Source: Octopus bimaculoides (Eukaryota). Taken from it: a stretch of DNA of 64,000 nt. The stretch spans positions 6,782,542 through 6,846,541 of the forward strand of contig NC_068985.1 of assembly GCF_001194135.2 (NCBI RefSeq), read 5' to 3'. A program made the position numbers and the translations under genes. This document shows positions 1 to 64,000 of this stretch, piece by piece. The notes under the pieces are model-generated. The model saw only the letters and a list, made by a program, of their open reading frames with translations, had not been told where the DNA came from and made no database searches. Every line of letters starts with the position of its first letter. The first letter of the stretch is position 1.

Positions 1-134
1 AATAAGAAATTTTCCGAGTGTTAATGACTGGGATTTTTCCTATACTGGACAGCTCTCTGTATTATTAAAATGGCTATTAATGTTCTTTTAGTTTATCGCT
101 GCCAATACTTGATTAATTTATGACGGCACACCGG

Positions 135-270
135 CAGAATCATTAGGAATCTGGGTAAAATTCTCAGCGGTATTTCATCCGAGGTTGAGGTAGCTTTTTA
201 TCCTTCTGGGTCGATTTAATCAAGTTGTCACCTCTCCAAACCTGCAGCCTTGTGCCAAAATTTAAACCCA
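135..270 (+). mobile_element. Degenerate, internally deleted tRNA-derived SINE (family C)
   Basis: Matches the family-C copies at 51478 and 58995 (cagaatcattag...agcggtatttc...gaggt...gctttt.atcct...gggtcgatttaatc...gccttgtgccaaaattt). Confidence 0.5.
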
Positions 271-1810
271 ACATTTGATTCGTTAAAGTCGTGATTCACA
301 GGTAATTCAAAATATTTCCCAACGCTATGATGCATTAATCCATCATTACAGTAAGTAAAACAAAATGCAAAATACGATACAGCAAAACAGAGTGTGCCTC
401 CCCCCCCTCTCTCTCTCTCCTTCTACCCATCACCTCTTCGTTACTCTGCTTGTTTCTTTCTTTCTCTTCTTTCTCCGTGTTTCCCACCTTCACACTCTAT
501 CTATCTATATATTTATGTGCGTGTGTATGTATACGTGTGTGTGTGTGTGTGTTGCTGTGAATCATTGAGATTATTAATTATGGGAGCAGCTAGTAATATT
601 GCACATATCTTCCCCATAAATAAATAACGATTAAACTCGATTCATGGAATCCATGCCCAAGCTACGTGACACAAACTATCGATGGAAGCTTTCCACTAAC
701 ATCATTAGCTTTCTAACATTTTCTGTTTCATATCCTTTCTCTTCTTTCTCCCCTCCCTCCAGCTCTCTCTACGTACATATTCTGATTCTGGGAAGCTCTC
801 ACTACATGTTTTGATTATAACATAATGCATTATATCTTGGTATCGTCATATCATCACTGCTCACAATATCTCAAATGAGTCTCACTATTTCTTTGTGTTC
901 GTCCTTGAAAGTTCACCGGCTTCGAGAGTAAGTAGCAGTTTAGCAGTGTCTTAAATCCCAGTCATCTACAGCCTGCAATAGTTTACGGTATCTTCAAATG
1001 AAATATTTCTGTGTTAAATCAAGCCATCGAGTAAGGTTTCGTTTTCGCTCGCTCCAAAATACGGCTTATTTAATATTTTTACGACTGAGATTTCCTTTTT
1101 ATGTCGCTCAAATTTTTTCCCTTTGACTTACCAACAACAATAAATCTAGTAAAAGCTCTCATAGTCACTTGGTGCACTTAGTTCAAGTTGGCAACAGCAC
1201 CATGCAACACTATGCTATGTACTGCCTATATCTACGCTACTCAATTACACGTTGTGTACCATCAGATTCCAAGTACTTGCCATGTGACATCACACTAAAT
1301 AAACAGATAATTTAATGTTTCTTTATCCAGAAATGCTATGGTTTTCGTTGTCTCCCAGTCCTGTATTATCAGAACATTGAAAGAAGATGGGCTGTCGAAT
1401 AAATACATTAAAATATCTAAGGTGTTGAGGCGCAATTGCTTCTTATCGTTAAGGTGCAGAGAGAACTTATAGTCATCTGTATCGCCAAATGCTGTGAAGA
1501 TCGTGGGCCCTAATAATAGAATACCTCGGTAGTAGGAGAGGACATCCTTTGGTCTCAGAATATTTCCTTCTTTAAGTTTTCAAAAAGATAGACAAAAAAC
1601 AAGTGGTCTTTGTTTCACTAATAGTCATTCAGGAAACAGCTATTTACTCTTCACCCACACGGCACATATGTATATACATAAGCACAATTTGTTGAGATAC
1701 TCGACGCAGCTGATAAACTGGGAAATGGTGTACGAAATTTAAATATATTCTCTGAATTTCAAATAATGTTCTCTAATATTTAGCAAACCGGATATCATTC
1801 AAAATTCCTC

Positions 1811-1930
<120 letters not shown>

Positions 1931-2260
1931 CGACACTGATGACTTTCAGCTAAACGTCCACATTGAATTTATGTTCTTTTACACTCTGAGTTCGACAAAG
2001 ATCACGATTACCTTTGCTCGTTATTCTCATAGCATTCATATGTAAATGTAAGAGTTAAAACCTGGGCGTGAGTTACTCAATTCTGTGGTCGATACTAAAA
2101 CCACTTTTACGAACTTTAATACTTGCAAATATCTCACTGGAGGATAAATGAAACTACATCAACGTAATTCCCCTCTCTCGCTTATATATATAAATGCGGA
2201 CGTAGTAGATAACAACTAGCATTCGGCCGCGCTTTTAGACCCTGTTGTGTCCACTACTCT

Positions 2261-2397
2261 GATTGGTTGGTATTGGCGCAACTTGTCTGTTGCACTAATG
2301 CGCGCCAATATGCAACCCAACCAATCGAAGCCTTCTGATAAGGTCACGTGAAACAGTCTCTTCTAAACCTCCAGTGAGCCGACTGCACCCTATAAAA
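2261..2397 (+). promoter_or_regulatory. Pol II promoter-like cluster: 4 CCAAT boxes, GTCACGTGA E-box, TATAAAA
   Basis: ATTGG at 2262 and 2272, CCAAT at 2305 and 2321, GTCACGTGA 2343-2351, TATAAAA 2391-2397. The patch is CpG-rich within otherwise AT-rich DNA. Confidence 0.6.
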
Positions 2398-2504
2398 ATT
2401 TAACATCACATCGAGTCGAGGTTTTTTGGTTCCAGACCTTTTAAGGTTTAGCCACTGACCACACAGGACAGAGCCAGTTCCAGTGACAACACAACAGCAG
2501 CCAC

Positions 2505-2645
2505 ATGCAGATTCATCAACTTCGTCCAGCAGCATTCAGGATCTCCATTTCTGTGGCCATCATTCGTCGTAACATTAACATCATCTCTCTACGTACACAG
2601 CAACAAGCAACGCTCGCACAGATTCCAACACAACAATGTTTGTGA
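2505..2645 (+). CDS. Candidate small ORF, 46 aa (MQIHQLRPAAFRISISVAIIRRNINIISLRTQQQATLAQIPTQQCL)
   Basis: First ATG downstream of the TATA box. No recognised homology. Confidence 0.15.
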   Translation: MQIHQLRPAAFRISISVAIIRRNINIISLRTQQQATLAQIPTQQCL

Positions 2646-2809
2646 ATCACTTCACAATGGTTAACAGCAAATGCAACCTGCGAGAACTCCCGTACCAAGT
2701 GACCGACAGCAGCATCGTAGCCACAGCGTCTTTACGACATGTACCTCAACCGGTTCTGCATTACTGCCACAACTTCTTGATACAACATTTCAACTATCCT
2801 GTACCTTGA
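2636..2809 (+). CDS. Candidate small ORF, 57 aa (MFVNHFTMVNSKCNLRELPYQVTDSSIVATASLRHVPQPVLHYCHNFLIQHFNYPVP)
   Basis: ATG in caacaATG context, overlapping the stop of the upstream ORF. No recognised homology. Confidence 0.2.
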   Translation: MFVNHFTMVNSKCNLRELPYQVTDSSIVATASLRHVPQPVLHYCHNFLIQHFNYPVP

Positions 2810-2989
2810 CTATGAACTGGTATTTATCATCCTTGTGTCTGAACATTCTTTTAACGTCATATTATAAACTCTTTCAATGCTCTGTACTTATCGCACACGC
2901 ATACATCCATGTTTGTACACACACTGTTTGTTCTCATAACGGCCTGTCTATTATTATGTATATATTACCCACACACATGATAATATATA

Positions 2990-3040
2990 AATAAAATCTT
3001 CTCTTAAACATTCTACCCGGTTGTGTCTCTCTTTTCCTTC
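2990..3040 (+). terminator. Polyadenylation signal AATAAA with downstream GT/T-rich element
   Basis: AATAAA 2990-2995 followed ~25-45 nt later by ggttgtgtctctcttttcc. Confidence 0.4.
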
Positions 3041-5447
3041 TGGCACATATACGCATTTATTCTTTTCATATTTATTGTATCGACCGTGTGATGTGCAAAG
3101 AAGCCATTCTCGTCACCTCACTTCGCATAGTTGTTTACAAGTTTATTGGTTTATAAAATCGTACAAATATTCAGTTACTATTTATTAAAGGTTGGTGATA
3201 TTTTGTGAGGTATTAATTTAGTGGGTTAATTTTATAAAATACAGTTCGTCAGATATTTCTTAATTAAAGCATATATTATGAAGTAAGTTCGGTGAGATAT
3301 TAGCTTGTTAGATCGTATTTATATATTACTTTTGTTAGAAGCTTCTTTCAAATACCTCTTCAATAGAGTTGAAATTTAGATCATAATTTACATGCGAAAA
3401 CTCTGATTAAATGGAGGTAAGTGATACAAATAATGAACGGATAGTTAATTAAATCTACCTACGACAAAGGAAATTCCTATTGAAAAGATTGCCCGAAGAA
3501 GCTGTTTATGAGAATAAGTATTTTCAGGGTGAGGATAATTTTAGAAGATTTACTTTCATAGGTAATCTTCGACAAAATAAATTGTGCGTTTAATTTAGAG
3601 AAATGTTAATAAATTTCAGTTGGTTTCATTTTCATAAATATTGCGATTATCTGATATTACCTAATGAAGAAATATATTGCGGTTATTGTGACAGAAATAT
3701 TTCCGCTTGGTGCATATTTCTGCCACAAAAATTAAAATAATTACACACCATTGAGCTTTACACAAAATATTTCAAAGTCTGTTCAATATGACAAACACTT
3801 GTTTCTTATGTATTTGCTTGACTTACATAAAACCCATTTAATATAGTCAAATGAGTCTTAATAAAAGACGACTCGGCAACACTTATAAAATTACGTTTGT
3901 TCAGTTTTGCTGGTCTCTGTATAGCACTTGACTACCATGGACTATTGTTTCGGTTATATCTTCGATTCATTGTATGGAATCTGCTTTAAAATGTCCTCTT
4001 TTAAGTAGATATGCTGTCTTCAGCCTCTAGTTAAACATATACTCATACAACTCGATTACAAATTAAATTCATTTGCCATAATAAAATACTATAAAGTTTT
4101 TCAGTACAATGAGTTGTACATTATGCATTAATCATATTCTAATATGCAAGATATTACTATCCCACGTGTACATCTTCTTTCAAAACCAAATATTAAAATC
4201 TATAATAAAAAAAAAGTACCATTGTTAATAATTTCTCGTTAGATGAATGGGTTCTGGACGTAAAAACATTAACTTGTGTGAGATACATTTCATAGTTCAA
4301 TAATTTAATTCGATGTAACTTAAATTGGATACATAACTAGCAGGAAACAATAGTCCCGAAGAGACATCCGCGTATTATACATTTTACCGTCTACTTAAGA
4401 ACAAATGCGAGAGCAGAAGTGCGTAAATTATATATTATTTATGGAAATGCATCGTTATATCTATTTATCTCTTTCTCTCTATCCGTTCCGCACCGCATTT
4501 TTGTGTGTGTGCGTATGCGCGCGCGTAAGTGTGCGTGTGTTCGTGTGTGTGTGAGGGTATGTGTATTTGATGTAATTATAAACAAGACAAACAGTGCAAG
4601 AAAATATGTTTATTACATCAGTTTACAATTGTTTCATCTGAATTCAATTCCATGAATCCGAGAAAAGAGTGTTATGAACTCATGCCTTGTGAAGTACTTC
4701 GGTACTTTTTGTTCACGTATGTAGGGGTATGTTAGTGTGTGTGTTTGTGTGTGCGTGTGAATGCGTGTGTATTTGTGTGTGTGTCTGTTTGTATGCCTGT
4801 GTGTATATGTCTGTGCGAATACGTCTGTATGGATATATACTGGTAGAGCACGCGGAACTGAGACTATAAAAGAGCAGAAACAACAACAACGATAGCTCTC
4901 TTTAATCAATTCTATATATTTCTGCACCCATATTTAGATCTGCGACCCAGGGAAGACTCCATTTAAAGTTTCATATACATTCTGTTCGTTTTTATTTTTT
5001 CCATTGCTTTTCTTGACAGGAATTTTCTCTAAAGCTCGTCTTTGTTATCTTATTAAATATCTAATTTTTATGAATTACAAAGTAACACCTTTCGTTTACT
5101 TAAATAACTACCTTATTCCAGATATGTTTATAAGTTTACATGTTGTAGATTGGCTGCTGTTTCAGTACCTAAATTGTCAATAGCTCTATTTTACATACTA
5201 TTCTGTTATTATCACTTCAATTCCTGTACCTTAGCAATAGAAAAGGCTGTGAATGAAAACGGCCCCATATCGTATCCTTCAAAATGCATATCTGGTGAAG
5301 AAGAATTGATCAGATCAATGGTCTAAGTTTGTAATCAAGTTTATATTAACCGTTTTACATTACCATGTGACGTGCTTACGCCATCATACAAAAACGTTAC
5401 GCACTCACAAAAACTAAAACAAGCGTAACATGTGTTGGTGCGTGCCC

Positions 5448-5515
<68 letters not shown>

Positions 5516-6239
5516 CCTAGAAACACAAGAATTTACACAAAGGAAGACATACTGTGATTGTTAAATAGACAGAAATATAGATTAATTGACATGTACACAG
5601 GCATAAGATGTTCGGGATAATTTTGAGGATCTTTTTTTATGTCTCAGTTCTTTTAGCAACAGCTTCATATATTGCTAAACGGTCGTCAGTGAGAGCAGAA
5701 ATATTAAAACATTAGAAACAGTTTACTGACATGGAGGATTAGAATATTGGAAATTGTATTAAATTTGCCATGATGGTTCACTCTGGATATCAACATAATT
5801 GCGTCATCTCTTTTGCTTAATGTACTGGGAACATTGTAAAAGCTGTATGACGTGGTATGGAGAGCTGCAGTAGAGACTACACAGCAATGGCCAGCAAGAG
5901 GAGACGCATCAACCGTCCTGACTAAGTCCGCATTCCGGCGTTCTTTCCCACAGCTTTGAACATGTACTTAGGCTTATATCAAATGTCTATGTGACACAGC
6001 TGGAGATTCTGTTCAATTTCTTGCTAGAGAGCGCTGTTGTTGGGTGACCATATGCGATACCGTACGATTCGCCACCTTATGAAACTTCCGGAAAGAGTCA
6101 GAAGCGATTGCCAGAGAATTTCCATGGCTTCACCAGCCTTAATGTCTGGCTTCTTAATTTCCCCCGTTTTCTCCCCATAACGCCAATATTAAGAAAAAGT
6201 ATACTTCATAAACAACTCTACATCCCCAATAAATTGATT

Positions 6240-6530
6240 TCAATAAAATACAAAAAGGACAATTCACTGTTCTATCGTCCTTTAATAGATACAGCACCGT
6301 ACAAAACTTCAGAAATACTTCCACCCCAACCACAATACCAGAAACGATTAAGCAAATCCACTGCAAAAATATTATTTTCCAGAAATAAAAACTTGAGAAA
6401 ATTGTCACGAATTACAATCACGTAAACCTTTCTGAAAGAAACAACTAAAATCTCAAGTATAACAACAGGAATTACAACTTTAGAAACGCTCCATCTTGCT
6501 TTCTATAAGAAAGCTATTGCATAATTAATA
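6240..6530 (+). mobile_element. Penelope-like retroelement fragment (RT-to-endonuclease linker), frameshifted
   Basis: Across frameshifts it reads KYFHPNHQYQKRLSKSTAKILFS..NLRKIVTNYN...NYNFRNAPSCFL. This resembles the PLE motif KHFP..H..KIFN..TVK.SYSC..N...II..HN...CNCR...CPL. Confidence 0.5.
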
Positions 6531-6619
6531 CTCTCTGAAACACAGCTATAACCACGAACACTACATCACTTACTACACGCACACATACCATATGACACCT
6601 CAGAATCCAAATACATATG

Positions 6620-6790
6620 GACCTTAAAACCGACTTGAGGCTATGGGATGATACGGTGTATAGTGTTGCTGCCTTATTGAGTGCTTTTTCCTTGCCTCAT
6701 AAAGAAGTGACATATATTGTTCCCTAGGCTTTTCATTGTGCTTTTCATTGCCTATATAGGTTTGACTTAGAGTAATATATAAGACATATA
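6620..6790 (-). mobile_element. Penelope-like GIY-YIG endonuclease fragment
   Basis: Minus-strand TYIGNEKHNEKPREQYMSLLYEARKKHS resembles PLE YIG.T...FK.R...H..SF.....K.ST. Confidence 0.35.
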
Positions 6791-9370
6791 TACCCAACCA
6801 AAAATACACACGCACTTTTCAGTAGTAGTAGAAGTAGCAGTAACAGCAGCAGCAACAGTAGTGGCTGTGATGATAGCAGTGGTGGTAGTGGTCGTGGGGG
6901 GTGACTGACGGTGGTGACGGTGGTGGTGGTAGTAGTTGCAGTTATACGGTGGTTTGCTAACTGCTGTTATACGGTTTGTAATATTTCTACACAAATGATT
7001 TTAGCGAGAAATTTACGACTAATAATGTATTGTAGTAAAATTGTACCTTCACATAGGAACTTTATTCACTTACAAACTGTTCAAAAGATCGGATTAACAC
7101 TTTTTTGTGCTAGAAGACCAACAGATGCAACATACAACTTACATTTATACATACATAAATACATGCGCACACATACACACAGTCATAGATACAAACATAC
7201 ATCCAAGCATGCATGTATGATTACATATATATATACATACATACAAGCATGCATATATACATACATACACACATACATACATGAACACAGGTTTCCTGGA
7301 CCTACGATAGATGTATTATATCCCACCTAGATGATTATACCTTCGCTAATCAGGATTAAACATAAGCATGAAGAACAAAATTAACACTAAACCTTCATGT
7401 TGTGATAAAAAAAAAATGTTGACTTTGCTATAACTATGTGGAAGTTATCAAAAACATCATCAGGATCCTACCTGAAATGTGTACGAGATACAACCGCCAT
7501 CCATCTATCCATACATACCTACATACATACATACATACATACATACATACATACATACATACATACATACATGCATACATACATATATGCAAAATACATA
7601 CATACATACATATATAAATAGAAACACACACGCATATACGTACATACATACATACATATATACAAACATACATGCATACATACGTACACACATGCATGCA
7701 TACATACATACATACATACATACATACATACATACATACAAAAATACCCTGTTATTGATGTTGAAATTCCAATGAACGAGTCTTCTAATTTTAGTCAGAA
7801 TTCGAGGTTCCTGTAAAAAATACATGCGCAGTGTATTGCATCATGGTCTAGAACTTAGCGCAACTTTGGTAGAAACGACAGCATGTATCAATAATCTATT
7901 TATACACCCTTCGTTTCCTACTTACATCTTTTATCGATTACGTAAAACTTTCCATAATTTTATTTTCAATTGTATAATAATGTAAGACTACAAAAGAAGA
8001 AATTATCAAATAGAAAATGTACATTTGTTACCTGACTAAATCCTCTATACTCTAGTCGTTTTAGTCGCTTAAGCTTCATTTGATGTTTCTGTTTTCATAC
8101 ATTTCTAATAAAATTTTCCTTCGATTAATTCGTATACTGTTAGGATACCCCGCTGAGGCGATACTTCAAGCAAACTAGCATTTTAAACGGAGTGTTCTCA
8201 GGAGCGTGTCTGAAGTTTAGTTTCAACATAACATGTCTTATTTATCACAGGAAACATAATTGAATAGCCATTTAAAACTGCTTAATGACACATCGTGTGT
8301 AAAGATACCGGAATCAAATTCCAATTGACGTGAATCACATCAATGCATCTATTTAATTCAATGGTACAAGAGTTTAGAGTTCCGGATAAAATTTTCGGAA
8401 ATTGCCTCTTCAATATAATGAACATTTTATTACATTGTGAATGGATGCAACGCTTGTGTTTAATGGATAGGTACTGAATACGTACAAGTGAATTTGTGAT
8501 GTAAAGAAACTATGCCTTTGTTATATAGATTTCTACATTCATCCAACATCAATTACCAAATGAAGAAAACGAAATGTAATATAATTGAAGCGACTTGTGT
8601 CTAACAAAACAAAATACGTGACAATAGGTTTAATAAAAGTATTTGATATAAAGGCGATGTCAAAGATTGAGCTCTGTTTTCAGTTCGTGTCAAAAATCAT
8701 ACGATTAACAATAAAGGAAATTATCGGACATTTTATGAAGAACTTTCCAAAACTGTCCTTTACAACAAATATAGCAATGCAAACGCACTTCTAAGACATA
8801 TAAAGTGACAAGAGCAGAAGAATGATTTATCGTTCGCATTCCTATCTCTTGTTCTCCCTCTCTCTCTCTCTCTTGTGAAATGAGATAATGTGTATATCCA
8901 TGAAAAACAGATATGTCTCTGATAATTAAAAGTCCAGATATTAATAATTCAATGAAACGTCAGCACATTCTATCTTTGCAGCAGATCTGGGTGGGAAAAG
9001 CTTTGCATGCATATATACACAATCATTAGCAGCGTTCCTCAAGAGAAATCTATGCGCAGAGTAAAAAGCAAGAAAGCATAAATTTCCCAAATAAACCATA
9101 ATTTGCTTGTTTTAAACAACTGCTTCCACAAGATTAAACAACATTAATTCTATAATTACGTAATTTTTCTAAAACCATAAAAATCCGAAATCATCAGAAA
9201 TAATACAAGTTTTACTAGCCACAATCTGTTTACATAAAAATAATACGAAGTGGCTCATGTGTGTGTGTGTGTGTGTGTGTGTGCGTACACATGTATACAT
9301 ATTAAACATGTATGTGTATATGCATGCATATATATACATATAAAAATATATATAATTATATATATTTATA

Positions 9371-9563
9371 GGCGCAGGAGTGGGTGTGTCGTAAGTAGCT
9401 TGCTTACCAACCACATGGTCCTGGGTTCAGTCCCACTGCGTGGCAACATGAGCAAGTGTCTTCTACTATAGCCTCGGGCCGACCAAAGCCTTTTGAGTGG
9501 ATTTGGTAGACGGCAACTGAAAGAAGCCCGTCGTATATATGTATATATATATATATACACATG

Positions 9564-9602
<39 letters not shown>

Positions 9603-9827
9603 ATGTGTGTGTGTGTGTGTGTGTATGTTTGTATGTCTGTGATTGTCCTCCCAACATCGCTTGACAACAGATGCTGGCGTGTTTACGTCCCCGTAACTTA
9701 GTGGTTTGGCCAAAGAGAGCGATAGAATAAGTACTAGGCTTACAAAGAATAAGTCCTAGGGTCGATGTGCTCGACTAAAGGCGGTGCTCCAGCATGGCTC
9801 CAGTCAAATGACTGAAACGAGTAAAAG
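9371..9827 (+). mobile_element. Bipartite tRNA-derived SINE (A head + internal TA/TG microsatellite + B tail)
   Basis: A-box-like tgggtgtgtcgt at 9381 and B-box ggttcagtccc at 9424. Near-identical copies lie at 22785, 33120, 49178 and 51935. Confidence 0.85.
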
Positions 9828-10044
9828 CGTATGTGTCATGAAAGCTGAAAACGCTCATTCAATAACTAGTATGGACGTAGAATTGCAATAGCAATTATAA
9901 ATGCAGTAATACAACAACAGGGTCCCAAGAAGCAGTTAATACAACCGGAGTTTAACGATACATGTGATTGTAGGGAAAACTCTGTGATGAGCGTATGTGT
10001 TGAGTTTTCTTTCTTCTTACCAATATTATACTAAAGCATAAAGG

Positions 10045-10850
10045 AACGAGCTGGTAAAATCTTTGTCATTCGATCCAAGGGCTTAGTGGCATTTCATCTG
10101 TGTTTGCGTTTTGAGTTCAAGCAACCGGCCTTTCATCCTTTTGTGGTCGAAAACATAGATACAAGTAGAGGGCTGGAGTCACTCTCCTCCGAAATTGCTT
10201 GCTTTGTTCCATAATTGAAACGAATATCATATTCTAACATCAAGGCTGTGAGCTGTCAGAATCGTTAGCACGCCGCCGCGCAATGTGCTTAACGTCAATT
10301 CGGTCGTGCTCAAGTTCTGAGGTCGACGTTACCAATTATCCGTTTCGATAATGTAAGAAGTACCAGTTGAGCATTGGGGTAGATCTAATTGACTGACCAT
10401 TTTCTCGTAAATTGCTGGGCTTTCGCCAAAATGTTTAATCCATACTATGCTTAAAAATAAAGCGGTGAGCTAGCAGAATTGTTAGTACGCCGGATAAAAT
10501 TCTTAGTGGTATGTCGTCCGTATTTATGTTCTGAGTTCAAATTCTGCCGATGTCGACTTTGCCTTTTATTCTGTCGTGTCGACGCCCCCAGGTGAAGAAG
10601 TAGGATTTCCCAAGACATAAAAATAGAGGTAGTCTGGCCGTGGTAGGAGTGTTGAGTAGCAGTCGAGTAGCAGTTGTGTAGCGGTTGAGTAGAGATCATC
10701 CGAACGTGCTAGATATCAGTAGCGTTGAAACATAACATATTCTTTCCCTGTGGATGAAATAAGTACCAGTCTAATACTAGAGTCGATGTAATCGCCTGAC
10801 CCTCTTCCCTGAACTTGCTGGCCTCGTGCCACAATCTGGAACCGATATCA
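10045..10850 (+). mobile_element. Cluster of about four degenerate family-C SINEs in the same orientation
   Basis: Recurring gagctg.cagaa..gttag.acgcc...tgagttcaaatt..gcc..gtcgac..gcctt..atc at ~10045, 10248, 10467 and ~10740. Confidence 0.7.
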
Positions 10851-11599
10851 TATTCCAACATTTCGTTTCGTATAAACGAAATCACGCTTTCCGCGAAGTA
10901 AAAGTATCTGAGAATGGCAACATATGGTCAAAATTAGAAATGAGATTGTGATCGAAATATATGTATTTAATGAAGATTAGTTGTAGACGACATTAAGTAT
11001 CTAAAATGTATATAAAAATTAGCTAATAATAGTTAAACATGTCAATAAAGTTGAATATCACTAAAAATTAATGAACTATTTGTAATTCATTGAATATAAC
11101 GTCAATCACATAACACATCATTATTAATTGTATGTCTATATGTTAAATTATCAATAACACGCTATGTATAGCGGTTAAACCAGTGTCTTTTAAATGATTA
11201 CTGTAATTAAGAGAACTTATAACATTTAAAAGTAATTTTTGATTTATTTATTTGTCTACATTGAAATACTTTCTCTTTAGTTATCAATTTCTTATGTAAA
11301 TTGGATCGATAAATCTTGCGACATTCCGCTAAAGCCGAGGTGCAGTCTATAGGTTTGTCTTCCCACTTACAATATGTTACCGTACTCTTCAACCGGTGAT
11401 GACTAATGTGGAATTCAATGCCACTATAGAGACAGTATGTGATCTCTCCAGCATTTAAGAATATCTGATTGTTTTACTAAAAACCACTGCAAAGGACGCT
11501 AGCTGGATTAGGACGAACCAATATGATTATTGTACTTCTAAAATAATTTTTTTAAGGACGCATTCTATCACAGTCTTTGCGTCATTGAGGCTATGGAAC

Positions 11600-11990
11600 T
11601 TGTAGCTCTTTCTGTGAGTGTGTATTTCTTTAAGTTTTTTTCCATCTTCAGCAGGGTGTCTAATACCTTTTAAGGATTTTTGTAGTAGTGTCCCCGGATG
11701 TTGTAATATTTATCTCGGTATTTAAGGATTGTTAGTTTGTGATGACAACAACTGTGAATTCTGAGACTTGGGGCCACAGATATGGTTCTTCTTATCACCG
11801 TTTGTTTATTTAGAGATTTTAGTAATTTCTTGTTGCTTATGTGAAATACTCACACATCCTGTTATTTTACACAATGTGGGGTTACATTTTTACAGTGAAT
11901 ATATGATACCCACCATAACTCTCAGTACATTCTTGTATATTTTTCCTTCATGCCCTGACTCATATATTTGCTGTTAATTTCGTGAAGTTT
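11600..11990 (-). mobile_element. Penelope-like element 3' end (GIY-YIG C-terminus plus decayed hammerhead core)
   Basis: Minus strand reads TISVAPSLRIHSCCHHKLTILKYRDK (cf. C.LC..EKL.IL), followed by ctgCTGAAGAtgg...GAAAtac with a broken stem II (11625-11651). Confidence 0.4.
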
Positions 11991-12158
11991 GATATGACGC
12001 CGAATTTGTCTACTGCGTACTTGCCACATCAATTATGGAGAAGGCATAGAAGTTTGTTGTTACATTTACATAATTTAGGAAATTTAGGGACAATAGTACT
12101 ACCAGTGTTATTGAATAATGGCAGAGAATTATAATATATATGTGTGCGTTTGTGTACA

Positions 12159-12201
<43 letters not shown>

Positions 12202-13251
12202 ATCTTTGAGTGTAAGTGTGAATATTTGTGTACCTATTATATTTAATTTGGATAGTAGAAAAGTTGTAAACAGTTTCATGGTTTTCTGCTGTCTTATGTC
12301 TCACCTCTTTGTATTTCAGTTAACAGACAAATTATAGGTTTTCTTCTAATGACCTTGAAGGTTAATCCAGTAACATAACATGACTGCGATTCTTCTACGT
12401 ATTCAACACCAACAGTAGACATCTACTGATATACACAAGTCTTTTCTCTACATCAATTTTAATGTCAAATGCCGTGTGATTATTAAAATGGAAAGAAATT
12501 TCCAGTGTGAAACCAATAATGTTAATCGAGTTAGCCATTTGTTGTATTGCTTATTCTTACATGTTAATCAAACTATTTAATTTTATTTTTAATCCGTCTC
12601 TCTCTATGTACCAAATTATTCATGTATTACATTCGTAAAGAAGGAAACACACACAAAGCCCACTTATTCACCACAATCACATATACATACACGCATATAT
12701 ATATATACATACANNNNNNNNNNGAAATTAGGAAATTAGGAAAAAACATGCCAAAAAAACTACAACAAGAAACACATAAATCTAAGTACATCTGTATCGG
12801 TATCAATAGTAAACCTACAATAACTAAATTATATGCCAAATAGCAACCAATCTTTAAGTCCATACGAATAATAATCTCACCAGTCTTCCATAGTTAATAC
12901 TATAATAAAAGAAACGATTAAATATAATTTAACGAATAATATAATAATTATGAGTGAAATATATTATTTCAAAATTCAAAAGTAAATAATAATGATAATA
13001 AAAACAATAAATATTCTTAAAATATACTACTCTTACAAGCTATAATGTAAACTTACCAGTAATTAACAGGAACATTAAATTTATTAAATGAGAACTAATA
13101 AAAGTATGCTTGTAATTAGCTATTATTATAAAACTTTGCTACGATTAAAGCTAAATGAAAACTGTTCAAAAGATAATAAAACTATGAAGTATTAACACTT
13201 TTTTCAAACACCATAGTTCCATCACTCCTAGAACTTAAAATATTATTCTAA

Positions 13252-13917
13252 CTATATTTCAAGTTTCCCACCTAAACAGTGATTAAAAGCTTTAACCAAT
13301 ATACCATATCTATACTCTTGTTTTATGAAATGTCTCAACAGTAAATTTATTCTATACAAAAATTTATTAGCATTATTTATAATGGTACAATATCTGACAA
13401 TTTGCCCTGCAAAAACCCCATAACCAATAAAAGAAGGAATTCTACTACTAAACCATGGCATTGAAGCCACTTAGAGACCAAAATCTTCTGTTTTAATATA
13501 AATGTCAGTACATATTTCACTATTATCTTTAATTAATAAATTTACATCTAAATAATTAATATTCCTTATATTGTTAGCATTTCTCGTGGCTATAAGCTCA
13601 TTAGGGCATATCTTCCTGAATGAAAATTCAAAGAAACCTTAATTGGGTATAAAAATATCATCCATATATCTGCAGCATCCATTAAGCTGTTTAAGTAAAT
13701 CAATCTTTTACCTCGCAAATAGATCTTTAAGAAAAAGGAACTCACATGAAGAAAGATAGAGGTCAGCCGACAGAGGGCTACAATTGCAATCTATTGAAAT
13801 TCCCCTAATCTGTTCAAATACCCTACCCGCAAACATAACAAATGATTTATTACTAATAAGGCTAATCATTTTTCTTTTTCATCTTTCTTTTACTGATATT
13901 AGTATATCCCTTTTAAA

Positions 13918-13920
<3 letters not shown>
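13252..13920 (-). mobile_element. Penelope-like reverse transcriptase C-terminal half (Naiad-like), pseudogenised
   Basis: One reading frame: FVMFAGRVFEQIRGISIDCNCSPLSADLYL...RYMDDIF (YMDD 13657-13668)...ICPNEL...NYLD...SRIPSFIGYGVFAGQIVRY...KQEY. In-frame stops at 13879, 13708, 13639 and 13471. The 5' end runs into (TA)n and a gap. Confidence 0.85.
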
Positions 13921-13949
<29 letters not shown>

Positions 13950-16900
13950 NNNNNNNNNNNNNNNNNNNNNNNNNNNNNNNNNNNNNNNNNNNNNNNNNNN
14001 NNNNNNNNNNNNNNNNNNNNNNNNNNNNNNNNNNNNNNNNNNNNNNNNNNNNNNNNNNNNNNNNNNNNNNNNNNNNNNNNNNNNNNNNNNNNNNNNNNNN
14101 NNNNNNNNNNNNNNNNNNNNNNNNNNNNNNNNNNNNNNNNNNNNNNNNNNNNNNNNNNNNNNNNNNNNNNNNNNNNNNNNNNNNNNNNNNNNNNNNNNNN
14201 NNNNNNNNNNNNNNNNNNNNNNNNNNNNNNNNNNNNNNNNNNNNNNNNNNNNNNNNNNNNNNNNNNNNNNNNNNNNNNNNNNNNNNNNNNNNNNNNNNNN
14301 NNNNNNNNNNNNNNNNNNNNNNNNNNNNNNNNNNNNNNNNNNNNNNNNNNNNNNNNNNNNNNNNNNNNNNNNNNNNNNNNNNNNNNNNNNNNNNNNNNNN
14401 NNNNNNNNNNNNNNNNNNNNNNNNNNNNNNNNNNNNNNNNNNNNNNNNNNNNNNNNNNNNNNNNNNNNNNNNNNNNNNNNNNNNNNNNNNNNNNNNNNNN
14501 NNNNNNNNNNATATATATATATATATATATATATACACATGGGTGTGTGTTTGTGTGCATATATATGTGTGAATATATATGTGTGTGTGTATGTGCGTGA
14601 AAGTGTATGAATGTGTTTATGTTTATATTTATTTATGAGTGTATATGTATTATGACAGATGAAATTAGAAAGAGAGATAATATGTAATCATAAAACCATC
14701 TTCACGACTGGTGATTGAACAATTACATGAAGTCGTGAAGTCCCTACAGATATTTATTTACGTTTCATTATGTTATGTTGTTTTCTCTGTAATTAATTAG
14801 TTAAGTCTAAACATATAAGAATTATGTCTATCTCGAGATAATGACAAATGTCATGGCATTCAATTTATACTGGAAGGAGAGGTAGCATTTGAATAGATTT
14901 AATTTAATATATATCTGCATGTTAATTAAGTAAAGTAATTTAAAGTATTAATTTAACTGATTATATATTTCTAGAGATACATGATAACCATATGTGTGTG
15001 TGTGCGCGTGTGCGTGCATACATTTATATATATGTTGCGGAATGGAGTAGATAAGATATTGGTTACATATGTGTTTCAGACTGAGCAGAACCTCAGAAGT
15101 GATAGATATTTTCCGTGAAATATAAAAAGAACTTCTATCAGTTTATCGTGCATCTATACGGGAAAAATCCACAAACTTCCGTCTCAAATAAACAACTATT
15201 GTTCCCCAAAGAAATACTACAATATCTATTTCAAAACACGATTTCACATCAGTAATCTTGTAATATTCAATATATACAATATAAACATATTTATGTATAT
15301 GGATATATGCATGTGTTTATAAAAGTATGTATTTATACGATATTATAAACAACATTATCGCCTTTGTCTAAGCTGTCTTTAACTTCCTCCGTTTAGTAGA
15401 TTCGACTTTGCCTTTCATCATTTCGCTATCGATACAATAATTACCTGTTGAACACTGGGGTTGATCTAATCCACTTATCCTTCTCTCAAAATTAATGGTC
15501 TAGCAAAGACTTTTGTAGCCAATATTACAATATATGGTTACTATAATCGTTATGAGGAGAATAAAATTTCAAATGTCTCCTTGCATATTCACAGTGCCGT
15601 TAAATCTTATTAGAACGAAGTAATTCGATAAGCTTCTAAGTAGGGGCTTTTGTTGATTCCTTTGGAATGTCTCCCGTGGGGAGCTGAAAGAAGGTAAATG
15701 CTTTTCTTTTTTGAAATCATTTCTTTCATTATTCATACTTTCCTATGTGTGTTCATTGATAGTTCATCTTCAATCCTGTAACCACTTTCCGTTATTATGA
15801 CAGCCAAGCGGATAATTAATCACCCGTTGCTAGCGCAATGACCAGTCACAAAACAACCGAACTAAATATTTTAATTCATCCCGGCAGACCCGAGCAAGAT
15901 TGTCCAAATCCCATTCTATAGGGATTCTGGACACCATCGCTTTTTAGAGGTGATCGCGGTAAAAACCCATGTTTCAAGTGTATTGCGTCTCTTTAAGCAA
16001 ATCAAGATATGGATGTATAAATCTAAACAAATGTTGTGTTTTTTTTTTGTTTATTATTTTTTGTATTAACTAGAAATTGCCAAACCAATTGCTTCGAACG
16101 GTCAGCCAAAGAGAAATCACACGTCCACATTGAATGAATCCAATAGCAAATATAATTATATGTTATAGACCGGGAGTATACTGATCTTTATCGTATTTGG
16201 ACTTTGAAGTATTCTTTCTCCAGGTAGTCGTTGTGTCTTCACAAGACACTCAGTTTATTAGTAAAAGAAACCTTTGCGATACCTTGATGTTTTGACTGGG
16301 CTGTGTCTCTCAGTGCAAACCTACCACCTTATTATTGGATGTATATAAACGTATTGACATTTTTTTTATAGCAATAAGCATATCAAAAATCATTATCTGA
16401 TGGCCACTGAATCCGTCTAACCGATACAATTTATGAACATACGAAATTATGTGCGTGTAAAATTTATGTACTGAGCACAAGCAGGAAAACGATGATATAT
16501 CTATTCAGATATCAGATATCTACACTGAAGCACGTGAATCAAAAGAATATCCTATCAATATATTCCTAGTTCTTTCTCGGTATCTTGAACGTTAATATAC
16601 TGATCGCTGTTTCTCCACTTAGACGAGGTTTATGCACCGTGCATTCTATATATTGTCGCCAGGGACGGGGTGATTCGTTGCGTTACTGTGTTCTGGTATG
16701 GTCGTGTCTCTTCAGTATAAAATATGTTCCGGATAATAATTCAAACGGTGTAGTTTGAATTATTACCCGGTGTAGCTTATTGAAAAAAAAAACAGCAAGC
16801 AAGATATCTTGTGATGCGTGTTGATCATAGTCAATATCATCACTTGCCCGCAGCACAGATAGATACAACACAATCACATATATCTTCGTTCTTATTTAGG

Positions 16901-18559
16901 GACTACCAGAGCAGATCATGAATTACAAAGCTCTATTCTATTTTGCCTTAGAACATCTACTTCATGTAGACGAATTTCATTTCATAACATGTTCTATTCA
17001 TGAACGTCAAAAGACAATGGGCTACTACAGAGTTTTGCCCTGGATGTGTCAATTAATTCCAAACAATTAATTAATCTAACCAAGATTGAGGACCATGGTT
17101 CAAATAAATCAACAAACACATTATTTGTCTATGTGTGTTGAGGAGTTCCAAAAGAATGACTCATAACGTACACACAAAAACAGAGAAATTTAAACATTGA
17201 CGTACCTATCCATTCTTTATACATTTTGGTAGACCCGGACGTAATTGAAATAATTGCAGTTCTGTTGGTAAAAATCGAAGAACATCTTCACGACTTAGAC
17301 GATTGGTGTTGACAGCATTCTTGTTTAGTTGATATAAGTGGACATTGTAACAGCGAAAAGCTAAACAAAAGGACCTAATTTATAGAAAGAAGTAAGCTAT
17401 TTGCTGATATTCGTTGATGATTCACCATCCAATATCATTTTATTAGAGAAATTCAAATCGATGAAGTAATACGCTGTGGCATCCTGAACGCATATATAGT
17501 AATCGCTGTGTTCATATAGGCTTGGGGAACATTTCTCTTCCTTTTAAACAATGTTTGTTCATCGCACACTCGATACATTGACAAAAGATTAATTTGTAAT
17601 ACTGAAGTTAAACAAGATTAGTGCACCATGTAAATAGGAATTGGAAATCAAATTATTTGCTGACGTGTGCTGATGTTAGCAAAAAGGATAATGAATCATC
17701 GCTTGCATGCAGAATAGCGAGGATAAATATGACGTATTTATTCAGTCTTAAAACAATTGTACAAACCCCATCGTGTATAAACTCATCCAATTATTGTTCT
17801 TCATCCTCTTCGGCGAACATCTATCTTAAAAAGACGGAAAGAAACTTTCATTGATGTAAAGAAAGTGTTAAGTGACTGTATTGTTTTTTGGTTGGTGTGT
17901 ATTTTCCGTCAAAATTGCACCCACATTAACGGACCTAAACGTGAATACTAACATTTATTTATAGAATTTAGCACGCACATTATTTCTCAGTCCGTGCTGA
18001 AAGCTTCCATGCCCATGATTATAGCTTCGTTGCACGCAGACAGACAGAAATAAAGCTAATTATATATATCTTAATCCTTAATATCTTCTAATTGAAAAGT
18101 ACGGGTATTGCTAACAGTAGAATTATTTCGCCTTCCATGTATTCCCCGTCATTTAATCGAAGTGTACTCACATGGTACTCCAGTCATTGACTTAAGACGA
18201 CTTTGAGACGCCGAAGAAATTTGACCAAGTTGTGTCTGCTTTGTCAATGCTACCCTTTGATGATTGCAAGTATATAGAAGTAGTGATTCTTCTTTTGTAC
18301 TATATAAACCAACAATTAAATATCTGCGTGTTGAAAGATACTACATCAGTTAATAAGTTCCTAAAAACCCTGGAGAATATATACGATGTCGTACTTATTA
18401 ATCTCTTAGTACGTTTTGACGGACACGAACGTCAATTCCTTAACCATTAGCATATTTCGAAATCAGAGACATCTCCCTTTCGTCGATGTTTCTTCAGAAC
18501 ACATTTAATACATTTACCGGGATTTGTGACACTACACAATAATATTAAGTACTGTCTCG

Positions 18560-18790
18560 ATTTGCAGGAATCATATGGTAAGTTACCCGGTTTCTATGCT
18601 GTATAAGTAACTGACATCACACCTATACCTGCTGAACCGGACGCCATCTTGTCGAAGGTAATTACCTTACAGCTAAGTAGACTGGTGCAATGTGAAATAA
18701 AATGTTTTACTCAACAGCACAACGCAATGTCGGGATATGAAAACCATGATTTTGCAAACGTGAGTGCAATCACTTAATCACCAGAGCTCA
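18560..18790 (-). mobile_element. Degenerate tRNA/CORE-like SINE inserted into the tandem array
   Basis: Reverse complement has a tRNA-like head followed by gttgtgctgttgagtaaaacattttatttcacattgcaccagt. Same family as 36920-37182. It accounts for the enlarged 508-bp unit spacing. Confidence 0.55.
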
Positions 18791-19999
18791 CACCTAAACT
18801 AGAAGAATGCTCTCTCTTATGTATGAATTCAAGCACATACATTATTTGCTATTGTGCACTAACGAAATTCACGTGCAGACAGGATAATGAGAATCAAATG
18901 AATGACGTTTCTATACATTTTTAATAAGTCTTAGCAGACGCTATCGTGAGTTTCATAGTCGTTGTTCTATTTCGTTTTTCGGAGAAAATCCGTCCCTAGA
19001 AGTTTTGTATTCACATATCATTCGAATCATTTATATAAACCCACTAAAAGAGAGAAAACATTTTAGAATTCGTCGTCTTTTACTCAGATCTATACACTGG
19101 GCAAGGAATCTAACCAAGAGTTGCGGGTTTTCGTCGTACAATGTGCAACCAGTTTGCTAACGTGTATCGATGTAACTTTTCAGGTGTTGGCAAAGTATAT
19201 ATTTATTTGATCTTAATACGTTCTGGGAGATCAGAGTCTAAACGTACTAAAGACTGTTGTATTCGCATTTCGGAGAATGTCTCCCTTAAGGTGATTCTTG
19301 TTAAACACACTCCCTATTCTCAGATGTAAAAGAATTTTGAGGCACTGATGTGTTTCGACTTTGTTTTTTTTTTCTGTTAACGCTAACCCTGGATCAATGG
19401 ATCTAAAGAAGATTAATGGCTCTTGGTAATAAAATTTTGCAAACAAATTAATTGTTGGAGCGTACTGATGTCTGCCAAACCGATAATAATTCATCATGTG
19501 CGCGCAGAATAGCTGAAATCAAAGCACCGGTTTTTCTTTTCATTCTTAATGCGTTCTGGCAAACACGAACCTGAATATACTAGTCGCTATTGTAATTGGA
19601 ATTCGAAGGTTATCCACTCCTTTTAGTCGTTGTGTGTTCACATCTCTGTTCATTCACCGAACAACTGTTTGTGATGCTGAGGTTGAGATACTGTCTGTGT
19701 CTCTTCAGTCAATGCTGCCCTTGATCAATAAAGCTAAACCAATAAAATACTTTTTTTTTAAAGGAATCACTGAACACATTATATGCTAGGGTATGCAGAA
19801 TTCATCATGTTTAGGCAAAACAGCGACAAATAAATCAGTGCTATTTCTATGCATTCTCAGAGGCTTCTGGCAGTCCAGATCAACAATATATTAATCGAGG
19901 TTTTATTTGGTCCTCTACTTACTCAATTTGGTCCTCCAACTTACTCTAGAAAAGTAACATTTTTAAATCTCACAACGTGAGATATTCAGCAACCGTACT

Positions 20000-20218
20000 T
20001 TGTAGTAAAGCTTGTTTGCCAACATAACCCAGAGATCGCGATACACAGATATTGTTTTGAGCTGAGTGGGGGGTGCTAGATTCCCTTGTTCGAAGATATA
20101 AGGACACAGATCGTGTCGTATAGCCAGCCGGAGACAATGTCTTCTGGGGCTAAATTACAGCAACATTATTCCTAAACCAGGACTGCCGTGTTATGTTGGC
20201 AAACAATTTTTACTACAA
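20000..20218. mobile_element. MITE-like element with 29-bp terminal inverted repeats
   Basis: ttgtagtaaagcttgtttgccaacataac (20000-20028) vs gttatgttggcaaacaatttttactacaa (20190-20218), 2 mismatches. Possible 2-bp CT target duplication. Confidence 0.55.
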
Positions 20219-22243
20219 CTGACTCTAGGTGTGAGTTTTCAACACAGCTTTTCGTGATTAAAAGCAATTTGGGACCCATCAGTTGTTTGGAGGTTTCCGT
20301 TTTGTCAAACCTACCCCCACTTCGATGCACCAGAACATGTATAATGCTACGTCATTACACAAATCAACAAAGAAGGTACAGGGACGTGCACGCGTCTGCA
20401 ACAACTGATAATAATCCGGACGTATAGCATAACCGAGTTAATCGATAGTATGTCTATTCATCATTAACCTTTGTGGCAGTCCCAGGGAGGAATATAGCAA
20501 TCCCTGTTTTATTTGAACTTCGGAATACATCTTCATTTCGAATGGTGTGTATTCGCAAATCATTTGATTTATTGACAACGGAGTTAAAGACGACCAAAGG
20601 TTTTTAGTTGTAAAAATCAGTAAATAAAACATTCACTGGTTCCCGATGATGTTTGCCAATGCTATAATAATTCATTGCTTGCTCGAAGAACAAAGAGAAT
20701 CTGATCAATAATGCACTGATTCATTCTGGCAGGCCGAGTGTACATATATATAATGTTGTTTTATTTCGTCTTCAGAGAACATCTCCTTTAAGATGTTATG
20801 TGTGCACAGAACATTCCATTCATCGACGTAAGGTGACTTTGACAGAACATTGCTTTTCAACTTTACTGTGTTTATTGAAAGTTACACCAGGAAAGACGAA
20901 TCTAAACAAGATTAGTGGCTATATTTTAGCAATAAGCAGGAAACAGCTGAAGGGTGGTGATGTCTGTGAAACCGATACAAATTCATGATATGTAAGGAGA
21001 AGTGAGCAAATCCAGAAGATGATGTAACTATTAAATCTTTATACATCGTGGCAACCCTAATTGTGAGTATTTTGTTCACGGTTGCACTTCGTTTTCGACG
21101 AACATCTCACTTTGGAAGATGTGTGTTCACAACATAAGCAACGTACCAACGAAGAGCGAATTTGAGAAACCACGGTTAATAACACGTTTCGTCTTTCCAC
21201 TCAAAGTCACGCAAGGAACGATGAAAACAAACAGCAAACAAATTATTTTCTTAAGCATCCTGCTGTTTGCCAAACCGATAATAACAATTTAGAAGGCGCA
21301 ACAGAAAGTCAATCAAAAGAATGTTGCATCGAACCATTTATAATACATTCTAGTGGACCTGAAAGTGAATATAATAAGCGTTGTTCTATTTTCTTCGGAG
21401 ATATTTTTAACAAATGTGGGCTCACAGCACACGTGATTCATTGACATAAGGGAACTTTACAGGACTGTGGGGTTTCTACCTATATTCGTCCTCCAATTAA
21501 TATACTTCAAGAAGTATCATGGCAGTTCTTTAAGAAGACAAGGAAATAATTTAAAACATCTTTAATTACCATTTGCAATTGTCTCTGTACCGCTCTGCAT
21601 TGCACTCCATTGTACTAGAGTGGTACTTCATCAAACTTGCATCAATGTGTGCGTTCTTTGTGCAAAACAGCAAATATTACGTAAATTTTTACAAACGGCT
21701 CTTGCGTGCAATGGCGTTAAGTACAGAAATATATGAATCTAATCATGTCCTAAATTCTTTTTTTTTTTTTTTTTCGCTTATGGGAATTACATTTTACTCC
21801 TCGGNNNNNNNNNNNNNNNNNNNNNNNNNNNNNNNNNNNNNNNNNNNNNNNNNNNNNNNNNNNNNNNNNNNNNNNNNNNNNNNNNNNNNNNNNNNNNNNN
21901 NNNNNNNNNNNNNNNNNNNNNNNNNNNNNNNNNNNNNNNNNNNNNNNNNNNNNNNNNNNNNNNNNNNNNNNNNNNNNNNNNNNNNNNNNNNNNNNNNNNN
22001 NNNNNNNNNNNNNNNNNNNNNNNNNNNNNNNNNNNNNNNNNNNNNNNNNNNNNNNNNNNNNNNNNNNNNNNNNNNNNNNNNNNNNNNNNNNNNNNNNNNN
22101 NNNNNNNNNNNNNNNNNNNNNNNNNNNNNNNNNNNNNNNNNNNNNNNNNNNNNNNNNNNNNNNNNNNNNNNNNNNNNNNNNNNNNNNNNNNNNNNNNNNN
22201 NNNNNNNNNNNNNNNNNNNNNNNNNNNNNNNNNNNNNNNNNNN

Positions 22244-22308
<65 letters not shown>

Positions 22309-22784
22309 AATAATTAATTTATCATCATCAGCTAGAACTTAACTGTCAACTGGTTTTAATTCTTAGTAGACGTTGTATAGTAGCTGCATTACATCTTTTG
22401 GTTGTGATAAGGACATATATAAATGTTGTAGCTAAATTACCATCTCATGACACCCACTGCTATTCTCTTCTCCCGGTCCAAATTATAGTTGGTGTATTTT
22501 TCTCTCTAAGTTCATTCTGCTACAGTGGTAGCAACATGTAATTCTTTCATTCTCTAATTCTGGTGAAATATTTCCTATAAATTATAATGGAGTGTCTTGT
22601 ATATTGAAAACGTATAATTTGCATCCGAATGTGGTGGTATATTTGAAATTGATGTAATGCTTGCATTGTTCGATTACACGGAGCCGCCTGAAACGGCCAT
22701 AATGTATTAATACTTTCACATTCTTGTTGCTTATTTGCTTTTTATATAAATAAAGCAAAGAAGAAGTTTTAGTCGTATGTATTG

Positions 22785-23110
22785 ACACCAGTACTTACTT
22801 TTTATAAGCCTAGCACGTATTCTATCGGTCTCTTTTGCCGAACCAATAGGTCACGGGGACATAAACCCACCAGTACCGGTTGTCAGGCGGTAGTGAGGGG
22901 TTTAACAGAGACACAAAGACACATACACTTAGATAACATATACATATATATATATTTATACAACGGGACCCTTCCAGTTTCCGTCTACCAAATCCACCCA
23001 CAAGACTTTGGTTGGCCCGAAGCTGTAGTACAAGACACTTGGCCAAGGTGCCACTCAGTGGGACTGAACCTAGGAACATGTGACTGAGATGCAAGTTTCT
23101 TACCACACGG
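22785..23110 (-). mobile_element. Bipartite tRNA-derived SINE (A+B), reverse
   Basis: Reverse complement of the 9371-9827 element, including the internal TA tract. Confidence 0.8.
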
Positions 23111-24414
23111 TCAAATATAACTCCACTTTTCCATCCACCTCCCCATCCTCCTCGTCCTCCTCGCTATCATCATCAGCAGCAGCAGCATCAGATACATAAA
23201 ATGTACCACTGCCAATGATGATGCAGCCATTTTTGTTTGGCTACTGTGTACAGATTACTGGAAACTGAAAACTACACACACCCTCTTCCGTCTTTGCCAG
23301 GGCTTTGTACGAGAAATTAGGAATTTCTTGCGTATAATAACCACATAGCCGAAGCCGAAATACTGCAGTTCCTTATAGCAAATTTGATGAAATGATTCTT
23401 TACTCATAAATGAGTGCCATAAATATTGTCTAGATTTTGATGCGGAATATCTTCACGACTTGATACTGACACATGTATAATTTTCTCAAATTATCAGTGT
23501 TAAACCTATCTTAGGCGATAGATAGCAATCTTGCAAGAGTGAGAAACAGTTGAGCTGAATTTGCCTGATGTTTCTAATGATAGAAATTAATACAGGATCC
23601 ATAATCTTAAATATTGTAAGTTATATATATATACAAATCAATGCCATGAAAGAGAAGCAATCGATATGAAAATCAAATGTATGCGTATTACATAAGTCCT
23701 TTATAAGAGAATATAATACTCACTAAAATGCAACGAACGTAACAATTTTCTAATATGACATATTTAGATAGATCACTAATATAAGATATCGCTAAGTATT
23801 CATTAAATAACCCGGAGAAACTGAAACAAATCAGGTTCCGGAGGAAATAAGATAGCGCTAAAATTCGTCAAGTCTATATGAAATATGATAGACAGGAGTA
23901 AATTATTTTACATAATTTGAAGCAATGCTACAGCATCGTTGCATTATGAATAATGTTTATTGCCGGAACGATGTTAAAACTGCTGGTGATATCCACGTAT
24001 TACAAGAGATTACACTTCATGGATTGTTAGCAATACTAAAGATAAGTTCGGATCCACTTAGAAGTGTGTCATTATAAGAGCTGCCGATTCTATGCAAAAA
24101 GAAATGAAAATCAAGATCTCTGGATTCATAGAAATAAATTGCAAGTTCTATTCACAGTGAAATATCCAGCAGCCACACAATGATTGGGAATCTGTGTTTG
24201 ACAGAGTAATTACAAGGATAATGTCGCTTAAAATATGGGTCGATAGGAGCCACTGATGCTCCTAACCGCTAGAAGGTCTCTAATCAAAATGCATTTTGGT
24301 TTAAACCATGCGAAGTCTTAAAATTCGGCATTTTCTATATCGATCGCTATATCTACCGATATTTATATCTATAAATACATATAGCTATCTGTATCTATTT
24401 CTAATATTCTCTTT

Positions 24415-24565
24415 TTCCTTGTCTTGTTTAAGTCATTTGACTGCAACCAAGCTGGAGCACCGCCTTCAGTCGAACAAATCGACCCCAGGACTTACCTAGT
24501 ACTTATTCTATCGTTCTCATTTGCCGAACCGACATCAGTTGTCAAGTGACAGTGGTGGAACAAAG
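24415..24565 (-). mobile_element. SINE B module, reverse, internally deleted
   Basis: agtcatttgactgcaaccaagctggagcaccgccttcagtcgaacaaatcgaccccaggactta is the reverse complement of the B tail. Confidence 0.75.
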
Positions 24566-24573
24566 ACAGACAC

Positions 24574-24608
<35 letters not shown>

Positions 24609-24789
24609 NNNNNNNNNNNNNNNNNNNNNNNNNNNNNNNNNNNNNNNNNNNNNNNNNNNNNNNNNNNNNNNNNNNNNNNNNNNNNNNNNNNNNNNNNNNN
24701 NNNNNNNNNNNNNNNNNNNNNNNNNNNNNNNNNNNNNNNNNNNNNNNNNNNNNNNNNNNNNNNNNNNNNNNNNNNNNNNNNNNNNNNNN

Positions 24790-24992
24790 TGTTTGAGTGT
24801 CTGTGTTTGTACCCCCAACATCGCTTGACAACCGACGCTAGTTTGTTTAGGTCCCCGTAACTTAGCGGTTCCGCAAAAGAGACAAATAGAAGAAGTACTA
24901 GGCCTACAAAGAACAAGTCCTGGGGTCAATTTGCTCGACTAAAGGCGGTGCTCCAGCATGGCCACACTCAAATGTCTGAAACAAGTAAAAGA
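24790..24992 (+). mobile_element. SINE B module
   Basis: ccaacatcgcttgacaaccgacgctag...ggcggtgctccagcatggcc...gaaacaagtaaaagag. Confidence 0.8.
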
Positions 24993-25004
24993 GTAAATGT
25001 GTAT

Positions 25005-25170
25005 ATATACGGCGGGTTTCTTTCAACTTCCGTCTAACAAATCCACTCTCAAAAGCTTTAGTCTACCCGAGACTATGGTAGAAGACACTTTCCCAATGTG
25101 TCACGCAGTGTGACTGGATCCGGAATAATGTGGTTGAGAAACAAGCTTCTTACCATACAACCACGCATGG
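25005..25170 (-). mobile_element. SINE A module (tRNA head), reverse
   Basis: Reverse complement of the 9371-9535 head and core. Confidence 0.7.
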
Positions 25171-25779
25171 GATTATAGGGAAAATTTTTTACAGTCTCCT
25201 TTTATTTTAAATGAGTAAGCAGTTATTTAGTGTGAGAAAAGCAGGTGATCTAACTTCGACGAATCATTGTCATTTTCTCGAAAAATAACAGAAACAAAAT
25301 CAGAAGTTTCAATTATCTGTTTTTTCCTGTAGGAATTTTTCAAGTTTTCGACTAATTTTACAAGTTGTCCTCTGCTATTTATGGTTTACTAACAAGCAAT
25401 GCATATTCACTCAGATCACTTGAGGAAAAAACGTATAGATAACTTAAATGTAGATCGGCTGAACGGATAATGAAAATATCATATCGTTCCGCTGGAAGAA
25501 CTTAATTGTCAGTTACCAGAGTTATTATTTAAATTTATGGTTTTCCTGCAGAATTTCAGTACTGGACAAGACGAATGCAACTGACCCTGTGAGAACAGAG
25601 ATTATATCTAATTTTGAAATTCAACGAACTCGAAACAGCGAGAATGATGAATCTAGTACATACACCATAACTCCGATATATAAATATATATAGTTGGAAT
25701 TTACAAAAAAAAAAAAAGGGAGACGGATTTGTAAAGAACAAACAGATGTATTAGCTTAACGCTCTCGAAGTGAGAGAGT

Positions 25780-25815
25780 CTTCTACGTTTCGAGCCTACA
25801 CTCTTCAACAGAAAG
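25780..25815 (-). ncRNA. Minimal hammerhead-ribozyme-like motif (Penelope type, A6U variant)
   Basis: Minus strand: cttt-CTGTTGA-a-gag tgtagg ctc-GAAA-cgta-gaag. Stem II gag/ctc, stem I cttt/gaag, palindromic ACGT stem III, GUA cleavage triplet. Confidence 0.45.
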
Positions 25816-25886
25816 GAACACAGAAATAAGCAGAGAGAGAAAATAAAAAATAGGGGTTAGTGGCTAGCGATCAATCATGTGTGTCC

Positions 25887-25919
<33 letters not shown>

Positions 25920-25984
25920 TGTGTGTACATATACATACAACTACCCTTATGTATATAAATATGTGTGTGTGTGTATGCGTGCAT

Positions 25985-26180
25985 ATGTTTGTGTCTCCAA
26001 CATCGCTTGACAACCGATGCTGGTGTGTTTAGGTCCCCGTAACATTAGCGGTTCACCAAAAGAGACCGATAGAATAAGTACTGGGCTTACACAGAATAAG
26101 TCCTGGGATCGATTTGCCCGACTAAAGGCGGTGCTCCAGCATGGCCGTAGTCAAATGCCTGAAACAAGTAAAAGAGAGAG
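25985..26180 (+). mobile_element. SINE B module
   Basis: Near-identical to 24790-24992 and 49335-49545. Confidence 0.8.
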
Positions 26181-27549
26181 GATATATATATGTGTGTGTG
26201 TGTGCGTGTATTTATCATGTATGTATGTATGTATGTATGTATGTATGTATTTATGCATGCATGTATGTATGTATGTATGTATGTATGTATTTATGCATGC
26301 ATGTATGTATGTATGTATGTATGTATGTATGTAGATATACATACTGAGAGAGAGGATGGGAAGGAGATAGATCCCTAGATAGATAGATACCAACATACAC
26401 ACACACGCATACACACACATGTATATATATGTAGACATATACGTATATTTATATTAACATATATCTCTATTTTGTGCATACGTTTACGTAAATATACACA
26501 TACATGTGTGTATCTGTGTATATACAACAATCCCACGGAAGAATGAAGATGGTACGGTTTAATAATTTTATTCCTTATTACGATGTCGTCCAATGGCTAC
26601 AATATTTTATTCCGTCAGTTAACTCATTGCTTTATACAAACCGTGCTCCGTAGAGACGAAACCGTTCCTCCAGCAGTTCGAAACGATCCTTGCCCTGAAA
26701 AAAATTTGTGAAGGAACGCCATTTTCACCTTTTCCTCTCCTGACTTTTATAATCTGTGCTAAATGTAACAAATTGATGTTGGAATCTCCTAGGATTTAAA
26801 ATTTGCAGGGAATGTTCTCGGGATTTAACCCATACGGACTGCCATTTTCTTCCTTTAACGTTCTGTTAGCCAGATTTTGCGCATGGATTGTTGACTGAGT
26901 TATTCGCCTGGATTCCTTTGTAAATGTGAAAGAATGAAAATATTGATGTTTGCAATACTTCCGATCATGTTCTTGCATAGTCGAACGTGAAAGTGACAAT
27001 TTCCTGTGAGTTATCCCACTGGAGAATGGCATACTACTGTTCCTACTAAATACATGTAAACAACACACTTTTTCCAAAAGACATGAATCAATTCCAAAAC
27101 ATAGCTTTTAAGCTTACTTTTCAGTGTCCTCCAATGCAATGTTCTGAACTGAAGAGACATGTTCACATTTCTATGTGCAAAATGTCATTAAAATAAATGC
27201 ACAAATATGTCTACTGATTCTCACTGTTTTGTGCAATTGGAATATTTTAATCGCAACCTGGCAAGACACTACAGACATCTCTCGGAATTTCTTTGCATGA
27301 TTGAAGCCTACAAAGTCCAAAAGCCGGGGGATGCCTATTGCTGAAGATTAAATCGAATTAGCGTGTCTAGTAGTCCACTTGTATCCGTTGAAGGAAGTGT
27401 TTGGCATAAGCATACGACTTATACCTAGAAATCGTCCCCCGATATGACACCAATCAGAGAAGAGCCATCTTTGCATCCGAGTGTGCAGAAATATTATTAT
27501 AATGAAGGTACGCATCAGTGTCTCGATTCTCGTTGATATTTTTGTCGAT

Positions 27550-27564
27550 AATAATATTAATAAC

Positions 27565-27639
<75 letters not shown>

Positions 27640-27733
27640 AAGAAGAAGAAGAAGAAGAAGAAGAAGAAGAAGAAGAAGAAGAAGAAGAGCAAAAACAACA
27701 ACAACAACAAAAACAACAACAATAACAACAATG
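27550..27733. repeat. Compound trinucleotide microsatellite (AAT)n(AAG)n(AAC)n
   Basis: Direct inspection. It produces the poly-N/K/L/I ORF artefacts. Confidence 0.95.
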
Positions 27734-27734
27734 T

Positions 27735-28175
27735 CTTGATGTAAAAGATGGGCGACTCCAAGCATTCTGCTCAGTACTACAGATTTTCTTGTCATTGCTT
27801 GACTTTCACCAGTCGAGCATGTCGCTCAGTGGCTGATCACGAGCAAAAGTAGCAGAAGAGCATCATAGCCATATGTTGAGGGGGGATCTTTGAGGTTTGA
27901 ATGATTTACCTGTGGAAATATGGGCGTTTCGTTCGTCAGCCTTAAACAAATCTTATCCAGGCTCTTTTGAGCCGGATGTGCTATCCAACCTGAAGCAAGT
28001 TCTAACTGTACCCCATCTGTAATATCATGCACTATTTATCTTGATATCTGCTTACCATGTCGCACACATATGGTTGTGATGAATGTGTCCGGAGTATCCT
28101 TATCAGAATGGTAGTCATGGTGTGCATATTGGGCATTGATGCCATTTTGACGGCATGCGTTACTGTCTTACTGAA
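27735..28175 (+). mobile_element. Non-coding interspersed repeat flanked by AAT-type tracts (possible non-autonomous partner of R4/Dong LINE)
   Basis: GC-richer non-coding block bounded by the trinucleotide tract on the left and aataataatagtaatgataatg on the right. It resembles a common octopus repeat from recall only. Confidence 0.4.
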
Positions 28176-28349
28176 TAATAATAGTAATGATAATGACCAC
28201 GCCCATTCATTCAAGAATACCACAGTGTATTTGAGTTCGCAGATGATGTCCTGCTCTTACGAAAGAGTATGTCAAAATGGAAAACTGTGCTAAAATCAGG
28301 TCATGATTATTAGGTGAGGACAGCAGAATGAAGGAAATGTTTCAACGTC

Positions 28350-29917
28350 ATAGTGTCACGCTGCTGCGATTTGTGGTCAGTCTTATGCCGCTGACATTAA
28401 TCTTGAGCGGTTAAATCAGGATACGAAATAGGCAGTGCTGAGAAAATAAACTTCTTTGTATTTATGGACAACCTGAAATAAATTGTTTGCTAATCCTGAG
28501 ACAGCTTTGGTTTCATTGTTTCCGGCTTCTGTTTTCTGAGTGACGACATTGAAATAGAAGTGTTTATTGTGTTAGTAATACGGAGAGGAAAAATATTCAG
28601 GCCTGAAGGGATTCAACGCCCAGATGAAAGCAGCAATTGAAGGGGGCAGTTACAAGTGCGTTGGTGTGTTGGAAGCAGATATAATTTTATGCCAAATAAT
28701 GAAGGAAATTGATTGAGGAAAAAGCATCTCTACGATAAACACATGAGCGGTGTGTCTCGTACGTTATCCTGTTGCTATCCTGAACTAGACCCTGGAAGAT
28801 CTGAGACATAGAGCGTACAGCCCGAAAGAAAATGATCATATGTAAGTCGTTATGTTCTTAGAGAATGTCGATAGGAAGAATGGAGGAAGAGGACTGATGT
28901 CGATAAAAGACTGGTAGAGATGTCTGGCCATGATGTGGAAGAATATGTGAGGTATAAACTGAAAACTGATATCCGTTGTCATAGGTGAGGAGAAAGAAGC
29001 CGCGACGAATACGAAGGGATACATGAAAAGATGAAAAGGGGAGCGAGAAGGAAAGATCGGGGAACAAGAGCGGCATGATCAATACCTCACACAAACGCAG
29101 TATTTTGCAGATGAAACTTGATTATGGTTGAAGAGCAGAGAACTCAAAACAAAAAAAAAGAAAAGAAAGTAAATAACTCATTATGGTTGCTCAAAGGTAA
29201 TCATTACAAACGAAGTTCATTAAGGCAAGAATAGACAAGACCGTGAGACCTGTAGCTTACAGAATGTGTAAAGAGAAACAGCTGTGCGCTGTGCACATAA
29301 GAGGTTCATGAAACTGTTTGGCACAGAATAAATATGGCCGCAGACGATTGTGTAACCAACGTATTGCACTGTGATATGTTACGGAAAATGGTATGTACGC
29401 AAGCCGGAGAATGTGACAGATAATGATCAGGTCAAAATCTTATGGGGCATTCACATGTTCAAAACGATAATGACAATTTACCATGACGACCAAAAATTAT
29501 CTTCTTGGACAAGTTGTCAAAAGGCACAACCATCGATGACAAGGTGTCAAGAGACACAACCATAGATGTGGTTGTGTCTACTAATATGAATGTAGCTATG
29601 AAATAATGGAAGAAAATAGGAAACTGCCAGGGTTTGGGGTAGGGAAAGGCAACGACTGCGAAGAGCTTCTTCAAAAAGCGGTCCGAATAGTTAGAGGTAC
29701 CATTAGCAACAGGTCTGATGGCTTCCTGATTAAGTTCAGTGTAACTACGAGACTTGCACATAAAGACAGAAATCTGCTCTACTAGGAACAGCGAAGAGAT
29801 TTTTGAAACTTCTCAATATCGAAGTCAACTGGTTATAACCAGCTGTATCGAAGTCAGTAACACATTTGTGCATACTATTTGATGATGATAATGATAATGA
29901 TTATAATGATGATAATA
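28350..29917 (+). mobile_element. R4/Dong-clade (RLE) non-LTR retrotransposon, 5'-truncated and decayed
   Basis: SLMPLTLIL..SGYEIGSAEKINFFVFMDNLK (RT, ~28461); TKFIKARIDKT...RMCKEK; WYVRKPENVTDNDQVKILW; QKSALLGTAK at 29767; 3' tail of tga/taa repeats at ~29880-29917. Confidence 0.85.
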
Positions 29918-30783
29918 TATGAGTATCAATATATATATTTCTGAGTTTGTGCAGTATGAATCGATATATCTTTCTTGGGTAACCGGGAAGATTATTGGGA
30001 TAGAGACGTGTTAAAAAGAACATTAACATAGGCCAATCCAGGTGCGAATTACCATTACATATTTTCTTCTGTGCCTTCTACCATAATCACCTGCTCAGTC
30101 CATCAGTTAAAATTTCGCCAGGAAAAAATTAAAAGAAAATAAACATGTTTTTGTTTAACTTTATATCACAAGAAAATCTTATTTCTTAATACTATATAAC
30201 TCTCTTAGTCTATGATTGTTATTTGATAACCATGTAATCTTATTCGAAGACACTCATATAGACGTTACCAGTCTGGAGAACTATCAAATTTGAAGTGATA
30301 ATCATACTTGAGAGGAATATGTGGACAGAAGCCAATTATAATTATCAATGATTGTTGTTCTGTCAGCAATCTCGCCATTAACGTGATGTACGAAACTATT
30401 TCTTGATCTTTGTCCGTTTGATCGTTTGTCAAATGAGAGAGCAATATTCTGCTGCACTTTTTAAACCGTGTATTTCAAACACTTTTGAAGTAGTGAAGCA
30501 TTTAGAAATATTTTATAATTGATTCCCTCGGTGTTTTGTGAAAGTAGAGTCTTTTGTTTCTTGTGGCATATCTGTTTCAGAAATAACTATGAAATTATAT
30601 ATTGCAAATGCCTTTGATTTATAAAAAAATGATACATGTTATCATCAAAAGTCTATATAGTTTTTCATTTTGTATAATTTAGATATTTGTTTAGTAATAA
30701 AATGTAGCTTTTATAATGCAAAGAAAATAAAATAGAGTCCCTCGAGTAATTAACAAAACCCGCAGTAATGTGTATGATATGCT

Positions 30784-30815
<32 letters not shown>

Positions 30816-31874
30816 TTTCTGTATATATNNNNNNNNNNNNNNNNNNNNNNNNNNNNNNNNNNNNNNNNNNNNNNNNNNNNNNNNNNNNNNNNNNNNNNNN
30901 NNNNNNNNNNNNNNNNNNNNNNNNNNNNNNNNNNNNNNNNNNNNNNNNNNNNNNNNNNNNNNNNNNNNNNNNNNNNNNNNNNNNNNNNNNNNNNNATATA
31001 TATATATATATATATATATACATACGAATATCCATATAGAAAATCGACTAAAATAGATACGCATATAATGTTTCGTACGAGTGAAAATTTTGCAAGAGTA
31101 AAGAAAAATGAATATGCAACGACATCAAGTGTGTTCCTCTTTGCTCACTGAGTTGCGGAAACGACTTGTAAAGAAACAAATCAGTAGAGAAAAATAGTTA
31201 TCTATACATGAGATATCATTTGGAATTCTCAGCACATATCTTAATTAGTTCAAGAAAAATTTAAATTTGAATAGATTCTTAAAATTTCATGAGCAAACTT
31301 TCGTAATTACTAAAACAATATACTTTTCTTAAATAAATTGCTTCGCAATCATTTTTATGAATTATTGTTGAAAATTGTTTTCAAACGAAACCTTTTAAAA
31401 CAATGTCAACCAAAGAAAAGAAATTAATATCGTTTAATTTTTCGCTCCGTGAACATCCTTTGACAGCTGCCACTAACTATGATGATTAAACATTCGTATG
31501 TTGTTACTGTCATATAACCAGGTGCACATTTTGTATTCTAAACTCATTTTCTAAATTCGTGGAACGTGTGAAAAATGAATATTATTCTTAGAATAATAAA
31601 ACATTGTTTCTAATATTTTCACAAGGAGAGAAATTTGGAAGAGATTTAATTAGTAAATTGAATCCATTTCAATGTTAGAAATTTTATTTTAAAAACACCA
31701 GAGGTTAATAGGCTGAACATATTGCATGGCCGTTTAAATTCAGAACGTAGTGAGATGGGTCTAGAATCGGAAGGTATTTGTTTTGATACCTGCACGATTC
31801 TCTCAATTCAGCTCCCTCCATTGTTATTGAATATTTAGAACGTTCTGATGAGAGAGACGATTCAATATATCATG

Positions 31875-32095
31875 AATGGAGGGGGCCAATCGATTAGATC
31901 GACGCCATTACGCAACTGGTATTTAATTTATGATTAGATCGACTCAAGTACGCAACTGGTACTTAATTTATCGACCCACGAAAATAAGAAAGGCAAAGTC
32001 GACATCGGTGGAATTTGAACTCAAAACGTATCAACGGACGAAATGCCGCTAAGCATTTCGCCCAGCGTTCTAACGACCCTGCCAGCTCGCCACTT
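31875..32095 (-). mobile_element. Family-C SINE, reverse, with internal 40-bp tandem duplication
   Basis: gattagatcgac...cgcaactggta.ttaatttat is repeated at 31892 and 31932. The head gagctggcag...cgaaatgcttagcggc is on the minus strand. Confidence 0.8.
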
Positions 32096-33119
32096 TGTGA
32101 ATGGATAAATTTATAAATTTATTTACAGTGGTAAATATCTCATTGGAAAATATTGTACTCTAGAAATGACTCTAATTGCAGAAGTACGAGTTAACCGTTA
32201 TTGCTTACGAATAAATCTTTGGTAACATGCGTTTGAATCGGTCAGTTTGACAACAAGCAATTCAGAATAGTCGGCTTCCATTCAGGGTTAGTGTAATTAA
32301 AACATTTATTTGAAATCATATGTGATTCTTCCACTTTCGGTAAGCTAATACAGAACTAGTCCAAGAGAAAATAACTTACTGTGATCGCTTACTAGCGAAG
32401 ACAAAATATCCAGCTTAGATATTAATATATTTTTTCCTAAAGAATATTTGTATGGACAAAATTGCTTTTCTTGCGACACAGGTGTCAGTTGAACATTAAC
32501 TGTGATATATATTTGATCAAGTTGACTGCGAGGGCATTTAATATGCATATTTTGATTATATATAGTTACATTATTTTAAATCGGTCCATTGCTTTAATAT
32601 TTAAATGTCTTATATATGTAGTATGCTATTTGTCTCAATAAATATACAAAATGATCGTTTCAAGCATAAATATTTGTCGGTGTATATCCGAAAAGAATCC
32701 AAACATAACGCATTTTGTTTCATGAACAAAATATATAAGATATTGATTTACAAGTACACCTACATTCCACCATTGGCAGCTGCTGTGTTCATAACTTTAT
32801 GGAAATAGATATGCCTAGTTATATTATCTACTTTTTCGTTTCGAAATAATCGCCTTTTATCATATGTATCAATATATTATCCAGCAAAGAGGCGCTACTT
32901 GTAATGTTTATTGTTGTCTGTAAGAAGTAATAAGAGTTTAAAAATATATTGCTTTCATGCTCTTACTAATAAACAATTCCGTTGTTTGGATAGAGGTATA
33001 TAGCATGTTCAGCGTGGGCCGAAATAATATTGGTGAGTGAAAAGTAATTATGCATTCAGATTTGAAATTTATTGAAATATATCTCAACAGTGAATATCTT
33101 TTATTTTTGTTTTATGTTT

Positions 33120-33370
33120 TATTTCTTTCGGTCATTTCACTGCGGCCATGTTGGGGCAGCATCTTGAAAACATTTAGTCGAGAGCGTCGACCCCGGTACT
33201 GATTAAAGTATGGTGCTTATTGTATCGGCCTTCTTTATCGCTAAGTTACGGGGGCGTAAACACACCAACACAGGTTGTCAAGTAGTACTGAGGGACAAGC
33301 ACAAACACAAAGACGCGTACACACACTCATATATTTATAGGCACACACACACATACACACGCATATATAT

Positions 33371-33420
<50 letters not shown>

Positions 33421-33615
33421 GTTTCAGCTTAGAGCTTCGGCCATGCTGATGCACCACCGTATATATATATATATATATATATATTTACATAAGAAGGGCT
33501 TCTTTCAGTTCTGTCCACCTGATCCACACACAAGTATCTTGGCCCGAATATCTAGTGGGATATAAACCGGAACCGTGTGGCTGGGAAGCAATCTTCTTAC
33601 CACACAACCACACCA
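33120..33615 (-). mobile_element. Degenerate bipartite SINE (B module, microsatellite, A module), reverse
   Basis: Reverse complement of the B tail at 33120-33310 and of the A head at 33490-33615. Confidence 0.7.
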
Positions 33616-33724
33616 CCATCTATAGAATCTCTTCGCAGTAAGCATTTTGTTGCTAAATAAATATTTACAATATGGTATGACACTACAAAAGAATATGTTA
33701 GACTTTACATGACTTCAAAAAACT

Positions 33725-34060
33725 TTATAAGCGGTGTTGAAAATGTCGTCCTTCATTTTCGATACATAAGTTGACTCTTCTACACATGTTTCGAAATATA
33801 TCTTGGAGATTCTGACGCAGTATGGACCATGTGAAGGTTATGATTGCGTCTCTTAGCTCATTCATGGTTTTCGGGCGATTCTTGTACACGGATCCTTTAC
33901 TGGCTCCAGAGAAAAAAAAGTCTGGTAGTGTTAAATCAGGTGATCTTGGTGGACAAAGTCCCTTCAAAATAATCCGTTCACCGAAATATTCACTGCGGGG
34001 AGACTTTTTCAACAGCCTGTATCTATTTCTTCATGTCACATTACCAAACATAACATGACA
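33725..34060 (-). mobile_element. Tc1/mariner transposase C-terminal fragment
   Basis: GLCPPRSPDLTLPDFFFSG...VYKNRPKTMNELRDAI...RRVNLCIENEGRHFQHRL matches WPPRSPDL.P.DFFLWG...CI...G.HF.HLL. Confidence 0.85.
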
Positions 34061-36919
34061 AGGTTGATATTTAATGCATTAACGTTTGAAGAAATCACGA
34101 TTATTGAATATCTGTTTTACTCGTATTTTTCGCAAAGGAGTAAACTATATTGATTAGCATTGACGAGAAGAACACTTCATATTTTATTCTTAAAAACGTT
34201 GAGAACAATCAATTTTCGACGTCACATTTATAGGAAATTCTAATAAAATACTAAAGTGGTTACAATATTCTGACTTTTACCGAAAAATATAACATTCTCG
34301 ATTATAAATACAGACATCATTCATAAACCAAAATCCATTTTAGTCCACATCATTATTATAAAGCTTGTAGAAATTTGTCAGTCAATTATAAGTTAGAGAT
34401 TCTAATACAGTAATCGCGTTCTCATTTTCCAAAGTTTTCGTTTGTTTTCCAATGTTAGTGTAGTAATATATTGCTCCCATAAGATAAGAAAATACATAAA
34501 TTTTTATAACTATATCTTTCATTCGATTTCGGCATTGGACCAAAAATATATAACTATATGTACGTTTAAACACACAGTTGTTTATGTATGCTTATAAGTT
34601 TGCTGATCTCTCTCTCTCTCTCTCTCGCTCTCTGTATCTCTCTCTCTCTCTCGCTCTCTTTATATTTATANNNNNNNNNNNNNNNNNNNNNNNNNNNNNN
34701 NNNNNNNNNNNNNNNNNNNNNNNNNNNNNNNNNNNNNNNNNNNNNNNNNNNNNNNNNNNNNNNNNNNNNNNNNNNNNNNNNNNNNNNNNNNNNNNNNNNN
34801 NNNNNNNNNNNNNNNNNNNNNNNNNNNNNNNNNNNNNNNNNNNNNNNNNNNNNNNNNNNNNNNNNNNNNNNNNNNNNNNNNNNNNNNNNNNNNNNNNNNN
34901 NNNNNNNNNNNNNNNNNNNNNNNNNNNNNNNNNNNNNNNNNNNNNNNNNNNNNNNNNNNNNNNNNNNNNNNNNNNNNNNNNNNNNNNNNNNNNNNNNNNN
35001 NNNNNNNNNNNNNNNNNNNNNNNNNNNNNNNNNNNNNNNNNNNNNNNNNNNNNNNNNNNNNNNNNNNNNNNNNNNNNNNNNNNNNNNNNNNNNNNNNNNN
35101 NNNNNNNNNNNNNNNNNNNNNNNNNNNNNNNNNNNNNNNNNNNNNNNNNNNNNNNNNNNNNNNNNNNNNNNNNNNNNNNNNNNNNNNNNNNNNNNNNNNN
35201 NNNNAAAATAAGACAAACAACACAAAAAACGATTCCTCATCAGTTGTTGGCTGTTTTTCTAATCTCGTATTTCGAGCATTTAACAACAATATACGCTTTC
35301 GATAAAACAGTTGCTCATGGAAAGCAAATTAAATAAAATTTGGGATATAGCGGAGGGTGAAATTTGGTAACACAAACTGGAGAGTGAAAACAAACAGGAA
35401 GGGCTTCTAAGCCTAAACGACGTTGTGGTGGCGAACGTGTAAATCAAACTTGGACAGGAGACAGACAAGAACACGTCTACCGTGTTCCAAGTACAACGGA
35501 GAGAAACAAGGAAACACAAGTTAGGAGAAGAGAGATAGATGACTGATGGTCACGTGGGAGCCACGTGACCAAGTGAGGAGGAGTAAGGGAGAGAGGGTGA
35601 CAGGGTAATAGGATAGAATAGTGGGAGAAGAGGAGATAAAAGNNNNNNNNNNAGGATAGAATAGTGGGAGAAGAGGAGATAAAAGAATAAGAGAGAGAGA
35701 GAGAGAGAGAGAAACGAAAGAGTAAAAAGATTCTATAGAGTGCGCATCAGAATTATATATATACAATTAGGAAACAGCTACTAATAGTTACATTCTCTAA
35801 GATACATTAAAATGGCAGATTTACATATACCGTTTATCGCTAAGCAATCTTTGACATTCAGGTCATAATGTAATATGCATTTCAAAAATAGAATACTAGA
35901 CATTGAATAAGAAGAACTTGAGTAAAAAGCATATATATCGTTGCTATTATTATGCAAAAGTGACGTGAGTCCAAAACGTTGCTTTTTTAAGAAAAAGAAA
36001 AAATGGTTTCACTATTCCATAGCAAAACCGTTGTACTACACTTTGACATTTTTGATATCTTGGCATCTGAAGCAGCTGATAATTTATATAAAGGGCATTA
36101 ACTGTGTAGTAATGCCTCACGCTTCGAGGGACTAAATAAGTCAAAAACTACCAAAAAATAAGCAACATATGATGAATTTTTTTCATTATGAGGTTTTTTT
36201 CACGCTGACTACTTGATAAATTCTTATAAAGATGTTATCCTATATTATATTATAAATAATTAGAATATATTCAGTGCTGAATATTATTCTGTATAAGCAC
36301 ATGTTACAGATATGCAACCGGATAAATTCAAGCCTCTTTCACGGATATATAATTATGAACAGAATTCATCGTACTATGTTGGGTACATCGTGGTAAGTTG
36401 ATTCTTGTTTATNNNNNNNNNNNNNNNNNNNNNNNNNNNNNNNNNNNNNNNNNNNNNNNNNNNNNNNNNNNNNNNNNNNNNNNNNNNNNNNNNNNNNNNN
36501 NNNNNNNNNNNNNNNNNNNNNNNNNNNNNNNNNNNNNNNNNNNNNNNNNNNNNNNNNNNNNNNNNNNNNNNNNNNNNNNNNNNNNNNNNNNNNNNNNNNN
36601 NNNNNNNNNNNNNNNNNNNNNNNNNNNNNNNNNNNNNNNNNNNNNNNNNNNNNNNNNNNNNNNNNNNNNNNNNNNNNNNNNNNNNNNNNNNNNNNNNNNN
36701 NNNNNNNNNNNNNNNNNNNNNNNNNNNNNNNNNNNNNNNNNNNNNNNNNNNNNNNNNNNNNNNNNNNNNNNNNNNNNNNNNNNNNNNNNNNNNNNNNNNN
36801 NNNNNNNNNNNNNNNTTTTCATTATGAGGTTTTTTTCACGCTGACTACTTGATAAATTCTTATAAAGATGTTATCCTATATTATATTATATATATATACG
36901 GTGGACTCTCCCACCGTTA

Positions 36920-37178
36920 AACGACGTACGATGGATCGACACATAGATGATTTGTTTATAGTGATCAAATGTTTGTGTACACGTAAGCTCATTCCCTCCC
37001 TCAAATCGACATTACCTGTACAGGTGCAACGAGGGCCACATATAAGATGACGAAATGATCGTAAAGCAACGTGAATTGAAGTGCTTTGCTCAAAAACACA
37101 ACGCAACGCCCGGGCTGGGAATAGAACCCACGATCTCGCAATCTTAAGTGCAACACCTTAACCACTAAGCTATGCGCC

Positions 37179-37182
<4 letters not shown>
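36920..37182 (-). mobile_element. tRNA-derived CORE-like SINE
   Basis: Minus strand: A box tagcttagtggtt, B box ggttctattccc, then gtttttgagcaaagcacttcaattcacgttgct. Confidence 0.75.
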
Positions 37183-37216
<34 letters not shown>

Positions 37217-37414
37217 CACATACGTATATACAAATATACATACATACATACATACATACATACATGCATACATATACATACACACATGCATACATGAAGG
37301 TGTGTTGAGGTATAGCTACTAATGTTCTTTTTTAACATCTACACGATAACAATATGCATGGCATGATGATGGGAGGTATTTAGTGAATGCTCTTTCTGAA
37401 GTATATATGAGTGT

Positions 37415-37510
<96 letters not shown>

Positions 37511-39759
37511 CTGTGTGTGTGTTTTTTTCTAATGTGTGTTTGCTTTTGTACATGTGTAATTGCAACTGAGTGCCTTTGGAAGCTTATATATAGGAATGAA
37601 TGAACGTATGAGAAATGAACTTTAAACATGTCTTATTGGGTGTTAAATGTTAAATAAATCAATGATAATCCAGACAGCGTGTACGAGGCCACTGAATCAG
37701 CCGTCGGTCCACCATAGCTAATATCTCTTCTAGTGCTCCGGCACAAACGGAATGCCAGGCGTGATTGTCCATAAGAATCAATTGTTTTGCAAAGCTGTTT
37801 TATCCGATCTTATAAACAAATTGTTTTTGTTTTCCGTTTGTTTGCAGAAAATAGATTCTAAATCACTGTACCATTTCAACGTCATGCTTGCTTTCCCTAT
37901 TGCCCCTGGTGTTGGTTATAATATATTACTTTCACAGATCAACGCCTATATTTAAAATCTGTATTCATAGTTTGTTGTTGTGATTCTAAACTAAAGCAAA
38001 CAGATTACTATTAGCTTATGTTATTGCTTCAATGAATTTCAAACACGAGTAAGTTTCCCTCTACGTTCTCAAGATTTAAAGACAAATAAAACCATTGCCT
38101 CCAGCCCTAAAATAGATTAAATTAAAACAGACAAAACAAACTCTAAAAAGATAAAATGTTTATCAAAATTGTTTGGTAAACATATTTTTATGGACAGTAA
38201 TTTAATGCAATGTTATTTTTAATTTAAGCGGATATTGATTTCTATAATCATTTAATAAGGAGTCGATACGGAGAAACAATCCAAGCACATTATCTGAACG
38301 ATGCTCATACAAAAAATGCCTGGTTGCTATTCGGTCGAAAGAAAGACATCATATCTTTTGTGTTTCTTGGGAGGGTCATTATGCCAATAGAAATTAAAAT
38401 ATACACTCACCGATTCAATAACATTTTCTTTTATTTTACCCACTGCCATCCAATGAATAATCAATCGATTATTAGTTTTCTAACAGAGTCCTTTCGTCGC
38501 TGCTCACAACCTCATCAATGACTTGCCCTCACTATCTCAAAAACTAACATCCCATTGATTATTAAACAAACCATTGGATAGTTACTTGATAACATAAAGA
38601 AGTCGTATGGAACCATTGCTTTTGTTTATGTTAATTTTCATTTGCATAATAACATTCTCTATTCATAACAAGATTTGTTTTAATAGACGAATACACATCA
38701 GATACCTTGCAGACCACGTACAAAAAAGGATAAACTAAAACTCTCACCAATTATTTCTTAAAATTATATTTTAATTGCTTCTAATCTAGATCCAACGTTC
38801 AAATTTTTCTCTCGCTCAATTTAGAAATTTCTTATTTCAACATTGTCTTGATCGATACATCTGACATCCTTCTTTCATCACAACTATTTGCTGCAATGAA
38901 TGAAGGAATACACGAGAGAATTGTTAATTAATGTGACGAAAATGAAGTATAAGAGATACTTATATTATAATTCTGAGAACCCACAGCGCCAATTGTATCC
39001 TTCACCAATTTTATATGTTTGTAGATAACAACTAGTAGCAATGAACCATGTGCTTTTATCATCACCTAACTTGTAGACCGTGTGAGAGGATATGAGATTC
39101 ATGACCTGCTTAAGTTGCAATAAAAAGGAAAATAGGGGAGTGTTTAATAAAAAAAATATTGTCTTCTATTGTCCATGTAGGTTATTGGTCTATTGGGACG
39201 GTAACTTTGAGGAAGGTGCATCCTAAATACTCACCGATGTAAGGCTAGCAACGAGGTACATTTTGAAGATATATGGAGAAAACGGTTTCAGGCCGAACAA
39301 GTGATATTGTGAAAGGCAAAAATGGGTTTCAGAATACCATTCACAGTTATAAATCCTGACCTGACATCAACCGATAGCTGAAGGTTTAACTTTAAGAAAT
39401 AGAAAGAAACATCTGCGCTTACATGTTGTACAGTTTATATATACTACAGATAATGAGGTCTTATGCTCTGCAATCCATGTGGCAATATTGGATACATGAA
39501 TTAATCTATATACCCACAACACTAACAATAAAACATGTTGCATACAATGAGACGCATTCAGTAGTTGAATGTGTGGAAACACAAGATTATTGCTGATGCA
39601 TGCGTTATATCATGAGCTGCAGGTAATCACTACATGCTTCATATTGAGAAATTAGATGTCGTTGAAACTGGACATCTTTGTACGAGTAAGTTTTGATCTA
39701 TACGAGCTTACTACTCAACATAGGCTTCATCGCATGGATATTGCTTTTGGAAAACACCT

Positions 39760-39900
39760 TTCGAATTTATTTACATTATTTACATTTAATGGATATTGTG
39801 CTCATCTTGTTTGCTGTTAAGACAACGTTTCGGCTGATATGCCCTCCAGCCTTCATCAGGTGTCTTGGGGAAATTTCGAACCGGAGTTTTCATTTCTTAA
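39760..39900 (-). mobile_element. Penelope-derived terminal-repeat-like element carrying a hammerhead ribozyme
   Basis: Surrounds the hammerhead core at 39819-39866. No ORF. Confidence 0.55.
39819..39866 (-). ncRNA. Minimal type I hammerhead ribozyme motif (Penelope type)
   Basis: Minus strand: aagacac-CTGATGA-a-ggctg gagggcatat cagcc-GAAA-cgtt-gtctt. Intact core, 5-bp stem II, palindromic AACGTT stem III. Confidence 0.65.
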
Positions 39901-39994
39901 CCACTGTGTACAAATGATGTTTTCTTAAATTCAATCGTATTTTATGCATTGCATAAAATACGATATATTATATCGTATATTTTACTATAAATAA

Positions 39995-40032
<38 letters not shown>

Positions 40033-41033
40033 NNNNNNNNNNNNNNNNNNNNNNNNNNNNNNNNNNNNNNNNNNNNNNNNNNNNNNNNNNNNNNNNNNNN
40101 NNNNNNNNNNNNNNNNNNNNNNNNNNNNNNNNNNNNNNNNNNNNNNNNNNNNNNNNNNNNNNNNNNNNNNNNNNNNNNNNNNNNNNNNNNNNNNNNNNNN
40201 NNNNNNNNNNNNNNNNNNNNNNNNNNNNNNNNNNNNNNNNNNNNNNNNNNNNNNNNNNNNNNNNNNNNNNNNNNNNNNNNNNNNNNNNNNNNNNNNNNAC
40301 ACACACACGCACACACACACACACGCACACACATACATATACATATATATATATATATAATGTATCTGTTTGAATTTTATATTACGTAGTTTTATATACA
40401 TACCTGTCAGTGCACGAAAGGTATTTAAAATGAATATCATATTGATTGTAGTATAAAATGTTATCGTCGATTATGCCAGAAAATAGAATGAAACTGCATG
40501 GGTGGGGGTAGCTTATAAATCATTGAATTATGAGGACAGTGAAATTAGTAGGTTTAATAGCAAATCTTGATATTAGGCAAAATGTCCACTGATACTCAAT
40601 CCAATCAGTTATATGATTGGTATATTTGAATATTAGTCAAATTATTACTTCATTGTAAACATTTACTCTTTTATGAGTAGATGTAAAAGTTTAATGCAGA
40701 GAAAATTAGCACAGTAGCGTTTCTTTTTTTACTTTGTTCCTTTTTTTTTTTGCTTTATTAATCATTTAATCGTAATTCAAAAGAGTATATTCTGATTGAT
40801 GTCCTACTTTGAATCTCTAATCATGAAATGTTAACTTTTGATGAAAGAAGTGTTTCTTCATCACTAATATACATATGTATGCATGTATCTATTATGCATA
40901 TGCATAAGTGTGTGCGTGTGTGCGTATGTATGAATACATATACATACATATGTATATATATATGTATATATATATGTATATGTATATATGTGAGTGTGTG
41001 TGTGTATATATATGTATATATATACATATATGC

Positions 41034-41070
<37 letters not shown>

Positions 41071-42765
41071 NNNNNNNNNNNNNNNNNNNNNNNNNNNNNN
41101 NNNNNNNNNNNNNNNNNNNNNNNNNNNNNNNNNNNNNNNNNNNNNNNNNNNNNNNNNNNNNNNNNNNNNNNNNNNNNNNNNNNNNNNNNNNNNNNNNNNN
41201 NNNNNNNNNNNNNNNNNNNNNNNNNNNNNNNNNNNNNNNNNNNNNNNNNNNNNNNNNNNNNNNNNNNNNNNNNNNNNNNNNNNNNNNNNNNNNNNNNNNN
41301 NNNNNNNNNNNNNNNNNNNNNNNNNNNNNNNNNNNNNNNNNNNNNNNNNNNNNNNNNNNNNNNNNNNNNNNNNNNNNNNNNNNNNNNNNNNNNNNNNNNN
41401 NNNNNNNNNNNNNNNNNNNNNNNNNNNNNNNNNNNNNNNNNNNNATTGGATTGATCTTTTTTAAGCAACTGAATATAAATATATATCTTCAATAAGTTTA
41501 TATTATGAAGAAATATTTGTGATCGATTAGAGTTCAATCAAACGAAATAATACGCATATTGACTTGTTAAATCTAATAAAGATTGATTTAGTGTGTCTAA
41601 AATAAATCATTTATATTTTAGAGCGGATGTTTCTTTTTTTTTTTCTTCAATGTAAGCTATATACCTATCTGTCGTTTGCCGCAGAATACTATGATTCCTG
41701 GCAAGTTATGACCAAAATGTAGTTTCGATTATTTCATACTTTCATAGATGATGCCTTCGGGAGTATTTATTTCTCTCTTTTCCGAAATACAGAATATATA
41801 TGTGCTATATAAAGGACTTGATACCGCCCAAATGCGACGGAATTGTAGTTTTCCAAATTTTTTAAATTTTCTTCTTTTAGTTCCGAAGCGCATTCATCCC
41901 ATATGTTCTGATGTTATATTTCCAGAAAACATACGACCTTCAGAGCAATTACAAACATACACAAATTAATTATGCAATCATTCACACGACATCAGAAAAT
42001 GGTGTCTAGTCGAAAAAAATCTGTAAATATGCATATATTCTCGACTAAGATGAATTCTCTTTACACACATCATCAACTTAGATGTAAAATTTAACGCCAA
42101 GCAATGAAGTTATATTCATGTTAATTATCTGAAAATCTCTTACAATTCAGACACATTTCTCTCATAAATATAATACTAAAACTATGGCGGCATAAGCAGT
42201 GAAATAACTCAGAAACAATTCAGTGAGTTATGTTTACACTACAACCACCATTATTACGTAATTTTATAGCAGATGTTTTATATATAAAACTCATAGAAAC
42301 AAAATTAGTAATACAATACTTGTAAATACTCATTGTTTGCAAAATGTTAAGATACTCTGGATGTTTAAATCTATTTTCGATGTTGCGATATACTTTCACC
42401 AATCTTTAAATTAAAGTTACACAACGCAAAGACAAATATCATAACGTCACTTTTATATCAAATCACTCAAGAAGAATGGAACGAACCGTAGTTCATATAG
42501 TGTTATTACAGCAGAAAAACCTAATGATTGTGTTCACGGAACAAAATTATTGGAGTGTTTTTATCATTCAACACACTGTATTGCAATAAATAAAATAATA
42601 GATCTGTGTGTATGTGTGTCGTAGGATGAAAACTGTAATATGTGCAGGTTAGGTTGAAAAGCAATATAATATTGCGCTTTTCTATTGAGATCTGATATCT
42701 AATAATACATCACGTCATTGAATATAAATGATTGTTCAAAGTCCGCTGAAAATGGTTACGCACAC

Positions 42766-42807
<42 letters not shown>

Positions 42808-44694
42808 GTTTCTTTATTAGCCACACAGGGCTCAACACAGAGGGGACAAAATACAAATGTAGAGTTTNNNNNNNNNNTACGTATATATGTATATCAATAT
42901 TTACATACACATAATATATGCGTGCAAGTGTGTCGCTGTGTGTGTGTGTGTGTGTGTACATATGTGTGTGTGTATAGTTATATGTGTTTGTGTGTATAGT
43001 TATGCATGCTCTTTGTGTGAGTTTCTGCGTTTTATTCATAAAATTTGGATGAAATGAAAACTCCAATATCATACGAGCTATAAGTTGCCATTTCACGATG
43101 TTTTTATAACATGTATTTTCATGGAGATGTTATTGAACGCAAGAATATTGCTAAGCCTGTCAACAAATATTGCATTAGATTCAACTGATTTGGTATTAAA
43201 AATTAAGGAGTGCTTCACAGTTAGGCACATTTTAAAATGCATAACACTGGAAATACGATACCAGTCTGTTATGTAGACATCAACTTAATTTTCCAGTGTT
43301 AGATTGAATGACAGCGCGATCACTTGTAACAGTGTAAGACCCGAGTATGTGGAATCATAGCTGATACAGGAACAAAGTGCCAGGTCACGAAAAGGAATGA
43401 AAAAAAATATATAATGTACTGTAGTTTACATTATATTCCCCGTAAGGTCTTTTGGATATCACGTTGAAAGTATTGCAATGTATGTATATCCAGGCACTTT
43501 ATATATAATATTATATCAATTGGTAAGTGATATATCACTTAATGCTGAAAGTAAATATCAATTTTCAAACGATTTGTAAAATAAAATTAGTAGATGTTCT
43601 TATGATCTCCCCTTGAGGAAAGCAAGCGAATAAAGATGGCTTACAATAAATCAGCTCACTAGTGATGTCTACGTAAAGTAAGAAACATCACTTAAACCAA
43701 CAAGATGTAAGCGTAGATAAAATCTGTTTCGATGCATTATATATCATGAACGTGGCCGCCTATATAGCTAGGAGCTTCATTACGCGATTCGATAGTCACG
43801 TCAGGCATTCACATAGAATGCGTAAAATATACACAAATAGAATATACAGAATGATTGTGACTGTTAGTTATTTTCGCCTCCGAATAATAGGTTCAAACAG
43901 TTCCAACTAGAAAAGAAGTCCAGATNNNNNNNNNNNNNNNNNNNNNNNNNNNNNNNNNNNNNNNNNNNNNNNNNNNNNNNNNNNNNNNNNNNNNNNNNNN
44001 NNNNNNNNNNNNNNNNNNNNNNNNNNNNNNNNNNNNNNNNNNNNNNNNNNNNNNNNNNNNNNNNNNNNNNNNNNNNNNNNNNTTCGCCTCCGAATAATAG
44101 GTTCAAACAGTTCCAACTAGAAAAGAAGTCCAGATACTCGAATTGAGAACTGCTATTTGCGTTATGGATGGACGGATAACATATGTTGACTTCACAAGCT
44201 GTTCACTTTAAAGAAAGATACACTACTCACATGATTTCAAGCTTAATGTTATGTAACAGTTATATTTATATGAAATTTAATTGGCCGTGCAGTAGATGTG
44301 CTAATCGTACACTGAAGCCTCGTTGATAAAACCTTCACATAGTGGACATAGAAGCAGATGCAATTTCTACTTAACGGCTAAAGTGAATCTATTAAATTGC
44401 CCATAATTCGGGAAACATTCAAATAACCGTACCATCCAGAGTACTTCAATTTATAGAATATAAAACACATCCTAGTCCCAGCCAGACAGATATCCTTGCA
44501 GGTTGACACGGATAATTTCCCAGCATATCAATTTTTCCTCAAACCCATCAACTACACTTTCATATGAGTGGCTATCAAAGGATTAAGCGCGCTCTCACTC
44601 TACCTCCGCTATGTGTCCTCTTCAGCACTTCCATTATCTCCTCATATTCTTCCTAAGACTGTATATAGAATGTCCTTTAAAGACAGCAATGAAC

Positions 44695-45075
44695 TTTTCT
44701 ACTCTAGGCACAAAGCTCGAAGTTTAGTGGGAGGTGACCAGTCGATTGAATCGACCCCAGTACGCAACTGGTACTTAATTTATCGCCCCCGAAAGGATGA
44801 AATGCAAAGTCGACTTCGGTGGTATCTGAACTCAACGTAAAGACAGCAATATATATATATATATTTTTTTACTAAAGACACAAGGCACGAAACTTTTGGG
44901 GAGGGAACCAGTCGATTAGAGCGACATCAATACGCAATTGGTACTTCATTTATTGCCCCTGAAAGGATGAAAGGCAAAGTCGACCACGGCGGAATTTGAA
45001 CTCAGAACGTAAAAACGGACGAAATACCGCTAAGCATTTCGCCCGGCTACCGCTTCTGCCAGCTCACTGCCTTGA
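44695..45075 (-). mobile_element. Two adjacent family-C SINEs, reverse
   Basis: Copies at ~44695-44845 (5'-truncated) and ~44870-45075 (near full), separated by (TA)n. Confidence 0.8.
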
Positions 45076-47313
45076 AAGACAACTATGACTTTCACCAACT
45101 TAAACATCCAAGTCCTTATATAATATCAATATAAATCTCGCCAAAATTACACCATGGCTGTAAGGTGTGTCCTACTCTTCGAAATATATGCACTCCTTTC
45201 ACGTATAGAATAACGGCTCCATATATATAGGGTAATATACACCTTTATCGACGCCATGTCATAAACATCTGACATGTCATACTTCTGCAGCACAGTCTTC
45301 GTTTGAAGAGATCTCATACACACACGCACACACACACACACACACAAACATATATATATATATANNNNNNNNNNNNNNNNNNNNNNNNNNNNNNNNNNNN
45401 NNNNNNNNNNNNNNNNNNNNNNNNNNNNNNNNNNNNNNNNNNNNNNNNNNNNNNNNNNNNNNNNNNNNNNNNNNNNNNNNNNNNNNNNNNNNNNNNNNNN
45501 NNNNNNNNNNNNNNNNNNNNNNNNNNNNNNNNNNNNNNNNNNNNNNNNNNNNNNNNNNNNNNNNNNNNNNNNNNNNNNNNNNNNNNNNNNNNNNNNNNNN
45601 NNNNNNNNNNNNNNNNNNNNNNNNNNNNNNNNNNNNNNNNNNNNNNNNNNNNNNNNNNNNNNNNNNNNNNNNNNNNNNTATATATATATATATATATATA
45701 TATACCTATGTGTGCGTGTGTTTGTGAGTGTGCATCCGTGTCTGTGCCTGTGTGTGTATCCGTGTGTGTGCTTGTGTGTGTAAAGAAAGAGGATGACAGA
45801 GAGAGAGAGAGGGAGATAGATAAAAAGACAATCAGACAGAAAGATAGATACAGAGAGAGTGAGAGAGAGAGAGATGGGCATTTGCGCGTGTGTATATATT
45901 GCAATTCTACATCTCCCCTTTTGTGTACCGGTGTTTTAATCCAAAACTTAAAGATTTTCACCTGTTTATTTACTTCAGCATCACTGAAAGAACTTACTGA
46001 TATCGGTGAAAGACCTTTTAAAATAGCTCACTTAGAGATGATATAAACCTAATCTAGCGTTCACACATAAGCCTTTCTATAGAATATAGAAATCTTTCGA
46101 TACAATATATAACCTTCTATACACAAATTTCTCTGCCTTTAGCTACGAACATTATTAACTACTAGCGAAGTCTTTCCCTTCTACTTCATATGTAGTATTT
46201 CCGCTCGCAAAATCACGTAGTCTTTGATAACTGTTTCTGCATAATGAATCCATTTTATATTGGCTTGAGCTTAACTCATAGTCTTTGATTTTAATTCATT
46301 AAATTTCATGTAAAAGATGTTATTAATACCACTACCGTCACATTTGAAGTTAGTTGATTTTACCATGGTTTCATTTAATTTTATTCTGTGTTTATTCATT
46401 TTGTTCACAAATTATATATTGTTTTCCTTCTTTTCATGATGAATTCTTGCCATCACATATAAATCTTATTTATAACATAGCAATGGCGTTCAATGGATCC
46501 CTGAAATCTGTATTAACACAATAAACATATCAGCCAACAATGTTGTTTCATACTAATGTCATCATTAATTTCCGTAGCGCCTATCTACTAGTAGGCCGTC
46601 GTTTGCTTCTGTATCCATTTTCTTTACAGCTAAACTTTAAAACACACCTTCGTAAGAGTCACATACCTTTAATGTTTTCTTTATTTAATTGAAAATAAAT
46701 ACATACTGAAACACTTTTTTCCTGCCTCAGCAAACATGAGGTACTGATTCTAGATACAACACGCATGTATTATTTCAATGCATATGATTATGAAAGGATA
46801 GAGGTCTACAGTCTGCGGTACAACAACTCAGTTCGTAGAGGGCGGTATTTTCCAATTCGGCAACAGGAAATTATCCATATGTTTACAACTACTGGATAAA
46901 CCACATCTGGAATTCAGCAGTACGGTGCAGTTCTTAGATCTGAAAAGTATTCGTGATCATTAACGTACGTATAGTTTGCATTTGTTTTCTACCATTGGTA
47001 TATGGCACAGATTTTCAACTGTTTCTCAACTTATTCATATTATTTTGTGGTATGGCGTTAGACTTCGAACCAGATACGTGTCTACTGAATTTCGTGGTTT
47101 CGCATGTAGTTTTACTTCTGTACGCCGGAAAGCTGTGCTTAATACAGAGGTTTTCGAAACATAACCCGATATTACACTTCTTTTCAGTTATATTATCACC
47201 TAGCGCTGTTGTAACTTCTACCTCATAAATGATGGATCCAATCAAGCATCCCTGGTCGTTCAAATACATACATATATACATACATACATACATATATATA
47301 TTATATATGATAT

Positions 47314-47344
<31 letters not shown>

Positions 47345-47380
47345 CGCATATATACATATACAAGTATGTGCGTATATATG

Positions 47381-47453
<73 letters not shown>

Positions 47454-47816
47454 TATATAATATATATAAATGATATAATATATATTTATATATAGAAATA
47501 CACACATTCACGAACTCAAACTTTTACCTATGTATGCATAGACACACAGACACACACACACACACACACGCACACACACAAACACACATATTTTCTTTTA
47601 TGTTGGTGTTTGCAAATTCTTCACCCAACCACTATTTTGTTGTTCTAATCAACCGAAATGATTATTACAGCATTGCCAAATTGTTATGCGAAATATGGAA
47701 CTGCATGTTAATAACTAATATACGCGTCTGCAGATTTGGGAAAAGAATATTTTTGTCACTTTTTAAAACTTTGTTTCGTTGTTATGGATATATGCGTGTA
47801 TATGTGTCTATATGTG

Positions 47817-47866
<50 letters not shown>

Positions 47867-49129
47867 AGTGTGTGTGTTCGCATGCGTGCGTGTCTAATTT
47901 GGAAGCCATTACTAATTATTTGAGCTTCTTTATCAACGAGTGTATCTCAAACAAATGGGTATATACTCTGAAATATTTCATTTTCTTTTGCAAACGCATT
48001 TTTTTTCCCTATGGAAAAAAAAAACTGCTCCTTATTATGTTTAACAATAAACATTGAATTTGGTTGATTTTTCCTGTGAAAAAGTTATATATCTTTCAGT
48101 CTCCTCTGATACAGTTTACGTATGAAAGAAATATAACTGCAGCGGCAATAGATCCATATCTCGAAGTTGATTGTGAAAGTATGAAAATAATTCGCAACCA
48201 TTGTTGTAGGTTATTCCTTATCAGAATATTACAGAGAATAAAAAATAAAATAACGGGTAATGTTCTCGCAAAAAGAATATAATTTTTCTAGGTGGAAATT
48301 GATTGAAACAACGATCAATATGTTATTTTCACACGACTGGTTATTCACACAGATATGTGAACTGCAGGGAGATGGCGCTGTTGATGGCGTTCATAACAGC
48401 CAACCAAGTTTTTTATGTGGTCTGTATATTTGTCGTTACCGCTCTATTGAATCTTTAAACAATGCCTTTAACCCCAAGCTGCCCAGTTTACATAGCTATT
48501 AGCATATTTTACACGAAGGAACGATTCATGTGAGTTTCACATGTATAGTAATCAATACTTGACGCGTATTTTATTAATTATCGGAGCTGGTATAGCACCA
48601 ATTTTTAAGGTTAGCATTAAATCCTCTACATTGGCATTTTTTCCTTATTTCTTTTACGTATTCTATAAATTGACTTTTTAAAACATTAATTAAGTAAAGA
48701 CTGCGGATATAATATATCTACTTCAAAATCTTTTATTTCTGTAACTCATGCTTTTACACACAAAGAGAGGAGCGTCTATTTCTCAGTGAAGCAGTAACAA
48801 CAGCAAAATATTATGTAATATTTTTTACTCGGTTCAATCATTATACTGCGATCATGCTGGAGCATCGATTCAAATAATATTTATTCGATGACACAAGCAT
48901 GCACCCACACTCACACAAACATATATATGCAATATGAATGCAGGTACGTGTGTGTGTGTACAACAGACACACACGCACACACACACACATACCCACATAT
49001 ACACATATGTATATATAAAATTAAGAGGCATGACAACTAAAGTGGATTCCTAATATGCTAAATATAGACGTAAAATCGCCATTACCACGAAGAGTATGTA
49101 CTCAAGATAAAAAATTTATTTATTTATGT

Positions 49130-49177
<48 letters not shown>

Positions 49178-49178
<1 letters not shown>

Positions 49179-49545
49179 GGCGCTTGCTTACCAGCCCCAT
49201 GGTTCCGGGTTCAGTCCTACTGCGTGCCAACTTGGCCAAGTTTCTTCTACTATAGCCACGGGCCGACCAGAACCTTGTGAGTGGATGTAGTAGACGTAAA
49301 CTGAAAGAAACTCGTCGTATATATGTGTATGTCTGTGTGTCTGCGTTTGTCCCCCTAGCATTGCTTGATAACCGATGCTGGTGTGTTTATGCACCCGTCA
49401 CCTAGCGGTGCGGCAAAAAGGACCAATAGAATAAGTACTAAGCTTACAAAGAATAAGTCCTGGGGTCGATTTGCTTGACTAAAGGCGATGCTCCAGCATG
49501 GCTGCAGTCAAATGACTGAAACAAGTAAAAGTAAAATAGAGAGAG
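49178..49545 (+). mobile_element. Bipartite tRNA-derived SINE (A+B)
   Basis: Same structure as 9371-9827; head partly deleted. Confidence 0.85.
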
Positions 49546-49735
49546 TAAAGAGTATATATATATGTGTGTCTGTGTGTGTGTGTTTGTGTATATATATTTT
49601 CTTGAATCGAGGCTATATATGTATATATATATNNNNNNNNNNNNNNNNNNNNNNNNNNNNNNNNNNNNNNNNNNNNNNNNNNNNNNNNNNNNNNNNNNNN
49701 NNNNNNNNNNNNNNNNNNNNNNNNNNNNNNNNNTA

Positions 49736-49859
49736 TATAGCGTCGATTCAAGAAAAGCCTTGTAAGCAGGTTTGGCAGACGGAAATTAAAATATATATGG
49801 TGGTCTTAACTTCCGTCTGCCAAACCCGCTTACAAGGCTTTTCTTGAATCGAGGCTATA
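49736..49859. repeat. ~54-bp inverted repeat (fold-back) derived from the SINE A core
   Basis: tatagcgtcgattcaagaaaagccttgtaagcaggtttggcagacggaaattaa vs ttaacttccgtctgccaaacccgcttacaaggcttttcttgaatcgaggctata; 3 mismatches, ~16-nt loop. Confidence 0.8.
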
Positions 49860-50715
49860 GTAGAGGACACTTGCCGCCTAAGGTGCCACCCACAGTGCCT
49901 GAACTCGGATCTATGTGGTGGTGAAGTCACCTTCTTACAACACGCCCACCTCTGCACTTATAGTACGACTTTTGTCATCGACAAAGTTCTTCATCTTTGT
50001 TGCTGTTTGTTGCTCTCATTGTTGCTATTTTGTTCGTGTTATTACTCTTCCTTTTTTTTCTTCTAGCTGGATTTGGGACCTGATTGTATTGACCAGAAGT
50101 AATTTTGACTTCTGGATTCTGTACGTTTATTTTATTTTCCTCTTTACTTTTTGTGACATTGTGTACCACATTTGCGATTATTTGTTTTATCGTTTATTAC
50201 GTTTTGTAGGTGGCGTTTCAGATAATCCCGGCGACTAATTCTACGATCTGAAATGAAGAAGTCGGGCTGGCTTGTTGGTCTGTCTATTGTAACAAAGCAT
50301 TACACGTTACCATGACTCAGCCATTCTAAAAATAACAGTCTTACTGGAATTAACTTGTTGAATGTAGATCAATTGACGATAAGAGACAATTTTTTTTCGA
50401 TTAAAGATAACAGAGACAAAGACGAAAGCAAACAAGAAGAAATTTGGATATACGAACAAAATGAAATACATAAGCATAATAGGGCCTTAGGGCCAGAGAG
50501 GAGACGGGAATATGGTTAACGCCAGAAGGAATATCCTGAAGGAATAGAAACAGAATTACAGGGATAGCGAAACATGTTAAAAGTGGAGGACGAGAGAAAA
50601 TACGATCAGTCGCTTCGGCGATAAAATGGAAAACAGAATAAGAGATGATGATGACCAGAAGTGACGTGTCAATAGTAGGATGGAGAAAAAGTGATAAAGG
50701 GCAGAGAGGGAGGAG

Positions 50716-50717
<2 letters not shown>

Positions 50718-50783
<66 letters not shown>

Positions 50784-50860
50784 GAGAGAGAGAGAGAGAG
50801 AAAGAGTGGGAGAGAAAGAGAGAGAGAGAAAGAGTGGGAGTGAGAGAGAAAGGGAGCGAA
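50718..50860. repeat. (GA)n microsatellite
   Basis: Direct inspection. Confidence 0.95.
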
Positions 50861-51140
50861 AGGGATTGAAAGGAGGAGAAAGGATAGTCGTTGTAGGAAA
50901 CTATAAAGCACTTCCTGTAAACAAAAAGAGAGACAGTAGAATGTTTGCAGTATCTCTTAGCCGTATCTAACACTGAGTGAGCCAAGTCCATCGAGAATAT
51001 ATTCTCGATGTAATGAACTGACTACTTGTCAATTACGGGGGTTGGTCTGTGTCGACTAATCCTTTCCTCTATATTTCGCGTGTCTATATGTGTGAGATTA
51101 ATGCAATGGTTAAAGCGTCGGAAAAATGCTTTCCGATATA

Positions 51141-51217
51141 CAGGGTGTCCATGAATTATCTTTATAGAATTTACAGATTATATATGAATGTGATAACGTT
51201 GATTTATGGACACTATG
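51141..51217. mobile_element. ~77-bp Tc1/mariner-type MITE
   Basis: TA|CAGGGTGTCCATGAAT ... ATTTATGGACACTATG. The imperfect TIRs begin with the mariner-type CAGGGTGTCC, with TA on the left. Confidence 0.5.
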
Positions 51218-51477
51218 TTTGTTTCGAATTCTGAGGCTCTTCGCCCTTTCAGCTTCGGTAACCTAAAGTTCCTCTTAAGTACACAAGATGGCGTTCTTTG
51301 TTATCCAACACTTCATCTCGAAATTCTTCATTCTTAATGCTGTATTAGGCATTAGGACTCCTGCAAAATGTTTTACTGTATTTGCTCCGCCATTTTTTAC
51401 TTTCAAAGTTCAAACACCACTATGCGAAAATTTGCCTTTCGTTCTCGTAGTTGTAGGGTTGTTTTGACTAATTTATC

Positions 51478-51680
51478 CCCATAACCTGGCAGAAACGTGA
51501 GCACGCTTAGCGAAATGCTTATTCGTGTTTCGTCTGTCTTTACATTCTGAGTTCAAATTCCACACAGGTCGATTTTACCTTTCATCTTTTAGAGGTCGAT
51601 AAATGAAGTTCCAGTTGTGTACTGGGGTCGATCTAATCTCCCAAAATTTCGGGCCTTGTGCCTGGTGTAGAAAAGAATAT
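51478..51680 (+). mobile_element. Family-C SINE
   Basis: ctggcagaaacgtgagcacg..agcgaaatgctta...ctgagttcaaattcc...ggggtcgatctaatc...gggccttgtgcc...agaaaagaat. Confidence 0.8.
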
Positions 51681-51934
51681 TTAATACGCAGATTACATAA
51701 CATTCATATGTGATTATCACGCGATACGTATGTATAAAACAAGAGAGTAAGAGCCACAGAAGCCTGGTTATAGGGAATAATTATGAGTCACACAGATTCT
51801 CAATTTCCCTGCAATATTGACAATTTCATGACAACCCAACGACACATGACAAATATATGATCTAAAATGTTTCTTAAACATTTGTTGCACAAATTTTGAC
51901 TACATTACAAATGATGAATTAGTTGTATATAATA

Positions 51935-52352
51935 TAGGTGTAGGAGTGGCTGTGAGGTAAGTAGCTTGCCTACCAACCACATGGTCCCGGGTTCAGTCTC
52001 ACTGCGTGGCACCTTGAGCAAGTGTCTTCTACTATACCCTCGGGCCGACCAAAGCCTTGCGAATGGATCTGTTAGACGGAATCTGAAAGAATCCGTCGTA
52101 TATATGTATGTATGTATGGATGTATGTATGTGTGTGTGAATATGTTTGTGTGTCTGTGTTTGTCCCCCAACATCGCTTCACAACAGATGCTGGTGTGTTT
52201 ACGTCCCGAAAACTAGCGGTTCGGCAAAAGAGACCGATAGAATAAGTACTAAGCTTACAAAGAATAAGTCCTGGGGTCGACTTGCTTTACTAAAGGCGGT
52301 GCTCCAGCATGGCCACAGTCAAATGACTGAAACCAATAAAAGAATAAAAGAA
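51935..52352 (+). mobile_element. Bipartite tRNA-derived SINE (A+B), well preserved
   Basis: A box tggctgtgaggt, B box ggttcagtctc, core, microsatellite, B tail. Confidence 0.85.
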
Positions 52353-52464
52353 TGAGGTCGAGAATACGTAAATGAATTATTATTTTTATTGAAATGCGGC
52401 AGAGGTGAAACCTCTTGACGCAAGAATTCTAATAACAGTACTCATAATCTTTCATTTACAATAA

Positions 52465-52605
52465 TGGCTTCAAATGTTGGCACAAAGCCAGCAATATCAG
52501 GGGAAGGTATAAATCGATTACATCGATCACAGTGTTCAACTGGTACTTATTTTGTCGACCCGAAATAATGAAAGGCAAAGTCAACTTCAACAGAATTTGA
52601 ACTCG
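52465..52605 (-). mobile_element. Family-C SINE fragment, reverse
   Basis: aactggtacttattttgtcgacccgaaataatgaaaggcaaagtcaac...gaatttgaactc. Confidence 0.7.
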
Positions 52606-53656
52606 CCGCTTTTTTTTTCAATTTATAATACTGAATACTGATAGTTGAAGGCGAAATCTTGCTTTGAAAGAATTTCATGAACCACAATTAGGGAGTCGCA
52701 TTATGCTCACTATTTGTGATGTTTACGCGGTGTTAGGGGCAACTGTGAAAGAAGCTAATGCAATTTTCTGTCTCTTTGCGGCTAATTATTTGATCAGACT
52801 ATAAATTCTAGCGGTTTGCCAAAGAAAATTTTCGAAATAAATTCAGCACCAGAGGGGAAGATTTTAAAAGGAGCAATGGTTGTTGCATGCCATGTTCTTG
52901 GATAACACCGATGCAGCCAATGAATTAAGCGTAGCATAGGAGAGGAATTGAATGATCACATACCAGGCAATTGCTTACCAGCAGTTGAAATGTAGAGATA
53001 AGCTCTTTTTTTTTTTTTTCAATCTATTGGCAGTACTAAATATTTACTGAGAATACGACGTATTAAACCTATAACCTTACATAGCAACATCTGATTCTTG
53101 TGTATAATGTGTATATACAAAAATCTGTTCATCTAAACGCAGTCAATATTTTGAATATTTCCCGAATTCGCTTATTTTAAGAAAATAGCATAGTTTTCTT
53201 TCTTCATTTTTTTATTATTTATATATCTATTTATTTCTTTAAGTATGTATTGCCACTCTAGAATGAGCACTTCCAAAAATACAAATATATACGCTCACAT
53301 TCTCATATACGCTCTTAAACACCTATACAATGCGATTCAACGGATATGCAATACTTATTTTGCATCCGTGTATTTATGTATCTGTGTGTGTGTGTGTTTG
53401 TGTGCATGTGTCTATGTGTGTGTGTGTGCGTGCCTGTGTTTATATACAAATGTATATCTATACAAATATATGTGTTTGTATATGAACGTGCATTATGTCT
53501 ATTTCTCAACTTTTCTCTAGCTACATATGTGTATATGTATGTAGGTATATATATATATATATATATATATACACGTGTGTGTATCTTTCTATCTATTTAT
53601 CTATGTATCTCTATGTCTCTCTGTCTGCCTCTATCTATTTAACTTTCTTTCTCTCG

Positions 53657-53696
<40 letters not shown>

Positions 53697-54228
53697 NNNN
53701 NNNNNNNNNNNNNNNNNNNNNNNNNNNNNNNNNNNNNNNNNNNNNNNNNNNNNNNNNNNNNNNNNNNNNNNNNNNNNNNNNNNNNNNNNNNNNNNNNNNN
53801 NNNNNNNNNNNNNNNNNNNNNNNNNNNNNNNNNNNNNNNNNNNNNNNNNNNNNNNNNNNNNNNNNNNNNNNNNNNNNNNNNNNNNNNNNNNNNNNNNNNN
53901 NNNNNNNNNNNNNNNNNNNNNNNNNNNNNNNNNNNNNNNNNNNNNNNNNNNNNNNNNNNNNNNNNNNNNNNNNNNNNNNNNNNNNNNNNNNNNNNNNNNN
54001 NNNNNNNNNNNNNNNNNNNNNNNNNNNNNNNNNNNNNNNNNNNNNNNNNNNNNNNNNNNNNNNNNNNNNNNNNNNNNNNNNNNNNNNNNNNNNNNNNNNN
54101 NNNNNNNNNNNNNNNNNNNNNNNNNNNNNNNNNNNNNNNNNNNNNNNNNNNNNNNNNNNNNNNNTATATATATATATATACATACACACATACATTCATA
54201 CATGTAGCTTTGTATGTCTGTCTGTATG

Positions 54229-54259
<31 letters not shown>

Positions 54260-54806
54260 TTATGCATGTATGCATGTATGTATGTATGTATATGTAAAAA
54301 TGACATCTAATACTTATCACTGTTTCATATGCGGAGAATGATAAATTTCAGGTATGCAATATATAGTTATTTCGTAGACTTAAAACAACTTATAATTGCT
54401 TCGAAAATTCTATATAATCCAAACTTTAAATTTTTCCTCAATTATCTCTATAGAATGCCTTGAAGCTTATAATAATGTTTCGCCTTATTGATTTACTACT
54501 GAACTTCTAAACAATTTAGAATTTTGCGGAAGTCTCATGTCTATTTTTCGTTGGCTTTTTTTTACATCTCACAAATCTACACTCGCTTTTAAGTGTGATC
54601 ATGTGTGCATTTTATCCTTATGCTATTTTCATTTGCTTCATTGAACTATGGTCATATTTGTGCACTGCTTTTTAGTCTTTAGTCCATCCTATGAACCCAT
54701 TCCCTTGTGACTATTTCACTCTAAATATTTTATTGATGTACGTGTATATTTCTCCCTCTAACTTGCTTTCTCTCTCTGTCTCTCTGTCTCTCTGTCTCTC
54801 TCTGTC

Positions 54807-54867
<61 letters not shown>

Positions 54868-54912
54868 CTATATATATAAAGTTATATCTGTGTGTATATG
54901 TATATATATATA

Positions 54913-55100
54913 ACCATGGACTCATAGGACTCAGCGCATGTCCCCGACCTTGTAGGCCTATTCCTTCCCTCCCAAATTAAGCAAAATTTCCCCAGCCTAT
55001 TCGGTGGACTATACAGGGATGACGCACTCCTTTCAGCAACTGAATTATTTTGACCATCAGTGGAACACACTAAGAAAGCCCTACACAAATTCGTTTCGTG
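54913..55100 (+). mobile_element. Penelope-like RT fragment (YRDD)
   Basis: TMDS*DSAHVPDLVGLFL...FGGLYRDDALL (YRDD 55012-55023) matches PLE MGSFDGAE.C.LVGL.LL...GLYRDDGL; two stops. Confidence 0.75.
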
Positions 55101-58100
55101 TGTCATATTTCACAATGACAAGAACTGCTAAAATAAATAAATGAAATGATTGTGAGTGAATGTGTCAATAGCATAATTTGCCTAAATTTTTCGTGTTCAT
55201 TATTCAGTTAGTGATTATTGAAGACAGACATTCACAATCGCATCAGTGGACACATCTGGCCAGAAAAACAACCAGTTACAATTACCTTTTGATCCTGCTT
55301 ATTTTCCAGATTCCTTGTGCAATTATTTCACGCCCAACACTGCTGCAATGAAATAGCAGCCGTCACTGACTCCAGAGTAACAAATTAGTAGCAAATTAAG
55401 AAATAAAGACCATAACTCATTATATTCCACTTTAGCAAGTGAGGCAATAATGTAACAGATGGGCAAACGAACTGCAATTTCTCTTGCACAAATATTTGCG
55501 GTGCACCTGAATACTCCTACCATGACAACAAGATTATTTGACATTTAATTAGGGTTTTCATTGTGATCCAGGTGGTAATCTTACTCGCTAGGTCGAGATG
55601 CCCGAGTAGCGCAAGTTATTTTTAAATGAGTATTGACTGAAGCATCATAATAGATATTTTATCTTTCTCCCAGAATATGTCTATTGGCAAGATATAGTTG
55701 AATAGAACAATTTCGTACGGTAATGAAAGAGATTGCTAAAGGGAGCGCCACTCGTTGCAATATCTCTTGTAGTGTGTCTGTGTGCAAGCAATAAACATGA
55801 TATTACATATATTCACGTCATCCTAGATTACAGCATCGAAGGACAGCAGGTTGCCACCTGCACCATATGTTACCATTGGCATGCCGCCAAAATTGATTTA
55901 TTTCATTTGTATCAAACGACATCGTATAGCTCTACATTGATACACGCATCTAATGCGTGTACGTGCATACTAAGTCTGCTTTTTGTGAGGTCTTGTGCTT
56001 CATTCTAACACACAATGAGCTCAAAATACATATCGGTCTTCTGAATAATGAACGTTTACAATATATCACCGTCGTGGTGCTACGGATCATTTAGAAATCA
56101 CAAGAAAATCCTGGTCAAGCAAACTTCTTAACTATATAGCCATGAATGTGTCTATGTAAAAACACATACACAAATACACACAGACACACAAACACAGACA
56201 CACACACACAAATACACACGCGTGTGCATGCACACACACATACACAAGCTTAGATACACATGCATATTTATATATATATATGTATTTTTGTTCTTATATA
56301 TATGTAGGTATCTTTATAGATAATCACATACATGCAAATATTTATTCATATATACATGTAAATATTTATATATTTATCGAAGTAGCTAGCTACATCTATA
56401 TTTATCTATCTATATCTATCGATCTATCTATCTCTCCCTCTTTCTCTTTCTCTCTCTCTCTATCTTTATCTAGCTAGCTCTCTCTCTATCTTTCTCTCTC
56501 TGTGTCTATATATATATAGTTGAAATTTAAAGAAAAGCAAATCATATATATGTAGGTATGTATATAGATGTACATGAAGAGGGCATAAATATATATATAC
56601 ATATATGCATAAAATAAATATGGATCTTGTCTCAACATGAATATAACCAAATGGTTTGTAGCTGTTACATCGATTAATAAATTTCCTGGATAGTGTCGAC
56701 CTGCCAGCATTCGACATGAAATATTAGGTTCCCTGCAACAATTCAAATCTTTAGTGTATATTTACTAATGGAAATATCGGTGGGAAAAGACAGCGACATC
56801 AGCTACATTTGAAAATATTTCAAACTAACGGACATCTTTCACGTAAAATCTACATGAGCTGTCAGCTCTCTTGAAATGCAAATAATACGAGTTTCTCGTA
56901 AAATAACTGGTTTATCCAAGTAACTTTTGTTGAAACAACCTTTCAGGGATTTGTCTCGTGAGGACTTTCTGCTCTAACATTTCCCTGCAATTATGCTGAG
57001 CTTTCTATCTATTTGTGCAATACAACATATTCGTTATTGCTATTATTTGGAACTTCTTTCTAACCTGCCTGCAGAGTACAGTGTAGCGTAAACATTTGGA
57101 TATTTATTGCTAACGTAAACGCAGAATTTATACGAAAATTATATCAAAATTAACTTTGAGCGAATACGTTCTTCGGCATTCACTAAAAAAATCACAAGAT
57201 GTGTGTTTTTGTATTTTTATACACACACAATATATATGTGTGTGTGTATGTTTGCGTACGTACATTTCCACATGTATTTATACATTGTATATATACATAC
57301 GTATGTATGGGGTTGGCTAGATTGGAGCAATATGGAGGATGACCAGCCGAAATTGCAAGGATAATCTGGATCTGGACTGAGAAAGAAAACTCCGAATGAC
57401 CTGTCCACGTTTTCTTTGTATCCTCTATCTGGATGTTTTGCGTTCTTGTCCCATTCTGTATATANNNNNNNNNNNNNNNNNNNNNNNNNNNNNNNNNNNN
57501 NNNNNNNNNNNNNNNNNNNNNNNNNNNNNNNNNNNNNNNNNNNNNNNNNNNNNNNNNNNNNNNNNNNNNNNNNNNNNNNNNNNNNNNNNNNNNNNNNNNN
57601 NNNNNNNNNNNNNNNNNNNNNNNNNNNNNNNNNNNNNNNNNNNNNNNNNNNNNNNNNNNNNNNNNNNNNNNNNNNNNNNNNNNNNNNNNNNNNNNNNNNN
57701 NNNNNNNNNNNNNNNNNNNNNNNNNNNNNNNNNNNNNNNNNNNNNNNNNNNNNNNNNNNNNNNNNNNNNNNNNNNNNNNNNNNNNNNNNNNNNNNNNNNN
57801 NNNNNNNNNNNNNNNNNNNNNNNNNNNNNNNNNNNNNNNNNNNNNNNNNNNNNNNNNNNNNNNNNNNNNNNNNNNNNNNNNNNNNNNNNNNNNNNNNNNN
57901 NNNNNNNNNNNNNNNNNNNNNNNNNNNNNNNNNNNNNNNNNNNNNNNNNNNNNNNNNNNNNNNNNNNNNNNNNNNNNNNNNNNNNNNNNNNNNNNNNNNN
58001 NNNNNNNNNNNNNNNNNNNNNNNNNNNNNNNNNNNNNNNNNNNNNNNNNNNNNNNNNNNNNNNNNNNNNNNNNNNNNNNNNNNNNNNNNNNNNNNNNNNN

Positions 58101-58149
58101 NNNNNNNNNNNNNNNNNNNNNNNNNNNNNNNNNNNNNNNNNNNNNNNNN

Positions 58150-58184
<35 letters not shown>

Positions 58185-58994
58185 CATTTAATTAAGCATC
58201 ATACTTTCTTAAATAGTTTCTCCGCATACAAATGTGGTGGCCAAGTTGCTGTTTTTTATCGTTATGAGGCTTTGCTGGCTGTTTTGCCGAATTCTCTTCG
58301 TTATGTGAATGGTCTCGTATTTGTTGTGTCTCCCACTTTGTCGCTAGCAACATATACTTTTCTGTATGAGAACAGTGAAGGAGGAAGTCACATTCCCTCA
58401 TTTCTTTAACGTTTGTCGTCCCTCTTACTTGCTGACATACCGAAAGTAAACCTCGGAGAAAAATTTTGATTCGGTATCGGAGATTTAGACTCACATCCAG
58501 GGTAAAATTAGTACTCTTTCTACGCCAATACTTCTAAGTTTGCTGGCAATTATTAAAGTGTCAGTAGCGAGGAAAAACGTGTATTAAGTACTGCTGCATA
58601 GGCCAATCTTGTTGCCACAATTTCACAGAAGGGACCACTTTTGTTGTCTTCATTTCACAGAAGAATTACTGTAGCTTCTATCTTGATTTGGTTAGCGTAG
58701 GCATATCTTATAAATCAAAAAAATCTGTTGGATGAACAATACTTGTTTTAATATTTCTCAGTATATTTATATTTCCAGGAAGCCTATTCAGCAATTCATT
58801 ATATATTTGATCACGCTCCAGGAGTAAAAGATATGTTTTATCAGAATAGCTCTCGAAGACAGTAATCCTTCATTTTCGTAGGGTGAAATTCATTGACATA
58901 GACAAAATGAAGCAGATCTTTCTCAGAATTTAGTGTCAGGAAGGGCGGATTCACATTGGTGTCTGAAAAAATGTATCACTATTATATTACTTGG

Positions 58995-59190
58995 GAAGAC
59001 GGCGCGCTGGCAGGATGGTTGCACACCACGTGAAATACTTAGCGGCATTTCGTCCGTCAACAAGTTCAACTTCACCGAGATCGATATTGCCTTTCATCCT
59101 TTCGGAGTTGAAAAACTAAATACCAGTTGAAAACTGAGGTCGATTTAATCGATTTACCTCCTCACCCGAAACTGCTGGCCTTGTGCAAAA
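58995..59190 (+). mobile_element. Family-C SINE
   Basis: ggcgcgctggcagga...gaaatacttagcggcatttcgtccgtc...gcctttcatcctttcggag...gaggtcgatttaatcgat. Confidence 0.8.
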
Positions 59191-60181
59191 CGCTTGATTC
59201 TTGTATTAAATTATGTGGCATCATTCTTTCCCTTTAATCCAGCGACCATTTTGGAGTGAGTTAAGCTTTTTAAATGAAGCAACGTTATTACTGTGCAAAA
59301 ATGTGCCTGGATATGTGAAACTTCACAACGATGCTAATTTGAAGAACTTCTCGTGTATGCGTCAAATACTGAAAACGTTGTTCTCAACAGCATATTGAGG
59401 GAATTTTTGAAAATTTCCATTTAGAGCCCATCATTTATCTGGAATTACATCATGTAGAATGTGATCGACTGTTTGGAAAGAAATAGGTCGGAACATTGGA
59501 CATTTGTTCGCCCATATCTGGGCATCTTACTGAAACGAATTGATGCAAATTGAAATGTATATCGCGGAGGATTTTACTAAAAGGGGGAGTTGGAATTAAA
59601 AATTGGTGAAACATTACTTCATTCTGTGGCGTAGATCTGGTATTTGATGCAATTTCAGGAATCTTGCAAACTTCTCGCGCAGGTAAATATACCTTCTCCA
59701 ATCTCGAACATCAATAAATACGAAGCCACTGTCAATATTGTGTTTTCTTAGGATTGAATAATTGTCTCAGAACTGTGAATATTTATGAGATCCTTGCAAT
59801 AGACATTGCCTGACGAGCGTGTCCATCTGGATTAGCAAGCAATTCTTTTAATGGTGCCCTGCAGCTGCCACATCACAATAAACTGTTGAATGTTCGTATC
59901 TGTTCAGTTTGTTATTTCGTGCACACAGCATATCATTAATGGCATTTCTTACATTTTTAATTGTCAATGTTTTTCTTGCGTGATGTAGAATATATCCAAT
60001 GTAATTTACACACAACATGTATCAATTTAGGTGATCGGACGAAGTGCAGAAGAGAAGAATAATAACGAATACATTTCTCACTATGAAGGCTAACTCAGCT
60101 GAAGCAGTTTCATTCTTCTACATTTTCAAAGAAAGAAAAAGAGAGTCACTGAGAGAGAGGGAGAGAGAAAGAAAGGGAGAG

Positions 60182-60228
<47 letters not shown>

Positions 60229-61194
60229 TATTCATTTTAATTGATATCTAATTTCTAATACTCTATTGATATACTGAGCATTATCAGATATTGCCAAGTT
60301 ATGAAACCTGCTCCCAATATACACATATATTATGATGAATACCAAAACTTGTTATTTATTATTTAATGAACAATTTCAAGACTGCATAGAAGCGATCAGT
60401 GTGTAAATCTAGTAGAAGTGTCTGATATAGCTTTCAAAGGATGGCGTCTATTTTATATGAAAATCGTTTGCCCTGATTAAATGCTATAATAGACGCATTA
60501 GCCAGATTTTCAATGAAAGTTGCTTACTCATTAGTGATAATGGAACAAAAGCTAAATAGAAAGTTAATTTTGTGCTCTGCATTTATCTGCAATATTGATC
60601 AGAAAGAAAAACAAATATAAAATTATAATTACACAAATACAATAGATATTTTTGTGTTATAATTATTTATCTTCAGGAATTTGTGGAACTTTTAGTGTAG
60701 AGAAGTAATTTATGTTATATTGTTTTTTTTTAATGTCAAATCATTGCAGTTTTTCATTGAATATAATGCTTGATTAACGAGCGCAGTGTTTTATGTCTGT
60801 AACCTCCTGTTGGTGTTCTGCTGTATTTCAAGGTGGGCAAAGAATTTTCATCTATATCATCATAGAGGTAAGAAAATCTTCAGAGAGACCTGAACAGCAG
60901 AAGGTTTTTAGAGAAAAAGGAACCCCTCCCTCTCAGGCATGAGTTTTAGCCCTTTTTACACTCTAATGGGTCCACACCGAATTCAGGTCATGATTCCAGT
61001 GTGCCTTTCTGTTGACGCATTTTAACCACTTGGATATTGAAGACTTGTGCATTTAAACTGCTTGGAGATTTCACGTAGTGTCAAATTCTCCACCTTTTAT
61101 TCAGCTTTCAAACTAATAATTAATACTGAATTCAAATTTTGGCACAAAGCCAGTAATTTCGAGGTAATGAGTAAGTCAATTATATTCACTTTAA

Positions 61195-61450
61195 GGTTAA
61201 TGATGCGATACTGGAAGAATTGAAATAAAGAGTAGTAGCAATCAAAGCAAATTTGGAGAGATATGACAATAGAAAAAGACAGTTCAGGCAAAACAGATTG
61301 TTTGAAGCAAACCAGAAGAAACTGTTTCGGGAACTAGATGGGGAAATACACGGAAAAATGATACCAAACGCAGAGGAAAGCTGAGCATTCAGGAGAGACA
61401 TCTGGGATCAGCCTATAGAACATAATGATGAAACAGAGTGGCTTCAAAAT
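61195..61450 (+). mobile_element. R4/Dong-clade LINE fragment (pre-RT region)
   Basis: ILEELK*RVVAIKANLERYDNRKRQFRQNRLFEANQKKLFREL...PNAEES*AFRRDIWDQPIEHNDETEW. Confidence 0.75.
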
Positions 61451-62106
61451 ATTTTCAAAATATGCCAAAATTTTTTTGTAATGGTATTGACTGGAAAATA
61501 ATTTTTCAAAAGATCAAAATATTGTCTGTTTAAAGGATGCTAAAATATAAGTAGTTACTGTACAAACAACTTACATTTTTGAAATCGCATTCACTAAAAA
61601 ATATTTCTAAACAATTAAAATATTGTGTTTAATAAAAGCGAAAATAAAAACACTTACAGTAAAAACATATCTAATCGACAGTTTAGAGTTTTTTCCCTTT
61701 CAGGGTTAAATTATTTTTCCATTATGCATCGTTTTGGGTATTTATAGCACAAAAACACCCAATATCTCAAGAACCACTGGTCCGATTTACGCGAAACTTG
61801 TTTTAATCCGTCTGTATTCACATTTCAGGGACAATTGAATTTCAAAGTATTTCCCTATTATGCGCCGGTTTGGCTGCGTAACATGGCAAGCAAGATTGAA
61901 GTTCATTNNNNNNNNNNNNNNNNNNNNNNNNNNNNNNNNNNNNNNNNNNNNNNNNNNNNNNNNNNNNNNNNNNNNNNNNNNNNNNNNNNNNNNNNNNNNN
62001 NNNNNNNNNNNNNNNNNNNNNNNNNNNNNNNNNNNNNNNNNNNNNNNNNNNNNNNNNNNNNNNNNNNNNNNNNNNNNNNNNNATATATATATATATATAT
62101 ATACAC

Positions 62107-62590
62107 ATTGTCCTGGGTAAGACATAAAAGGGCAATCGGTGGTGAGGCTCCAGTTCGGGAGAACAGGAGTTATGGGGAGCGTGGAGACAACCCTTAGTTG
62201 CCATTTCTCCCAGTTCTGCTCTAGTCCGGAGTGGTAGCACCTATTAGGGCCCTATCAATAGGTAAAAATTGGATCCGCCTCTGCTGCCTTGCAGGATGCC
62301 TCTTTAAGTTAGGCTACAAGAAGGAATCTCCATGTCCTCAACGGTTGGTCAGGCAGAAGAAGTGACATCTATGACTCTCAATGTCTGTGGCAGCAGAAGG
62401 AGTCTATGCAAAGTGGGCTGACTAAAACAAGGCGTGGCCTATAGGAACTGATCCACGGCAGCTCGCTGCATCTCTCAGGTCAAAGTCGGTACGTCTTCTT
62501 CATGGTGCTACTGATGACGTCCTCTGAGCCAAGTGAGTGGGCTTCTGCCTGGCAAGTGGCGGTCCACCTTAAACAAAATCACGCCATGGC
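62107..62590. repeat. Unclassified GC-richer block, probably an interspersed repeat or LINE 5' region
   Basis: Sharp compositional shift to roughly half GC, bounded by TA/CA microsatellites. No recognisable ORF. Confidence 0.3.
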
Positions 62591-63969
62591 ATCCATCCAT
62601 ATATACACGCACACAAATATATAGATGCATTCATACACATATGTACGTATTCATGTATTGTGGGTTGCGTGAGGGTTGTACACAAGGTGTCGTTGGCCTT
62701 AAAACGGGCTCAGTGAGTAAGAATGCTAGCTTTGAGGAAAATAGCTAACTTCGCTAGGAGAAAAAAAGCGAGACAGTTGTGGTTGTGGCGGTGGTGTTAT
62801 CTGCACAAATTTAGCAGGGTAAACGATAACCTTCAAATGCCCAGAGAAATAATGAAACACATGAGAACGAGAAAGTGTGTGAGTGTGAGAGAGGCAGTCA
62901 GAGAAAGAGAGACGGTAAACAATCAGACAGAGACTGAGAAAGACAGACAGAGAGAAACAGACAAAGAGATGGAGAACGAGGAAAAGAGAGGGAGAACGAG
63001 GACAAAGGACGAAAATCATTCTTAGTCGCAGTAGGTGAGACCGGAACATGAAAATTTAAAAATTGCTAGTTATACAAATGAAGATAATAGTGAAATGAAA
63101 TTCATAGCAATTAACAAAAGTAAAATGCAGAAGTGTGTAAACATTTGCTTTCCCCATGTTCTAATTTAGACTCATAGATTTTCAGACCTGACATTTTCTT
63201 TGTTTCTAAACTAGGAGCAATATTTTTCATCAATATATATATTTCAATCACGGCTACGAATCGTAAAATTCTTGTTTGTTATTCTCAATAGATTAATTGT
63301 GTCTGGTTTGTATGGCAATATATATTTGAGGGTGAAATTACTTGATGTTAAAGCGAATAGCTACGAGAAAGATATAACAATGCGTCTTTCGTACTACATA
63401 AATATACTGACATATAGATATTTCACATTAACGTAAGAAGTAAGAAAATATAAACATTTATAAATATGTAATATAGTCATCTATTTCCACCTGTTATTCA
63501 ACCTGTTTTTTCTAGCATACATACGCAAAATATTCTATGTATAAGAAGGGTAAATTTCTGAAAATTAGTGAATTATTCTTGGATAGTCGAAGATTTTCGT
63601 TTACATGGTTGTTATCCTAAAATTCTAATTTTAGCAATTCAGCATTTCCAGGTTCAGTTTTGTTTTCGAAGTAGATATCTCAGAAATGGTGCAGTTTGCG
63701 AGACACCTGCATTTACATAAATCGTTCACTTTATAAAATCATGCAAATGCGAAACCGGTTAAATGACTTGACATTAATATAGATATATTTTCTTATACAT
63801 TCTCAGTTCGTTTTTCCTTTCTTTATTTACTATATTTTTATGTCTGTATGAGTGACTATCTATGTGTGCGTTCACAAATATCTATTCCAGACGAATAAAC
63901 CATAGAAACAATGAAGTCAGTAACAACTTAAGAGCTTAAGCTGCAGAAAGTAATAGCTTCATGTAATCT

Positions 63970-64000
<31 letters not shown>

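What the first reader, a model, noticed from the sequence alone, without database searches (positions are those of the whole stretch)
16070..21800. Cryptic ancient tandem array of ~310-bp units spanning ~5.7 kb
The region looks unique but is built of repeating units with blocks in a fixed order. Block D (taaacaagattagtg-like) is at 17074, 17609, 19108, 19401 and 20901. Block B (tgatgtctgccaaaccgataataattcat) is at 17671, 19466, 20647, 20958 and 21261. Block A (gttgttctatttcgtcttcggagaacatctccctt..gtgtgttcaca) is at 16936, 17794, 18122, 18453, 18961, 19255, 19585, 20505, 20755, 21081 and 21380. Block C (cattcatcgacgtaagg.gactttga) is at ~17850, 18185, 19320, 20820 and 21435. A-to-A spacings include 328, 331, 508 (SINE inserted), 294, 330, 250, 326 and 299 bp. 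Units are far more diverged than a homogenised satellite, and the array has been invaded by a SINE and a MITE, so it is old. The patchy conservation could reflect past or present constraint: a relic repeat-protein gene, an exon array, a small-RNA cluster or a homotypic enhancer cluster (TGCCAA occurs repeatedly). The array appears to run into the gap at 21805.
Basis: seen in the sequence. Interest (0 to 1): 0.7.

Follow-up and report, generated by a model that had tools for sequence, protein, structure and literature searches.

The report
Decayed fossil tandem repeat array
The region really is an old head-to-tail array of about 18 copies of a ~320-bp non-coding unit, and every test run here says it is decaying like neutral DNA, so it is an ordinary fossil satellite-type repeat and not a hidden gene, RNA or enhancer cluster.

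Summary
A profile built from 5 units recovers at least 10 further units (E 1e-8 to 1e-20). All lie on the + strand, head-to-tail and in register. Nothing matches elsewhere in the window or in a shuffled copy. The array spans about 15,797-21,552, with 17 clear units plus 1-2 weak ones. Median spacing is about 323 bp. A ~211-bp SINE-like insert and a 218-bp TIR-bearing insert interrupt it. It stops about 250 bp before the gap.

The suggested functions are not supported:
- There is no ORF, no 3-base periodicity, and stops occur in all six frames of the consensus. Pfam, Rfam and tRNA scans find nothing.
- No base pairs are conserved on either strand, and TGCCAA is not enriched.
- Units are about 54% identical to each other whatever their distance apart.
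- The substitution bias predicts an equilibrium GC of 0.345, against 0.349 for the window.
- A neutral simulation with indels reproduces the apparent "patchy" conservation.
- The founder unit was rich in dyads (fold z = -3.7), but these dyads decay at exactly the neutral rate.

Best reading: a satellite-type array amplified once, no longer homogenised and left to decay (about 0.36-0.40 substitutions per site). No outside sequence could be found, and the organism is unverified.

The parts
15797..16193 (+). Left edge: two weak, degenerate, in-register units (profile cols 209-314 at 15797-15898; cols 93-189 at 15971-16089)
   Evidence: nhmmer E 0.016 / 5e-4 on the whole window, 4e-4 / 1.4e-5 on a small target
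16194..16591 (+). Unit U02 (cols 1-283 plus 248-313; carries extra inserted sequence)
   Evidence: E 1e-40; held-out hit of the seed profile at E 5e-14
16592..16938 (+). Unit U03. Contains a local 18-nt hairpin at 16729-16770, which gives a sub-threshold Rfam rox1 hit.
16939..17264 (+). Unit U04
   Evidence: E 3e-50; held-out at E 4e-20
17265..17512 (+). Unit U05, degenerate. Only cols 11-85 are recognised (17275-17352). The rest is not an excisable insertion.
17513..17799 (+). Unit U06 (internal deletions)
   Evidence: E 2e-42; held-out at E 8e-15
17800..18123 (+). Unit U07
18124..18452 (+). Unit U08
18453..18967 (+). Unit U09, split by an insertion
18537..18747 (-). SINE-like insertion of ~211 bp inside U09 (boundaries +-15-30 bp). 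The stretch 18687-18781 is 71% identical to 37066-37165. The minus orientation is read by eye from tRNA-like box motifs and was not tested.
   Evidence: Excision restores a full-length unit, 130.6 against 81.6 bits. Intra-window BLAST.
18968..19259 (+). Unit U10
19260..19592 (+). Unit U11, the unit closest to the consensus (74%)
19593..19899 (+). Unit U12
   Evidence: held-out at E 9e-19
19900..20509 (+). Unit U13. It is split by the TIR element and carries a 21-bp x2 local duplication at 19905-19946.
20000..20218 (.). MITE-like insertion: 29-nt terminal inverted repeats (93%) with 161 nt between them. No other copy in the window.
   Evidence: the repeat finder I1. The best empty-site junction falls exactly at the TIR ends. 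No other copy.
20510..20761 (+). Unit U14 with an internal deletion of cols ~69-135
20762..21084 (+). Unit U15
21085..21386 (+). Unit U16
21387..21552 (+). Unit U17, the last recognisable unit, truncated at profile col 194
21553..21804 (.). Non-array tail before the 439-N gap. It contains a T17 run at 21758-21774, possibly the poly(A) tail of a minus-strand retroposon running into the gap (inference).
   Evidence: No profile match. Sequence read.

Best explanation
This is a fossil satellite-type tandem array. I infer that a ~320-bp, non-coding, dyad-rich unit was amplified to about 18 head-to-tail copies, probably by unequal exchange or replication slippage. Homogenisation then stopped. Each copy has since drifted independently under the genome's background AT-biased mutation. 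The copies have picked up about 0.36-0.40 substitutions per site, many small indels and two small mobile-element insertions. The array shows no detectable sequence-level function today.

Shown: the tandem architecture, the divergence, the neutral-like substitution pattern, the absence of coding, RNA and motif signals, and the two insertions.

Inferred: the amplification mechanism, and an age of roughly 100-110 My. That age holds only if the source is an octopus evolving at dS = 0.0036 per site per My.
For: - Architecture: 17 clear units plus 1-2 weak ones, all + strand and in register. Held-out units score E 1e-8 to 1e-20, and there are no hits elsewhere or in the shuffled window.
- Divergence: mean pairwise identity is 54% (random expectation 27%) and 63-76% to the consensus. 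Identity does not depend on lag 1-9, so there is no higher-order repeat and no recent homogenisation.
- Substitution spectrum: GC->AT is 0.314 per site and AT->GC 0.166 per site. The implied equilibrium GC is 0.345, against a window GC of 0.349.
- Conservation along the unit matches a neutral simulation with indels run through the same pipeline.
- No coding signal: no ORF of 90 aa or more in the array, stops in all six consensus frames, no period-3 signal, no Pfam hit.
- No RNA signal: no Rfam hit at gathering score, no tRNA, and 0 conserved pairs on either strand.
- The ancestral dyads (consensus fold z = -3.72) remain paired in 62.9% of cells against 61.8+-1.4% under neutrality. Compensatory changes are 3.7% against 4.5+-0.6%.
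- The insertions are confirmed by empty-site scoring.
Against: - Per-column conservation variance is slightly above the neutral simulation (0.0266 against 0.0232+-0.0014, about +2.4 sd). The spread of pairwise identities is also wider than a perfect star (sd 0.044 against 0.030+-0.004). Mild rate heterogeneity or staggered unit ages would explain both, but weak constraint is not formally excluded.
- The array has no dispersed-repeat coverage by intra-window BLAST, against a 9% median elsewhere. However, 12% of equally sized windows are just as clean.
- No orthologous or paralogous sequence could be obtained. Cross-species conservation, transcription and chromatin state are therefore all untested.
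Confidence: 0.75

Rival explanations
1. The array is the decayed internal tandem-repeat region of a large mobile element. Helitron/Helentron-type elements, for example, carry satellite-like arrays in bivalve molluscs. On this reading the array arrived or grew as part of an element and did not arise in place.
For: - The review PMC10048060 reports that short satellite arrays in the oyster C. gigas lie mainly within Helitron-superfamily elements.
- The founder unit is rich in dyads.
- The array has sharp ends, at ~15.8 kb and 21,552.
Against: - No terminal inverted or long direct repeats flank the array; flank-versus-flank BLAST gives only microsatellite matches.
- At least 17 units is more than the fewer than 10 monomers typical of element-borne arrays.
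- There is no second copy of the unit anywhere in the 64 kb.
- No element ORF or Pfam domain lies nearby.
Confidence: 0.12
2. The array is a functional non-coding repeat locus: a homotypic enhancer or insulator cluster, a repeat-bearing lncRNA, a piRNA-producing cluster, or a macrosatellite-like chromatin organiser. It would be retained for its repeated architecture and not for exact sequence.
For: - The array kept its unit length and register through ~0.4 substitutions per site, with only two or three insertions.
- Column variance shows slight over-dispersion.
- The array is free of dispersed repeats by intra-window BLAST (not significant).
Against: - No motif or block is conserved beyond the neutral expectation.
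- There are no conserved or compensated base pairs.
- The substitution bias equals the background equilibrium.
- Units carry deletions of up to 67 columns and truncations.
Confidence: 0.07
3. The array is a relic of tandemly duplicated genes or exons, either a repeat-protein gene or a small-RNA gene cluster such as 5S or snRNA, that are now all pseudogenes.
For: Tandem gene clusters with units of a few hundred bp do exist. A unit of ~320 bp would fit a domain of about 106 residues.
Against: - The consensus has several stops per unit in all six frames.
- Column conservation shows no period-3 signal (power at period 3 is below the median).
- Pfam's best hit has E = 0.16.
- Rfam's only hit at E<=1 is a sub-threshold rox1 match on a local hairpin in one unit.
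- ARAGORN finds no tRNA.
Confidence: 0.03

Closest known systems
Euchromatic short satellite-DNA arrays (satDNA-like tandem repeats outside heterochromatin), as reviewed in PMC10048060
   Same: Head-to-tail non-coding monomers of a few hundred bp form a short array of a few kb among unique and dispersed-repeat DNA. The review notes that homogenisation is less efficient in short, isolated arrays, and this array shows none.
   Different: Described satellites are usually recognised because their monomers are similar, and they occur at many loci. Here the monomers are only ~54% alike, TRF cannot see them, and only one locus is known. Genome-wide copy number could not be tested.
Helitron/Helentron-associated tandem repeats of bivalve molluscs (e.g. 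in Crassostrea gigas; cited in PMC10048060)
   Same: They are found in molluscs, they are tandem repeats of a few hundred bp in euchromatin, and their units are dyad-rich.
   Different: Those arrays are typically shorter than 10 monomers, lie inside identifiable elements and are dispersed. This array has at least 17 units, no detectable element termini and no second copy in 64 kb.
Very old molluscan satellite families (e.g. the 'extraordinarily old' bivalve satellite of Plohl et al. 2010, listed in PMC10048060)
   Same: Tandem-repeat sequences persist over very long times in molluscs.
   Different: Those families persist as recognisable, homogenised satellites shared across species. This is a single locus whose copies have decayed independently. 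That paper was not read here; only its citation was seen.
Functional macrosatellite or repeat-bearing regulatory loci (e.g. mammalian DXZ4 or FIRRE-type repeats; recalled from general knowledge, not tested here)
   Same: A kb-scale array of units a few hundred bp long in non-coding DNA.
   Different: Those repeats keep protein-binding motifs in each unit. Here no motif is retained above the neutral expectation.

Membership tests
Satellite-type tandem repeat array | Head-to-tail copies of one unit on one strand, in register | tested here: met
   17 clear units plus 1-2 weak ones, all + strand, with consecutive profile coordinates
Satellite-type tandem repeat array | Roughly constant unit length | tested here: met
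   Start-to-start spacing is 248-398 bp after removing the two insertions, with a median of ~323 bp
Satellite-type tandem repeat array | Non-coding units | tested here: met
   No ORF of 90 aa or more; stops in all frames of the consensus; no period-3 signal; no Pfam hit
Satellite-type tandem repeat array | Concerted evolution: monomers homogenised, with neighbours more alike than distant copies | tested here: not met
   Mean identity is 54% at lags 1-9 alike (0.52-0.55). The array is therefore a fossil, not an active satellite.
Satellite-type tandem repeat array | High genomic copy number or multiple arrays | not testable with these tools
   No other copy in the 64-kb window. No cephalopod or other eukaryote genome is searchable here. 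Two metagenome scans found 0.
Mobile-element-borne tandem array (Helitron/Helentron, TIR or LTR element) | Array bounded by element termini (TIRs, LTRs or Helitron ends) | tested here: not met
   Flank-versus-flank BLAST gives only microsatellite matches. Helitron-type ends are too short to judge at this divergence.
Mobile-element-borne tandem array (Helitron/Helentron, TIR or LTR element) | Dispersed copies sharing the same flanks | not testable with these tools
   None in the window. The whole genome is not available.
Structured small-RNA gene cluster | Match to a known RNA family, or a conserved and compensated secondary structure | tested here: not met
   Rfam has 0 hits at gathering score, and one sub-threshold rox1 hit (28 against 58 bits). 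No tRNA. RNAalifold finds 0 pairs on both strands. Dyad retention is 62.9% against 61.8% under neutrality.
Coding repeat or exon array | Open frame through the unit, period-3 conservation, and a protein-family match | tested here: not met
Homotypic transcription-factor site cluster | Motif over-represented and retained in most units | tested here: not met
   TGCCAA occurs 32 times against 28.7+-5.3 expected in the window, and is in register in only 4 of ~17 units. No block is conserved above the neutral simulation.

The most novel reading that the evidence does not exclude
The array is kept for its repeated architecture, as a chromatin or boundary element or as a repeat-bearing non-coding transcript or piRNA source. 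Its sequence is free to drift while unit number and spacing are held. This would make it an invertebrate counterpart of functional macrosatellites, retained for ~100 My.
Probability: 0.05. Interest if true: 0.6.

Novelty: new member of a known kind. Interest (0 to 1): 0.15.

Why it matters
The main value is methodological and for annotation. Standard repeat pipelines rely on TRF, including the octopus annotation pipeline described in PMC13282606, and they would miss this 5.7 kb entirely and label it unique DNA. Profile-based scanning shows it is repeat-derived.

If the rate calibration applies, the array's divergence (JC ~0.36-0.40) is about twice that of the older known octopus transposon wave (JC 0.2). 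It could then serve as a deep neutral-rate and mutation-spectrum yardstick. It could also date the two elements inserted into it. Nothing here suggests new biology.

Tried and rejected
- TRF finds no ~320-bp period because the units are too diverged.
- Exact-protein look-ups of 4 window ORFs, two of them in the array, found none on record. No outside assemblies could be reached this way.
- One homology search with the mariner-like ORF at 33,725-34,012(-) was run to identify the organism and found no homologue. Pfam on 10 window ORFs found nothing.
- Two metagenome scans for block B and for the consensus of block A found 0 matches.
- Literature searches found no cephalopod satellite of this kind.
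- A sub-repeat inside the unit was rejected (p = 0.2).
- A higher-order repeat was rejected because identity shows no lag effect. The 1,180-bp offset peak is simply in-register matching between U11 and U14.
- A first, indel-free simulation suggested excess rate heterogeneity. This largely vanished once indels and realignment were modelled.
- The segment 17,353-17,521 was tested as an insertion and rejected, because excising it does not improve the score.
- The rox1 hit at 16,721-16,778 was rejected as chance. It scores 28 bits against a gathering score of 58, and it lies on a local 18-nt hairpin in one unit only.
Full report
**Context.** The window looks like a draft eukaryotic scaffold. It has 17 N-gaps, many (TG)n/(AT)n microsatellites and a GC content of ~0.35. 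The organism could not be verified. Four exact-protein look-ups found nothing. One homology search found nothing, and Pfam on ten ORFs found nothing.

- TRF reports no ~310-bp period, as expected for copies less than 70% alike.
- A 7-mer offset histogram of 15,500-21,804 has a peak at 300-330 bp, z 4-5.4 against shuffles.
- The repeat finder returns multi-copy families with spacings of 303-333 bp.
- The decisive test was a profile HMM built from only five units. It recovered held-out units at E = 5e-14, 4e-20, 8e-15, 9e-19, 5e-9 and 2e-11. All are on the + strand with consecutive profile coordinates. Nothing else in the 64 kb matched, and the best hit in a block-shuffled window was E = 0.22.

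**Map of the array.** After four iterations the profile has 317 match columns and gives the full map.
- There are 17 clear units between 16,194 and 21,552, plus two weak in-register remnants back to ~15,797.
- Median start-to-start spacing is ~323 bp.
'C', 'D' and 'B' correspond to columns ~55-80, ~141-155 and ~205-235.
- The last unit stops at column 194 (21,552). Neither 21,553-21,804 nor the sequence after the gap matches the profile, so the claim that the array runs into the gap is not confirmed.

**Interruptions.**
- Excising 18,537-18,747 (~211 bp) turns two partial hits into one full-length unit, 130.6 against 81.6 bits. Part of this insert is 71% identical to 37,066-37,165, which fits a dispersed SINE-like element.
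- Excising 20,001-20,218 gives the best junction for U13 (120.5 against 116.3 bits, a small gain), and the cut coincides exactly with the ends of a 29-nt, 93% terminal inverted repeat. This is a MITE-like element with no other copy in the window.
- The segment 17,353-17,521 is not an excisable insertion.
- No TIR or LTR flanks the whole array.

**Relationships among units.** Mean pairwise identity is 54% (range 41-66%; random expectation 27%). Identity to the consensus is 63-76%. Identity is the same at lags 1 to 9 (0.52-0.55). There is therefore no higher-order repeat and no neighbour homogenisation. The spread of pairwise identities is somewhat wider than a perfect star (sd 0.044 against 0.030+-0.004), because some units are more decayed than others: U03, U07 and U13 are the most diverged and U11 the least. 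Jukes-Cantor distance is 0.72 between units, or ~0.36-0.40 per lineage.

**Age.** PMC13282606 cites dS = 0.0036 per site per My for O. bimaculoides. At that rate the amplification would be ~100-110 My old. That is about twice the distance (JC 0.2) of the older octopus transposon wave cited there. This holds only if the source is an octopus evolving at that rate, and I could not verify that.

**Is anything constrained?**
1. Coding. There is no ORF of 90 aa or more in the array. The consensus has several stops per unit in all six frames. Column conservation has no period-3 component. Pfam finds nothing in translations covering all six frames; the best hit has E = 0.16.
2. RNA. Rfam has 0 hits at gathering score across the window. 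In the region it gives only a sub-threshold rox1 hit (28 against 58 bits) on a local hairpin in one unit. There is no tRNA. RNAalifold predicts 0 conserved pairs on either strand.
3. Dyads. The consensus unit folds much better than shuffles (MFE -79.8 against -61.4+-4.9 kcal/mol, z = -3.72), so the founder unit was dyad-rich. In the present units those pairs survive in 62.9% of cells, against 61.8+-1.4% under neutral simulation (p = 0.22). Compensatory double changes are 3.7% against 4.5+-0.6%. The dyads are decaying neutrally.
4. Motifs. TGCCAA occurs 32 times in the window against 28.7+-5.3 expected. It is in register in only 4 of ~17 units, and two further copies are simply the MITE's terminal repeats.
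5. Patchiness. Windowed conservation ranges from 0.51 to 0.81, with a permutation p of 0.066. An indel-free simulation suggested over-dispersion. When substitution plus empirically sized indels were simulated and pushed through the same MAFFT, hmmbuild and hmmalign pipeline as the real units, the real data became indistinguishable from neutral. Windowed variance was 0.0025 against 0.0028+-0.0008. Lag-1 autocorrelation was 0.025 against 0.029+-0.062. The fraction of columns at least 90% conserved was 0.118 against 0.101+-0.016. Only raw column variance stayed mildly high, at +2.4 sd.
6. Mutation spectrum. GC->AT is 0.314 per GC site and AT->GC 0.166 per AT site. This gives an equilibrium GC of 0.345, essentially the window's 0.349. 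That is the signature of sequence relaxing to the background composition.
7. Dispersed repeats. The array has no dispersed-repeat coverage by intra-window BLAST, against a 9% median. However, 12% of equal-sized windows are equally clean, so this is not significant.

**Interpretation.** A ~320-bp, dyad-rich, non-coding unit was amplified into about 18 tandem copies. I infer unequal exchange or slippage as the mechanism. The array then ceased to be homogenised, which fits what the satellite review says about short isolated arrays (PMC10048060). It has since decayed under background mutation, gaining indels and two small mobile-element insertions.

The main alternative about origin is that it is the internal array of an old mobile element, as in Helitron-borne arrays of oysters. 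It cannot be excluded without the genome, but it lacks termini and dispersed copies, and the array has more units than is typical. A present function that depends on architecture and not on sequence is not excluded. It has no positive support.

**What could not be done.** No eukaryotic genome, Dfam/Repbase library, or expression or chromatin data are reachable with these tools. Two metagenome scans were empty, and literature searches found no matching cephalopod satellite. Genome-wide copy number, orthology and transcription therefore remain open.

**Verdict.** The 'ancient tandem array invaded by a SINE and a MITE' reading is supported. The 'constraint or function' readings are not supported. 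The array is a new member of a known kind and of low interest, apart from its use as a deep neutral yardstick and as an example of repeat-derived DNA that TRF-based annotation misses.

Noticed in passing
window 22768-23108; also 9386-9779, 49183-49470, 51952-52278, 24797-24943, 26004-26106 (and the adjoining piece 24406-24531 with copies at 52217-52353, 49406-49542, 9703-9821, 26049-26168): A dispersed ~330-bp SINE-like family is present at six or more places in both orientations, at 69-81% identity. Copies often sit next to microsatellites or assembly gaps.
   Followed up: partly
window 15402-15485; copies at 52503-52582, 59081-59163, 44740-44813, 51569-51638, 31932-32002: A second short (~80-bp) dispersed repeat lies just upstream of the array. 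The copy at 31892-31971 lies in a 40-bp x2 tandem duplication reported by TRF.
   Followed up: partly
window 16729-16770: A near-perfect 18-nt hairpin with a 6-nt loop (94% complementary) lies inside unit U03 and is absent from the other units. It produces a sub-threshold Rfam rox1 hit (28 bits, gathering score 58). It is probably a local inverted duplication.
   Followed up: partly
window 33725-34012 (-): A 95-aa ORF looks by eye like the C-terminus of a mariner/Tc1-type transposase (PRSPDL...PDFF...HFQH). Pfam gave no hit and the protein search found no homologue, so this stays unverified.
   Followed up: yes
window 21758-21804: A T17 run is followed by 30 bases that run into the 439-N gap. 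It may be the poly(A) end of a minus-strand retroposon that truncates or follows the array.
   Followed up: no
window gaps at 13950, 21805, 24609, 30829, 40033, 41071, 45365, 49633, 53697, 57465: Most N-gaps are bordered on one or both sides by (AT)n/(TG)n microsatellites. This suggests that the assembly broke at simple repeats and that the gap sizes are estimates.
   Followed up: no
window 27548-27731: A compound trinucleotide microsatellite, (ATA)21(AAG)26(CAA)14. The middle block is 100% pure.
   Followed up: no
consensus of the unit (profile cols 5-35, 37-53, 176-200, 201-246): The reconstructed founder unit contains several short dyads, and its predicted fold is 3.7 sd more stable than shuffles. 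The dyads are not maintained in the present copies. Why the founder was dyad-rich is unexplained; it may reflect a mobile-element origin or a substrate for slippage.
   Followed up: yes
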